Positions 1 to 64,000 of a stretch of 64,000 nt of DNA are shown piece by piece. A program made the position numbers and the translations under genes. Origin of the DNA: Octopus vulgaris (taxonomy: Eukaryota); assembly GCA_951406725.2 (NCBI GenBank), contig OX597821.1, positions 56,172,001 through 56,236,000 of the forward strand, read 5' to 3'. Under the pieces are notes generated by a model, which searched no databases, had not been told where the DNA came from, and worked only from the letters and a program-made list of their open reading frames with translations. Numbering within the stretch: position 1 is the stretch's first letter; each line of letters starts with the position of its first letter.

Positions 1-44
1 TATATATATATATATATATATATACATATATATGTACATATATA

Positions 45-126
<82 letters not shown>

Positions 127-131
127 GTATT

Positions 132-167
<36 letters not shown>

Positions 168-261
168 TGTATGTGTGTGCGCGTGTGCGCGTAGTGCGCG
201 TGTGTGCTTATATGTGTATGTCTATGAGTGTGCTTCTGTGTATATGTGCATATATATATAT

Positions 262-449
262 ATTAGAGTTACAGAATACTTCTTGCTAGAAATAGGAATC
301 ATCACTCTAAATCCACAAATTTCTCATTGTTTTATTCATCTATTTTTCAAAATAGTCATTTCATTTTGTTCATGTGAATGCCCCAGTGACATTCAAAAAC
401 GAACATAAGGTGAGTCAGTACAATATACAATTTAATAAAGGATTATTAC

Positions 450-518
<69 letters not shown>

Positions 519-1186
519 CATAACGTGGCCTGCAAGCTAGCCTATATAGGTAAAAATATACGAATAAATAAAGTAGCCTACCGGAATAACACTTGCTGCA
601 AAATAGGAGTCAACACTGCAAATCCACAAATTTCTCACTTTTAAGAAGTACACACAGTGAATGTGACGAATATAATAAATATAGTCTTTACCTTCTATAA
701 ACTACAAAGCAAGAAAGATATCTTGGTATCAACTGATCTCACCTCCGTACTTTAGTACTTAATGATTCTGGTACCCTACTTTATTTATTTGTATATTTTA
801 CCTATTTATGTTCACTTGCTCGTCACTTTATTATTATTTTTAATAATGATATTAACACTTTATTAAATTTTATATTGTACTAACTCAATTCATGTTCGTT
901 TTTGAACGTCGCGAGGGCATTCAGATGAAGAAACGCGCACAGTGTAATGAAATGAATATTTTGAAAAATAGCTTAGCTGATGATCCTTAAGTACTAACGT
1001 ACAAAAAGTGAAATCAATTAACCAAGATATCTGTTCTTGCTTTGTGGTTTATACAAGGTAAGGCCTATATTTATTATATTCGTCACATTCACCGTGCGTG
1101 TTTCTTAACAGTGAGAAATTTGTGGATTTGTAGTGTTGACTCCTATTTCTAGCAAGTGGTATCCCGGTACTATATTTTATTTATTT
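262..1186. mobile_element. Head-to-head pair of a ~396-nt hammerhead-bearing PLE/retrozyme-like monomer
   Basis: ~560-769 is the diverged reverse complement of ~980-1186 and ~345-580 of ~775-970; the plus arm starts and ends with ggtac..ta.tttatttatt (770 and 1166). Confidence 0.75.
972..1026 (+). ncRNA. Decayed type I hammerhead ribozyme
   Basis: cttag-CTGATGA(977)-stem II with gtac/gtac-GAAA(1010); consensus with the mirror copy gives GAAA-TCAATTGA-TA-CCAAG. Confidence 0.6.
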
Positions 1187-1701
1187 GTTTATTCTACATA
1201 TACAGGTTAATGCGGTGAGGCTCGGCTTTCCACAGCTCAGCCCATGTCGCTTTCCTCTCAACCGCATTCTCCCATCTTGTCCATACTCCCCGTTGCTTCG
1301 TTTCCACTGCCTTGCATGTTCTCACCAGAATCGTGATAATTTTCAACTACTGACAGCAAACATATATATTTGCACATATGTATACATATATAAAGGCACT
1401 TATAAGTGAAAAAAAATGTGGGACAGAAACATGTACAAACAAGCATATTTAAAGCATACATGCATTCGTTTTCCAATTTTGACCATCAAAGAAGAAATTA
1501 CTGGAATCTTATTTAATGAATGTTATTGTTTGTGATAATTCCGGGAAGCTGTAATATATTCTCATTGAACTAAGCCAGAATCAAATTTTTGATGAAGTGC
1601 CATGACTCAACCTAAATTGTAATTAGTTGTGAGTTGAATGTTGGGCTAGTTTGTCCGTAATTCCACTAGGATCCTTACAACACATGGCAGCTATATCGTG
1701 G

Positions 1702-1736
1702 AACAGGTTCAACTTCTAATAGAAGTTGAACCTGTT
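1702..1736. repeat. Perfect 17-bp palindrome with 1-nt spacer
   Basis: aacaggttcaacttcta-a-tagaagttgaacctgtt. Confidence 0.9.
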
Positions 1737-2653
1737 AAAAGGTACATTGCATCTTTGCAAATAAAATTAACATTTAGTCGTGTAAGGCATAAACCAATTG
1801 ATTTGAAATTCGTATACCGCTTCTGGCATTGTGATGTATCTTAAAACAGACACATTCGTGATCTTGTCAAATTAATAGCAGCTGTTATTGAAATAAATAC
1901 ATTATCAAAAGAGCCACAGAAGCGACACAATGTAGGCGTATTTTGCTGCATTTAGCAGCAAAATACATGCATAATGGAAATCCAATGGCATGAGTTTTTT
2001 TGTCTTCTATCATAATTCTATTCTGACGTAGGGTGTCAAATAAACACATTAACTCGAACTCAATACTTCACTATTATGTTATATCATCGCTCCGGTAAGG
2101 GAAACGAAAAAGTTAACCCGGAAGGATTCGAAAATAGAGTGTAAAGGGCTGTAACTAAATACGCTCTAACGATTCCGATAATTATCACCTTGCCCTTAAA
2201 TCAATTCTGCCAATCACCCCGTCACTACTATAAAGGAAAAATACAATTCAGTTAACACAAAGGGGAGGAATAGTCGAGACAGCAGAACGCGAGACAGAAT
2301 GCTGTAGTGTATCTAGTACGGTACCTCACTCTTCCGAGTTCATATCTCATTTGGGTCGTTGATTTTCACAACTCTGTTGCCGATAAAATGAATACCAGTT
2401 TTATACTGAAGTCGATTCAATTGGCTATAACTTGTCCCCTACAAAATCGGTCTCGTACCTAGTCAAAAGAAATTAATATCAGTCATTGTAACACTGCAAA
2501 TCCTATTTATTCAAAATACGCTATTTTATAAAAGGTTTTATTTGCATTATGAATTAAGGTTTGTGCGCATTATTTCCTTATGTATCGACAATAACACTCG
2601 AAGATTGATGCTTGCATATGCACACGAACGCACCCACCCACACGTCCACACAC

Positions 2654-2734
<81 letters not shown>

Positions 2735-4789
2735 GATAGATATACATACGAGAAAACACGGCGCGAATAATACATAGACAGATCTAGTTTCTTTGGAATT
2801 CATTTATCTCGAGATGCAATGGAGTTTTTCACCATTGCTCAGTTATGACTTCAGTTGCAGGCAAAATACATGAGAGGAAGACGTCTTAAATGATTTTGCT
2901 GCCATTATTCTCCGTGAAATTGAAGTGACGTTTTCAGGGCACAATACTGGCCGGACTGTGTGGAGATCCATGATTGTCCAGATATCAGAATCTCCCTTAC
3001 AGCCTTGATGGTGTAGTCCAAAGGAGAACAGAACAGCACCACTTGAGAACGCTTAGTTGCAGAAATTTCAGGAAAAAGTATTAAATTGAACACCAAATCA
3101 CTATAAGGCTTTCCTCTGGATTTAATACGAGATTCATTCACGAGGCTAATTTGTTGTAACTGGGAATCAGTAACACTGGCCAGGGAGTCAAGTAGGTACA
3201 GTCAACACTAGCCAGGTGTGTCATAACTTATCTGAAATAACTTATCTGCCAAATTTTGTCAATTTTCAAAGGAAATTACTACTAGTTACATTTGAAGTCT
3301 TCTTTGAGCAGTCAGACGTCAGTTTACTTGGAAAGAGACAATGTAGTTATTAATAACGAGAGTAGACATTAACTCATGAACGATTTCACAGCTCTAGCAA
3401 AATTCCATCAAAGACTGCTTATGAACATTACAGCCCACCCTCGTACGTACGTACATAGACAGATACACGAGCATATGTATATGTGCATGTGTGTGCGTGT
3501 GTTCGTGCATGCGCGCGTGTACAGATATAAATATATATATGTTTGTGCGTGTGTGTGTGTGTATACTCCAGACCATAGAATACATTTTAAAATGGTAAAA
3601 CTTTCAGTTGGTGCAAAAAAAAAATTAATATTTCTAACCATTGCAACAGAATGCTTTCGAAAGTTCATAATTTTTATTATTGCATAACAATAATTCTATA
3701 TGTTTGTTCTTAGCCACGCCAACATGCACAAGATATGTTTAATGTTTGTGAGGAATACGAATAAGAAAGGAAGTCGAGGATAGATGTAATTGACTCTAAT
3801 TCCGAGCATCAATGAGAAGTTCTTCAACTGAAAGTTTAATAAGTTACTTTTATTTTTGTCAGATGCAAATTAATACTAGTGGAAATGATATAATCTGAAA
3901 TGTCATTATGTGCATTCTTCATTTTCGAATTTGATATCTAAATAATGGTATTTTCTACGTAGCGGAGGCGGGTGTTAGAGAGAAAATGGCAAACTTCTTG
4001 AGATTCGTGATTCCATCTGCCTTTGATTCTCAGTAAAAGATTAAAATGTGGCTCATACAATCTTTCCTCATTGTATTTAAACCATCAAAGCTCCTGGAAA
4101 GATATGAACGTCTAGATATTGTATTCCTCTTCTCCTAAAATAAAACATCTACATGTTTGTGTGTGTGAGCGCACGTGTGTGTACGTGCGTGTGGTATTAC
4201 TGTGTTCGTGTCTGCGTTTACTTTCAAACTGGTCTAAATAACGTTGTTGTTTACATTCTGTAGTATAGCACTTGGACAAATAAAGATAGAAATAAATACA
4301 GGGATGGGTACAATTTAATAAAATCTCTGTTGTTGGTATCTCAGATTGTTGCTGTTTGATGTCGAAACCAATAAACGAATAAAACATAGGAAAGAACTAT
4401 TTCTAAGCACTTTGTTTAGGATTAGAAACGTTTCGGCGCCGGATTAATAAGCGGAAGTATTTCATTTTTGTTCTTAAACAGCGTGAATTCAAATTTCGTG
4501 TGTCTTGAATATGTAGATTCAGTCGAGCGTGAGTGCGCGTGCAGATGTTTGTGTGAACATAAGCAGTAAACATACAAACGTCCAGTTCAAGTATTTCTCC
4601 GTAGATTGAATAAGTTGAAGAGCCTTAATCGATTTTCGACACATTTTGGGGTCTCAAGAGAGACCAATCCCACAAGTAGCCAATCCATTTGTATACATAT
4701 TATATATAACTGTTGCAGAGAACTGGAGCTGCTAATTTGTATACTATAATACTTTGACTCTAATATGAAGGTTAAGTGCGTGCGTGTGT

Positions 4790-4874
<85 letters not shown>

Positions 4875-5210
4875 ATATCTATCTGTCTGTCTATGTCTGT
4901 CTATCTATTTACTTTTATACTGTCTACTAATATGTTCCTGCTTACGGCATACAAGCGGTCAAAAAGGTACAACTTGTTGCACTACTACTATTGGCAATAC
5001 TAAACACTCATCAGACATACTGACCAGAAGCATGTCTGATGCGTTGTCTGGATTGGTAGGTACAATTGTAGAATCGAAAGACAAGAAATCTTTCAGCCTG
5101 GTTACATACCGTAACTAGGAACTTACTAGTCGTTAATGTAAAAGTATAACCGCTTAAACTCTGTTACAGTATGCTATATTTCTGACTTTAGCCAACTGAC
5201 CGACAATATA

Positions 5211-5298
<88 letters not shown>

Positions 5299-5599
5299 GC
5301 ATATATATATATATATTATATTCTATTCCATAAGAACATATGAAAATTGCAGTTATGCACACATAGAAGATTCTGGAAGGTCTAGCTCACAACTTTGGAT
5401 TTGAAAGCTATGCCAATCACCAAACTGGATGGCAATGCAATGTACCAAAGCTTCCGTCTTCTCCATCCGAAATAAGAATCCATTACTGTAACAGCTTGGG
5501 TTTCACGGGTTCACAAATATTCAACATACTCCCGTGTAGCGTCAGTGATTTGCGTGATGTAGATGTGGAGATCTAAAAACGCCTGGACAAATTTTAATG

Positions 5600-5632
<33 letters not shown>

Positions 5633-6196
5633 ACGTGACATTTACTTCACTACCTTACGTACTTTTAATAAGTAAAAGATGATTTTTTTTTATGCATAAT
5701 GCAATTTACAGAATGTATATTAAATAATCAACACTTACTGTCAAATCGTCAGAAAAGTGCTATTATCATGCTTTGGAGTGGAATTGTTAGAGTATCGTTG
5801 TTGGAGTGAAAAATGATAGCAGTCGACGTAGTAAAGATGGTCCACGAATGTACTTAGATGTTTCATGTTTTATTTTGTTTTCTAAATACACTTCGTCTAA
5901 CATTGAAACCAGAATGTAATAACAAAAGATAAAATTGCAATGCACGCACAGAAATCCCTATTGAATTCTTAATACTGGTTATTTGCCAAGAAGTTTAAAT
6001 TGCATTGGACGAATAATATATAAACTTCAATACGGTTAAACATATTTACTCAGTTGATGACTTTTACACCGTTACTCGTTCTACAAATGTTTTTTTTTTA
6101 GTTAACAAATACAAATTTGTATTGTAATGTAAACACTAAAAATCAAGTTTGCGCCAAGTTATCCATTTTAATGGCTAATGCAGCTTACAAGTGATC

Positions 6197-7998
6197 TACA
6201 AGTCATCCCATAAGTAACGTCCGGACTTCTATATTTTCAATTTGTAAACGCTTTAACAGTATTTTAGATTGTCTAATGGCATCAAGTAATATTTATCTGT
6301 ATTTGAAGATATTTAAACTAATTAAATTTCATTTTGCAGGATAACTTAATTGAAATTTCACTGATTATAGCTCTTATAGTTGGTCAAAAATGTTATCAAC
6401 AGCAGATATGACGTCATCACCATTTAGGTAGTGGTTCCGAGCCATTTTTTTTTTTAATGTTGGAGAATCAATGATAGCGAGATGGATTCAAGCAATGTCA
6501 GATTTTCCCGTAAAGTGAGCTAGGTGAGCTTTGATCAGATGTCAGAAGACATATAGTGTCTAAAGAGCATTTGAGGCACATAATGCTTTATGAGTTTAAA
6601 AAAAGGAACCCTGCAGCCGAGGCGACTCGAAATATTCACTCAGCTTATGAAGAAGAATGCCTGAATGAAAGACCTTGTAGAAGACGGTTTGTAAAATTCA
6701 GAAGTGGAGATTTGAGCCTTGAATATGGCCAAGCTCCTTTCGACAGAACTTGAAAATGATCATGCAGCTTTAGTCGAAGAATTGGCAAACTAGCTTCATT
6801 CAAGCCATACAACTGTTCACGTCCGTCTTCAGCAGCTTGGGAAGGTCCCAAAACTCGGAAAATTGGGTGTCTCATGATTTGTCTGAAGCCAACCGCAAAT
6901 CCCGAGTGAACATTTGCTTTTCTCTTCGTTCTCGTGAACTCGTCTCGGCCTTTTTGGACAGACTGATGACCGGGGATGGAAACTGGGTTTATCTATAAGA
7001 ATGTTAAGCGTCGTAGACATTGGCTTGATGAAGGGGAAAACACCCAACCACAGCCGGAAGGGGAACTCCATGCAAAGACGGTTCTTCTCTCTGTTTGGTT
7101 GAATTGCAAAGAAGTCATCTACGATAAGTTGCTACCAACTAATGCAACAACCAATGCTCAAATCAACAGTTAAGAATTAGAGTGTTTAGAGGTTGTGCTA
7201 AATTAAAAAGAAAGATATGCTTTAGTGAATCGAAAGGGACTGTGCTGTTTCATCAGGAAAATGCAAAATCCCACACTGCAAAGATAAGGTCACAGAAGGT
7301 CGAAGAACTTGGCCCGGAAGAAATTGCTCATTTGCCTTATTCTCCAGACCTTACTCCTTCAGGTTACCATTTGTTCTGTAGTTTACAGAATCATTTGGAT
7401 GGATTAACTCTCGAAACAACCGACGAAATAAAAACTGACCTTTCAGAGTTCTCTTCGAAACCGAAAGATTTTTTCACTAATGGGATTCACAAACTTACGA
7501 GTAAATGGAAAGATGTCATAGATAATCATAGAAACTATACTCTCCCTTTACTCTTTTACTTGTTTCAGTCACTTGACTGCGGCCATGCTGGAGCACCGCC
7601 TTTTAATCGAGCCACTCGACCCCGGGACTTATTCTTTTGTAAGCCCAGTACTTATTCTATCGGTCTCTTTTGCCGAACCGCTAAGTAACGGGGACATAAA
7701 CACACCAGCATCGGTTGTCAAGCAATGCTAGGGGACAAACACAGACACACAAACACACACACGCATATATATATATATATATATACATATATACCACGGG
7801 CTTCTTTCAGTTTCCGTCTACCAAATCCACTCACAAGGCTTTGGTCGGCCAGAGGCTATAGTAGAAGACACTTGCCCAAGGTGCCATGCAGTGGGACTGA
7901 ACCCGGAACCATGTGGTTGGTAGACAAGCTACTTACCACACAGCCACATTAATTTTAATCACTTGTTTTCCTTATTCAAAATCAAGACATTACTTATA
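6197..7998 (+). mobile_element. Decayed mariner transposon interrupted by a SINE
   Basis: Frameshifted transposase 6556-7540 (HLRHIMLYEF, TGD, FHQENAKSH, YSPDLTPSGYHLF); left TIR agtcatcccataagtaacgtcc, partial right TIR gacattacttat. Confidence 0.92.
7541..7947 (-). mobile_element. tRNA-derived CORE-type SINE (family A)
   Basis: A/B-box-like head, ggcaccttgggcaagtgtctt core-like motif, internal microsatellite; near-identical copies at 39427 and 40294. Confidence 0.9.
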
Positions 7999-9433
7999 TA
8001 TTGCTTCCTCTTCGTGGTTTTCAGTCGTGAATATCGCCCTCAAATTGTAACAACTTCCTGACCCTTTTACATAATTGATGTGTGGGTCACATGTAAATTG
8101 TTTATCCAATGAAATAGAGTTGTATTGGTACCATATTTTGCTTTAAATGTTTTCATTACGGAAGAAATCTTCGTCTCCCGACGGAACGAAGTTTTGTGTA
8201 AGCTCCAAGTAGCGTCGTAAAATACATTAACTGGGTGTATTTAATTATTAGACTTTACAATGTATATTTAGTACTTTTTCTCTTTTTGATTATAAGGAAC
8301 GCATGTGTTTTTACGTATATATGTGTGTATACAGACACATCATATATGTACAGTAAATCTTTTAAAAGAAATGCAGGCTCAGCTAACCAGCTGACGATCG
8401 GAAGCGAGTATCTCTGAGAACTGGAAATTGGAGCCTTTGAGTTATAATGTATTAAATAATACACTACATATGTACTGAGTCCTGTAATGCATTATTCTTA
8501 ATGGAATCAAAAGAGAAATCTGTACATCGGCTGCTGGGGAATGGAAAACAAATTATAGAATTTCCCATAAGAACTTTACGATTTTTGAGCTTTAAAAATA
8601 AATTTATAATATTTTGCCGCTTGCATTTATGTTTCAAAGTCAGCGTTGCCATCGACAAGACAGTCAATAAATTAATCATCAGTTATGTACTGTGGTGAAT
8701 TAAATCTACAAAGAAGAACATTTTTTATGTCAAAGATATGAGAATAATGGATCGATTAATTAGTAGAATTTAAATTTGTCTTCCTAAGTCATCCAGTGAA
8801 ATTCCCGCTGGGGTTAATAAAGTTTGTTACCCGTATCATTTGCTATAAAATCGGCAGTTTTAGTATATAAGGAATCAATATTTGTACCATTGCTCTATCT
8901 CATGTTAAAATCTCATCGGATAAAGTAATTACCCCAGAAAGGAAAAATGTATCAGAATTATGAAATATATTTAGTCACCTCTGCTCTTCGCTTGCAAATT
9001 TCAGCTTGCTGCCTTGTCCATAAAAATCAATATTTACATAGAAACTGCCAGACGTTACAAGGAAAGCATAGACGATTAAATTGATTGCAGTCAAAAGTAA
9101 GTCAAAGTTGGCCCCTGAAGGATTGCAATTTCAAACGTATCGACGTATATAGTGAATGATGTGTGGTATCGTTCTACGATTCTCTAGCAATTTGCTACCC
9201 ACTATCACTTAAAATCAAGATTTTAATTTGAAATATCCAGGGAAAAGGTCTCTTCTAATTAAGCTACTCCAAAGAACAATGTAAAGGTATTTTAAATACT
9301 AATGAAGTAACTACAGGAAAAGAAACATTAAAAAAATTGATAATTATGAAATTCATTATCGAGAACAAGTTTCCAAATAGAAGAGACCAGGAGAGAATAT
9401 TTGAGTTTAAAATTGTTCAGCTACGTTGTAGCT

Positions 9434-9518
<85 letters not shown>

Positions 9519-10169
9519 GTGTGTGTGCGTGTGTGTGGTAGACAAATATGTCTCTTCAGCGCAAAGATGATGTTTATATGTTTTTATTATTGGATTGTTT
9601 AGAAACGTTCAGAAGACAACGTTTACGGACATAATTTACTTCAATAATAAATAGAAATTGGCGTTATGATCCGAATAGTTGAAGAGATATAATTTGTGAA
9701 CTTTTGAAATTTGACCTTATGGAAGTGTTGCGTGAATGTTTTCATAGCTTCAATATTGAAAAAAATAGACTTTTTCTGACGTATGCTTCTGTGAAAACCA
9801 CAGTGTTTAAGTACTCAAAGCAAACGAATCAGTAAGGAGTGCTCAACGTGTTCACTTGACCTCTAAGGCACAGCAACAGAATGTACCTAAACTGCACTCA
9901 CTGCTTTAAATGTAAAGGCATTTTTGGTAGCCTGGTCGAAGGTTGGGCAGGGAATGAAATGGAATGCTCTTCGTTAGAGATCTTCCTCCTGGACCAGAAT
10001 TTGTGTTAGGAAGAACTAATACGTAAAGGAGAAGGTGAAATCATGCAAAAACCCATAATTTATAAATCAAATGCAAGAAAATATTCACTTTACCTCATAC
10101 CACAAACATTTTCTATATCTTATATAATACACGTCCTAATGACTTTTGATCTTCAAAACTGAAGATTAT

Positions 10170-10238
10170 AGAGTAAGCAGCATTGCTTACTCTCTAATCG
10201 AATGAGAGTAAGCAATGCTGCTTACTCTCATCCGATTA
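10170..10238. repeat. Compound palindrome (a hairpin plus an inverted copy of itself)
   Basis: gagtaagcagcattgcttactctc followed by its reverse complement; 10195-10238 forms a 20-bp stem with one mismatch. Confidence 0.85.
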
Positions 10239-12578
10239 AAAAGATATGTAGTAAGTACTCCTTAATATAGTGTATTTAACAATGATTCTTTGCATAATCC
10301 CAAAATCTCACATTTTAGATTATAAAATATTAAGCGTCTTTTTTAGATTTAACTAAGGGAATTTGCAACACAACTCAAGCTGTTCCATTTTGAAAACAAA
10401 GATTTTGCACAAAACTATCTATTTTCCATGAATCATAGCGATTTTCTCTTCTATCGAATATTACATTGTCTTTTATTTCGATGTAATAATCTTACTTCCA
10501 CCGTAAAAAAAAAATGTATACAGTTTGAAAGCTGTCTAAAAGTTATACATTCTTGAATAGTAATTCCTTAATGTCCCATGCCAAGAAGTGTCATTAAGTT
10601 ACATTCCATGTTCAACTTAACGAAACAATCAGTATATTTTGGCTTTGCAAAAACAAGTGGACGCATAAAATTCAGTCACGCAATGGCTGATGAAAAGACA
10701 ATGTAGAGTCGTAAAAATTATTTTTTAAGTGAATTACCTCATAAAGTTTGATATAGCAGGATAGCATTCCGCTGTCTCAGAAGAACAATTAAGTGCTCGG
10801 TTTGTATGTAGGAAATTTATTTCCTTTATCTCCTCTAATTAGTTGGCTGTAGACTAAACTCTGGCAGTAAACGAATATTTTCTCAGAAACATAATGTAAT
10901 TTATTGAGTAAAGTTGCACAAAACTAATATTTATAACCCTAGTCCTGCATTTCCATATAGAAAACAAGTTATTATAATCCATAATCAATAATAAATCTAA
11001 ATAATTGATACATACCATGTTTTAGCTGGTTGTAAGAATGATGAACTTTTTAACAGAACGATAAGTTTTACTACATGCATATCAGAAGAAACTTTGCCGA
11101 AAAGGGATAAAAATAAACATTCCTTCTGGTATTATACTGAAAATACCTAATAATGCATATAAAATGTTTCAGTATAGAATGCTTTTGCACATAACAATAG
11201 GGCAGCGATTTGGCAGAAACTGTAGTGGGAGAGGGTATTTTGACGTATTTAGTCACTTTCCTTCACACTCTCAGTTAAAGTACTCATTGACACAACATTG
11301 AACGTTACAATAAGTACCGCTAACACCTTGTAATCAGTTAAGAATTTGCTTTGTACCTAATAATTGCTCTTACAACGGAAATATATACTCCTAGAATTCT
11401 AGTCGTTATCATAATGCACAGCCTTAAACTATGAGATCTTATCACTATTCCCTTTAAGTCTCACTTATTGTGATTATGTACTAAAATCAATGCAGGAAGG
11501 GACTTAGAGATAATGTGTTCCGCTAAGATATAAATCCGTTGACACACAACATCAAAACAAAGGCAACGTTGGTGATCCAGACAGGAAATATTTCATTATT
11601 CAGAGTTTATTATGAGTTTATAACGATACACTGATAGTAAAAAATTTCGTATCCGCTCATGATCAAAGATGAAAGAATAGAAATTACAGGCTCGTTATTA
11701 TAGGGACATTTCTATTATAAACTCCAACACGATTGAACCAGCCCAACCAAGGCATATGTTAATACTGAGGATTTATTTTGACTTCTCACAAACAATATAT
11801 TCAGCGAAAAAGGGAAATTAATTTCGCTTTCTTCGAACAGTAATGATGTGAATGAACTTCACTTGAATTAAAGTTGCTTTGTAATTGAGACAAACCAACA
11901 CGTTTCTTTTCAATTAAACAAATTCCCTATATTTCATGACGGACGAATAACGGACAGTTGTGATATTAATGTTTTGCATAAAGGGCATTCTGAGTAGAAT
12001 TATACAACACTCAAATGAGCATCAAAATAACATGTGTGTGTGTGTGCGTGTGCGTGCGTGCGTGTGTGTGTAGATCGGCAGAGACTAGTCACGAGACATT
12101 ATTGATACTGTAGATTAATAAGAATTTCTTGATTAATAGAATTCCGAATTAATCCTAGATTCCACATTGTGCCATTTTCCGAAGTTATGTATTTTGTGAC
12201 AGTTCGGCAATCGAAGAAAACTGATGTTTCCTTTAAATTATAACACAAGCTGTAGATAAAAATTCACAGATGGACATAATCTTGCGAAAATTATATTATT
12301 ATCTTTTGATTTAATTTCTCATTCTAGGAAAAATGTCTGACATGGGTATTTTCACTTTTCGTTCGCAATAGAAACATAATCTGATTTGAATTACATTATC
12401 CTTGCAAATATGCTCTGGTATTATCGATGCAAATATCAAACTCTTGATGATTTATTCGAAGCAGTAGATATATTGAAATATATTTATCTGAAAACAAGAC
12501 ACCCTTCTTTCTGGTAAGAAATACTGCGGATTACTGATGAACAACAGATGCTAGAATCAGGTTACTAAGTGAAGGTTG

Positions 12579-12617
<39 letters not shown>

Positions 12618-12618
12618 G

Positions 12619-12653
<35 letters not shown>

Positions 12654-12875
12654 GGACAAATATATGGTGATTGTAAGTCGAAGGAAACTAGAGATAAGAC
12701 GCTATTTACAACTACTTACAATTCTCATTAGCATCCACTGTTACATTAATCGAATAGAATCATTTATCGCAAAATATATAGTTAAATAAGTGTAAAAATA
12801 GAAAACAGAGATTCTCTTTCTAATAACAAATCAAAAATAACATGAGTAAATAAAATTTATAAATTCTAGTTAGAA

Positions 12876-14154
12876 TATCTTAATCCACTAAGTTCCCGCG
12901 GTTTTTTTAAATTTTGGAATTTATTGCGCTTTTAAATTTGGAATCTATTTTTTCGAGATTTCTATTTTGGAATCATTTCTGTATCTACTTTTTTCTAGTC
13001 AATTTTAGTTAATTTTGTTTATTTTTAGATAGTAAAATTGGAATGTGAAGTTAAGAAAAACGAGCATTTTTGACACCTCCTTCTTGTTGCTTTTAATCAA
13101 GGTTCTAAGGCCGCAAAATCTGCTTGCACCATTTGTGCTGTGTATGGAGAGGGTGCCATAGCTGAAAGAACCGCTCGTGATTAATATGCCAAGTTCAGAA
13201 ATGGAGATTTTGACCTCAAAAACTCACCTCGTTCTGACCGTCCAGTTGAGTTCGATGAAGAGCGATTGAACTAACTTTTGCACGAAGATTCTCGTCAACG
13301 ATAAAGGAACTGGCAGAGAAAATAGAATGCTTCCACACTGCTATAGAGAATCATCTTCATTCGATGGGAAAGGTTCACAAGTATGGGGCATGGGTTCTGC
13401 TTGCTTTAAGGGACAAGAACAAAAATCAACGAGCCACAATCTCCGCTGGTTTGTTTGCTCGTCGACGCTCAAGTCGTGGACACAGGCAATGATTTCTTTA
13501 CCGAATCGTTACTGGTGACGAAAAATGGTGCCTGTACATCAATATGAAGCACCGTAAGGAATGGCTTAGCACCGGTAAACAAGCAACACTGCGCGTGAAA
13601 CAAGATCTTCATCCGCGTAAAACGATGTTGTGCGTATGATGGGACTAGGAAGGGATTATTCCTTATGGATTGCTTGAACGGAATCAAACGGTCAACGCGG
13701 AACTCTATGGCACGATGGAACGACTCAACATGGGTATTCAAGAGAGAAGACCTAATCGGCAGCATGGAGTTGATCTGCTGCATGGCAACGCCCGCCCTCA
13801 TATCGCCAATATGACCAAGGAAGCCATTCAAACGCATGGCTGGGAAATGCTGCCACATCCGCCGTACTCTCCTGGTTCGGCACCAACAGATTTCCACCTC
13901 TTTCGATCTCTTTCAAATGCTATGCGCGGAGTTTCGTTCAATACTGATGCAGAATTGAGAGCTTTGCTGGATCAATTATTCAAGACGAAATCGGGGGATT
14001 TCTACCAACGAGGTACTGAATATCTTGTTGAACGTTGGGAAGAAGTTGTAAACAACGAAAGTAAATACATTATTAATTAGTTGTTATTTTTTATTTACCC
14101 TTTTAAGAAATTTAAATTTTAAAAAAACGGTGGGAATTTAGTGGCCGACCTAAT
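12876..14154 (+). mobile_element. Near full-length decayed mariner transposon
   Basis: TIRs ccactaagttcccgcggttttttt / aaaaaaacggtgggaatttagtgg; transposase 13038-14080 with stops (VTGDEKW, LLHGNARPH, YSPGSAPTDFHLF). Confidence 0.95.
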
Positions 14155-15026
14155 ATATATAATAATCCACATACATGTATATAAACCCAATGTTGCCTGA
14201 AGAAATGGCGTGGGTTATGTAATAATGTAAGATTATGAAACATGTCTAATATTATGAATTATTGAACAACGTTCACACTATAGAATAAGTCATAAACATA
14301 GATGTGTGTTTAAGAACTTCGCGTCGCATCCATGTGCATTCGGCTTTAACGCCCCTATATCTTCTACTATAGTTTCGAGCGAATTTAATGGCCGAAAACT
14401 GCGATGAAACCCGTTATTTAGGAGTGTGTGTGTGTCTATATGCTTGTTACTTACCTTTGTAAGTTTAATTACAAACCAGTAAGCAGATTGTTGACTAAAA
14501 ATTAAACTAGTATAAAAAGTGCGAGACTCAAAAGAAAGTGCTAGAGGCGAATTGATAGACTAAAACCACGTCAAGACGTTGCCTTAGTAATGATTACAGT
14601 TCAATAAATGAAACAGGTAAACAGTGAACGAATATATACATACACGCACACGCATATGTATGTATATTGATCATAAAAAGCTTATGATATATTCCGTCTA
14701 TTTATTGATTTCATTTGTTTCTCTGAAGAATCTGCCTAAAATATATTGATGTAGAAGAAATTTACCGTAACATCATTTTACTTTTGCCCATATTTTTATA
14801 TCTGTAAATGAAACCATGAATCTCTAAGACATTCTCTGTTTCTCTTGTCTCGAAAGTTTAGGAAAATCATTGTTCGTGATTCTTTGGCATGTGGTTTATA
14901 TCGAAATATCGAAGGTAAAAATCAATATCTTTGATATATGGCTTTCCATCAACCTTTCTGGACGGGGGTCACATTAATTTTCAAAAATAGCATGGAAACG
15001 TACACGTATATAGCCATAAAAAAGTG

Positions 15027-15057
<31 letters not shown>

Positions 15058-15184
15058 ATGCATGTATGTATGCATGTGTATATATATATGTATAGATACA
15101 TATATAATATATGAATATAAAGTACATATATTTATATATAATTTATATATAATATACTTACATATATATATATATATATATATA

Positions 15185-15500
15185 TACTTAATAAATAGGG
15201 TTCAGCAAAGATTTGCTTTATCACATACAGAAGTTTAGAAATAGCAGCCAAAAAACGTTAGCTATTTCTTCTACTTTAAAAAGGGACTCCCAGAAAAAAC
15301 CAAAATACTTGAAAACAATCACACGTTTTTTGGCTGCTATTTCTAAACTTCGGTATGTGGTAAAGTAAATCTTTGCTGGACCCTATTTATTAAGTATTAC
15401 TTAAGTTTACCATGATATGGTCCTTTTTTCATACCGAATTCTACTTGGTGAAATTATTGATTACTTCTTAATTAATTAATTTTACCCTTTGTTATTATTG
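15185..15500. mobile_element. Short inverted-repeat element in (TA)n, probably PLE-derived
   Basis: 74-bp arms 15185-15258 and 15323-15396. Confidence 0.65.
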
Positions 15501-16822
15501 ATTATATATATATAGAGAGAGAGACTGTTTTCATGGAACGATTGAATTGGAATGTTGTAAAACAACACTATATTTCGAAACAGTATTAGAGATGCAACTA
15601 AAATAAATGGTTGCAGATAGGATTCGAAACTGAATTTACCTATGTACCTACCAACCTGCCTGTTAACTTTAAAAGTCATAACAGTTTTTGTTTGAGAATA
15701 AAAGATTAATAAAATTGTAAATAAAGGTTGTCGGAGAATTCGAAAACTCGTGAGAGTCTGTTAAGATGCATAGTGGTTTCCGTTCAGACTTGCCTATGCT
15801 CTGAGCTCATTTCTCACCGTGGTCAACTTCGCATATTAACCCTTCGGGATTAATAAATGACGTTTTACCTCTGGGGGCGATTCTTGCCTCTTTCACTGTT
15901 TATTCTTCATCTAATTCATAGATTCAGCCTTGTCATATTTTGTTACGCAAATTTGGCCTATTACGTTCATACTATGCTTGTCTGCAAACTTCTCGTAAAT
16001 TTCACAAGAAGCAATTAAGTTAATCAATGCTCATTGTCAAGACTGATGGAGAATCCATCAGTAAGTTCTATATTTAGATCATTGTTGTTGATGAAGGCTC
16101 TCACTATATTCCTCGAGCCTTGATCAACTGTGATGTCGCAGATATCATAATTAATAGTAATTTCTGATGTTAGTGATATCGAAACTTTGTAAGATGAAAG
16201 GCAACGTTGATCGCGGCGAATTTTCAACCAGACCGTAAAGAACAAGAAGAAATTTGTCCCACGAGGTAAAGATTCTGTCAAGAATAGCTAATGATTGTTT
16301 TTAGCATAGGCAAGACCAAAAATTTTGGGAGAGGGTTTACTCAATTATATCAATTGAAAGGTTACTTTATTTCTTTCATCCTGTATAAATGAAAGACAAA
16401 GATGATCTTGGATGGATTCGAACTCAGAACGTAAAGCGCTGCAACGTCTACATCGTAGTTTATAATGAAAATAAAAACAGTTACTGGAGAATAAAATAGG
16501 CATCCTTAGAATTATGAATATATACCTTTGAAAAACGTCTTTATTTTCAGGTATCTTATATAATGCTGCTATATATTTCTTTGTCTTTCAGACACAGACC
16601 ATCGATGATAAAGCTGTGACCGTTCCATCTGTATCTCAGTCATATTATATATACGACTGTATTATCTATTGTGCATAATAATTCCTAAAGGGTGCGAAGT
16701 TTATTTTAGATATTTAGGTGTTATTAACATCAGGGTGGAGGAGTACGTTAAGTGGTTCCTGATCTGTACGACGCATTGTATTATTATTGACAGAATCAAT
16801 AGCAATGAGGAAGTTCATATAA

Positions 16823-17218
<396 letters not shown>

Positions 17219-17556
17219 CATGGCTTTGAAACCAGCTGCCCGTGATTAATAGATTCTACCATCAATGAGTATCATACTTCAGTCTCATTTTGTCTTTTGA
17301 TTGAGGTTATTTCACTTCACATCTGTTACTAACTTTCGGCTGAGACATTAGTGATTTATCATCTTATCTACGGATAATGGAGAGCAATATAGCCCAAGCG
17401 TAACGCGATGGTCAAAACTGGAATGGTTTTGATTATAGGCTTGCTCGGTCAGAGCTGACTTAGAACTGAACAACAAAAACAGTAAATAGAAGAAGAAATG
17501 TCACTAGTTCTTGTCATAGTAACCAATATCATGTATTTTAGAAAGTAGTTACTTAC

Positions 17557-17598
17557 CTCACCATTCATGTAACAAAACAATACTGAGACAATCAGTCC
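17557..17598 (-). CDS. Class B1 GPCR TM7 exon (GLIVSVLFCYMNGE)
   Basis: ttctgttgcag|...gag|gtaagt; the 42-nt phase 0-0 exon characteristic of secretin-family receptors (GxxVxxxxCxxNxE). Confidence 0.95.
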
Positions 17599-18494
17599 CT
17601 GCAACAGAAATAAGACATATTTTAATTGCAGTGATATTCTAATAAATTAAAGAAGGGAATCGATTTCAAAAGCGCAAACATGGTTATTTTTACAATTCAT
17701 CAAGATATGTTTAAATGATATATTCAATTATACTTTATCACGTTGGCTTTGGTATTGCCCGTTGTAGACAAAGACATCATGATACATTAAACATGGAGTG
17801 TTTGTCTACACTAACCTACGCACTTGCAGCTTCTACACCTGTTGATTAGATTCTGTAACTGATCATTGCCAAAACTACTTTACGCAAAATGTAAAGAATC
17901 AGAATTAAGATGTAGATATATTCTTGCTAAATCCGTCTTCAAAACATTACAAGAATTTTCAGAGTAGAATATTCTGGAACATGGTTTATTTAACTTGTCC
18001 ATGTTAAAACATAGATTTTAACTCAGCACTACACGATCTCGAAACATTCGGTAATAATACAGTAACTCTTACAAATTGCAGTGAGATATTGAACCTATCA
18101 GCTGACACCTACGGCAAGATGGATCACAAAAATGACATTTCAATTGCTTCTAAACTGTATTGACTATTAGCGCATCACTGTCATTCTTAAACAGGGAAAC
18201 AGTTCGACACAATTTAATTCAGATGAGACCTACATGTAATTATATCAGCGGGCATTCTAACTTAGTCATCTAGGAACTGTCAAATACATATCGTGATTCA
18301 CCCTTTCTTAATATCCCATGCTTTCTCTACCAGCTGCAAAAATAGTACAAAAAATTCACGCAATAAATAAATGAGGCAATTAAATGCATGAAGACGTCCA
18401 CAGCAGTACACGTCAATACTCTGGTTTATATTTTGAAAGAACTTTTAAATTGTCCCTATTTAGTTCTTGTGGCTCATCAATAACAATAGTAATA

Positions 18495-18722
18495 ATAGTT
18501 TCATATTTGGGCACAAGGCCAGCAATTTCGAAGAAAAGTCGGAAGAAGTGTAAGCCGATTACGTCGATCCTAGTATCCAACTGGTACTTTTTTATGGACC
18601 CCGATTGGATGAAAAACAAAGTGAACCATGACGAAATTTGAGCTCAGGACTTAAAGACGGATCAAATACCGTTAAGCAATTTGCCGGTCGCGCTTACGAT
18701 TCTGCCAGCTCACCGCCTTAAG
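18495..18722 (-). mobile_element. tRNA-like SINE family C (further decayed copies near 2030, 2260, 9060, 11200, 15730, 16180, 36215, 37060, 62065, 63675)
   Basis: Shared motifs ggatgaaaggcaaagtcgacc..cggaatttgaactcag and gattctgccagctcaccgcctta. Confidence 0.8.
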
Positions 18723-18877
18723 CAAAATAATAATAATAATCCGTGTCTAAATATGTAAATATCTCTTAATTGATTGTTGTTATTAAAAAGAATGTTTTGG
18801 CAGTCCTTGTAGCAGACCTATCCAAATGTTTTCAAATATACTACAAGTAATGAAGAGAAGCTTGTAGGCAAAGAGAA

Positions 18878-19735
18878 TAAGATATGTTTCTTTATTAGCC
18901 ACACAGGGCTGCACACAGATAGAACAAATTACAAGGTAGAGCTTTTCTTTTGAAGGTTTTAAAAAAAAAAAAAAAAAAAAAAAGGAAGGGGGAGTTTCGA
19001 TCAAAAGGGATCGTAAAAGGAGAGAAAGAGGACAAAAAAAGGGGGGTTAAAAAAAGGGGGAGCAAGGATGATGAAAATAGCTCTTCCTTCCCGTTTGAAG
19101 GAAGGAGGCGTGACAATATTGACGATAGACTCAGCTGATAAACCGACTCGTCCCACACGTGACAGCAGTTGTTCGACATAAGCCCACAGGTCGGAAATTG
19201 TTGGACACTGAACGAGTGCGTGCAGAACGGTTTCGTCGCTCTGACCGCATCTCGGGCAGGTCGGCCCCGTGTTTCTCGAGCCGTGTCTGTAGAGCTTATC
19301 CCGAACGGGTAGCGCTTCTCGGTAGCACTGCCAGGCCAGGGATCTCTGGAAGTTGTCCATGGGCCCTGGCCCGAAAGTCGTCCTGAACAGGCGGGTCAGG
19401 TACTCCTCGTCGACGTCCAGGTTCGCCCCGAGCTCGTCGTCGTACCTCCCCTCCACTAAACCCCTATAGAATGCTTTGGTTGTGTTGAAGTCACTTAAGG
19501 TCGACCCAGGACGGCAGAGTTGCTTGAGAGCAACGCGACACTCGCGGTGCCATTCGCCCTTCCTCGGCCTCTTTTTGATCCACGACTGCAGTTCGGTCAT
19601 GGAGACGAGCTGCGGGAAAGCGTGCCTCACAAACGGCGACCACACCTGTTCACCGTCGTCTACATAGAGCCAGAGATGCCGCAGTCTCAGCGCGTGTCTG
19701 CGCATCATCAACCACGGCATGATAGACAGAGAGGA
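18878..19735 (-). mobile_element. 5'-truncated Tx1/L1-clade LINE 3' end
   Basis: GC-rich open frame with LPVRDKL..CPRCGQSDETVLHALVQCP (zf-RVT CCHC); pyrimidine-rich 3' UTR with AATAAA; abuts (GATA)n. Confidence 0.9.
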
Positions 19736-19892
<157 letters not shown>

Positions 19893-22177
19893 CAGTGGTG
19901 ATACATAAATAATTGGTAGATAGGTATAAAATAGATAACTAGAAACACACACATATATCAAAGAAAAACTATTTCACCCCTACACACATATATATGCACG
20001 CATCTACATATATGTATGTGCGTACATACATACGTACATATATTTTGTATGTGCATATGTACAAGCACGTTGATTGATAGGTAGATAGATAAATTATTAA
20101 ATAGTTGATACGGAATAAAAAAATTAATGAAATTGAAGAGATGCGGTAAACAACTAACAGTTTACTGTGGTTTAAGAGAACAAAGAACAGTAGCGGAAAC
20201 TAAAAAGAACTGGAAACAATGGGAACAAAGTAGTGTATGGAAATGATGAAAAAAATTCTATATTAATAACAATGAATAACCTGTGACAAGAACAATTATA
20301 TTTGGTTATCCGCGCGTGTGTGTGTGTGTTTGTGTGTGTATACGTACATATACACACATAGGCACATAGATGCAAAAATATAAATCTCTCTACCTATCTA
20401 TCAATCAATCTTTCTGTCTATATAAGTATGCATCTACGCTTGGATGAACAAATATATATTTGCAAGTAGTAAAAGAAGCTTCAATATTATTTGTTCTGTT
20501 TTCTTTCACAGAATAAAAATTGTCACATGCCAGCTGTTGTATTCTCGTAAAAGAAGCAAAAGTAGAACTTGTATAACATCATCTTTTTTTTTTCTCTTAG
20601 AACAATATTACTAATCCATATACATAAAAGTTGTCACGTATTTATGTCTGAAATCATGCGTGCGTGTTCGCTCAGAAACCCAAGAATGAAGCGTTCTAAA
20701 AAAAACCCTTAAAACCAGATTCAGAATTAACTGTAAAAAATAAACGGAAACAAACATCCTTTTCGACCATAGGGGCTCACACTATTGCCTCACCCAATTA
20801 AAATTCTGTTTTAATTATTCAAGGTTTACGATATAAATTTTATCTGGTACTTGATAATATTTTACTAATTTAATGGTTTTTATTAGACGTATAACGGTTG
20901 CATTGAGGTAGATAATTTTTGGGAAGAATACAAAAAATTTAAAAGATTTTCAAGGGATGCATAAACTCTTTAGCAGGATCAGAAAATATTCATGGCGAAT
21001 TTTAAAACCTCGAGTTTTAGTAGGAGCCCATAAAGACATATTTCTACAACGAGCTGAAGTGTTTCTTTTTCTTTTTTAAGAAAGTAATTTTGTTAATGAG
21101 AATTACAAAGTTTCTGTAGAGATCAGAAGAATTTTAAATTTGAATTTTAAGTTTGTATAAAAAAATGTTGAACGCTAATATTTGATGCCAATTTTGAGTA
21201 AAAGGTTCTCAGTTTTTATGAAGCTAGGAATTCAAATTAAATCAATATAATGTGAGATACTTTTTCATTAATTTTCTTGAAAAAATATTTTTTATACTCG
21301 TTGCATGATTTTTTATTCAGTGTATCGTCTTGTTAAAGATAAAATGCAGTAAAACTTCTGTAACATTATATATAAATAAATTCGGTCTGCGTAAATTTTG
21401 TTTTAATTTTAGCTCCATAAAAATAACGGGTAATTAATCTGTGTTAAATAATTAAAAATAAATATAGTAAAATCGCTCATATAGGTCTGTAATCATGCGT
21501 CTGTGTCTGCTCTAAAACTTGACAACAGATTTCTAGAGAGAAACAAGATAAGATGTAGCAATTGAAAAATAGATAAAATGTGTTAATGAAATGATAATGA
21601 GAGTTATAGGACAGGATTATAATCGTGAGTCTGATAGAGAAAATCACAACCACATCAGGTCTATGGGGATAGCTAAACATCCATACAAAAGGCTAAGCCC
21701 AAAGCTAAACATCAATACAAAAGACTAAGCCCAAATAACCAAGCCATAAATGTGGTCTACCAAGAGACTTTATTGTATTTCTGGATTACATAGAGAGAGT
21801 CTCAAGTTAATAAAATGGACAATAAATCGCAAAATTATCAGAAATAATCTAATTCAACATGGTTTATTTTCAGCTTTGATTATTCGTAGAGGAAAATCTA
21901 GTTAATGCTTGTACATTTCACTAGGTACTCAGTCTAGTATATATGTAGGCAAATAAAGGCATATCAAGCCTTGATATATTGAAATTATCTCTGTCCCCAG
22001 AGGATAGATCATGATTACCAAATGGCAACTGAAAACAACTCAGTAGGAAAAAGGGAAATAACATCAAGAATCAAGATTTCTCCAAAGTTGACATATCACT
22101 AAAGGAAAGGGCTTATTGTTTGGTAATAAGAGGCGTTTCTGCTTCAATAATTGTCCTTACCGCCCCCAACTGCGAAG

Positions 22178-23700
22178 AGACAGTTTTTGCTAGAATGGAA
22201 CTGATATATCAATTCAATCTATACTCTTACAAACGCTACACCTTTAAAAAGAAATGGACTTGTTTGATTGGCCCTTTAGAAAAAACGGTCAATCTTCGAG
22301 CGATAAACAAAAAGGTCAAAAATATATGTATATATATATATAAAAAACTTATAAAAATTATAAAATCCGAGGAAAAAACCTATTGACGTTAATGAAGACA
22401 GTGCAAATTTGAATCAAAGAAGTGAGCTAATGAACTTATGTAGGCACGCGGCTAAATTTAAAATGTCGAATATAAATATACCATATGGATAGAGTATATA
22501 TTTTGTATTTTTGATTTTGATTTTGACTCTTGAATGATGAGCGCTACGATGGATTTTGATTTTGTTTTTGTTTCCAAGCTATGCGGATCTTAATCCGTAT
22601 AGCAAAGTCTTATGTTTCTACATATATATTAGGAAAAACCTACAAACTTTGTTTTCATGTTATTGTATTGCATAAGATTACCTTGATTATTTATATTACC
22701 TTGATTATTTATAAATGACCCAAAATAGGATGTTATATTTTATTTTATTTTATATGTCTTTCGTATATATTTTTATTAATGCACCCATTTTTAAAAGCAA
22801 TATTTTTTTAAAAAAACAATGTTGTCAAAATTAGAATGTTTATATAAGTATGTGTATAGCAAAGCATATGTATTTGTAAGCATGCGTATCTGTGTATGTG
22901 TAAGTGAAAGTATGTTTGTGCTTAAGCACACATATACACGACTGTATGTATGTGTATCCATTCAAACTTGTGTATGTATACTGGTCTTTATATATGCCAA
23001 TAATACCGTTACACTGCTTGTATACATAATTTTTTCTTATTTCGTTTTTTCCCCACCCCTCCTTCGTTCCTTTCTCTCTCTCCCTTTCTTTCGTTTCCCC
23101 TCCTTGCTCAGTATATGAGAATTGCTACATAGATGAATTTTAGCTTGCGTGCGAGACGGTTTGTGTGAATATATGTACACATGCTTTTATGTGTATATTT
23201 AGATTTATATTCATACGTCTGTATATGTATGTATGGCGTTTACGCGCATCCTTTTGTGTATGTTGATATATATATGTAGATTTTAATATAAATATGTATT
23301 GCAGTATTTATAACAGGTTTAATTTCTATGCATTAATTTGCACTGTCTTCATTAACGTCAATAGGTTTTTCCTCGGATTTTATAATTTTTATAAGTTTTT
23401 TATATATATATACATATATCTTTGACCTTTTTGTTTATCGCTCGAAGATTGACCGTTTTTTCTAAAGGGCCAATCAAACAAGTCCATTTCTTTTTAAAGG
23501 TGTAGCGTTTGTAAGAGTATAGATTGAATTGATATATCAGTTCCATTCTAGCAAAAACTGTCTGATGAACGGCAACGAGAAACTCAGAGTAACAGATTTT
23601 GTTGAATTTTCTGCTGCTTAAAATAAAGTATATTACTCTACCACTGGTATTTGAGTACTCTTTTTTCCACCTTGTTTCACATTTATGTGTTTACTCCGGT
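22178..23700 (+). mobile_element. 5'-truncated Penelope-like element with inverted pLTR piece
   Basis: Near-perfect arms 22178-22409 and 23335-23563; LNQRSELMNLCRHAAKF at ~22408 matches the Penelope GIY-YIG C-terminus; hammerhead at 23554. Confidence 0.82.
23554..23599 (+). ncRNA. Minimal type I hammerhead ribozyme
   Basis: aaaactgt-CTGATGA-a cg GCAA cg a-GAAA-ctc a gag-TA^-acagattt; stem I ctgt/acag; stem II closing pair is an A/A mismatch. Confidence 0.78.
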
Positions 23701-23753
23701 ATATATATATATATATTTATTTATATATATATATATATAGATATAGATATACC

Positions 23754-23803
<50 letters not shown>

Positions 23804-24234
23804 CATACATACACACACATACATATAATTATTTGCAAGATCTAAGTGAATCGAAGTATTTTAAAAGTAAGGACATTAATAAGTTAGAGTCAACAATAAA
23901 TAACCGTGTGTGTGTTTGGGTGTGAAATATATGAAATACAGATAGAGACCATTTCGCATTACGTAACAGGTTTAAAATTTATTTCTTTTATGGTAATTGA
24001 GTATGTGTAGTCTGTAATCCTCTGACCAATACGATAACTATGTTTACTGTTGATAATATACACTAGTAACACACCGTAAATTGTACTTCGGTATTGCTGT
24101 ATTGCGTAATATAATTGTGTTAGAGTGTATGACTTTACTACGTGTATAGCCTCTTTTCTTGCACGCATTATAATTTTAATTTATATAGCATATATGTGTA
24201 TGTCAATGCATGTGTATGTGTGTGTATGTTTATA

Positions 24235-24285
<51 letters not shown>

Positions 24286-24330
24286 GAAATGTGTTTTGAA
24301 AAAAATATAAAATACACGTGGAAATGTAAG

Positions 24331-25818
24331 GTTAAAATATAGAAAATCAACGAAAATGCATATTGTAGATATAAAAAAGCTATTTATGACAGGTAGTGAC
24401 AAATATATACATTTAGAGTATTACTAGTCAAAAAGTCCTTATTATTGATGATTATAAGAAGTTAATAATGATAATAATAATAAGGTAAGAGACTGAAACG
24501 AACCAATTGGTTTTCGCGTTAGCTATTCATCGTTTGAACAACACCGGTTAGTAAACGGTGTCAGGTCTAATAGTTCCTGAGAAAAGAGATTATTTGTAAG
24601 GGAGGTAAGTAGTTAAGGAATTAGAAATGTGAGTGATGTAGAAAGTGTATAGGGTTTAGTGATTTAAATTGAAGAGTTAATGGTGTTCTGTATTGAGTTG
24701 TGTGTTCACATTTACTTGGGGGAGAAATTTGTTGATGAAAAATGATTCTTTATTCAACCTTCGTTGCATTGTGGTGTTCTGTGAGCATTGGTAAAAGGGA
24801 AATATTTGGAAATTGGGATTAAGATTCCTGGAACATCATTCTATGTGTTCACTCACCTTTAACTGTCTGTATTGTGGGTAGCGGATTTGCTCTTTGTGAA
24901 TGGTGATTCTTTGACGGAGCGAAATTCCTGTTTGTCCAATATAGAGTTTACCGCATCCTATGCATGTCATGACATAGATTACATTTGCTGAGGCGCAGGT
25001 GAAATTTGATTTGATCTTAAATATTTCTCCTTGTTTGAATTGGAATTCTGAATCCTCCAGAAGATGGGGGCATGTTCCACAGTTGGAACGTCCACATTTT
25101 GTCACTTTTGGCTAAGTAGTTAGTGGGTAAAGTCTAGCGCTGGTTAGTAATATTTTCAGTGACTTCGGTTGCTTTTTGCTTTTTATAATTTTATATGAGC
25201 TTAAAATTTCGTTCATTGTTTTGTCTGCTGTGAGGATGGGGAGGTTTTGGGTGATGATGTTGAAGGCTTCGTTGTTTCTGGGGTTATGTGTGGAGATGTA
25301 CGGGAGTATTTTTAAGTCTTGTTTAGTATTACGGCTAGTTTTTCTTAATCTTTGTATATCTATTCACTTAGCTCTTTTGATGCCTTCATTTACTAATGAG
25401 ATTGGGCAGTGTCTTTTAGTTAGTGTAGATCTAAGTTCAAGAAGTCTATCTTCACGAGTGTATAACTCTTCAATTTAAACCACTAAACCCTATACACTTT
25501 CTACATCACTCACATTTCTAATTCCTGAACTACTTACCTCCCTTATAAATTATCTCTTTTCTCAGGAACTATTAGACCTGACACCGTTTACTAACCGATG
25601 TTGTTCAAACGATGAATAGTTAACGCGAAAACCAATTGGTTCGTTTAAGTCTCTTACCTTATTATTATTATTATTATTATTATTAACTTCTTATAGTCAT
25701 CAATAATAAGGACCTTTTTGACTAGTAATACTCTAAATGTATATATTTGTCACTACCTGTCATAAATAGCCTTTTTATATCTACAATATGCATTTTCGTT
25801 GAATTTTTATATTTTAAC
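24331..25818 (-). mobile_element. Penelope-like element (Neptune-type) GIY-YIG fragment between inverted pLTRs
   Basis: CGRSNCGTC linker, NVIY..C..CGKLYIGQT..LRQR motif (24700-25460, with stops); ~350-bp arms 24331-24679 and 25463-25818. Confidence 0.92.
25606..25647 (+). ncRNA. Degenerate hammerhead in pLTR (mirror copy 24495-24536 on minus strand)
   Basis: aaac-GATGA-..gc-GAAA-accaattggt-TC-gttt; palindromic stem III; core lacks 1-2 nt. Confidence 0.5.
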
Positions 25819-26873
25819 ACCATACATATATATATATTTATTTATTTCTGTGTATGCGTTTGTACATATACATGTATGTTTGTAATTTACCTGTATGAAT
25901 GTTCTGATTTTTCCGCTTTTAAATTCCAATGAGGGATATGATTTTCAAACGGCAACTTGATGCGTTATTTTGCACTTATATATTGCATTTTGTATTAAGT
26001 TATGTTATATGAATTATATTATTTATATATTGTGAATATATATGTATATCTTCTTGTGTATATTGATATGTATACTTGCATATCTATATCTATATGGATA
26101 TGCACACACACACACATAAATATATACATATATATATATATATGGCCACAGCTCATAAGCTGAAACTGGAAAAATCAAAATCAAATCAAATCATATACAT
26201 ACACATACCTACATATATATACATATATATATACATATGCACACACACACACATACACATATATATATATATGTATGTATCTATCTCTCTCTATATATAT
26301 GTATGTTATTTTCTGGGTGTATGCGCGTTTGTATATGTATGTATAAACTCTGTTAATGGGAGCATACATAACCATGATTGCTTCTTTTTGGATGTGTGTA
26401 TGTCTTGATACGTATATATTGGTTTATACTGTGAACGTATGCGTAATCTATCGTCTCTACTCGTATGAGTATATGTGTATGTGGTGGTGAATGTGTGTGT
26501 GTGCGCGTGTTTGTGCGGCTATATCCGTTGCAGTTCAGGCTTCCGCCGCTCGGCGTTACTTGATGCAAGCTTCAGGCATCAGTCTTCAACCGGCGTCGTC
26601 GTTTGGCGCGATACTGCCACTTGATGTGCCTTTGGTTTTGAAATTTATCTGTATTTGTCTACATATATACTAGTCTGAGTACCTAGTAAAATATACAAGC
26701 ATTAATTAAATTTTCCTCTACAAATAATCAAGGCTGAAATTAAGCCATGTTGAATTAGATTATTTCTGATAATTTTGCTATTAATTGTCCATTTTATTAA
26801 CTTGAGTCTCTCTCTATGTAATCCAGACATCAAGTCTCTTATGACTAGGTTATTTGGGCTTAGCCTTTTGCAT

Positions 26874-27350
26874 GGTGACGAAAGCTGATGCTACGGCAAC
26901 GACTCGGAAACGAAGCAGCAATCAAATAAATGGAAGCTTTCGATGTCATCACGTCCCCAAAAAGTGCATCAAGTTAATTTTAATATCGAGACGATATTAA
27001 TGTGTTTCATCGACGAGAATGGAATTGTCCACGCACATTATGGTCCTCCCGGACAAACTGTTAACCAGACATTTTAATATGCTTGTCAGTTCTTGCCCCC
27101 TACGACTTTCTTTTGTTCGCCCGAACGTGAAAATTCCTTAAATGAAAACATTTTGCAGACGTGGAAGATATGAAGAAAATAACGAGGCGTTAAAAGGCAT
27201 ATTTTTGGAAGCATTCCGGGATTGCTTCGGACAATGGAAAACGCCTCTCGACCAATGTATGGCGTCAAACGGAGAATACTATGGAGGCAGTAAAATTGTA
27301 AATATGTAAAGCTAAGTGAATAAAATAATTCTGCGAAATTCCGGTTTCTT
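26874..27350 (+). mobile_element. Internally deleted mariner transposase fragment
   Basis: GDES*CYGNDSETKQQS, GIVHAHYGPPGQTVN, LAPYDF, QCMASNGEYY. Confidence 0.85.
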
Positions 27351-27398
27351 ACATACATACATACATGCATAAATACATACATACATACATACATACAT

Positions 27399-27514
<116 letters not shown>

Positions 27515-28215
27515 ATTATGAAGATATATAGACCTCTTACAGGATTTGAAAACAAATCTCGTCATATTACGTAAGTGACAAAAGAAAACATCACGTAACA
27601 TGTAATGATAGCCCTCAAGACTGGTTGAATTGCGTTCTTCTTAGAAATCCACTCATGTACTGAAGCAGTGATTCCAATCCTCTCTCGAATTTCGGTTTGT
27701 GTAGTTTTCTTTTAACTCATAAAACATAGGCGTGAAACATCAAATTCAGAATAGTAATCAATTAAAAATTAATTTCATGCTGACTACAACCATTGTTTAC
27801 ATTTGAGATGAATGATCAGACTCTCGCAATGTCTAAAGAAATAAAGTTGTGAAGATTTGAATGTTTTATAAGTAACCAGTCAGTATAACATACATAGATG
27901 CATACATACATATATATGTATGTGTATATATAGGCATGTATGTAAGTATATATATATGAAAAGAGTGAGTGAGAGACAAAAAGAGAGAGAGTGTGTGTGT
28001 TAGAGGGAGAGAGAGAGGAAGGAAAGAAACAAACAGCAAAGGAAAGAACAAACAAGAAAGTAGATAACTTATAAAAGCTGTGAAGTTGATTAAGGTGATT
28101 ATTTAAACATGTTTGAAATTCCATTGAAGACTATGCTAAAATTTTATAAAAGATTTCATACAATGTAGTCTCTAAAAGTATTCCCAAGAAATCGAAATAA
28201 TTAAAAAGTAATTAC

Positions 28216-28351
28216 CTTTGTTCCTGTTATGGTATCACTAATGATATTCACCCAGAAGTAATGTCTGCTGCTCTCAGGAACTCTGTATGTCACAATCAGA
28301 ATTTGAATTCCAAACAATGGTAGTAACAGAATTAAAGCTTTCACAGAGCGT
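28216..28351 (-). CDS. Class B1 GPCR exon, TM6-ECL3-TM7 start (RSVKALILLLPLFGIQILIVTYRVPESSRHYFWVNIISDTITGTK)
   Basis: ttttgcag|...aag|gtaatt, 136 nt, phase 2 to 0; PLFG (PxxG) TM6 motif; open frame. Confidence 0.93.
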
Positions 28352-28447
28352 CTGCAAAATAAAACATTATAAATATATATTAAAATGTATCTATCTATCT
28401 ATCTATTTGTCTCTCTGTCTGTCTTTCTGTTTCTGTCTGTCCATCTA

Positions 28448-28521
<74 letters not shown>

Positions 28522-28569
28522 TATAAATATATCATTGTTGAATTGCTACATGGTGGTACTTCTCTAATT

Positions 28570-28600
<31 letters not shown>

Positions 28601-28639
28601 TATATATATATACATATCAGGATACTAATTTTGTTTAAA

Positions 28640-29200
28640 CAGGTAGGAATCGGCAGCACAGCATGACAAGACTTCACAAGACGAAACATATTTGTCATAT
28701 TCTGCAGGTACGATCTTCATTTTGCTCCGATATATTCGCGGCATTTTTGAACACCATAAATCTATGGTGAGATTATATCTCAGAAAATTGAAGAGCATCA
28801 AGATTTTTAACGCTTGACATACATTTAGTACGATACATTGATGGCGATTTTAATCTAATCCTATTTCAGTTGAGTATAGCGAGTTTTATGCTGCCCGGCA
28901 AGCTTCTGCAATGCCATTGCAGCTTTTATTCAGGTGTTTCCTATATAGAGAGACATGAATGTTCTTTCAGTATATGACAATCGGACGCATAGTATTAAGA
29001 AGCTACAGCAAAAGTGAAGTAGTTTTTGTATATCACAGCAGTGACGATACTTGCCTCGCTATATGTTCGTCTCGCCATGATATCTTCTTCTCGCCACACG
29101 TCCATAAAGAAATTGTATTTCAGACAATTCCTCTGCATTATGTCTTCTAACACTGTGTCTACATATAGTATGAGACACATCTGGCGATTTTCTCATCTAT
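28640..29200 (-). mobile_element. Highly decayed RTE-like LINE RT fragment
   Basis: FMDVWREEDI..EASIVTAVIYKN resembles the RTE pre-RT motif IWEEExIP..DASIVTIYK. Confidence 0.5.
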
Positions 29201-29494
29201 ATTTTGGTAGAGATAATCCATGTGCTGTGTCGGTTGTGTTTTTGTTTTGTTTGTTTTGTATTTTAGTTTAATCAATTTTCCATAAACTCTGACACATCTT
29301 TTATATATTTGGGAAATAAAAATCCTCACTGTCATAAACCAAAGATATGATATTGTTGGCACAACATCTTTTAACAGCTAACGAAACGGAAAAAAATATT
29401 TCTTGATTTCATCTAGTACATATTTACATTGTGATACTTATTTGAAAGTTAAAGTAAAGTATTTGAGAAGATAAATATAGACAACACTTTGTGT

Positions 29495-29611
29495 GTATGT
29501 ATGAATGAGTTTATGTATATATCTGCCTGTGTGTGTGTATGAATGAGTTTATGTATATATCTGCCTGTGTGTGTGTATGAATGAGTTTATGTATATATCT
29601 GCCTGTGTGTA
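29495..29611. repeat. 36-bp minisatellite, about 3 copies
   Basis: Unit gtgtgtatgaatgagtttatgtatatatctgcctgt. Confidence 0.9.
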
Positions 29612-29624
29612 TGCATATCATATA

Positions 29625-30133
29625 TGTAGATCCGGTTGCCTGCTTACAATATTCCCTTCGTAATCTTGAGGCTGTCGAAACAGATACCGAACGGCATCCT
29701 ATCTGATGCACTAACTAATTCCAGCTGGATTTGGACTCAGAGCACAGTATGTCAGAACATGGAGTGTAACCATTTGGTTGCATTACTCATCAAAGTTGAG
29801 AAATGCCAACGTTCTAACCCGCGTACAAGTTTTCTTTGCATACATATGTACATACATACATGTATGCATGCATGAATGCATGTATGTATACATACATGAA
29901 TACATAACTACATAAATACATACCCACATACATGCATACACACATACATGCAAGCATGGATACATATATACATACAAACATCCATGCGTACATACATATA
30001 TACATACATGCCTACTGCCTACTAATAACTTCCACTTCAGTAGTGACATTGAAGAGGTCTTTGTTAAACGGAGGTAGGAGATAAGAAGAATCTTGACGGT
30101 ATTTGAGTGCTGCATTGAGTCACTTGAACCTTG

Positions 30134-30178
<45 letters not shown>

Positions 30179-32530
30179 TCATACTCACTCACACACACAC
30201 ATTCACAGACACACACATATATTGGTTGGATATTGTTTTAGTCTTGTCCCTGAAAACTCATACGTCGTGTGTGTGCATATATATATATGTATATGCACAC
30301 AAAAAAAACAAGAATGAGCAACACTCTCACATTACTGTTACTAAAATTCATCAATGTTTACGATTCATCCTGTTTAGAAGATTTTGTTAGTACAGAACCA
30401 AATTATGTGGAAGCATCAACTGCTTTTACAGCTTTGCCTTTAACAAACAGGCTGACCAAAATTTTCAGATTGTTAGCAGAACAACAGTTCTGTCTATTTT
30501 ATGCTGATAGTTAAGTCAAAAGATCTGGCTGCTGCTACAAATCTATATATGAAGTGCTGGATGTCCTCTAGTGTATGAGCAATCGTCTGCAAACCGCAAA
30601 TCTCTTATTGTCTTAGATGCAACTTTAGTCCTTCCTTTGAAACACTGTTGGTTGAAGATGTCACTCATTTTCCTATTTTCAAGAAACACCCTATCTTCTA
30701 CATAGGGAAAAGCACAATTGGTACATTTCGGTTATCTCAACCCCATTAAAATATTTCCTGTTTATGTGGCGACAAGAGAATGAATTAAAAGGGTTAGATC
30801 ATTTTGATTTAGTACTTCAAAACATTGTTGACTTCTGGCCTCCTCAATAAGCATGGTATGATTTGTTATAAAATGTTATTAGATTCAATAAGATGTTTAA
30901 TTTTTTCTGCTTTGTATGATTTGTTACAAAAATTATTACCAGATTCAATAAAATGTTTAATCTTTTTGCTTTTCGTGTTTATAATTTTTTCTTTTATTTT
31001 GTTTGTTTTATTGGGGGTTAGACAAGACTTTTGTAGTTGGGTGAGATCACCAAAAAGTACCGCACAATTCAGCATAACTATAAAAGAAATAGTGCAAAAA
31101 ATACTGGTACCAGAACACAATTTTTTTTGTACCATTTTTATCATATAAAGGCTGAGATTGACAGCAATTTGAGAGAACGGATGCTTTCATATATTTATGT
31201 AAGAACACATTTAGCGTTTGATCGGGAATCATGAGTATTGGTAGTGCTTTCCAAAAATCCTGCCGACATACAAAGTCAAAGGATTTTGTAAGGCCAGCAG
31301 TATTATACTCCAGAGCCTTCTCTTTATCTTGTCGCAAGCTGAATAGCCACTGTAACTCGACCTGACCTAAACCCACACTGACTCTCTAGATAGACAGAGG
31401 TGACTAAGCCAGTGTTAATACTTTAGATTATTCCGTTTAATTCCGTTTAAGATTACTTTTTCCTGCAATAGAAAGCAGCGATAAGCCATGATGATTATCA
31501 CATTCACATCCATTACATTTATACTCATATAGACGAACAAACGTTACATGTTTAAATTCTTGAGGAAGAGTTATTTTTCGGAGTTTATTTTGAACAGAGC
31601 TTTTAGTAGACTTGTAAAGCTTTTTCGTTCTAGCAGTAATCTTATTTGTAATCTATTTTTTGTGAAGACTGTATATTTCTTGAAGCAGTTCATATATAAA
31701 CCAAGGACTCTGGACAAATAGTATCTCTATGTTGACTCTATGATTCTTCTAAATTTTCCGTGATTTTAACATTATGTAATTTTGCATCAAGTGTTTGAGC
31801 GAGAATATACCTGTTATCTTGTTTGAGTTTTGAAATATCACGTCTCCTTATAAGTTTTTTACGAAATTATTTTATGACCAGCTTTGTTCTCATTTTTATT
31901 TTACTGCAAACGATAACATGGTAAGAACAGCATTCTACCTTATGGAGAAAACAAAACGTATTAACATTGGGTGATATCAAGTTATTCTGTTTTCATTGGA
32001 CTGTTGAAAAACTGTATTGGTGACAGAAAGTCCAAACTCACTGCTCAAAGATAGTAGGGATCCATTTGAGTTCATTTTATCTGGAACATGCTTACCAAGA
32101 ATATTTGGCCAAGAGTGGTATCTGATCCAACATGTGCATTAAAATCATTTAAAAGAAAAAAAATGTATTTTGATTGAGAAATCATTTCAGTAATATTCGT
32201 AAATCGGAATTAAGTTAATCTTTAGATGCATCCCAGAACTAGAAGTTGGTGTGTATGAACTTATGAGTGTAGCATATTTTTGTAGGTCAATTGGGATTTG
32301 TAATAACATAGGACCGTCCTTAATTCCATTTCGCAAGGATTCTATTTTATGTACAATTTCATTATTAATAGCCAAACTCACACCAGATTCCATTTTTCTT
32401 CTCAGATTTACCGTTCCACAAGAAGGTGTACTCGCTAATTATTTCATTCAGCTGATCAGAATCTGGTAACCTTATCTCCAAACGACCAGCAATGGTTTTG
32501 CGCTCCGGATGCTTTTTCTGTGTGTTCCAA
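29625..32530 (-). mobile_element. Decayed RTE (BovB-like) LINE
   Basis: APE motif GVSLAINN..YATLISSYTPT (32187-32393); RT motif ESQCGFRSGR..FSLRQ..LTKSFD (31230-31390); C-terminal remnants near 29630-29830. Confidence 0.85.
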
Positions 32531-33050
32531 GCTGCTATACTCATATAATTTTAAAAATATATTAAAAGGAATATCAATAATATATAAGATAAATATAGAA
32601 AAGCACACCTATATACACATGTATGTATATAAAATATAAAATTTTAAAATATAATCAAAATAAAAATGTATATACACTATAGAGAAATATGCACACACTT
32701 TTCGATGGCCATTGGCTACTCATTAGTTCTTCCGCCCTTTAATGTGTTCTATATTTTGTCGTGCAGGGTATCCAACAACTGCTCTCCTCGTCAAGAAAGT
32801 TTATGAGGTGGCCAGTCTAGTCACCGAAGACCTAGCCATTAAACAGGTAGTGTCTATGTTTTTAACTGTATATATATTTGTCGTTAACTGTATGTATATT
32901 TGTTGTTATCTCTGCTTATAGTGTGCGTATAGGTATGCGTTTATGTTTAAATGTTTGTATAGTTATAGATGTTTTGACGCATGTATATAGGTGTACGTTA
33001 ATGTATGTATGTCTTTGCGGGTATACACAGACACGCGCACATATACAAAT

Positions 33051-33112
<62 letters not shown>

Positions 33113-33347
33113 CAATATCACCTCATTATCTCCCCCATCTCTATCTATATATACACACACACACACATGCAGTTATCTGTAATTTGTTTTTCTAATTTAT
33201 CCCTATCCCTCTTCTCTCACCCCCACACTTTTGGCTTCAGCCTGATAATTTTAAATGGTCAATCTGGGTAAGATCCTTACGTATGTATGTATGTATGTAT
33301 GTATGTATGTATGTATGTATGTATGTATGTATCTATGTATGTACGTG

Positions 33348-33412
<65 letters not shown>

Positions 33413-33465
33413 TGAGACAGAGAGTGAAAGAGAGAGTGATAAATAGATAGATATTCATATATATA

Positions 33466-33690
33466 TGGCCTAGTGGTTAGGGCAGCGGACTTGCGGTCGG
33501 AGGATCGCGGTTTCGATTCCCAGACCGGGCGTTGTGTGTGTTTATTGAGCGAAAACACCCAAAAGCTCCACGAGGCTCCGGCAGGAGGTGGTGATCCCTG
33601 CTGTACTCTTTCACCACTCTAAAAGGCGGTGCTCCAGCATGGCCGCAGTCAAATGAATGAAACAAGTACAGAAAAAAAAAAAAAAAAAAA
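33466..33690 (+). mobile_element. Chimeric SINE: family B head plus family A tail and poly(A)
   Basis: 33466-33617 matches the head of the 37181 element; 33621-33670 matches the tail of the 7541 family. Confidence 0.88.
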
Positions 33691-36163
33691 TATGTTACAT
33701 CAAAATATTATTAATGAATACGGGAACAAGCGTTATGCTTGTATCTAACGTCAGATCACAACCTAGATTCACGTTCATTTGACCTGCTAAAGCAAGTTCT
33801 GTACATCGGAAATGCATGGCTATCACCACTTTCACAATGAAAGATTAATTACTTGGTAACAACAAAAATATCAATAATAAAAAAATTAGAGAGCATCATT
33901 CTTAAAAAATAAAAACACTTTTCATAGCATCTGAAAGCTCTTTTCTCAGACTATTTTGATCTCAATTATAAAGACAACATTTCTTGTCGTCTCTTTTCAC
34001 TTAATTTGGCTCTACAACGCCGACGTTTTCCATATTCATTCTTATTTCTTATTCGTGTATAAGGAGATGAGAATTAGTGAGCCTCATGCAATTGTACAAA
34101 TAACCAAGCACAGCAATTATGATTGATCAAAAGTGAGAGCAAAATCTTATCCACGAAAGCATTGGAATCCACATGGTGGGATTAATACCCATTTCCAATT
34201 CATTGCTATTTCGTATAAAAATCACGAATGTAGTTTGCTGAGAGCTTAGTTGTATGTCACCAGAATGACATGCTTTGAATAATGACATCAGATAATTTCA
34301 AATTTTGCACTACTTGTAGTAATTTTCTAATTTCTGCAAATTTATGAGTGTTTTAGAATGACGAGAAAGAAAAAAAAAAAGAATCAATACAGGATTTGTA
34401 TGTTTAATTCATACTGCAAATAGTTTGCTGAATGAACAGAAGTGTAAGCTAGCAATCTTGATTGAAGAATGTTTTCTTCTATGAGACCCAAGATTACACA
34501 TTTATGTAATGCATTCCAACTCAAGCCTAATTTTACTGGTTGTATTACATAACGTTTTATGTGAAAAATTCTTGCTTTATCCTATCCTATCCTGTCCTAT
34601 GTATGCATGCATGTGTCGATCTCTCTCTCTCTCTCTCTCTCTTTTTATCTATCTATCTATATACTCACACGCATATATAATCATAGTTTTTGTGCATGCC
34701 ACTTTCCAAAGTTTCATAAATTGATAAGTGCATGTATGAAACTTTAGTTCTTTGAGTAAACTGTGTAGTTTTACAGTTATTAAATACAGATGGAATGCTC
34801 TGCTAAGCGCATTGGTTTCACAATTTTGTGTATCACCAATTTGCTCTCTCTTCTTCTCATATATTTACACAATACACATGCATATATTAATCATAACTAT
34901 TAGTGCCTATTCTCAGTTTACTCTTATACGTTAACCAATGCTGCATAAGTAATGAATCTCAGCTTTGTACAATTAATTATTTTAAATAGAAGCGTGCAAG
35001 AACTGCACACCAGCGAACATCAGTAACATTGTTGCAAGCGACGAGCACATCATGTTGAAAGATAATAGAAATGATGTGTTATGACTGAACAATACATATT
35101 TAGCCTAAGCAGTCTAGAAGTAGTAAAATGTGAACTTTCATATTTTACGTTACAATGTAGAGGTTATTAAGAGTCATTAGTAGATTCTGATGAAAAAGCG
35201 TTCTTTGAAAATATCCATTAAAATCTTGTGACCTACAATATTACTGATGTTTCATACGCCTACTCTATTTATATATTCTAATGAAATTATATCTCTCTGT
35301 CATTACATATTTACATTATTAACAAAGATGAAATCTTTTCAAAATTATCATTTGCTTTGCTCATTCTAGATAACCTAACATCAATGGAATTTCTGTAGTA
35401 ATTGGTAATTTATAATACTGCATATATGTACCCCAGAGAATAATTAAAGCAATCCATGGGGCTTACATATTCAACGTGTCAGTGATGTTCTTATATATAA
35501 TGCATCAGAAGCAACCAGAGCTCATTAGTGTTACACATTAACTTACTAGCTGAAGAACGAACATCGAGCATTTCTTTCTAGCTTTGTTCGTCTCGTATTT
35601 TGATCTTGTTATTTCCTATATCTTGCTAAGTTGTGTATGTCATTAAATATACGATTGCCTAACTTGATAATACTTCACTGCAGTTACCTTCTCAGAATCC
35701 TGTTTTCTCTTATGTCCTTTTAGTCACCCTAAAGCAGTTTGTTTAAAAGTATTTATAAGAATCTGTACTGCGGTTGATACTTTCGAACAAAAATTCTTTA
35801 TAGATATTTATGTAGCTAACTGAAGTGATTTCTAAACACCAATGACAGTGTAAGGATACAACTTGAAAACAGTATCCTCTTATTATGGACTAACTGAAAG
35901 TAATCCTTTGACAAACGTGACTTCAAAATAGACTCTGAACTCAAACCTGCAATTTAACAAAGTACAATTCACTTACTGCTTGCAGTAATAAACTGTATAA
36001 GTAGCTCTATTTACAACTACAGGTAATGAATCACTGCGTACATTTACGTGACAGAGTAAAGCCTGCCGACATGATACGAACTGTTAACAGTTCCGTTCGT
36101 AAGTCTACATCTATCACTTATCAAGGAGATAAGGCGTTGTGTGTAAATTGGGAAGTGTCAATA

Positions 36164-36200
<37 letters not shown>

Positions 36201-37180
36201 AGAACGCTACTAATATTGATTTCAAATTTTGGCAGAAGACCAGCAATTTCGCGGAAGGAAATAAGTTGATTACATCGATCCCAATGATTAACTAGGACTT
36301 ATTTTTCTCCGACCCCGAAAAGATGAGAGAAAGTTGAAGTTGACCTCAGCAGCGTTTGAACTCAGAACGTAAAGACGGACGAAATGTTGGGAAGCATTTT
36401 GCCTAGCGTGGTAACGATTCCGCTGGCTTGCCGCCTCAAACACAACTACTCTTAAATAAGAGCGCTATCGTATAAACACAGATTAGATTTATATTCAGAA
36501 GTCAGAAGTTATTATATTTGATTTATATTTAGTTTTAGTTAATATAGTACGTACATTTGTTTATTTATCTTATTGATTATCCTTTCAGTTTGATTTAATT
36601 TTGCATGATCATTTTTCTTTTTTGGTTTTGGTTTTTGTTTTCACTTTGTTTAATATGAAAATCTTGCAATGTAAACAGTATATTTTATACGTTGGGAAAA
36701 TATCTAAGATTCAGTTTTTGATAAGAATAAATAATAGGCAAATTTTCATTTTCTTTTATAATAATTTTTCAATATTTTGTGAAATGGTATAAAAAGAATC
36801 AAATATATATCAATATATCTGGTAAAGGTAGTTAAGGTATACTGCATAAGATTTACTAAAGAATTCTTGGCGTTCGAAACTTTTGAAACCATGTGACTTA
36901 AAGGTTACTTTTTCTTATTTTTGTTCAGCTAAGTCTGTGAGACTCAATTATTCTCGCTTAAAGATATATTGAAAATAAAATCAAATCATTCACATAACTT
37001 TAAAATCAATTCGTTTAATCCAGAAGCAAATTTTGGTGAATGGTTCATGTGTAATTCATTCTAAGCAGGTATTTATTTCATCGGTGCCAGATATTTAGAA
37101 ATAAAGTCGATATCACTGGAAATTGAATTTTAGATAGTAAGGAAACGCGACTAGGAAATGCAATCTGCATGATGTAATAT

Positions 37181-37570
37181 TATAGGGGAAGCACTCCGTC
37201 GGTTACGACGACGAGGGTTCCGGTTGATCCGAATCAACGGAACAGCCTGCTCGTGAAATTAACGTGTAAGTGGCTGAGCTCTCCACAGACACGTGTACCC
37301 TTAACGTAGTTCTCGGGGATATTCAGCGTGACACAAAGAGTGACAAGGCCGGCTCTTTGAAATACAGGTACAACAGAAACAGGAAGTAAGAGTGAGAGAA
37401 ATTTGTGGTGAAAGAGTACAGCAGGGATCACCACAATCCCCTGCCGGAGTCTCGTGGAGTTTTAGGTGTTTTCGCTCAATAAACACTCACAACGCCCGGT
37501 CTGGGAATCGAAACCGCGATCCTATGACCACGAGTCCGCTGCTTTAACCACTGGGCCACTGCACCTCCAC
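37181..37570 (-). mobile_element. Full-length tRNA-derived SINE (family B)
   Basis: A box tggcccagtgg, B box gtttcgattcc; 8-bp TSD tgtaatat at 37173 and 37571. Confidence 0.9.
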
Positions 37571-38529
37571 TGTAATATAAAACTGAATGTGTCGGCTATA
37601 ACCAATGTCCTAACAATTGGCCGTGGTAGGTGATGCTTAAAATTCATTAAGTTGCTCAATTCCTATCGTAAACTCGGACAGGGAGTCACACAACCAGATT
37701 TTTTATGCTCACTAAGATTTAAAGTCTGTGTGTATGTGTGTATTTGTGCGCGCGAGCCCGTTAATGCCGTATTGTAGATGACATACCTGCAGCCCCGAGG
37801 CACTATGTTGACTAGCCTGATTTGATGAGGTTGCTGCAATTTTCTTGACCTCGTTAACCATTTTGTGATGCGCATGTATGTGATAACTTCTTTTATGCGC
37901 TATAAGGAGTATAGATGCTTATCACTTATTGTTGGAAGTCTTTACGGAAAATGTCTTTACAGCAAAAAGAAAAACATAGTCTACTATATAGTGCTTAGTA
38001 TAAATATATATTCAGTGTGTTTGTATGAGTGCAGCGAGAGAGAGAGAGAGAGAGAGAGAGGTTGGGAGAGACAGCAACAAAGACAGAGACAGGGAGGCAT
38101 AGAGACAGAGAGAAAGAGAAGGAGGCGAAGCAAGCAATTGAGTATCTGAAAATCATGGGAGAATGAGCTGCTTGAATTGTTGCGTACAAAGTACAAACGT
38201 AAGAGTGATTTTCAAATTCTTTATAAGAAATGAAACGCGCGGCTATTACGTGCTAACAAAGATCAGAATTTCCTCATAAGTTGTAAATTATCTTTTCTGA
38301 TATTAAGTTTTCTTTTTTTTATTTCCTCTCCTCTTTTCATTGAGACACGCCATCAGTTGCCATATTATCTACATTCTGCATCATATTTATGTGTATGTCT
38401 TTAGGTCTGTGTTTGTTCCGCCCTCCCCATCACTCGACAATCGCTGTCGGTGTGTTTACGTCCCTGTAACTTAGCAGTTCGGCAAAAGAACCCGATGGAA
38501 TAAGCACCAGACTTCAAAGAAACTAGTAC

Positions 38530-38729
38530 TGTGGTTGAAACAGTACTATATATAAGAGATGAAGAATTATGTAAAACGTTTCGTCTGATATACCCCCCCC
38601 CCCCCAGCTGATATACCCTTCCAGGATATTTCGAACCCGGGTTCTCATTCCTAAGGTATTTTTCGTTGTTGTTGTTGTTATTGTTGTTGTTGTTGTTGTT
38701 GTTGTTCTTCTTCTTCTTCTTCTTCTTCT

Positions 38730-38776
<47 letters not shown>

Positions 38777-38782
38777 TTCTTC

Positions 38783-38863
<81 letters not shown>

Positions 38864-38910
38864 TCACTGCCTGGAATCGAAATTGAAATCTTGGGGTTCG
38901 AAGCCGCGCA
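38530..38910 (-). mobile_element. tRNA-headed element with (AAT)n(AAG)n(AAC)n core and hammerhead-remnant tail
   Basis: B-box-like tttcgattcc near 38880; compound trinucleotide array 38665-38858; ctg..cagac-GAAACGTT at 38575-38610. Confidence 0.55.
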
Positions 38911-39426
38911 GTATATACGCATACTAGATCATCTATAATATACATATATACACCAAAATACACAGATGCATGTACATAGTTATATACATATTTAGACATA
39001 CATATGTAAGACATAAATATATTCACAAATACACACATATAGATATATGTATACATACATGCAAGCGTACAAAACCTCTTAGTGTATACACATACAGGAG
39101 GGTTATTACAGACGAGAGAAATAGGAAGTGTACCTTAAGGGTAGGAAGGAGGGAGAGAAAAAGGAAAAGAAAAAGAAACAGAGACGTAAAACCTAGCGAG
39201 CGAAAGCGAAATGGGGAAACAGAAGAAAGAAGAAAAGGAGAAAAAAAGAAAAGAAATTTGTTAAGGGCGCTAGCAACGTATCCAGGAGAAAGAGGAAAGA
39301 TACTTTAAGTAAGAAAAGAAAAGAAATGCTGAGTCCATGTAATTTTATTTTATGTGTACGTTCGTTACACATATTTCGTCATCTTTCTCTGTATGTATGT
39401 GTAAATATGTATGTATAAATATGTAT

Positions 39427-39830
39427 CTCTTTTACTCTTTACTCTTTTACTTGTTTCAGTCATTTGACTGCGGCCATGCTCGAGCACCGCCTTTAATCGA
39501 GCAACTCGACCCCGGAACTTATTATTTTGTAAGCCCAGTACTTATTCTATCCGTCTCCTTTTGCCGAACCGCTAAGTAACGGGGACATAAACACACCAGC
39601 ATCGGTTGTCAATCAATGCTAGGGGGACAAACACAAACACACAAATATACACACGCATGTATGTATATATATACATATATACGACAGGCTTCTTTCAGTT
39701 TCCGTCTACCAAATCCACTCACAAGGCTTTGGTCGGCCCGAGGCTATAGTAGAAGACATTTGCCACACAGTGGGACTGAACCCGGAACCATGTGGTTGGT
39801 AAACAAGCTACTTACCACACAGCCACTCCT
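39427..39830 (-). mobile_element. SINE family A
   Basis: Matches 7541-7947; 18-bp TSD gtatgtRtaaatatgtat. Confidence 0.92.
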
Positions 39831-40207
39831 GTATGTGTAAATATGTATATAACTATGTACATACGTTTGTGTATTTTGTTGTATATATGTATATTATAGA
39901 TGTCTAGTATGCGTATATACTGCTGAAAAAATATTTATGTAATACAGTTTGAAAATTTTAAATTTTAATTTTAATGTATTGACTTATATTTCGTATATGA
40001 TTATTTACCATATGTATTGGGAATCTACTCTTCGATTCAAGGTTTTCTTCGATTTTACAATAGAATGAATTTATACTGAATTTATTTTGTTTATTGCATG
40101 CTTAAAACCGTTAGTTGAAAGGACCAATGAAACAAAACCATTTTCAAAGGTGTATCCTTTAAACTTTTTTTTTTTTTTTTATATCGTCATTTCTGTTCCA
40201 TTCTAAC

Positions 40208-40252
40208 AAACTGTCCGACGAACGGGAACGTGAAACTCTGAATAACAGCTTT
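40208..40252 (+). ncRNA. Minimal hammerhead, U4C variant
   Basis: aaactgt-CCGACGA-acg GGAA cgt-GAAA-ctctgaa-TA-acag. Confidence 0.68.
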
Positions 40253-40293
40253 TCTGATATTTCTGCTGCTTTTAAATGAAGTATATATTTATA

Positions 40294-40709
40294 CACTCTT
40301 TCACTTGTTTCAATCATCTGACTGTGGCCATGCTGGAGCACCGCCTTTAGTCGAGCAAATCGACCCCAGAACTTATTCTTTGTAAGCCTAGTACTTATTC
40401 TATCGGTCTCTTTTGCCGAACTGCTAAGTTACGGAGATATAAACACACCAGCATCGGTTGTCAAGCGATGTTGGTGGGGGACAAACACAGACACAGAAAC
40501 ATATACACACACATACATATATACATATATATACATACATATATACGACGGGCTTCTTCCACTTTCCATCTAACAAATCCACTCACAAGGATTTGGTCGG
40601 CCTGAGGCATTAGTAGAAGACACTTGCCCAAGGTGCCACGCAGAGGGACTGAACCTGGAACCATATGGTTTGTAAGCAAGCTACTTACCACACAACCACT
40701 CCTACGCCT
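40294..40709 (-). mobile_element. SINE family A
   Basis: Matches the 7541 and 39427 copies along its length. Confidence 0.92.
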
Positions 40710-40727
40710 ATATATATATATATATAT

Positions 40728-40802
<75 letters not shown>

Positions 40803-41639
40803 TATATACATACATACGCATACTATGAGTGTGTGTGTGTAAAGAGATATGGGGGGGGGGAAGGAAGAGAAAGAAAGACAATACATAGACCAGAGAGATA
40901 GTTGTTGTTTCCAATTTTTCTCTATCTATAAATATATTTGCGTGTACATAAAATCGGGAGAAGATGCACACGCAGACGCGCGCGCACACACGTATAAAAT
41001 ACATATAAAAATGATCGTGTGTACGTGCGTGTGTATGTGTATGTGTGTGTGTGTGTATCTGACTGTGTGTCTGTCTCTCTGTCGGTTTTGTTACGGATTT
41101 TGTTAGACAGTCAAATTGATTTTTATCTTAGATGTCTTTAAAAAGAAATTGCAATGCGAGCTTTTTTTTCATTTTCATGTTTGCAGAGCTGTAGAAAATA
41201 ACACCGTTTTGAAAATCCTGTGTCTTTTTTTGAAGCGTTTGACAACAGGTGGCAAATGAAATAGAGTAAAAAGTGTTATATTGAGAAATAAAATGAAGTA
41301 TTTACGCAACAAATTTTATGACAACTATTCCTGTGAGGATAGCACTTCTGTTATATTTTGGAAAAATAGTCGGAATATAAATCTGTTCTCTAATAGACTC
41401 CACTGATGCTAGTATTTTCCTTGCATTTACAAACAGTGAAGCAACCCTTGTGTTAAATTTCACAAACTGATAAACTCAAATACAAAGGAGTAAACTCTCT
41501 TGAGGTAGAACGGAACTGTAACCGAAAGACAAAAGTTAAAATTGGTTGTTGTTGTTTTTTTACTTTTGCTTTTACTCAATGTTTGGTGTTAACTATATAG
41601 ATATCTAGCAAACTTGCCACAAACATGGTCAACAATAAA

Positions 41640-42410
41640 TATGAAATCTTTTGAAATAATCACGAGATCGTCGCCAGGGCGGGAGACTGGACTGATCTTC
41701 AATCGGATCTGCTCGTTGTTATCCGATGACAAGGAAAATACAATATGCAGCTAGACGAAAATATATTTCAGTGTTTACCACCGTAAAGGAGCTGCACTTA
41801 AGCTATCAAACGCTCTTCTCTCCTGCGAAGACCGCGTGGTATCAAACACCGTTAGACATCTTGGGGTAACTGCCGACAACAATTTAAGCTGGAATGTCCA
41901 CACAAAGAACAAAATCGACGTGGCTCTCACGGTGTTCTCCTGGATCTTCAGGACCTTTCGATCAGGTGAAACTCTTACCAGTATCCTTCTCTTCTCCACC
42001 CTCGCTCGTCCAGACCGTGAATACTGCTCGTCGCTTTGGTTTCCCTACGCGAAGCAAAATATCATAAAAATTGAAGCAGCCCAGAGATCAACTACAAGAT
42101 AATAGACATGAGAGGCCTTGAGAGTTGGGATCGTCAAACTTTATTACCACCAACGACGGTGTATAATTTGTGTGGTGTGGATAATATTCCAACAGCATTT
42201 CGCAAATAAAGCTTGTATGAACATTAAATTTAGCAAATGCTCTCTCCCCATGTCTCCTGTCCTGTACAAAAATCATGGTAGCGTCATATCACAACACTTA
42301 AGACAAAAGTATTTTTACCTCAACTGGCTCTGCTCTCTTTATCATCATGCCAAAACACACAAGAAATATATAATATCTCTTAACATTTAAGCAGTTCCTG
42401 GAAACTTTCC
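41640..42410 (+). mobile_element. Decayed CR1/L2-group LINE RT C-terminus
   Basis: RHLGVTADNNLSWNVH..WIFRTF..LARPDREYCSSLWFPY..KIEAAQR. Confidence 0.88.
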
Positions 42411-42576
42411 ATGTGATGGTAGATACGCTGCTTCTGACGATTTTAATGCAGCAGAGGTTTAAATTTTATTAAACTCTTTAAAAGTACGACAAAAGCACTT
42501 ACGTATTTTCACCTGCAGAAACTATTTCTGAATGCCAAAGGTAAAGAGGAATATATGATAAGCACACATTCTTCAT

Positions 42577-42681
<105 letters not shown>

Positions 42682-42717
42682 AGTGAGTGATATATATATA
42701 TCACTTTCTCACTCTTT

Positions 42718-42804
<87 letters not shown>

Positions 42805-42860
42805 CATCCATCTATATATCTAACTATCTATCTCTATTTCTCTGTCTGTCTGTCTCTCTC

Positions 42861-42911
<51 letters not shown>

Positions 42912-43269
42912 TATTAACTCACAAATGGCGTCCAATTTAGCGACAGATGTTTTGCTAGAGCTTTATTCAATATTATCATAAAAGATTACATATTATACAT
43001 TCTACCTTCTTCAGGCATATTTTAAACTGTATGTATGTATGTTTCATAAGTCGTTGTCATAGCAACAGTGATTGACATTTACAATTCGAATATACCGGAA
43101 CGTATTAAGAATAGATATGTATGTAAGTCATCGTATATAATTTTATATAGCACGAAATGATTTTGGTGACTACTTTTGTGGTTAATTATTTATAACTATA
43201 GAGTGTCAATAAGAAAGTTCGAATCATAATTGAAACACATCAATTAAAATATCACCAATAATTATTTTT

Positions 43270-43840
43270 AATTAGACGTAAGGCCAGCAATTTCGAAGGG
43301 AAATAAGTCGACACGAGTGATACCAGTACTTAATTATTTAATTTTATCAATCCCGAAAGGATGAAAGACGTAGTTGACTTCATCAGGATTTCAACCCAGA
43401 ACGTGAAGAGCCGGTAAAAATGCCGCTAGTCTTTCTGTCTAACACGCTACCAATTTTGGCAGCTCGTCACATTAAATATTAATAATGATTTCAAAATTTG
43501 ACTCAATCCAGTGATTTCGAGAAAGGAGTACGTATTTTATCGACCACAAAAGGATGAGAAGTAAATTCGGCTTCAGCGGCATTTGAGTTCAGTACGTAAA
43601 GACAAACGAAATGCCGCTTAGCATTCTGCCCAGCGAGCTAATGAGTCTTCCAGTAAGCCGCCTTAAGAAGAGTTTCAAATTTTGGCACAAAAAAATCGAT
43701 TAAATTGACGCAAGTGTTTAACTGATACCTATGTTATCGACCCTGAAGGGATGAAAGCAAAGTCGACCTCTGCGAAATTTGAATTCAGAATGTTAAGCCG
43801 GAATAAACGCTGTTAAGCATTTTGTCCGCCGTGACAACAT
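43270..43840 (-). mobile_element. Three tandem decayed family C SINE copies
   Basis: ggatgaaa..ga(c)..gattt/gaatt..cagaacgt motif recurs at ~43360, ~43552 and ~43750. Confidence 0.72.
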
Positions 43841-44868
43841 CAACGATTATAGTAAGAGAAATTATTATTAGTATTATTGTTATTATCATTATTGTTGTTG
43901 TATATTAGCTTGTAAGATATATGAAATATAATGATAATGTGTAAAAGTTAAATCACTTTGACTAGTATCTCATCTTGTTGTAAGCACTTGTACCTGGTCT
44001 TCAACATAAGTACCATTTCTTACCAACAATCTCAGAGGTATTAAAAAGGAACTACAGCGCTATGATTGCTTCTATCGCCATTATTTATTTGGATGTAATT
44101 TCAAGATAAAATTTTAATTAAACGAATTAAACTATTTGTTCTATTTTTAATATACATGAATTAGTCATCAAATGTATAGAAATAAAGATGGAAAAGATTA
44201 TTTTTATCTGCAGTTGATCAAGAGGTTCCATTTAGAATATAATTCCAGTATTGTTAGGAAGAAACTGAGAAAGAACAGTGCTGCCTATTTTAATTTCATA
44301 ACAAAAATTTACACATGCTGTTCCAACACTTTACAGTGAAAGGTTGTTAAATTTCTTAACCGCTGCATGTGTCTGAATCTTTCTTTTAGATTTCCTTTAA
44401 CATAGCTGTCCCAATCTTCAGAAGATAGAACATTCAATGAAACATTATCGTTTATTTTGATAAAGAGGACAGGACATTTCCTGACGTCATCAAATGAAAG
44501 GTTTTGTAGCTATGACTAGAGAGTGCCAGGTGCTCGGAAAAGTTTACATTCATGATTGAAATACATTTCCATTATTTTGTTATAATTTCCTTAAGAAAGT
44601 ATGTTATGTGCGTTACATAATCTCATGCTGAAGTTGTATAATTCTACAGAATATTGATAACGAGAATGCATATGTAATACAATGTACATATGTATGCAAT
44701 TATAATTTACTACCACAAAGCCGCTGTTTAATGTATTATGCACCAAACAGTAAAGACGTTTGCCACTCGAAATGAACCAAATTTTCAGTTAACCAATAAT
44801 CCATTTCTTTCTTGCATTAGGATGTACATTCCAATATTCTCAAAATAATGTTTTTAGAATTTACTTAC

Positions 44869-44948
44869 CTTAAGCTGCTTGGATCGTTTGGGTGAGATTC
44901 TAGTTTAAAAAGTTGCCGCAAGATATGACAGAGGAAAACTACATTCAG
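44869..44948 (-). CDS. Class B1 GPCR exon, TM5-ICL3 (LNVVFLCHILRQLFKLESHPNDPSSLR)
   Basis: ttttccag|...ag|gtaagt, 80 nt, phase 0 to 2; conserved TM5 Asn; SHPNDPS loop resembles invertebrate calcitonin-receptor-like proteins. Confidence 0.92.
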
Positions 44949-47900
44949 CTGGAAAAAAGATTTTAAGCAGAAAACTTTTGTTAACGTAGTATAATTAAAC
45001 ATTCTTACATATATTAACAAAGAGACACTCACAACATATATAAGATTATGTCTACAAATGGACGAAAGATAACTCGATAGATGGTGAGGAAGTTATATTA
45101 ATTAGAAAATACTTGCTGATTTACTTCTACTTTCTTCAGAGTTCCATACACGTAATGTATGCGTATGATCGGTCAAACAATATATTCTGTATAAAGATAT
45201 GGCAACCAAGTACTTGATAAACTGAACCCCAGTTTGCGATTTGATTACTCGATATTCGAGGATTGAGTAGAAGATGGTTACGTGATCCTTAAGGTAACGT
45301 CACTTGTATGTGTGACAATTTTTAGTGGTACACTAGCTACTTTCTTTCCGCATTTACAGTAATATATGTTTTAGTGAAATTGCTTGTAAGTATAGAAAAC
45401 GCATCGATAATTTTATTTATTCTTTGTTTTGTCTGCAAGTATTGAGGACTAGAAGATTGCTTAAATGGTTTCATTCATGGTGATTTGGAAGGAACTACTG
45501 CTATTTGAGCTCATGTCATTTTTAACAAGTTTGCGAGATCGGATCTGGAATCTTTTAAGGTTTTCGAATTTCTCTAGTTTGAACATTTTATTCTAGGTTT
45601 ATCGATAGATCTTAACAGGATGGAACAAGTATAATTTTAAGGGATATTTTTACTAGCATACTCTATTATTTACGTCAAATTGTAGGGAAACCGCCACAAC
45701 CATGTTTCACTTCGTCTGGAAACCCAGCAATGTAAACTCTGAAATCTATCCAAGTAACGCAGAGCATTATCGATAGAGCTAATGATCACGTAAAGGCAGA
45801 TTTCGCCGAACAAAAATGCTTCAAATATTAAAGCAACCTGCTATATATCTTATGCAGAGATGAGAATTGCCGCCATTGGAGAAAATTTACTCGAATATGT
45901 TCCAGTTGCCTGTCATTTCCAGATTTATCGACGCAAGCTCATTTTTCTTCTTAAAGCGACCGCAGTTTCTTACTACCTCCTCATTTTCTTACTGTGTCTC
46001 TACAAATGACACCAATGTAGTTGAGTTATGACACATAAATTTCCTAAATGTTATATTGAGGAACAATAGTTGAGATCGGTGGAATGTGTCCATGAAACTC
46101 TTTGTTATGACACACGATGTTTTGAACTCTCACGAGAAACCTAGTCTATTCTCCATCAAAGCGATTATAAAGCTCTTTTAGCAAGGTTCAGGTTTCGGCT
46201 CTATCGAGAAGAATTCTCTCTACATTCAAAGGAGGCAAGCCTTGTTGACTTTGAAATACACAATTAGTAAATGTCTTGAAGCTTTTATACACGCATCCAG
46301 TCTAATTCACTGAGTGTAGTAAAGTCTTTCATGTTTTCAGCAACATAGTAGTGAAGCTATTTGAAGATAGTCCTTGAGCTTGTGGGTTCATAGCCATCGG
46401 ATATAAGTATTTCACTCAGTAATAGACCTTGATGACAAGAGACTAGGATTAGGTAGTTCCATTGTACACATTAATAGCCGACTCATATTTGACCTGCAAC
46501 ACATACGATCACGTAACCCGCTTTTACAAATGAAAATCAGTTAGTTTTTACTTTGTGATGACAACTTTATCCGTTATATATGGAGGAGAAATTAAACTTT
46601 GGAATGAATCGCCAGCTATATCACAGGATTTAATAGTAGATCACAACATTTGTTTCTGCACTGCACACCAGCTTAAAGTTGCAGAGTTTATATCCATATA
46701 CCATTATACAAGATTATCCGTTATAATTATTATATAATTGAATATTTTTCAACAACAGCCGTGTGTGGGCGCGTCATCGAGTGTAATACAATTAAATCCT
46801 GCTAGATTTTTCTGAATTATTTGGGTATACATTGTACATTACTTTCCACCAATCAAATTATCAAATTCGGTAGGACACAACCGTAAACACATAAGTATTA
46901 CTACAATAATAGCACCGACAACAATAACTATAACAAAGTCAAGGTGACTTTATGGTATTCATATTATTAGGAAACAAAGAAAAATTAGTAGCAAAAGTAA
47001 TCTTATTTCGGTGACAGTGTTAGTCAATTAAAAAAATAAAAACAGAAGTAAGCCAAAAACTGAAGACGACTTATACCAAGAATTGGATAAAGTGTGTCGA
47101 TAGGTTGAAACAAAAGAAATGAAATAAAAAGAAAACCAAAATCTTAAAAATTGCAAAAGTTAGAAAACTGTGATAATTTTTTTACGACTTAAGTGAGATT
47201 CTTCGAATTATCTATCTACAATATTTATTATGCTTTCCGGCAGTTTGGTTTTCGGTGAACTACATGAACTCTATTGGTTATTTGTTTCTAAGTTACAGGT
47301 CAGCTTTCTTTCACATATTTTACATGCATCTTTAAATTTACTATCTTTTCTTTTGCTTTTTAAATGCACTTATCTTATATACTTACAAATCACAATTCAA
47401 TACACTCATTAATATATGCATCAATTTCTATTCTTCCAAAACTAATCAATGTCCGGTCTACTCCTTCAAACTGCTGTGTTCTATACTGCTTGTTTTCCAC
47501 TACCAAAAACTATTCGCTACCAAAAATATACACTCTTGCACTTTCTAGCAAATACTGAAGTTTTTTCTTGACAATTCATTACGATATAACAAATATTAAA
47601 TTATTTATGTCTGTATGAATTTGATATATTTTTTCCTTCAATATATGTACTTACATTAATTATATTTGATCTTTGATACTATATGACTATCACTGATAAA
47701 TACGCCCCTTTATAGCTATTATCACTATTATATCAATTTATGTCTTCTACATTTTCTATCCATTCCACCAATCTATCGCCAACACTCCTTATACTATAAA
47801 TTTTGCTTGAAGAAAATACATTCAATCCTTTTTTCTGAGAACTTTATAATAATAATACGCAGGGTTTGGGATATAAGTGCTTTCTCCTAACGTTCTAGCG

Positions 47901-48649
47901 AAGACGTTAATACCAATATTGATTATCAGTGGGTTCGTGTCGCCGCCACAATTATTGGAGGACTATAAGTGACATATTAAATTGTTTACAATCATGTTGA
48001 TAATCATACAAACAACAATACTCATTCGCTTATTAACAGTCATCTGCTCGATCTGCTCATTTAATTGAAATCTACTTATGCAAATTACTCCTATGTATTA
48101 ACATCTGCAGTGTATTCTAATATACATAATTCTTTTGACACCCTTATAAACAATAATAATGTTGAATCATTACTTTTATCCATTCCCTTAGGTGATTATA
48201 ATCAACATGTATTAATTATTACTTTTTTCCTTACAACTTAAATAAATTTGAAACTTTATAAATTGTTGCAGTACCTTTGTTGATCATGTAAAGAACAATG
48301 TTAACTAATTGTTAACCGCTTATAAAATACCAACATAGTGATACAGCTCATTATAACTTGATTGACAGCCATGTAAATACAATCCTATCTCATCAAAAAT
48401 GAGTCATCTGCGCATTTTAATTAGTGTTTGGATACACATGTAAACCTAGATAATGCCGACTGGTTATTTGAAGTCATCTCTTTAGATGATTATAACTGCC
48501 ATATAGAAATTATTATAATTTTTTCATACAACATATATAAATTTATAATTTTTTACTATAACTTTGCTGAGCATGCAAACGACAATGTGAAGTCGTTATT
48601 ACAAGTCATCGGATTATGGGATATCACACGATTTATACAACTGATTACA

Positions 48650-50190
48650 ATTCCTTTAACATGCACACAAATAAGAATTCCAACCTGCAAACACCGTTCA
48701 TGTTGTTGAGCGTTTCCATAAAAACATTTTAATATTATCTAGAATTTTTTTATATTATTTGTTAGAATCCTATAAGACAGCACTTTAGTATATGTTTACA
48801 CGCAATAATAGCTTCAGAATGTTTTGCTCTTACACAAAATTATCTCTTGAGTTCCTTCCAGGTACAAGGTTTTGTGTTTCTTAATATCGACCACTTTGTT
48901 ACGTAACTTATCCCTTGCTTTTGAGTTTCCACACAAGGTCCTCGAGCGAGACGCATTGATTCTTGCACTTATTAGAAAATTGTGCAACGTGGTTTCTAGA
49001 GCGGATTTTAAAGTTATCACTCGTTGAACCTATGTATTTATATGTATGCCTATTTCTCTCCACTTTACATTAATGTACAATGTTTTTCTCATACAATATT
49101 TCCCAAGTGGATATTTATTTTTGTTTCTGAAACGGCACTTTTTAGTTCCTTTTCTTTTCTTTTTCTTTTTGTTATCTGGCCTCCTCCAATTTCATTCCTA
49201 CTACTATTTTGTTTCACATTGTGCATATTGATGTAGTTTCTATGTTTTTTGTCGATTGTTCCTAAGTATTTTTTTCTTAATTCTATCTCCTGTTGTTTCT
49301 GTCCTGTTTTCTAAGTTACAGCTATGCTGTTTCTATTTGCATTAGAATTTTCAGAATAGTTATTAACATGCCTCTCGTTGTTATCTTCTATACCCGCCAC
49401 TAGGTCTGCACCATTCTGAGACCTGCTTTCATAGTCTAGCCTTAACTTACTTTACATATTATTATTAACTCCATGTATGTAGCATTCTAGGTTGTGGAAT
49501 GTAGCAAAAGATGTTACCCTCTGGCGATTAAATATTTTATAATATAGACTATACCTGGGAAAATATTTATCTAATGCAGACAAAAATTCACAAACAATCT
49601 TCAATACGACTTGTAATCCAAATACCGGATTAAACCAACTATATCCGATGTTTTATTGGGTTTTGTGTAACTATTCAGGTTTCTGCTCTATCATTTCCTT
49701 TTCGGATGAAATTTGATGATTTTATTCTTAAGCGCTATTTCCCTCTCTCTTACCTAATTCCTAAATAATGTTTATCTTCATACTGATTGGCGTTGCTTTC
49801 CCCTCGAATTTTTTTTTTACCTTACGTCTTATATTATTATCCAGTTTCTCGGTGTGCTTATTCATGTAATTTTCTCTTTTAGAACTACATCCAATTTTAT
49901 ATTCATTGATTAGTTCATTATTAGGAGAATATTTAATTTTGACTTTATACCCGGTCGTAGCTAGTGCTAGGTTATAGGTTATGTACCCTGTGTGTGCATT
50001 GAATATTGATTCATTCGCAGATAGTTTTGAAATTCTATCTGTCATGCTTTTTTAATAACCTTTTTAGTATGAACTGTGGATGATTCGAGTTTTGGGAACA
50101 TATTTTAATTTTTCATTAGATATGAAGAAAGGTCCCAACATTTCTGTGTTAAGGTGAAGTGTTACATCTAAGAAACCCACTACCGCATGG
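48650..50190 (-). mobile_element. Decayed Penelope RT thumb/linker fragment
   Basis: FLDVTLHL, RISKLSANESIFN..YNLAL..GY, WFNP..FL..LDKYFP..KIFNR motifs; extent below ~49450 is uncertain. Confidence 0.82.
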
Positions 50191-50274
50191 TCGATTTCAT
50201 GGTTATAGATAACCCTAAGTATTTAAAGAATTTGAATAGTAATTTATTATTTCATCTTTCCAGCTTTACATTGC

Positions 50275-50364
<90 letters not shown>

Positions 50365-52198
50365 ATATATATGTATGTATAAGATGGATAGATACATGTA
50401 TATATTGTGTGTGTGAGTGCGTTTAGTCTTTACCGCTATAATCATCGATTATAACGGTTTAACAAGACACAACACATCACATTGATATACATTAACACAC
50501 ATACACTTACACAAATACCTGACAATAACGCAATTGAATTTGTATTAGTAGCGTATCATCTCGGTAAAACCATTCTGAGAATGTCGAAACATCAGTGATC
50601 AGTGAAGTTTACGAGGGCTTGTAAAGTTTAAAAAGTAATATAAAATCCAGAAAGATGTGTCTTAAGTATGTTAACTGATTATCTTGCAGATCATTTTTAA
50701 AGATGACTAGCTTGAAATGATTTATAAAATATCTCTCATCATAGTCGTTGCTAAGGTTATGTGGTAACTGTTAACTCATTTGCCATCTTTTAAGTAGTGT
50801 CAATGTGAAGTGATATCCATTAGTTTAAAGAGTGCATTTAATTCCTTACATCGGAAGATTTTTAAACTCTTAGAAAGCAAAATTGCTTTCTAAATATATA
50901 TAATTATGTTTATAATAAATGAAGCAGCCATATATATTTTTTCATATAAAATAATGAACCATCATTATAATAACTTGCAGAAAGTCCTCCCACCAGGCGG
51001 TTTTCTGCAAGCCTCTTGAAAAATATTTTCAAGTTTGATTCCCAATTCTAATAAGTTTTATAGTTCACGTCTAATTATTTCTTTGCATAATAGTGTTCAT
51101 TCCGTTAATAAAAATTGCTTTCATTATTCTATCACACTCATAATCTCTCTTAAACAAACATCACGGTAGTCCAACAACAGAGGGAGAAGCAATTTGTCAA
51201 GTTTTACTTTCCCTCAAAGAGATATAGAGATTACATTCTAGCAGCCCTTCTGTAAGTTTTGCAGTGTGTGTGGAGAGAAGGAGAAAGGAGAGAGAACAAT
51301 GCAAGCAATGAATGCAATAAACATGAAATTTTAAAAATCATATAATTTCTTGTCTCATAACATCAAGAAAAAAGGATGCTTTTTAACAAAATTTCCTACA
51401 AATACAGCTTAGATTTTGTGGCTTCAAGTGTATATAGGGATTTATGGGAGAGAATTTTTCCGATAGGGTGGTGAGGGAAGTTTTGGAACATTCACATGAT
51501 CTGACATTTTCCCCTCATAACTTTCAGGAAAATTGGTATCTTTTAATGGAAATGTATGCAAATCCCTTTTAAACGTCATAGATTATGATTAAAAAGAAAT
51601 TCGTGAGAAAATTCTTTTCGGGGATCTTCCCCATTTTTTAAAACCACACCCTTCGTAATGATTGGGTTGGTAGGGAAGCATCTTTGAATGAAAAACATTT
51701 TGAAAATTCTTCTTTTTCAGTTTAAAACCATGGGTAGAGCATTTTGGTAATTTTTGTTTTAAATTGTTAATATTTTCAGAGGGAAAATTGAGTGATTTAA
51801 GGGCGATTTGACTGTTGTTTCTAACTCATACGAAGGCAACCCTCCTCGTTTCGTAATCACACTCGCACGTATTGATATTTCTCAATATTTTTTTCTCCAT
51901 AGATATATTTATATGCTATAAAGAAAGAAAATTTGAGAAATTATGACTATTTTGCAACCCCACTTCCTGCCCACGATTGTTTCTGTTTAGAAATTAAAAT
52001 ATTGGAGAGCCTGAGAAGGTCATTGCTGGCATTTATCCACAGTGAATAAAAAAATTACTGTGATGTGCTTGCATAGCAGGTGACATGATCTGAGATCGTG
52101 TGCTGGAACAAAAACAATTGCAGCGTGAAAGCTGTTTGTAAGCAATTCAAGAACACACAAAAACGGTTAGTTTTACTTCAACATTTAAATTTCATTAG

Positions 52199-52245
52199 TA
52201 TCAAAATATTTTCGTCGCTTTGAAACCGTGACCTGTTCACTGACA
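52199..52245 (-). ncRNA. Hammerhead fold with G3-C8 swapped core
   Basis: tgtca-GTGAACA-g-gtcac..gcgac-GAAA-atat-TT-tgata; mirror copy 52278-52324 gives tcgc/gcga and tgaca. Confidence 0.65.
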
Positions 52246-52325
52246 AAATTTTACAAAAATGATGCAGCATGAAGTTTTGTCAGTAAACATCTCGCGTTTT
52301 CAAAGCGACGAAAATATATTGACAC

Positions 52326-52458
52326 CCGCCGAGGTCGACTTTGCCTTTCATCCTTTCGGGGTCGATAATTTAAATATCAGTTGCGTATTGGGATCGATCT
52401 AATCGACTGGCCCCCTCCCCCCAAAATTTCAGGCCTTGTGCCTAGAGTAGAAAAAAAT
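52326..52458 (+). mobile_element. 5'-truncated family C SINE
   Basis: TSD atatattgacac at 52314-52325 and 52459-52470. Confidence 0.9.
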
Positions 52459-55400
52459 ATATATTGACACAAATGAAATTTACATGTTGAAGTTTTTTTC
52501 TGTGTTCTTTAATGGCTTGGAAGCATCTTCCACGCTGCAATTCTTGTTGATTTAAACAAAGAGTTATGTAAACGATAGTTCATTTTAATAGAATACTTTT
52601 TGGTTAGAAAATCTTTTTTTTCTTACACACACACACACACACACACACACCGCTTCGCTTTATTCAGGTTGGGGTACAAATTTAGATTACAATTTATTTT
52701 GTTGTTTTTTTTTTCACAGATGGACTACGCGTGTGTTGCTTCGGCATCATCACTCCATAAAATATGTTTAATGGGAGAAAAATATTGAAGAAACATCAAT
52801 GCATGTAAAAGTAAAAAGGGAGGGTGGTTTGTATTGTGCTAGAAACAACAGCGAAACTTCCCTTGAATTGTTCACATTTCCTTCTGAAAATATTTACAAT
52901 TTTGTTTTTACTCAAAAATCTCTTTCCATGGCTTTTAAGTTAAAAAGGAAAATGGTCACAATCGGTCCGATCAGTTATTACTGTATGGCTTATAGCGTTC
53001 CAAACAGCCATAACAATAAAATCACTTTAAAAATGTTTTTACAAAAATTATACGGATATTTCAAAAAATTTCATTCAATAAATAATATTTTTAATTACGT
53101 ATACATTAATGTCGGTTTTCGAAATAGCGAATTTAAACTTCAAACGAAAACATTAATAAACAGAAAGTGAAAGACTTTGCAAATGAAAATGGAATACTTC
53201 GCAGTGAATGCAATGAATATTTAAATTTGTGAAGAATGGGAGTTAAGAAATTCAATAAACTTCAGAAATCGAAATTATAGGAAGTTTCTTAGAACATGAA
53301 TTTATAAGATATTTCCAGACGGTCAACCCTTTAATAATTGCTTTCTGCTAGTACTTTTAGTAATTGTTACATACCTAATTAATAAGCAGCTTTCTCTATT
53401 GTAGTACAGATAACGCGACATTTCTGGATAAAAATTTACCTAGCATATAAACTGAGGTAAATTGTCGATAGCCCTTTCAGTTATTTGTATATTTGGAGTT
53501 TGGAACATTTTTGTTAATTAAATTCCATTCAACTAAAAAACAAGCTATGACTTAGTCTCATGATACAAATGGTGGATGATTTGCACGGCTTAGGGGCAAA
53601 ATGTTTGAATGGATAAGGTACAGGGTTTTATGAGTTGTAGATTCATGATTCCTACAATAGGCGTTTTATTTTGTATATTCAGATAGACAGTTAGCTTTTC
53701 TGACTGACAGATTAATCTGCGTCTTCTACACTGACAATGCGCATCTATTGTTTGAAAAAATCTGCAAGAAACGAGAGTGAGGTGCGTATTTATGGAATTC
53801 GGATTATTTTAAGGTACCGTTGCACTAAATTACCTGCCCTTACTAATAAAGAAATATCACTTTCCTTTCATTGCGGCCAATTTAGCAGAATGCAAATGAT
53901 ACCAAAATCCAAAGTGGTGGACTGCGTCGGAAAAATTTTTTTATGAAATTCGGAAATTTCGTTAAGTTCGAAACGGAAGATGAGACGCCAAGTCTAAAAT
54001 TGTGTGCGAAGAATTTTGTTAGGGTGATAAACATTTTTCTCCCTCAAAACAATACACCATTATTCCGTCTTCTCACAGTAATATCCAATTTTACAATTTT
54101 CACGAGAATAGATAACTGTGTTAACTGCAGAAATGGAATAACAAAGTAAATACTAGTATAATTCAAAAACAGAAACGTCAATAAACAAAATACTTTCTGC
54201 CACTACTTGGAAAAACAAATATAAAAAATGGCTGATTAACAAAACTTTATAAAACAACCGATATTGTATATTTTTATTTTCTGAATGAGCTAAAGGACAC
54301 TTCTGAAGAGGTTATCACTGCTTTACTTAGTATTTATTACAGTAAAATTTCTACTAGTCTGTTAGCATATAGGTTGTAACTCGATACGTCCAAACACCAG
54401 TATGAAGTAGCAAACCTGAGACTAAGTAGGTTTTTTAGTATTGAAAATATGATATATAAAACTGAGTACCAGCTATTATTGATCTTTTGTAGTAACTATA
54501 AAAGTTTACTTTGTCGATGAAGCAAACTAACTTTGATAAAATCTTTTGTTCAGCATCAAAGAGGCATTTTAATAAGAAATATTATAATAGTAAAACATTA
54601 GCAGATTGCAGTTATGTCAGTCATTTTGTCTTTTCTGGATAATTCTGTCAGTCTAAGAGCAAATAACTTTCACGATATTCGTATACAATTACCACTACGC
54701 TATTTTTGTGCATGATTAAAATAACGTCTTGTATCAACTATATCAGTTATATTTTGATTGCTTCAAATCCCGTGAATGACACACGTAAAATGTATTACAA
54801 TCATTTTACATCTATATATATACATAGCACTTGGGAATTTCCCTAGAATATCTCGTATATTTTTCTGTGATGTAGGTGAACTGAGAGCAGAGATAAGTGG
54901 ACTGACCAGAAATGCAGAAAAAACAATCACTGTAGATCCAAACTTACTACAAGAGATATTACTATTCCAAATATTACCCATTAGAACCATTTTTTTTTCT
55001 ACCCTTCCATGTTGCTATACACAAATACACCACAACTGAGTCATAGTTGATAACATCAGACTCTCTAGATAAAGCCACTTGGTTAATAATAGGTACAATG
55101 GGCTCGATCCTGCTTAATTTCAGATTTACTGCAGGAAGCAGTGAATGCATTGTATAATTTACGAGTGTTTTATAAGCTCAGAGTGTTGAAATCAAATTCT
55201 TCTATGGATGAGCAAAAGATTAAAGGATCATAATTATATTCAATTTTCCTGAAAATTCTGTTAGCGTTATCTCTCGAACTCACATCTGTAAAGCATGCAT
55301 TAATTTTGCAGCAATCATTACATTACTAAACCTACAATAGACCTTGATTTGTTGGTTAAGATTTTCAAGGGTAATTTTTCTCTGGACGCTATATATTGTT

Positions 55401-55889
55401 AATGACGGTGTTTAATATCAATGTCTACAAAACCTTCCCACGTAATTTATTGAATAACATATAAGAAATAGAAACGAATAAAAGGTATGTAGTTATGAAC
55501 GCTCATATATTAGGTCCATCTTTAATAGAAGAAAGAAAATCACTTCGCTTTTAATCTGTCACATTTGCTTTTTGCTTGTCACTCAAACTCTCTGTTAAAT
55601 ACATAGGCATGCGCTCACACAAGGAAAAACAATGGAAATATTTAAAATGATGACAAAGAAATCGAGATGTAAGTATACGCGCGTGCGAGAGTATAATTGC
55701 TTATATGCATCTGCAGGATCACTTTCCACATCTGTATATAGCTGGAAGCTAAATATAACTGTTTTAATCACATATTATCTGAACAGGCAACGCAAGCTGT
55801 CAGGATCACGAGTAATACAAAAATAGCCAAATTCACTTCTAGATCTCACCTTGTGATTTTCAGATGTTTTTTTTTTATTTCCTCATTAC

Positions 55890-56160
55890 TGAGCAAGCTT
55901 GAGAGTGGATTTGGTTGACGGAAACAGAAAGAAGCCCGTCATATGTATATATGTATGTATGCACCTATGTATGTGTGTCTTTGTGCCTGTGTCCTTCTTA
56001 TTCCCCACTTGACAACCAGTATTGGTATGTTTACGTCCTCGTAATTTAGCAGCTCGGTAAAAGTACAAGTCTTAGGGTTGATTTCTGCGACTAAACTCTT
56101 CAAGGCGGTGCACCCGCATAAACACAGTAAAATGACTGGACCAGGTGAGAGATAAAGTAT
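55890..56160 (+). mobile_element. Diverged family A SINE fragment (others near 14290-14630 and 38400-38520)
   Basis: gagtggatttggttgacggaaacagaaagaagcccgtc matches family A. Confidence 0.78.
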
Positions 56161-56321
56161 AAAAGATAAATGCTATAAGGCTTTAGCATTCCTAACAACT
56201 CGAAGGATTTGCTAGGGTTGAAATTGATCCAATAGTAGAGACCTTATTAAATAGATACTACACACAGACTTTTATACACGTACAGAAACACACACACACA
56301 CACACATATGTATACATATAT

Positions 56322-56543
56322 ATCACGTGACCGACGAGACTAATAGATGTTGTTACACATCGTTGGCGATTTTTATCCTCTGTCTTCCCTTCTCTGGATC
56401 TTTCCTTCTCCTATGTTTCCGACGAAGAGCTTCGCTCGAAACGTTAAACCCTCCTTCTTTCCTTCTTTCCTAAGCGTCCAATAATACTATATTTGTTTCC
56501 TCGCGTTGTTGTGATTTTTTTTTGTGCTTTCCCGTTTGGATTA

Positions 56544-56548
<5 letters not shown>
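56322..56548 (+). mobile_element. ~230-bp hammerhead-bearing non-autonomous element in (TA)n
   Basis: Bounded by TA repeats; pyrimidine-rich body around the ribozyme fold. Confidence 0.65.
56415..56449 (+). ncRNA. Minimal hammerhead, U4C variant
   Basis: gttt-CCGACGA-a-gagc ttc gctc-GAAA-cg-TT-aaac; palindrome AACGTT. Confidence 0.72.
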
Positions 56549-56609
<61 letters not shown>

Positions 56610-56649
56610 CATACATACATAAATACATACATACATACATACATGCATG

Positions 56650-56735
<86 letters not shown>

Positions 56736-56791
56736 AGTTGCATCCTCGTTACACGAAAAAAGCAGTTGCCAAGAAGATTTACGGAAATGCT

Positions 56792-57012
56792 TCATGATTG
56801 TTTGCCATGTGATGCCCTTATATGACTTTTAAGCCCAGCCAAGCTTTTACACATTTTATTACACACTAGAAAACTGTGCTGGCTGGCAGGAGAAACAGGT
56901 GTCACCATATGCACTCTTTTAACATGTCTTTTTAGACCTCCAACTGAGAGGCACACCCTTCCACATTTTACACATGTTCTGTTATGAATTTTAATAGCCA
57001 CATCAACACGTA
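56792..57012 (-). mobile_element. C2H2-finger fragment, probably the C-terminus of an RTE-type LINE ORF
   Basis: CVKCGRVCLSVGGLKRHVKRVH and [22 protein letters not shown]; no zinc-finger-gene linker or splice acceptor seen. Confidence 0.6.
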
Positions 57013-57442
57013 GGATGCCAGAAATGGATAGGTACAGTAAAAGAAAAGCGGTTGTAAATTTTAAACCCCATATGTGTTCTTTATATATATATATATGTAT
57101 GTATAAAGACACATACACACACACACACATATACACATATATATCTATAATAATGATAATGGCCCGAAACCACGATGATATTTTCGCTCATAGATTGACG
57201 AGAAAAACTCAGCTGCGAACATTCCGTGTATCGCGTCTTTGTGTATATTCCTCGTCCGTTAAGTTTTTGTCTAGTTTCCCGTTTGCGCTCCTTTCGTCTA
57301 ACTTATCCTCCTTGTTGTGTTGTGTCTGTTCAACCCATGACATATCTTTATGTATATATATATATTTCCCTTGTAGTTTGATCGTTGATGATCTATTTCT
57401 AGCATTCTGGCCGGCTACCTAGCAGGCCAGCCCTGCCAATAT

Positions 57443-57495
<53 letters not shown>

Positions 57496-57501
<6 letters not shown>

Positions 57502-58060
57502 GTTGTCCGGAAAGTTCGTGTCGATTTTTAAAGGAAAGGAAAGATCAATAAATATTTGCTATTACATTGTTAATCAACCGAATATGAACCATTTTGTTGC
57601 ACAATGCGTCTTCATCTTTCTTTTAACTCGAAAATACCCTCTTCCAAGAATTGAGGTGGTTTCATGGCAATAAATTCGTCAAGGTATCTTTTACGTCATC
57701 CAAGGAATTGAAATTTTTACCATTAAGACTATTCTGCAGAGACCTGAATAAGTGGAAATCCGAAGGAGCAATATCTGGTGAATATGGAGGGTGGGTAACA
57801 CATCCCAGCCGAACTGCAGCAATTTTTGTCTGGTTCCCAAAACATCAACTGCTGAAAATGAACTTTCTTATCTTCCATTTTAAAGGCTTACAGAATTAAG
57901 ACAGGTTATAGGAACATAAACCTTCTTCCACGAAAAATAACTTAAACGTGCTCTAAATGTCGGTGTAGTCAAATCCTATTTTATGGACTCAAACATGTAC
58001 TAAAATATGTCGAAAGGTAAGCAACTATAAATCGGCACGAACTTTCTGGACAACCCAATA
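57496..58060 (-). mobile_element. Non-autonomous mariner deletion derivative
   Basis: TIRs tattgggttgtccggaaagttcgtg / cacgaactttctggacaacccaata; HPPYSPDIAPSDFHLFRSLQN on the minus strand. Confidence 0.95.
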
Positions 58061-58451
58061 CACATATATACATACATAAATACATACATACAAAAATATA
58101 TACAACGTATGTTTTATTTGATAGCAAGGTTTCGCAAAATAAAAAAATGTTATAGCACCAAATGTTATAAGTAAAATGTAATGCATCACATTAATGGCTT
58201 CAATAGAGTAGCTACTTGATGAGATTAAGATTTTATATAAATAGAAAAGATGATAGTTTTTATGCAAACAGTTTAATAACCAAAAGTATTTAATCTGTTT
58301 ATTCAGTTATTGTTGTCAAATGTTCACTTTGGCTTTAACAGCAAATTCGGCATATACGACCAGAAAAAAAGTCTAAGTCTATTGTTAAAAGTACCAATAG
58401 AAAATGTAGAAACTCAGTTTTTAGTATTGTTTTTTCGTGTTTTTAATGTAA

Positions 58452-58850
58452 TCTATTATATAAAATCCGTTCTGTCTGTCTATGTGTGTGTCTTCTAGGA
58501 TCTCGGGCATCCTCCATCCGATTGCGCTCAAATTTGATATGTAGATACCGACGGTATCAGGGCGTGTATAAGTCTTGAAAAAATTACGAAAAATTGATTC
58601 CAGGTGAGAATGTGATAGAAAAAAGCCGTGTGAACGTGCATTTGTACGCATGTCATCTTTCAAAGGAGGCAATCTAACCGTCTCATTGGAGCAACAAATG
58701 TTGGCAGGTTCAGCTGGCCACCTCATGGCGTTACAATGGACGCAAACAAATGACATGCTACCAATGATCATGTGAGGTTGAGACGCATAAACTTCATGTG
58801 AATTGTAATAGAAAGCTGTGTTATACCAAATAAAAACTTTATTTCTTCTT
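58452..58850. mobile_element. Helitron remnant
   Basis: A|TCTATTATATAAAA 5'-end-like motif plus (GTCT)n on plus; IGSMSFVCVHCNAMRWPAE..CCSN..VRLPPL Rep N-terminal zinc finger on minus. Confidence 0.78.
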
Positions 58851-59239
58851 TTGCTGGTGTCTCAAATTAGGTTAAATCAGTGTTTCTCAAAGGTTGGGGG
58901 CTATGGGACGGTCGGACAATCTGGTATAAATGTTTGGCAACTCAGCACCATCCATTGGACGGGGTGGGGTGCGTTGTGCTCGTATTTATTTAAATACATC
59001 ATTGGTTATTCTAATGAGATATATTCGTTTTGGAACAAATAAATCTGCAATATAGGCGTAGTTTCAACATTCGGGGTGGATATGCATAGCTGATCATATT
59101 TAGCTTAAATTGTACATTTTTTTATCTATCACCCAACCCATAAAACCAACAAACTAGCGGTGTTAATTTCCTTGCTCTCCACGTTGATGATTCGGTCCTT
59201 AAATGATCCCCTTTAATCTCTATCTCTTTTTCTCTCTCA

Positions 59240-59323
<84 letters not shown>

Positions 59324-60382
59324 AGGCGTGTATCCGTGTATGAGCGCGCGGGGGTGTTCATGTGCGCTTGCATGCGTCTGTTTCTCTGTATGTGCTATGC
59401 GTTTATGTTCCGTAACTATTCCCTGTAAAAATATTAACTGTCAAGGAAATAGTTATCAACGGAAATACATTATGGAACCTTTTCTTCCCTCCCATAGCTA
59501 TTGCTGCTGCTAAAATCATTCCCCAATTACACTTCCATGAATCAGCGAATAGGGTCTTATTGTAAAATCCTACTTTTCCAACCTAGGAATACGATACGTA
59601 GTAACTAATATAGATCCTGGAGCCTAAAGAAAATAACAAAAAAATCAACGACGGAAGATTTTACATGGTCACTCAGCTGTTCCTGAATTACAGTTCAAAG
59701 AAAAAGAATAATGTTTTGTGTCGCGTAGTCATTGGTATATAATGTTTGAGAAAAACAACAATGTATTGACGGTCGGTATGCCCTTCCTGACAGTCGGAGG
59801 TTAACTTGATGGAAATCGGTGTGGGACTAAGCAAGAGTAGCAATAATGATCTTGGAGGCTATAGCAGTGCTACAGTTTTAAGTTAGTTACTAGTAAACGA
59901 AATACAGCCATTTAATTTTATTTTCTTACTCAAGCCCTCTCCTGCTCAACATTAGTTTTATTGTTTCATAGTCAATAAAATAATACTAAATTGCCCGATG
60001 ACGATTTAATTGTCTATGGCTTCTCTCCACCAGTAGTCAAATTTAGGAAGCGCAACATTTTAGAAAGATAAACTTTTGCTGAGATTTTGAGAAGTCATGA
60101 GTTCAACAAAAGGTCTTGATTTTGTAACATACTGTTTCTTGTCAAAGTAAATACATATAATAAGATACCAACTATTTAAACCAAGGGAAGCATGAAGTCC
60201 TATTTAATGTTTAAAGAAGGCAACTCTTTCCAGCAATTCCATAATGTGAGTTAAATAGTGTAATACTAAACATTTGAAATAAAATATATAGCATTCTATA
60301 TTTTAACATGAACTTGAAATACTTTCTAAAAATCAAGTAAAATAAAATTCATTAATGTATATATGGTGAAACTTGAACTTAC

Positions 60383-60485
60383 AATTGAACAAATGATATG
60401 AGGTACATTAAAAATCCATTCTAGTTGTCCAGCACGGGGTATCCAGCAGTTAACCCTGGGGTCATCATCTATTTCGGTATGGAGG
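60383..60485 (-). CDS. Class B1 GPCR exon, ECL2 to TM5 start (LHTEIDDDPRVNCWIPRAGQLEWIFNVPHIICSI)
   Basis: tttcag|...|gtaagt, 103 nt, phase 2 in and phase 0 out; CW...WI...P motif of secretin-family ECL2/TM5; joins in frame to the next exon. Confidence 0.9.
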
Positions 60486-61363
60486 CTGAAAAAAATTATA
60501 AAATCTTGGAAATGTTATCCAGACATGAAGCAGTAATTTAACAAACAATATCATTTTTGTTTATAATCTGTGAAATGCTGCATGAATAGATTTTTGCTTT
60601 TCGTTCATCATAGCTGTTTAAATAAGTATCAGTAATATTCTGATAATTTTAGTCTCTGACAAATATCAGTTTTGTGTCTTGAAATTATAAATGGTAAACT
60701 ATTTAATTGCTATGTCTCTTATATTAAATAGACTGTTAACAAGTCCAAAAGTATTGCAGCAAATAGTTGATCTGATCACAACAGGCTGAAAACTGTAAAG
60801 GTTTTTCCCATTTCTGATGCAGATACAGTTGTTTTGAACTTACGTAGATCGGATTACAATAGGAGATAACTAAGTACTGGGGGTTATTCAAGGACCATAC
60901 TTCTGTTCAATTTGTAACTTGTTTCAAACGTAAGAACTAAACGATAACAGAACAAATAAACAGGGAAAATGTGTAATTAATCTTTGCATTTCCATTATCA
61001 TTGTCCGACATTTTATATTACTATTTCTAAGCCTTTATATACATAAGTCACTAGAAGGAACATTTTCTTCTCTTTGGTGATTTGTATGAAAGATTAACAA
61101 TCACGTAAAACAAACATTGTTTCCAGATAGGATTATTTGTCTATGAAGGCCAACAACAATAACGACGCATAAGTATTTTAATTTTCAAGTATGTTGATGC
61201 ATTGATATGCAACTTAGATACGAAGATACAACAGTTTGCTAATACAACTCGGTAGATCGTGTGAAGTCAAAATTATTGAATTGTGGTACAAAACTGTAGA
61301 TGTGTAATTTTTTTTTCAGGGTGCGACTATCACTATATATCAAGTTGAATATTTACAACAACG

Positions 61364-61456
<93 letters not shown>

Positions 61457-61780
61457 CCTTCGTAACACGCTCTAGGTAAAAATGCACCGGAGTTTTTAGT
61501 CATCTGTCAAGTCACAAGGACCTCAGATACTACTTTCTTTAAGATGTGTGTTGTGCCCAATAAGCCAGATTTTTGCAAGACATCAATCTTGCATGGGATT
61601 TCCAGTTGCCTTAAGAAGTTTTGAAGTTTCAATGGGATTTAACCCAACACTCCGTTCACCACCGGTATTACATATAGATTACCATTTCGCTTGCCATACA
61701 GCCTTGCCATTTTCTCTTTCAATTCGGAGTACTTCGTCGTTTTTTTTCAACCTCTTTACTCACAACATTCATGATATTTG
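61457..61780 (-). mobile_element. R4/Dong-type (RLE) non-LTR retrotransposon 3' end
   Basis: SKEVEK..YSELKEKMARLY..VIPVVNGVLG..LQKSGLLGTTHILKKV; 3' end runs into (TAC)n(TAA)n at 61365-61456. Confidence 0.82.
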
Positions 61781-61789
61781 GTTAAATTT

Positions 61790-62065
61790 CTCGGGGTCTG
61801 GTTGGGTCCGGTGGAGAATAACTGGGACCACATGACAAGCAGTGTAGCCTGTCTCACCCAGAAATGAACCAAGAGCAGCTACCTCTGAAATGTCGGGCAT
61901 ATGTGTTGAATGCTTACATCGCCTCCATCTTATATTACCGTTTGACCATCGTATGTCTGATTAAAATGGAACACGCACCTTTCCGCTTTCTGCGGAAAGG
62001 TCGCGCTCCACTATTTTGGCGCTTCATTTGCTCTCAACACCCGCTGAATGGAGGGTTGGGTATTT
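61790..62065 (+). mobile_element. Tx1/L1-clade ORF2 fragment
   Basis: LPLKCRAYVLNAYIASILYYRLT..FRFLRKGR..QHPLNGGLG post-RT motif. Confidence 0.78.
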
Positions 62066-64000
62066 CATGCTTTAGCAGCATTTCACCCGTCTCTACGTTC
62101 TGAGTTCAAATTCCGCCGTGGATCACTTTTGTGGGTCAATAAAATAAGTGTCAGTTGAAGACCGAGAGTCAGTGTATTCGATTAGCCCTTCCCTCAAAAT
62201 TTCAAGCCTTATGTTTATAATAAAAAGGATTATTATTATCATTATGTTCCGTAATATCAACATTAGAACATTGGTTCGATTCCTATTTAACTTGTTTATT
62301 TCCTTTATATTACTAAATATTATTGACAAAAGTATGAAAGCGACACGACGTTATTCCACGTCTCAGTATCTCTAATACTTTAAGTTTATTCTTTCAAATT
62401 CCTGAGGTATTTACTCTCCACCTGAGTCAATTTCTAATCAATACAGAGATCCAGTTAATTATATGAATTGGGAAAATATTTTAACCCCTATAAATATACG
62501 CAAATACTCCCCTGTTTGTTGATGTGAAGTGGATGAGAAATAAATATACCTGCTGTACAGGACAACAGTCTATTACAGATAACTTTTTTCAGATAATCCG
62601 CTACTTCTCCTGATTTATGTAATATTATATGAGACTAGTAACCGTATTGAGCTCGCTGCCTATGAGTAAGTAAACCAATATTTGACCCATTCTAACATTT
62701 CCCCTGTACAACTATCTAAAGTATTGCGCTTATTTAACAGCTATTTTCAGAACTTTAATTTCTTATCTTGATTCTATTTTATATTTTTACCGAAATTAAC
62801 CTGTTTATAGAGAAAAATTAATCAATAAAATACTTGCTTTCACAATCAGTTATAAACAGATGATGTTGCCTTGAGACCTGAGGCATTATTTTCTGACTCC
62901 CTCTAATACATCTCTGTATTTTAAAAGATCTAAACGTGTTTTGCACGATTTTATGAACAAAAAAAGCTTATGACCGTGAAGTATTGTGGATGTACTGGAG
63001 ATTTCTTTTAAAGTTATTTAGGTTGTTATATCTTCTTTTGCCAAGCTATATGAGTAGATGGATTTAAATCTATAAGATGAAACTAACGAAACGCTGGGAC
63101 ACTGGTCAATTTACAAGTACATCCGCTGCTAATATGTCAGATTCATGATAATTAGTGTAAACAATATGAACTAGTAAATGCTTTGACCAGGGGCAATCCA
63201 AACATCTTGCAGAGGATCTGATCTCACAAACTATGAGTTAATAGAATAATATAATGTCCAATTACCCTTTTAGTGTTTGCTGTGATTGTTCTAAATTAAA
63301 TTGGAAAATGATGACAGTTAGTTTCCAACCTTATTTTCTTCGTTTATTCCAAATAATAGTTGTGTATCGCTTTAATCAAGAGATGTATTATCTCAGTTTC
63401 ATATAAAATTGATTTCTCTCACAAAATGTATTAATCTGATATCACAAACAATATTTCTTTTCTTGTGCCATAAATCGATCGATTCTGTTCAACCTACGCA
63501 AATTACATTTTCATTTACAGATATATGTATTGAATCATTGAGAGTTACGATGTTCATGGTTTGTAGATAAGGTTCAACATACGGGAATGAAATGAAATAG
63601 TTTCGCACATTGAAATTAATAATTGAACATTTCAATTTTGATATATTTCCTTATTTAATTTCATTTAATATATTGGCTTCAAATTTTGGCTCAAGGCCAG
63701 CTATTTGATTGCCTCGACCTTGGTACTCAACTGATACTTATTCTATCGACACCCAAAAGGATGAAAGGCAAAGTCAACTTCGGCGGAATTTGAACTCACA
63801 ACCTAAAGATTAAGCATTTCGCTCGGTGTGCTAAAGATTCTGCTAGCTCACCCCCTTAACTTCAATTAATGTATAGAAAACATTCTAAAATAAGTCTTAT
63901 ATTAATGGAGAAATAATGTATTCTGAAGGTGAAAAATTGTTCCTGATAACTCTTTATTCATTTGGTTATTTATTTATTTGTCTATAATTGGTAAACTGTC

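What the first reader, a model, noticed from the sequence alone, without database searches (positions are those of the whole stretch)
262..1186. Circularly permuted ~396-nt monomer in head-to-head arrangement (retrozyme-like)
Seen: the plus arm runs 770-1186 and ends in the sequence it began with. The minus arm starts at a different register, within the hammerhead near 765, and reads through more than one unit with an internal deletion. Inference: terminal redundancy with different permutations fits reverse transcription of a circular or multimeric RNA processed by the hammerhead. The size fits metazoan non-LTR retrozymes, but a tandem pLTR template is an alternative.
Basis: partly seen in the sequence, partly recalled or inferred. 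Interest (0 to 1): 0.75.

Follow-up and report, generated by a model that had tools for sequence, protein, structure and literature searches.

The report
Decayed Penelope-type hammerhead retrozyme insertion
This is an old, broken copy of a small non-coding jumping element with a self-cutting RNA motif, inserted with the back-to-back layout typical of Penelope retrotransposons; it is a new member of a known kind, and the locus cannot show that a circular RNA was the template.

Summary
A non-coding 396-nt unit lies head-to-head. The plus arm (765-1209) holds one unit plus about 49 nt. The minus arm (766-263) starts inside the hammerhead core, crosses the unit junction twice and carries a ~135-nt deletion. 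The type I hammerhead is real but decayed in every copy; the copies differ by 12-23%.

The 'free permutation, so circle' inference is weak. Only the 5' ends differ. The outward 3' ends sit at nearly the same register, 35 nt apart. That offset matches the 30-40-nt one-sided tail of Penelope-like elements (PLEs), which also show head-to-head inverted truncated copies and (TA)n targets. A GIY-YIG-coding PLE remnant 24 kb away has the same layout.

Best reading: a non-autonomous PLE (animal non-LTR retrozyme) copied by PLE protein from both target nicks on an uncleaved tandem RNA. The plus arm starts where the minus arm ends, as twin priming predicts. A re-ligated circle is not excluded (about 0.25). 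Copy number and expression could not be tested.

The parts
1..262 (.). Left flank: mixed (TA)n/(TG)n microsatellite tract, the likely AT-rich target
   Evidence: 240-263 is not a continuation of the unit (157 of 187 (TA)4-started window stretches score as well)
263..766 (-). Inverted arm, read 766 to 263: registers 983-1165, 770-971, then 1107 to ~1174; 3' end points outward
264..277 (-). 3' end of the inverted arm, register 765-777/778 (inferred main RT start site); the same register at which the plus arm begins
   Evidence: 11 of 14 identical to 765-778, 9 of 14 to each of the other two junction copies
332..339 (-). Junction of the ~135-nt deletion (registers ~972-1106) with 8 nt of filler; removes the hammerhead from the second unit
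442..518 (.). (TAA)n expansion inside the inverted arm, at the A/T-rich tract of plus ~828-849; probably later slippage
713..766 (-). 3' part of the type I hammerhead in the inverted arm: stem II, GAAA changed to GAGA (740-737), self-complementary stem III (737-728), cut site 727|726, stem I 3' strand; the core upstream of A9 is missing
765..766 (.). Head-to-head 5'-5' junction, about 2 nt shared by both arms; no long palindrome
765..1209 (+). Forward arm: one 396-nt non-coding unit (770-1165, 31.6% GC) plus terminal redundancy
963..1035 (+). Decayed type I hammerhead: stem I 5' strand 963-976, CUGAUGA 977-983, stem II 984-1009 with U-U at its base, GAAA 1010-1013, stem III and cut triplet damaged by a 2-nt deletion, stem I 3' strand 1022-1035
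   Evidence: stem I 10 of 14 pairs within the plus arm, 11 of 14 against the minus copy; 5 of 5000 shuffles reach 7 of 9 Watson-Crick pairs beside the core and GAAA
1175..1209 (+). 35-nt one-sided extension beyond the register where the inverted arm ends: the PLE 'tail'
   Evidence: tail as described in PMC8557442 and PMC11167929

Best explanation
This is a fossil insertion of a non-autonomous Penelope-like element, that is, an animal non-LTR retrozyme with a 396-nt unit and one type I hammerhead per unit.

Inferred steps:
1. A tandem donor was transcribed into an RNA of several units that was not cut at its hammerheads.
2. Protein from an autonomous GIY-YIG PLE nicked both strands of a (TA)n target.
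3. Both 3'-OH ends primed reverse transcription at the element's two internal start sites, 35 nt apart in register, which gives fixed outward ends and a one-sided tail.
4. One cDNA started at the tail site and ran one unit plus ~49 nt, ending where the other had started. The other ran on through a deleted unit into the next hammerhead core.
5. The two cDNAs were joined head-to-head over ~2 nt.
6. Point mutation and microsatellite slippage then disabled it.

Shown: the anatomy, the period, the end registers, lack of coding capacity, the hammerhead remnant, and the same layout in a coding neighbour. Inferred: PLE protein in trans, the priming order, and a linear tandem template.
For: Both arms cross the same unit junction with no ORF between repeats, so the repeat was in the template (longest ATG-started frame 32 aa). 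The 3' ends are 35 nt apart in register, with the extension on one side only.

This matches PLE descriptions: inverted 5'-truncated copy, 30-40-bp tail at one end, (TA)n targets (PMC8557442); head-to-head as the commonest inverted layout (PMC3846280). In vitro a PLE protein nicks and extends both strands, prefers AT-rich DNA, starts at two internal RNA sites that define the tail, and does not need hammerhead cleavage (PMC11167929).

In-window control: a GIY-YIG fragment at 24839-25111 (Pfam E = 1e-5) sits in an insertion with a head-to-head inverted copy (24331-24679 vs 25463-25818, 95%), TA-rich ends and a longer forward end.

The plus 5' start falls on the minus 3' end register. Divergences are similar between parts, as one event predicts (22 of 181 vs 39 of 235 sites, Fisher p = 0.21).
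Against: Only one locus was available. No other copy was found in the 64 kb, and there is no sequence link to the two neighbouring PLE-type insertions, so the autonomous partner is not identified. No convincing target-site duplication (a single TA-rich 6-mer). The register coincidence has about a 30 in 396 chance of arising at random and was noticed after the fact. The hammerhead is only readable by comparing two damaged copies, and Rfam finds none. Equal divergence fits a circle as well as a young tandem.
Confidence: 0.6

Rival explanations
1. Same element and enzyme, but the template was a hammerhead-cut, re-ligated 396-nt circle copied for more than one round from both nicks. The deletion would be an RT jump or later damage.
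For: Animal retrozyme RNAs accumulate largely as circles of ~170-400 nt, and circles are the proposed RT template (PMC7229834). Both arms exceed one unit and cross the cut site. The unit folds into a rod as a circle (z -3.4, 1 of 100 shuffles as stable). Copies are about equally diverged.
Against: Fixed 3' ends give no sign of free permutation. The second minus unit differs from the first by a ~135-nt deletion, which one circle cannot template twice without a jump. In vitro the unprocessed RNA is the main PLE substrate (PMC11167929). The rod is not supported by covariation (0 compensatory changes among 72 comparable pairs), the antisense strand scores the same z, and 1 of 30 control tiles scored lower.
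Confidence: 0.25
2. Debris of a coding PLE: stacked 5'-truncated pLTR copies from repeated priming, with no independent non-autonomous family.
For: Partial tandems and inverted pLTRs are standard for coding PLEs. The inverted repeat of the coding neighbour is of similar size (~350 nt).
Against: Independent truncations would not recreate the same junction. Here the tail is the start of the same unit and leads to the next hammerhead with no ORF, in both arms. No ORF remnant adjoins the element: 0 Pfam matches among the 15 scanned frames lying in 1140-5573.
Confidence: 0.1
3. Two separate insertions or a later DNA rearrangement (inversion, fold-back repair, assembly artefact) put the arms back to back.
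For: The region is rich in repeats and microsatellites. PLE endonucleases can cut within their own pLTR region (PMC11167929).
Against: The arms differ by 12-23%, so this is not a read fold-back. The junction is 5'-to-5', while a homing copy would attach by its 3' end. No left remnant of a cut plus copy exists beyond 263. The layout recurs at two other insertions in the window.
Confidence: 0.05

Closest known systems
Metazoan non-LTR retrozymes (Cervera and de la Pena 2020, PMC7229834; for example mussel 350-390-bp and axolotl 330/350-bp repeats)
   Same: Non-coding unit of 396 nt, GC under 50%, one type I hammerhead per unit, more than one unit in tandem. The U-U pair at the base of helix II has a precedent in axolotl HHR_Amex2.
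   Different: A dispersed, head-to-head, decayed insertion rather than an intact array. No intact ribozyme and no expression data. It shows PLE integration marks (inversion, tail) that I did not see described in the sections read.
EN+ Penelope-like elements (Penelope/Poseidon, Neptune, Nematis, Hydra) and their pLTR/tail structure (PMC8557442, PMC3846280, PMC11167929)
   Same: Head-to-head inverted 5'-truncated copy, 30-40-nt tail at one end, hammerhead upstream of the 3' end, AT-rich microsatellite target.
   Different: No RT or GIY-YIG ORF; the unit closes on itself after 396 nt.
Non-autonomous PLE derivatives: MRC1-type Chlamys elements (PMC8557442) and Xenopus retrozymes related to pLTRs (10.64898/2026.07.22.740005)
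   Same: Non-coding, multi-unit, moved by PLE machinery (inferred here).
   Different: Those were tied to autonomous partners by sequence similarity; no partner could be identified here. Chlamys elements mostly lack canonical hammerheads.
LINE-1 twin priming (recalled; no paper read on it)
   Same: Head-to-head inversion in which the inverted arm's 3' end abuts the forward arm's 5' start on the template, joined by microhomology.
   Different: Here both primers appear to use the element's own start sites in successive units; there is no poly(A) tail.

Membership tests
Metazoan non-LTR retrozyme | Short tandem unit of 150-450 bp | tested here: met
   396-nt period; the junction is crossed in both arms
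Metazoan non-LTR retrozyme | Type I hammerhead in the unit | tested here: inconclusive
   All elements are present in the right order across two copies (stem I 11 of 14, stem III 10 of 10 self-complementary; 5 of 5000 shuffles), but no single copy is intact. Rfam gives no match, and it also misses the intact-looking motif at 23562.
Metazoan non-LTR retrozyme | Non-coding, GC below 50% | tested here: met
   31.6% GC; longest stop-free frame 54 aa, longest from Met 32 aa, unit read as a circle on both strands
Metazoan non-LTR retrozyme | [quoted passage not shown] | tested here: not met
   Plus copy damaged, first minus copy lacks the core, second minus copy deleted. The locus is a dead copy.
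Metazoan non-LTR retrozyme | Multi-copy family in the genome | not testable with these tools
   No animal genome collection; no further copy in the 64 kb
Metazoan non-LTR retrozyme | Self-cleavage and accumulation as circular/linear monomer RNA | not testable with these tools
   Needs RNA data or bench work
Metazoan non-LTR retrozyme | Absence of LTR, PBS and PPT | not tested
   No PBS/PPT search was run; the layout shows no long direct terminal repeats beyond the ~45-nt redundancy
Autonomous EN+ PLE | ORF with RT and GIY-YIG endonuclease | tested here: not met
   so not an autonomous PLE
PLE-mobilised insertion | Inverted 5'-truncated copy joined head-to-head | tested here: met
PLE-mobilised insertion | 30-40-nt tail at one end only | tested here: met
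   35 nt on the plus arm, none on the minus arm
PLE-mobilised insertion | AT-rich or microsatellite target | tested here: inconclusive
   Left flank is (TA)n/(TG)n; right flank 1210-1330 is 54.5% GC
PLE-mobilised insertion | Target-site duplication (variable in PLEs) | tested here: inconclusive
   Only one TA-rich 6-mer is shared by the flanks
PLE-mobilised insertion | Sequence similarity to the pLTR of an autonomous PLE | tested here: inconclusive
   No match beyond AT-rich noise to the two PLE-type neighbours; the rest of the genome is not available

The most novel reading that the evidence does not exclude
The locus records PLE reverse transcriptase copying a circular retrozyme RNA for more than one round from both target nicks, so that PLE inversions, tails and retrozyme tandems come from one mechanism acting on a circle. 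The end registers of such small non-coding copies would then be a genome-wide readout of how PLE inverted repeats form, which the PLE papers read here call unresolved. A search for 'retrozyme' with 'head-to-head' found 0 papers; 'twin priming' with 'Penelope' found 3, none about PLEs by title or abstract start.
Probability: 0.25. Interest if true: 0.62.

Novelty: new member of a known kind. Interest (0 to 1): 0.36.

Why it matters
As a single decayed copy it matters little. Its modest value is that a non-coding hammerhead monomer carries the PLE integration signature (head-to-head inversion and a 35-nt one-sided tail). That is structural support, beside published phylogenetic evidence, that animal retrozymes are moved by PLE proteins. 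Because the unit is short and periodic, the rule seen here (forward 5' end on the register of the inverted 3' end) can be counted across all genomic copies. That would test twin priming on tandem RNA against copying of circles.

Tried and rejected
- Rfam: 0 matches at gathering score in the 64 kb; 9 weak matches in 200-1400, none a hammerhead. Uninformative, because the intact-looking motif at 23562 is missed too.
- My type I hammerhead scanner gave 32 rows, mostly chance, and did not return the 977 motif as intact.
- One pairing row was off by one base (5 of 16); one search corrects it to 11 of 14. One register row was off by one; one search corrects it.
- A second, minimal hammerhead at ~915-950 was considered by eye and dropped: the stems do not nest and the other copy is deleted there.
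- Conserved rod structure: an independent fold of the minus arm recovered 11 of 107 pairs, but simulated 15% decay recovers a median of 8 (36 of 60 runs at 11 or fewer). This is uninformative either way. Of 87 confident pairs, 58 were unchanged, 4 changed on one side, 0 compensatory, 10 broken and 15 gapped.
- Extension of the minus arm into the left microsatellite: rejected.
- Searches for relatives: none in phages, none for a 27-mer in bacterial and archaeal genomes. Both were expected for an animal repeat.
- Literature on this host group: the host looks octopus-like to me from recall only, untested. 'octopus, Penelope, hammerhead' gave 5 papers and 'hammerhead, octopus, retrozyme' gave 3; none describes such a family by title or abstract start.
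- The supplement of PMC7229834 could not be read, and bioRxiv supplements are closed; either may already list this family or inverted copies.

Full report
Setting. The window is AT-rich, microsatellite-rich animal DNA with mariner transposase remnants, a zf-RVT fragment and a GIY-YIG fragment among 145 scanned frames. The host was not identified; it looks octopus-like from recall only.

Observation. The plus arm has a 396-nt period, starts at about 765 and ends at about 1209 rather than 1186: the last 23 nt match the minus copy at 18 positions, better than any of 8929 window 23-mers. The minus arm starts at 766, equivalent to plus 983, and runs through registers 983-1165 and 770-971. It then skips ~135 nt and covers 1107 to about 1174, ending at about 263 against a TA microsatellite. 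A (TAA)n run at 442-518 and a 13-nt deletion interrupt it. Copies differ at 12-23% of sites, so this is an old insertion and not a read artefact. The unit is 31.6% GC and non-coding. No other copy occurs in the window.

Hammerhead. A type I motif lies at 963-1035: CUGAUGA at 977-983, a long stem II with U-U at its base, GAAA at 1010-1013, then stem I closing with 10 of 14 pairs (11 of 14 against the minus copy). In the minus copy stem III is a 10-nt self-complementary segment followed by the cut site, the kind of short helix III that works as a dimer in amphibian retrozymes (PMC7229834). A shuffle test designed after seeing the motif gave 5 of 5000. No copy is intact. The plus copy has lost 2 nt at stem III and part of stem II pairing, the first minus copy lacks the core and has GAGA, and the second minus copy has lost the motif. 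Rfam finds nothing, but it also misses an intact-looking motif at 23562.

What the ends say. Only the inward 5' ends differ. The outward 3' ends lie at registers 1174 and 1209, 35 nt apart, 153 and 188 nt after the cut site. This is the PLE signature. Craig et al. describe an inverted 5'-truncated copy at the 5' end, a 30-40-bp tail often at one end only, and (TA)n targets (PMC8557442, passages). The Adineta vaga Penelope paper calls head-to-head the most frequent inverted layout (PMC3846280, passages and Discussion). Frangieh et al. show that a PLE protein nicks and extends both strands of AT-rich DNA, starts at two internal RNA sites that define the tail, and uses unprocessed RNA without needing the hammerhead (PMC11167929, parts 1-2 of 4).

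In-window control. At about 24283-25825 a PLE remnant with a GIY-YIG fragment has a 95% identical inverted copy joined head-to-head and TA-rich ends. Its forward end runs about 47 nt further by eye; with no third copy, that tail is inferred. A second insertion at 22178-23701 has a 98% identical inverted arm and an intact-looking hammerhead. Neither shares sequence with the focal unit.

Template. Both arms cross the same unit junction, and the tail is simply the start of the next unit, leading to the next hammerhead with no ORF between. So the template held the closed 396-nt unit more than once; stacked truncated pLTRs of a coding element would not give this. Both arms also run through the cut site, so a linear self-cleaved monomer is excluded. 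What remains is an uncut multimer or a re-ligated circle.

Twin priming. The plus arm begins on the register where the minus arm ends, with a 14-nt overlap; these two copies are slightly closer to each other (11 of 14) than the minus end is to the other two junction copies (9 of 14 each). That is what priming from both nicks on one tandem RNA predicts, by analogy with LINE-1 twin priming (recalled). The chance of such a match is about 30 in 396 and it was noticed after the fact, so it is a lead and not proof.

Circle or not. The unit folds into a rod (z about -3.4), but there is no covariation and the replication test was uninformative. The parts are equally diverged (p = 0.21), which fits either template. 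The deletion in the second minus unit is easier to explain from a mixed tandem donor. I put an uncut linear tandem at about 0.6 and a circle at about 0.25.

Relation to what is known. Size, composition and ribozyme fit metazoan non-LTR retrozymes (PMC7229834, parts 2-4 of 6; supplement unreadable). A 2026 preprint argues from distribution and pLTR similarity that these are non-autonomous PLE derivatives (10.64898/2026.07.22.740005, parts 1-3 of 5, abstract through discussion; supplements closed). The element works like a non-autonomous PLE or retrozyme. It fails the preprint's criterion for an active retrozyme and is not an autonomous PLE. Copy number and expression are untested. Other papers were seen only as search listings.

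Verdict. A real feature and a new, decayed member of a known kind. The remaining interest is the end-register rule, which can be tested genome-wide. Interest 0.36.

Noticed in passing
window 24283-25825: PLE remnant: broken ORF end on the minus strand with a CxxxxCxxC motif before a GIY-YIG fragment (24839-25111, Pfam E 1e-5), a ~350-nt head-to-head inverted copy (95%) and TA-rich ends. Both copies carry a hammerhead-like motif with a palindromic stem III whose core seems to lack two bases (about 24535-24500 minus, 25605-25645 plus). Clade (Neptune/Nematis-like) is from the literature description, not tested.
   Followed up: partly
window 22178-23701: Second head-to-head insertion: inverted arm 22409-22178 is 98% identical to 23335-23563. 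The forward part starts with a short peptide resembling a PLE endonuclease C-terminus (recalled motif) and has an intact-looking type I hammerhead at 23562-23591 (stem I 9 of 10), ending in (TA)n at 23701. The inverted arm ends inside the hammerhead core.
   Followed up: partly
window 40189-40286: Older copy (81%) of the 23534-23633 hammerhead region, with a mutated core.
   Followed up: partly
window 23696-23701 and 1165-1170: The 23562 element ends in the same hexamer (CCGGTA) that lies at the unit junction of the focal element; may be a shared PLE start-site motif or chance.
   Followed up: no
window 1209-1268: The right flank begins with a GC-richer 60-nt hairpin (-22.7 kcal/mol for 1205-1275); no other copy in the window. 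Possibly the end of another repeat.
   Followed up: partly
window 6535-7685, 13472-14080, 26889-27074: Mariner/Mos1-type transposase remnants (Pfam HTH_48 and Transposase_1 at the first, Transposase_1 at the third; the second by eye). A hammerhead-like scanner hit at 6963 lies inside the first and is probably chance.
   Followed up: no
window 19004-19957: Minus-strand frame with a zf-RVT domain (E 4e-8): 3' end of a non-LTR retrotransposon next to a (GATA)n tract.
   Followed up: no
window 7546-7947, 39437-39901, 40295-40781, 38390-38521, 55898-56066: Dispersed ~400-nt repeat family (72-91% identity), SINE-like by size; not examined.
   Followed up: no
window 1702-1736, 10170-10238, 15184-15397, 52198-52325: Local palindromes or fold-back repeats found by self-BLAST.
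   Followed up: no
window 56795-57187: Minus-strand frame with weak C2H2 zinc-finger matches below the Pfam cut-offs; such fingers often end RTE-type retrotransposon ORFs (recalled).
   Followed up: no

What the first reader, a model, noticed from the sequence alone, without database searches (positions are those of the whole stretch)
52199..52324. Natural G3-C8 compensatory hammerhead core (GUGAACA instead of CUGANGA)
Seen: stem I tgtca/tgaYa, stem II gtcRc/gcgac, GAAA and palindromic stem III all sit in correct register. The core reads G3-U-G-A-A-C8-A, and the mirror arm keeps G3 and C8. Established: positions 3 and 8 form a Watson-Crick tertiary pair in the active fold, and the double swap partly rescues activity. 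Inference: the change of exactly these two bases argues for selected ribozyme function, and CUGANGA searches would miss it. The better copy is sense to the GPCR pre-mRNA.
Basis: partly seen in the sequence, partly recalled or inferred. Interest (0 to 1): 0.85.

Follow-up and report, generated by a model that had tools for sequence, protein, structure and literature searches.

The report
Swapped-core hammerhead in octopus Penelope retrotransposon
This stretch is a damaged leftover of a jumping gene that occurs thousands of times in this genome and carries a small hammerhead-shaped RNA with two paired core letters exchanged; the intact versions likely cut themselves slowly, but this copy is predicted not to fold and likely does nothing for the receptor gene it sits in.

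Summary
The motif is real, and it is not specific to this locus. It lies in the pseudo-LTR of a Penelope-like retrotransposon (PLE), and a full parent with two direct pLTRs flanking an RT–GIY-YIG frame was found. G3-C8 is the family state: 204 of 221 sampled arms, none C3-G8, with 6,144 exact motif matches genome-wide. Related PLE families carry C3-G8 on the same scaffold (5,079 matches), with double changes in stems I and II. One relative differs only at positions 3 and 8 across 17 aligned letters. The window copy is an inverted pLTR pair carried inside a Helitron, in an intron of a likely class B GPCR. One arm has a stem II mismatch, the other has G5A, and together they fold into a long hairpin. 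Cleavage is untested. A sister family has A9C and about 2% of arms are G3·G8, so constraint looks loose. U3-A8 is the known natural swap; I found no natural G3-C8 in print. The scan noted G3-C8 before, in protist PLEs and a phage.

The parts
52199..52245 (-). Minimal type I hammerhead-like motif, better arm: stem I, core GUGAACA (G3 52240, C8 52235), unpaired G 52233, stem II with one A.C mismatch, GAAA, palindromic stem III, predicted cut between 52204 and 52203
   Evidence: family majority
52278..52324 (+). Mirror arm of the motif, degenerate (G5A; 10.1 is C)
52057..52251 (-). Long arm: 3' part of a PLE pseudo-LTR with the motif and the ~55-nt tail, which is the start of the parent's reading frame (start codon changed in this copy)
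   Evidence: alignment to parent L296; parent frame begins inside the pLTR
52261..52542 (+). Short inverted arm: the same pLTR segment without the tail, interrupted by a later insertion
   Evidence: 91 of 149 tail-picked loci have such an arm
52326..52455 (.). Unrelated short retroposon-like insertion with a 15-bp target duplication (52311-52325 and 52456-52470); family not identified
   Evidence: similar copies near window 36213-36337, 43720-43774, 63724-63786
50974..53410 (-). Non-autonomous Helitron-like element that carries the palindrome: A|TC start, 3' hairpin and CTAG|T end (CAAG in this copy), no target duplication seen
   Evidence: shared ends in 10 (left) and 9 (right) of the 28 loci compared
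60383..60485 (-). Likely class B GPCR exon (ECL2/TM5-like) upstream of the element; marks the host intron
   Evidence: splice signals and recalled motif; no Pfam or PDB support
28216..28351 (-). Likely class B GPCR exon (TM6-like) downstream of the element
   Evidence: splice signals and recalled motif; no Pfam or PDB support

Best explanation
The motif is the pseudo-LTR hammerhead of a Penelope-like retrotransposon family with a family-wide G3-C8 core; in intact elements it likely cleaves slowly, as a dimer or with the element's protein, while the window copy is a decayed passenger predicted not to fold. Steps: (1, shown) the parent has two direct pLTRs, each with the motif about 60 nt before the start codon of an RT-GIY-YIG frame. 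(2, inferred from PMC11167929) the element's protein nicks both target strands and primes reverse transcription at two sites about 55 nt apart in the start of the frame; this leaves single arms, or inverted pairs with one arm longer by the tail. (3, shown) most copies keep the whole motif, so uncut RNA was the usual template. (4, inferred) the 3-8 pair flipped once in this lineage from C3-G8 and was kept because the Watson-Crick pair preserves the active fold at a low rate, as in the laboratory double mutant. (5, shown) one inverted pair was captured by a Helitron and carried into this intron, where it decayed.
For: Parent L296: pLTRs 2304-3421 and 6581-7682, 98.4% identical, identical motif in both; same motif in L297, L298, L299. 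The frame starts inside the pLTR, has RT and GIY-YIG words and aligns with a Pfam-confirmed RT-GIY protein at E 7e-9. Target duplications of 11-17 bp in 44 of 55 inverted copies outside microsatellites, against 6 of 600 mismatched flank pairs. G3-C8 in 204 of 221 arms; 6,144 exact matches. The sister family (55% amino-acid identity over 815 aa; sister on the quick tree, SH-aLRT 100) has C3-G8 at the same place. L315 differs only at 3 and 8 from stem I through stem II 5'. Over 11 rows, 5 of 11 pairs change on both sides, including 3-8 (CG 7, GC 3, other 1); 90.9% of cells pair against at most 53% for slid controls. The parent motif folds into stems I and II, z -3.0, with pair probabilities mostly at least 0.9 in 205 nt of context. 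Variants shared by both arms and recurring in two or more loci: core 0 of 11 positions, palindrome 0 of 4, loop II 5 in 9 positions, outside 19 in 91. The anatomy matches PLE minimal hammerheads (PMC4209133).
Against: No cleavage assay. No pile-up of RNA read ends at the predicted site in two RNA runs (fragmented libraries, another organism label). Only 7 of 222 copy 5' ends fall at the cut site; this is the top 3-nt window (Poisson p 0.003), but the window just downstream has 6 and a reverse-transcriptase stop at stem I explains both. The constraint test gives p 5.6e-6 per copy but p 0.72 per distinct variant. G3·G8 arms are in excess: 42 of the first 100 listed of 303 non-C8 arms (my count), against 42 of 397 background changes. 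A young sister family has A9C in roughly three quarters of the first 100 matches listed. The unpaired base is G, whereas the published consensus has H there (PMC4209133 supplement), and G at that place harms a viroid hammerhead (PMC3705267). The 11 rows stand for only four or five lineages. Hammerhead mutants still insert in vitro (PMC11167929).
Confidence: 0.62

Rival explanations
1. The motif descends from a PLE hammerhead but no longer needs to cut. The stems are kept as a structural or protein-binding signal, or because of the overlapping promoter, and the core drifted from C3-G8 to G3-C8 through an unpaired G3·G8 state.
For: G3·G8 excess, including one locus with G8 in both arms; A9C in the sister family; 165 of 222 copy ends lie upstream of G3; no read-end pile-up; PLE insertion in vitro does not need cleavage (PMC11167929); Naiads lack canonical hammerheads and still spread (PMC8557442).
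Against: Drift would not favour exactly the two paired positions; U4, G5, A6, G12-A15.1 and U16.1 are invariant over the 11 aligned rows; another PLE group in the same genome has the other Watson-Crick swap, U3-A8.
Confidence: 0.3
2. This particular intronic copy has been co-opted and cleaves the GPCR pre-mRNA.
For: The better arm is sense to the likely GPCR.
Against: Stem II mismatch; the motif alone does not fold as a hammerhead (z 0.17), and the two arms pair into a -64.1 kcal/mol hairpin; hammerhead pair probabilities are 0.03 or less; it sits in a Helitron found at many loci; any inverted pair has one arm sense to its host gene.
Confidence: 0.03
3. The resemblance to a hammerhead is chance, produced by short inverted repeats in a DNA transposon.
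For: No Rfam hammerhead hit; the motif lies in a palindromic repeat inside a Helitron.
Against: Rfam also misses canonical relative L315; 0 hits in 150 shuffles; the position in a pLTR is where PLE hammerheads lie; fully canonical CUGAAGA relatives share the scaffold.
Confidence: 0.02

Closest known systems
Minimal type I hammerheads in pLTRs of metazoan Penelope-like elements (Cervera and de la Pena 2014, PMC4209133; read parts 1-2 of 4, supplement searched)
   Same: Position in the pLTR, short helix I, G10.1-C11.1, one unpaired base at the foot of helix II, palindromic helix III suited to dimers, many solo and opposite-strand copies; natural 3-8 covariation already known as U3-A8.
   Different: The 3-8 pair is G-C; the unpaired base is G where their consensus has H; H17 is U.
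Poseidon element of Anolis carolinensis, PAc (Frangieh et al. 2024, PMC11167929; read parts 1-2 of 4)
   Same: Hammerhead near the ORF start; tail equals the stretch between two internal priming sites; AT-rich targets; uncut RNA as main template; no read ends at the cut site; engineered C3G/G8C partly restores cleavage.
   Different: There G3-C8 is a laboratory mutant, here it is the natural state; the tail is about 55 nt rather than 30-40; the ORF starts well after the motif; a Cys-rich linker precedes GIY-YIG, as in Neptune and Nematis (PMC8557442); clade not determined.
Natural hammerhead core variants (Perreault et al. 2011, PMC3088659; passages and supplement string search)
   Same: Covariation at the 3-8 pair occurs in nature.
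   Different: The passages seen report U3-A8 only; four G3-C8 strings were not found in 11 supplement files (gapped alignments could hide them).
Non-LTR retrozymes (PMC7229834, passages; bioRxiv 10.64898/2026.07.22.740005, part 1 of 5)
   Same: Short hammerhead-bearing repeats related to PLE pLTRs.
   Different: Those are tandem monomer arrays giving circular RNA; these copies are dispersed 5'-truncated or inverted pLTR fragments with target duplications.

Membership tests
Penelope-like element (EN+) | One frame with RT followed by C-terminal GIY-YIG | tested here: met
   RT and GIY-YIG words in L297; alignment to Pfam-confirmed L061, E 7e-9. Pfam itself gave no hit for L296 or L302.
Penelope-like element (EN+) | Pseudo-LTRs in direct or inverted arrangement | tested here: met
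   Direct in L296, inverted in L297; 91 of 149 short copies inverted
Penelope-like element (EN+) | Tail extension at one end, made of the ORF start | tested here: met
   Inverted arms end at reference 149-158 in 73 of 91, long arms at 211; the frame starts in this segment
Penelope-like element (EN+) | Variable target duplications, AT-rich or microsatellite targets | tested here: met
   44 of 55 against 6 of 600 controls
Penelope-like element (EN+) | Clade assignment (Penelope/Poseidon, Neptune, Nematis) | not tested
   No reference clade sequences in the tree
Minimal type I hammerhead | Three-way layout: stem I, stem II with G10.1-C11.1, A15.1-U16.1, H17 | tested here: met
   Parent and family majority; the window copy itself is damaged
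Minimal type I hammerhead | Literal CUGANGA core | tested here: not met
   GUGAACA in 204 of 221 arms for the 3-8 pair, none C3-G8
Minimal type I hammerhead | Watson-Crick pair between positions 3 and 8 | tested here: met
   G-C here, C-G in relatives, U-A in another PLE group
Minimal type I hammerhead | Palindromic stem III for dimer formation | tested here: inconclusive
   AAUAUU is a perfect palindrome, but its duplex is only -0.2 kcal/mol and the predicted two-molecule fold used other pairs
Minimal type I hammerhead | Site-specific self-cleavage | not testable with these tools
   Indirect signs only: 7 of 222 copy ends at the site; no read-end pile-up
Rfam hammerhead families | Covariance-model hit | tested here: not met
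   No hit for the window, the parent or canonical relative L315
Non-autonomous Helitron (host element) | TC start, 3' hairpin, CTRR end, insertion between A and T | tested here: met
   autonomous partner not sought

The most novel reading that the evidence does not exclude
A successful animal retrotransposon lineage naturally fixed the C3G/G8C 'rescue' mutant and spread it to over 6,000 places. Its relatives in the same genome use C3-G8, C3-G8 with A9C, and U3-A8, and a G3·G8 minority may record the unpaired step between states. If the G3-C8 form cleaves, this is a natural series showing that PLE hammerheads are tuned to be slow or protein-gated, and it implies a class of genomic ribozymes that CUGANGA descriptors have been missing.
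Probability: 0.35. Interest if true: 0.72.

Novelty: new variant of a known kind. Interest (0 to 1): 0.52.

Why it matters
What hammerheads do for Penelope-like elements is an open question (PMC8557442 says their function is unclear; PMC11167929 found cleavage dispensable for insertion in vitro). This genome offers related families that differ at the 3-8 pair and at A9, with near-intact parents, so rate against core state can be measured on natural sequences. It also gives a high-copy natural case of a swap known to me only from laboratory mutants, and a reason to widen genome search descriptors to any Watson-Crick 3-8 pair. It says nothing new about the GPCR.

Tried and rejected
MITE or foldback DNA transposon for the central palindrome: rejected, because target duplications vary from 11 to 17 bp, arms are unequal, centres vary, and a PLE parent exists. 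Helentron/HINE reading of the 205-nt unit: rejected on the same grounds. tRNA-derived SINE: no match by eye, not tested with a tool. Pfam GIY-YIG search of the genome returned other PLE groups, not the parent; it gave the U3-A8 comparison. A protein search with the tail frame found no long frame among 150 scored of 12,953 candidates; the parent came from walking upstream. Rfam: no hammerhead hit. Sequencing runs: no RNA holder listed on record; 14 holders are only guessed to be RNA. GPCR confirmation by Pfam over 241 filtered frames, three exon pieces and PDB failed. The careful tree did not finish; only the quick tree is cited. Alignment A1 had one row in the wrong orientation and was replaced by A2. 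Rows dropped before counts: 11 duplicate or clonal loci (168 loci kept), 8 (141 kept). Literature: ten searches and supplement string searches found no natural G3-C8 and no report of this octopus motif. Lunse et al. 2017, Przybilski and Hammann 2007 and Martick and Scott 2006 were not held, one Cervera supplement file could not be searched, and figures are not visible; Lunse et al. in particular may list such a variant. PMC6155905 passages held nothing relevant. Sequence look-up in earlier scan notes gave only an unrelated hit.

Full report
1. What is in the sequence. On the minus strand the window has, in order: a 5-bp stem I strand, G3-U-G-A-A-C8-A9 (52240-52234), one more G, stem II, GAAA, the palindrome AAUAUU, U17 and the second stem I strand. 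Stem II of this copy has an A.C mismatch. The mirror arm keeps G3 and C8 but has G5A and no G10.1. The two arms form a 54-bp inverted repeat at the centre of larger ones. Rfam finds no hammerhead here.

2. Three nested elements. The window is G000:C8:56172001-56236000 in a 2.8-Gb genome. It is likely an octopus: a protein named Octopus vulgaris by its source is 99% identical to a related frame in this genome. The central stretch had 2,629 first-look candidates, 40 scored. Comparing 28 loci showed a 2.4-kb outer element, 50974-53410, with Helitron-type ends on the minus strand. Inside it is a ~490-bp lopsided palindrome that also stands alone elsewhere. A 130-bp insertion with a 15-bp target duplication interrupts the short arm.

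3. The palindrome is a retrotransposon fragment. The end of the long arm had 12,953 candidates. I examined 149 of the 150 listed matches, picked by that end only. The unit is about 205 nt. 91 of 149 have an inverted second arm, usually about 55 nt shorter. Target duplications of 11-17 bp occur in 44 of 55 inverted copies outside microsatellites, against 6 of 600 mismatched flank pairs. RNA reads showed a shared upstream continuation, present in 242 exact copies. Walking upstream reached a GIY-YIG C-terminus, and downstream an RT. L296 is a near-complete element: pLTRs 98.4% identical, the same motif in both, and a frame that starts inside the pLTR. L297-L299 agree. The frame has RT and GIY-YIG words and aligns with a Pfam-confirmed RT-GIY protein, though Pfam did not hit it directly. 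This matches the published PLE picture of inverted 5'-truncated copies and a tail (PMC8557442, passages). It also matches priming at two internal sites on both target strands (PMC11167929).

4. The swap is the family state and is compensatory against relatives. Of 221 arms covering both positions, 204 are G3-C8, 6 G-U, 6 G-G, 4 A-C, 1 gapped, none C3-G8. Genome-wide, 6,144 arms match G3-C8 on this stem II scaffold and 5,079 match C3-G8; reversed controls gave 0. The C3-G8 set holds a young sister PLE (55% identity over 815 aa) with the motif at the same place. It also holds an older group with a fully canonical CUGAAGA core, and L315, which lies behind a GIY-YIG remnant and differs from this family only at 3 and 8 across 17 letters. 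Over 11 rows, 5 of 11 pairs change on both sides (three in stem I, one in stem II, and 3-8), and the slid controls fall to 53% paired or less. These rows stand for only four or five lineages. Another, distant PLE group in this genome uses U3-A8. C3-G8 is the general consensus and is seen in at least three relatives, so I infer that G3-C8 is derived. The parent motif folds into stems I and II (z -3.0; stable in context). Such a motif did not arise in 150 shuffled windows.

5. Is it under selection to cut? The evidence is mixed. Changes seen in both arms of one insertion mostly come from the source RNA. Recurrent non-CpG ones avoid the core (0 of 11 positions) and the palindrome (0 of 4), and gather in loop II (5) and outside (19). 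The test is significant per copy (p 5.6e-6) but not per distinct variant (p 0.72). Against strict constraint: the sister family has A9C in roughly three quarters of the first 100 matches listed. G3·G8 makes up 42 of the first 100 listed of 303 non-C8 arms (my count; U8 43, A8 15), where background would give about 11% (42 of 397). I cannot tell whether this is an intermediate or a later change. The unpaired G falls outside the published consensus H, and G there harms a viroid hammerhead (PMC3705267, passage). Yet the canonical relatives have it too. Of 222 copy 5' ends, 165 lie upstream of G3 and 7 at the cut site. That is the highest 3-nt window, but a stall at stem I could give the same picture. 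Two RNA runs cover the element on both strands with no pile-up of ends. This fits PAc, where the ribozyme needs protein, uncut RNA is the main template, and C3G/G8C partly restores cleavage (PMC11167929). It also fits the low dimer rates of PLE hammerheads (PMC4209133; PMC6765202, passages).

6. This copy and the GPCR. Exon-like stretches with splice signals and class B receptor-like words lie on the minus strand on both sides, so the better arm is sense to that gene. Pfam and PDB did not confirm the receptor; the label rests on recalled motifs. The copy alone does not fold as a hammerhead (z 0.17), and with its mirror arm it forms a -64.1 kcal/mol hairpin. Every inverted pair has one arm sense to its host gene. 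I therefore see no case for local function.

7. What is known. U3-A8 is the published natural swap (PMC3088659, passages; PMC4209133). G3-C8 appears as a laboratory variant (PMC11167929; PMC8495972, passage; PMC3884650, passage). Ten searches and supplement string searches found no natural case. Three key papers were not held, so the claim of no prior report is provisional. Earlier notes of this scan describe G3-C8 candidates in protist PLEs and a phage; I did not test them.

8. Verdict. The parent is a member of the EN+ Penelope-like elements. The motif works like a PLE minimal type I hammerhead and meets its structural tests, but not the literal core; cleavage is untested. New variant of a known kind; interest 0.52. 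My confidence that the family motif is a PLE hammerhead homologue is about 0.95. For slow cleavage kept by selection, with a dead window copy, it is 0.62.

Noticed in passing
L075:1381-1595 (family element), RNA runs X21 and X22: RNA reads show 28 A>G and 28-30 T>C variable places, against 2-3 and 6-7 in contig sets of other organism labels. This suggests A-to-I editing of the hairpins these inverted copies form; no matched DNA.
   Followed up: no
Shared 5' boundary of the unit (window 52261; L296:7482): Most short copies begin at one point, preceded in the parent by a branch-point-like word, a pyrimidine run and YAG. Of 45 arms with AG before it, 25 have G next and 11 the genomic C. This fits either a capped start at the A or a spliced first exon; unresolved.
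   Followed up: partly
L302:5725 and relatives: A young sister PLE with intact 1,310-1,312-residue frames carries A9C in its hammerhead core in thousands of copies.
   Followed up: partly
L061, L040, L047, L068: Another PLE group, common among GIY-YIG hits (6,136 candidates), has a U3-A8 core; L061 has a second 359-residue frame upstream of the RT-GIY frame.
   Followed up: partly
window 51697-51915 and 52756-52962: A second, older inverted repeat (69% identity) inside the Helitron around the pLTR palindrome; origin not determined.
   Followed up: no
window 24839-25111 (-) and 48911-49069 (-): GIY-YIG fragments of other PLE copies (Pfam E 1.1e-5 and 1.5e-3).
   Followed up: no
window 6535-7170, 13493-14077, 26889-27074 (+): Mariner-type transposase remnants (HTH_48, Transposase_1).
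   Followed up: no
L200-L205, L213, L214: Eight near-identical loci with the same junction and flanks: one palindrome copy amplified inside another repeat.
   Followed up: no
L038:44 and L039:454: Canonical CUGAUGA hammerhead-like motifs of further families; L039 has two in inverted arrangement and a long loop II.
   Followed up: no
window 56795-57187 (-): Short frame with C2H2 zinc-finger hits below the curated cut-offs.
   Followed up: no
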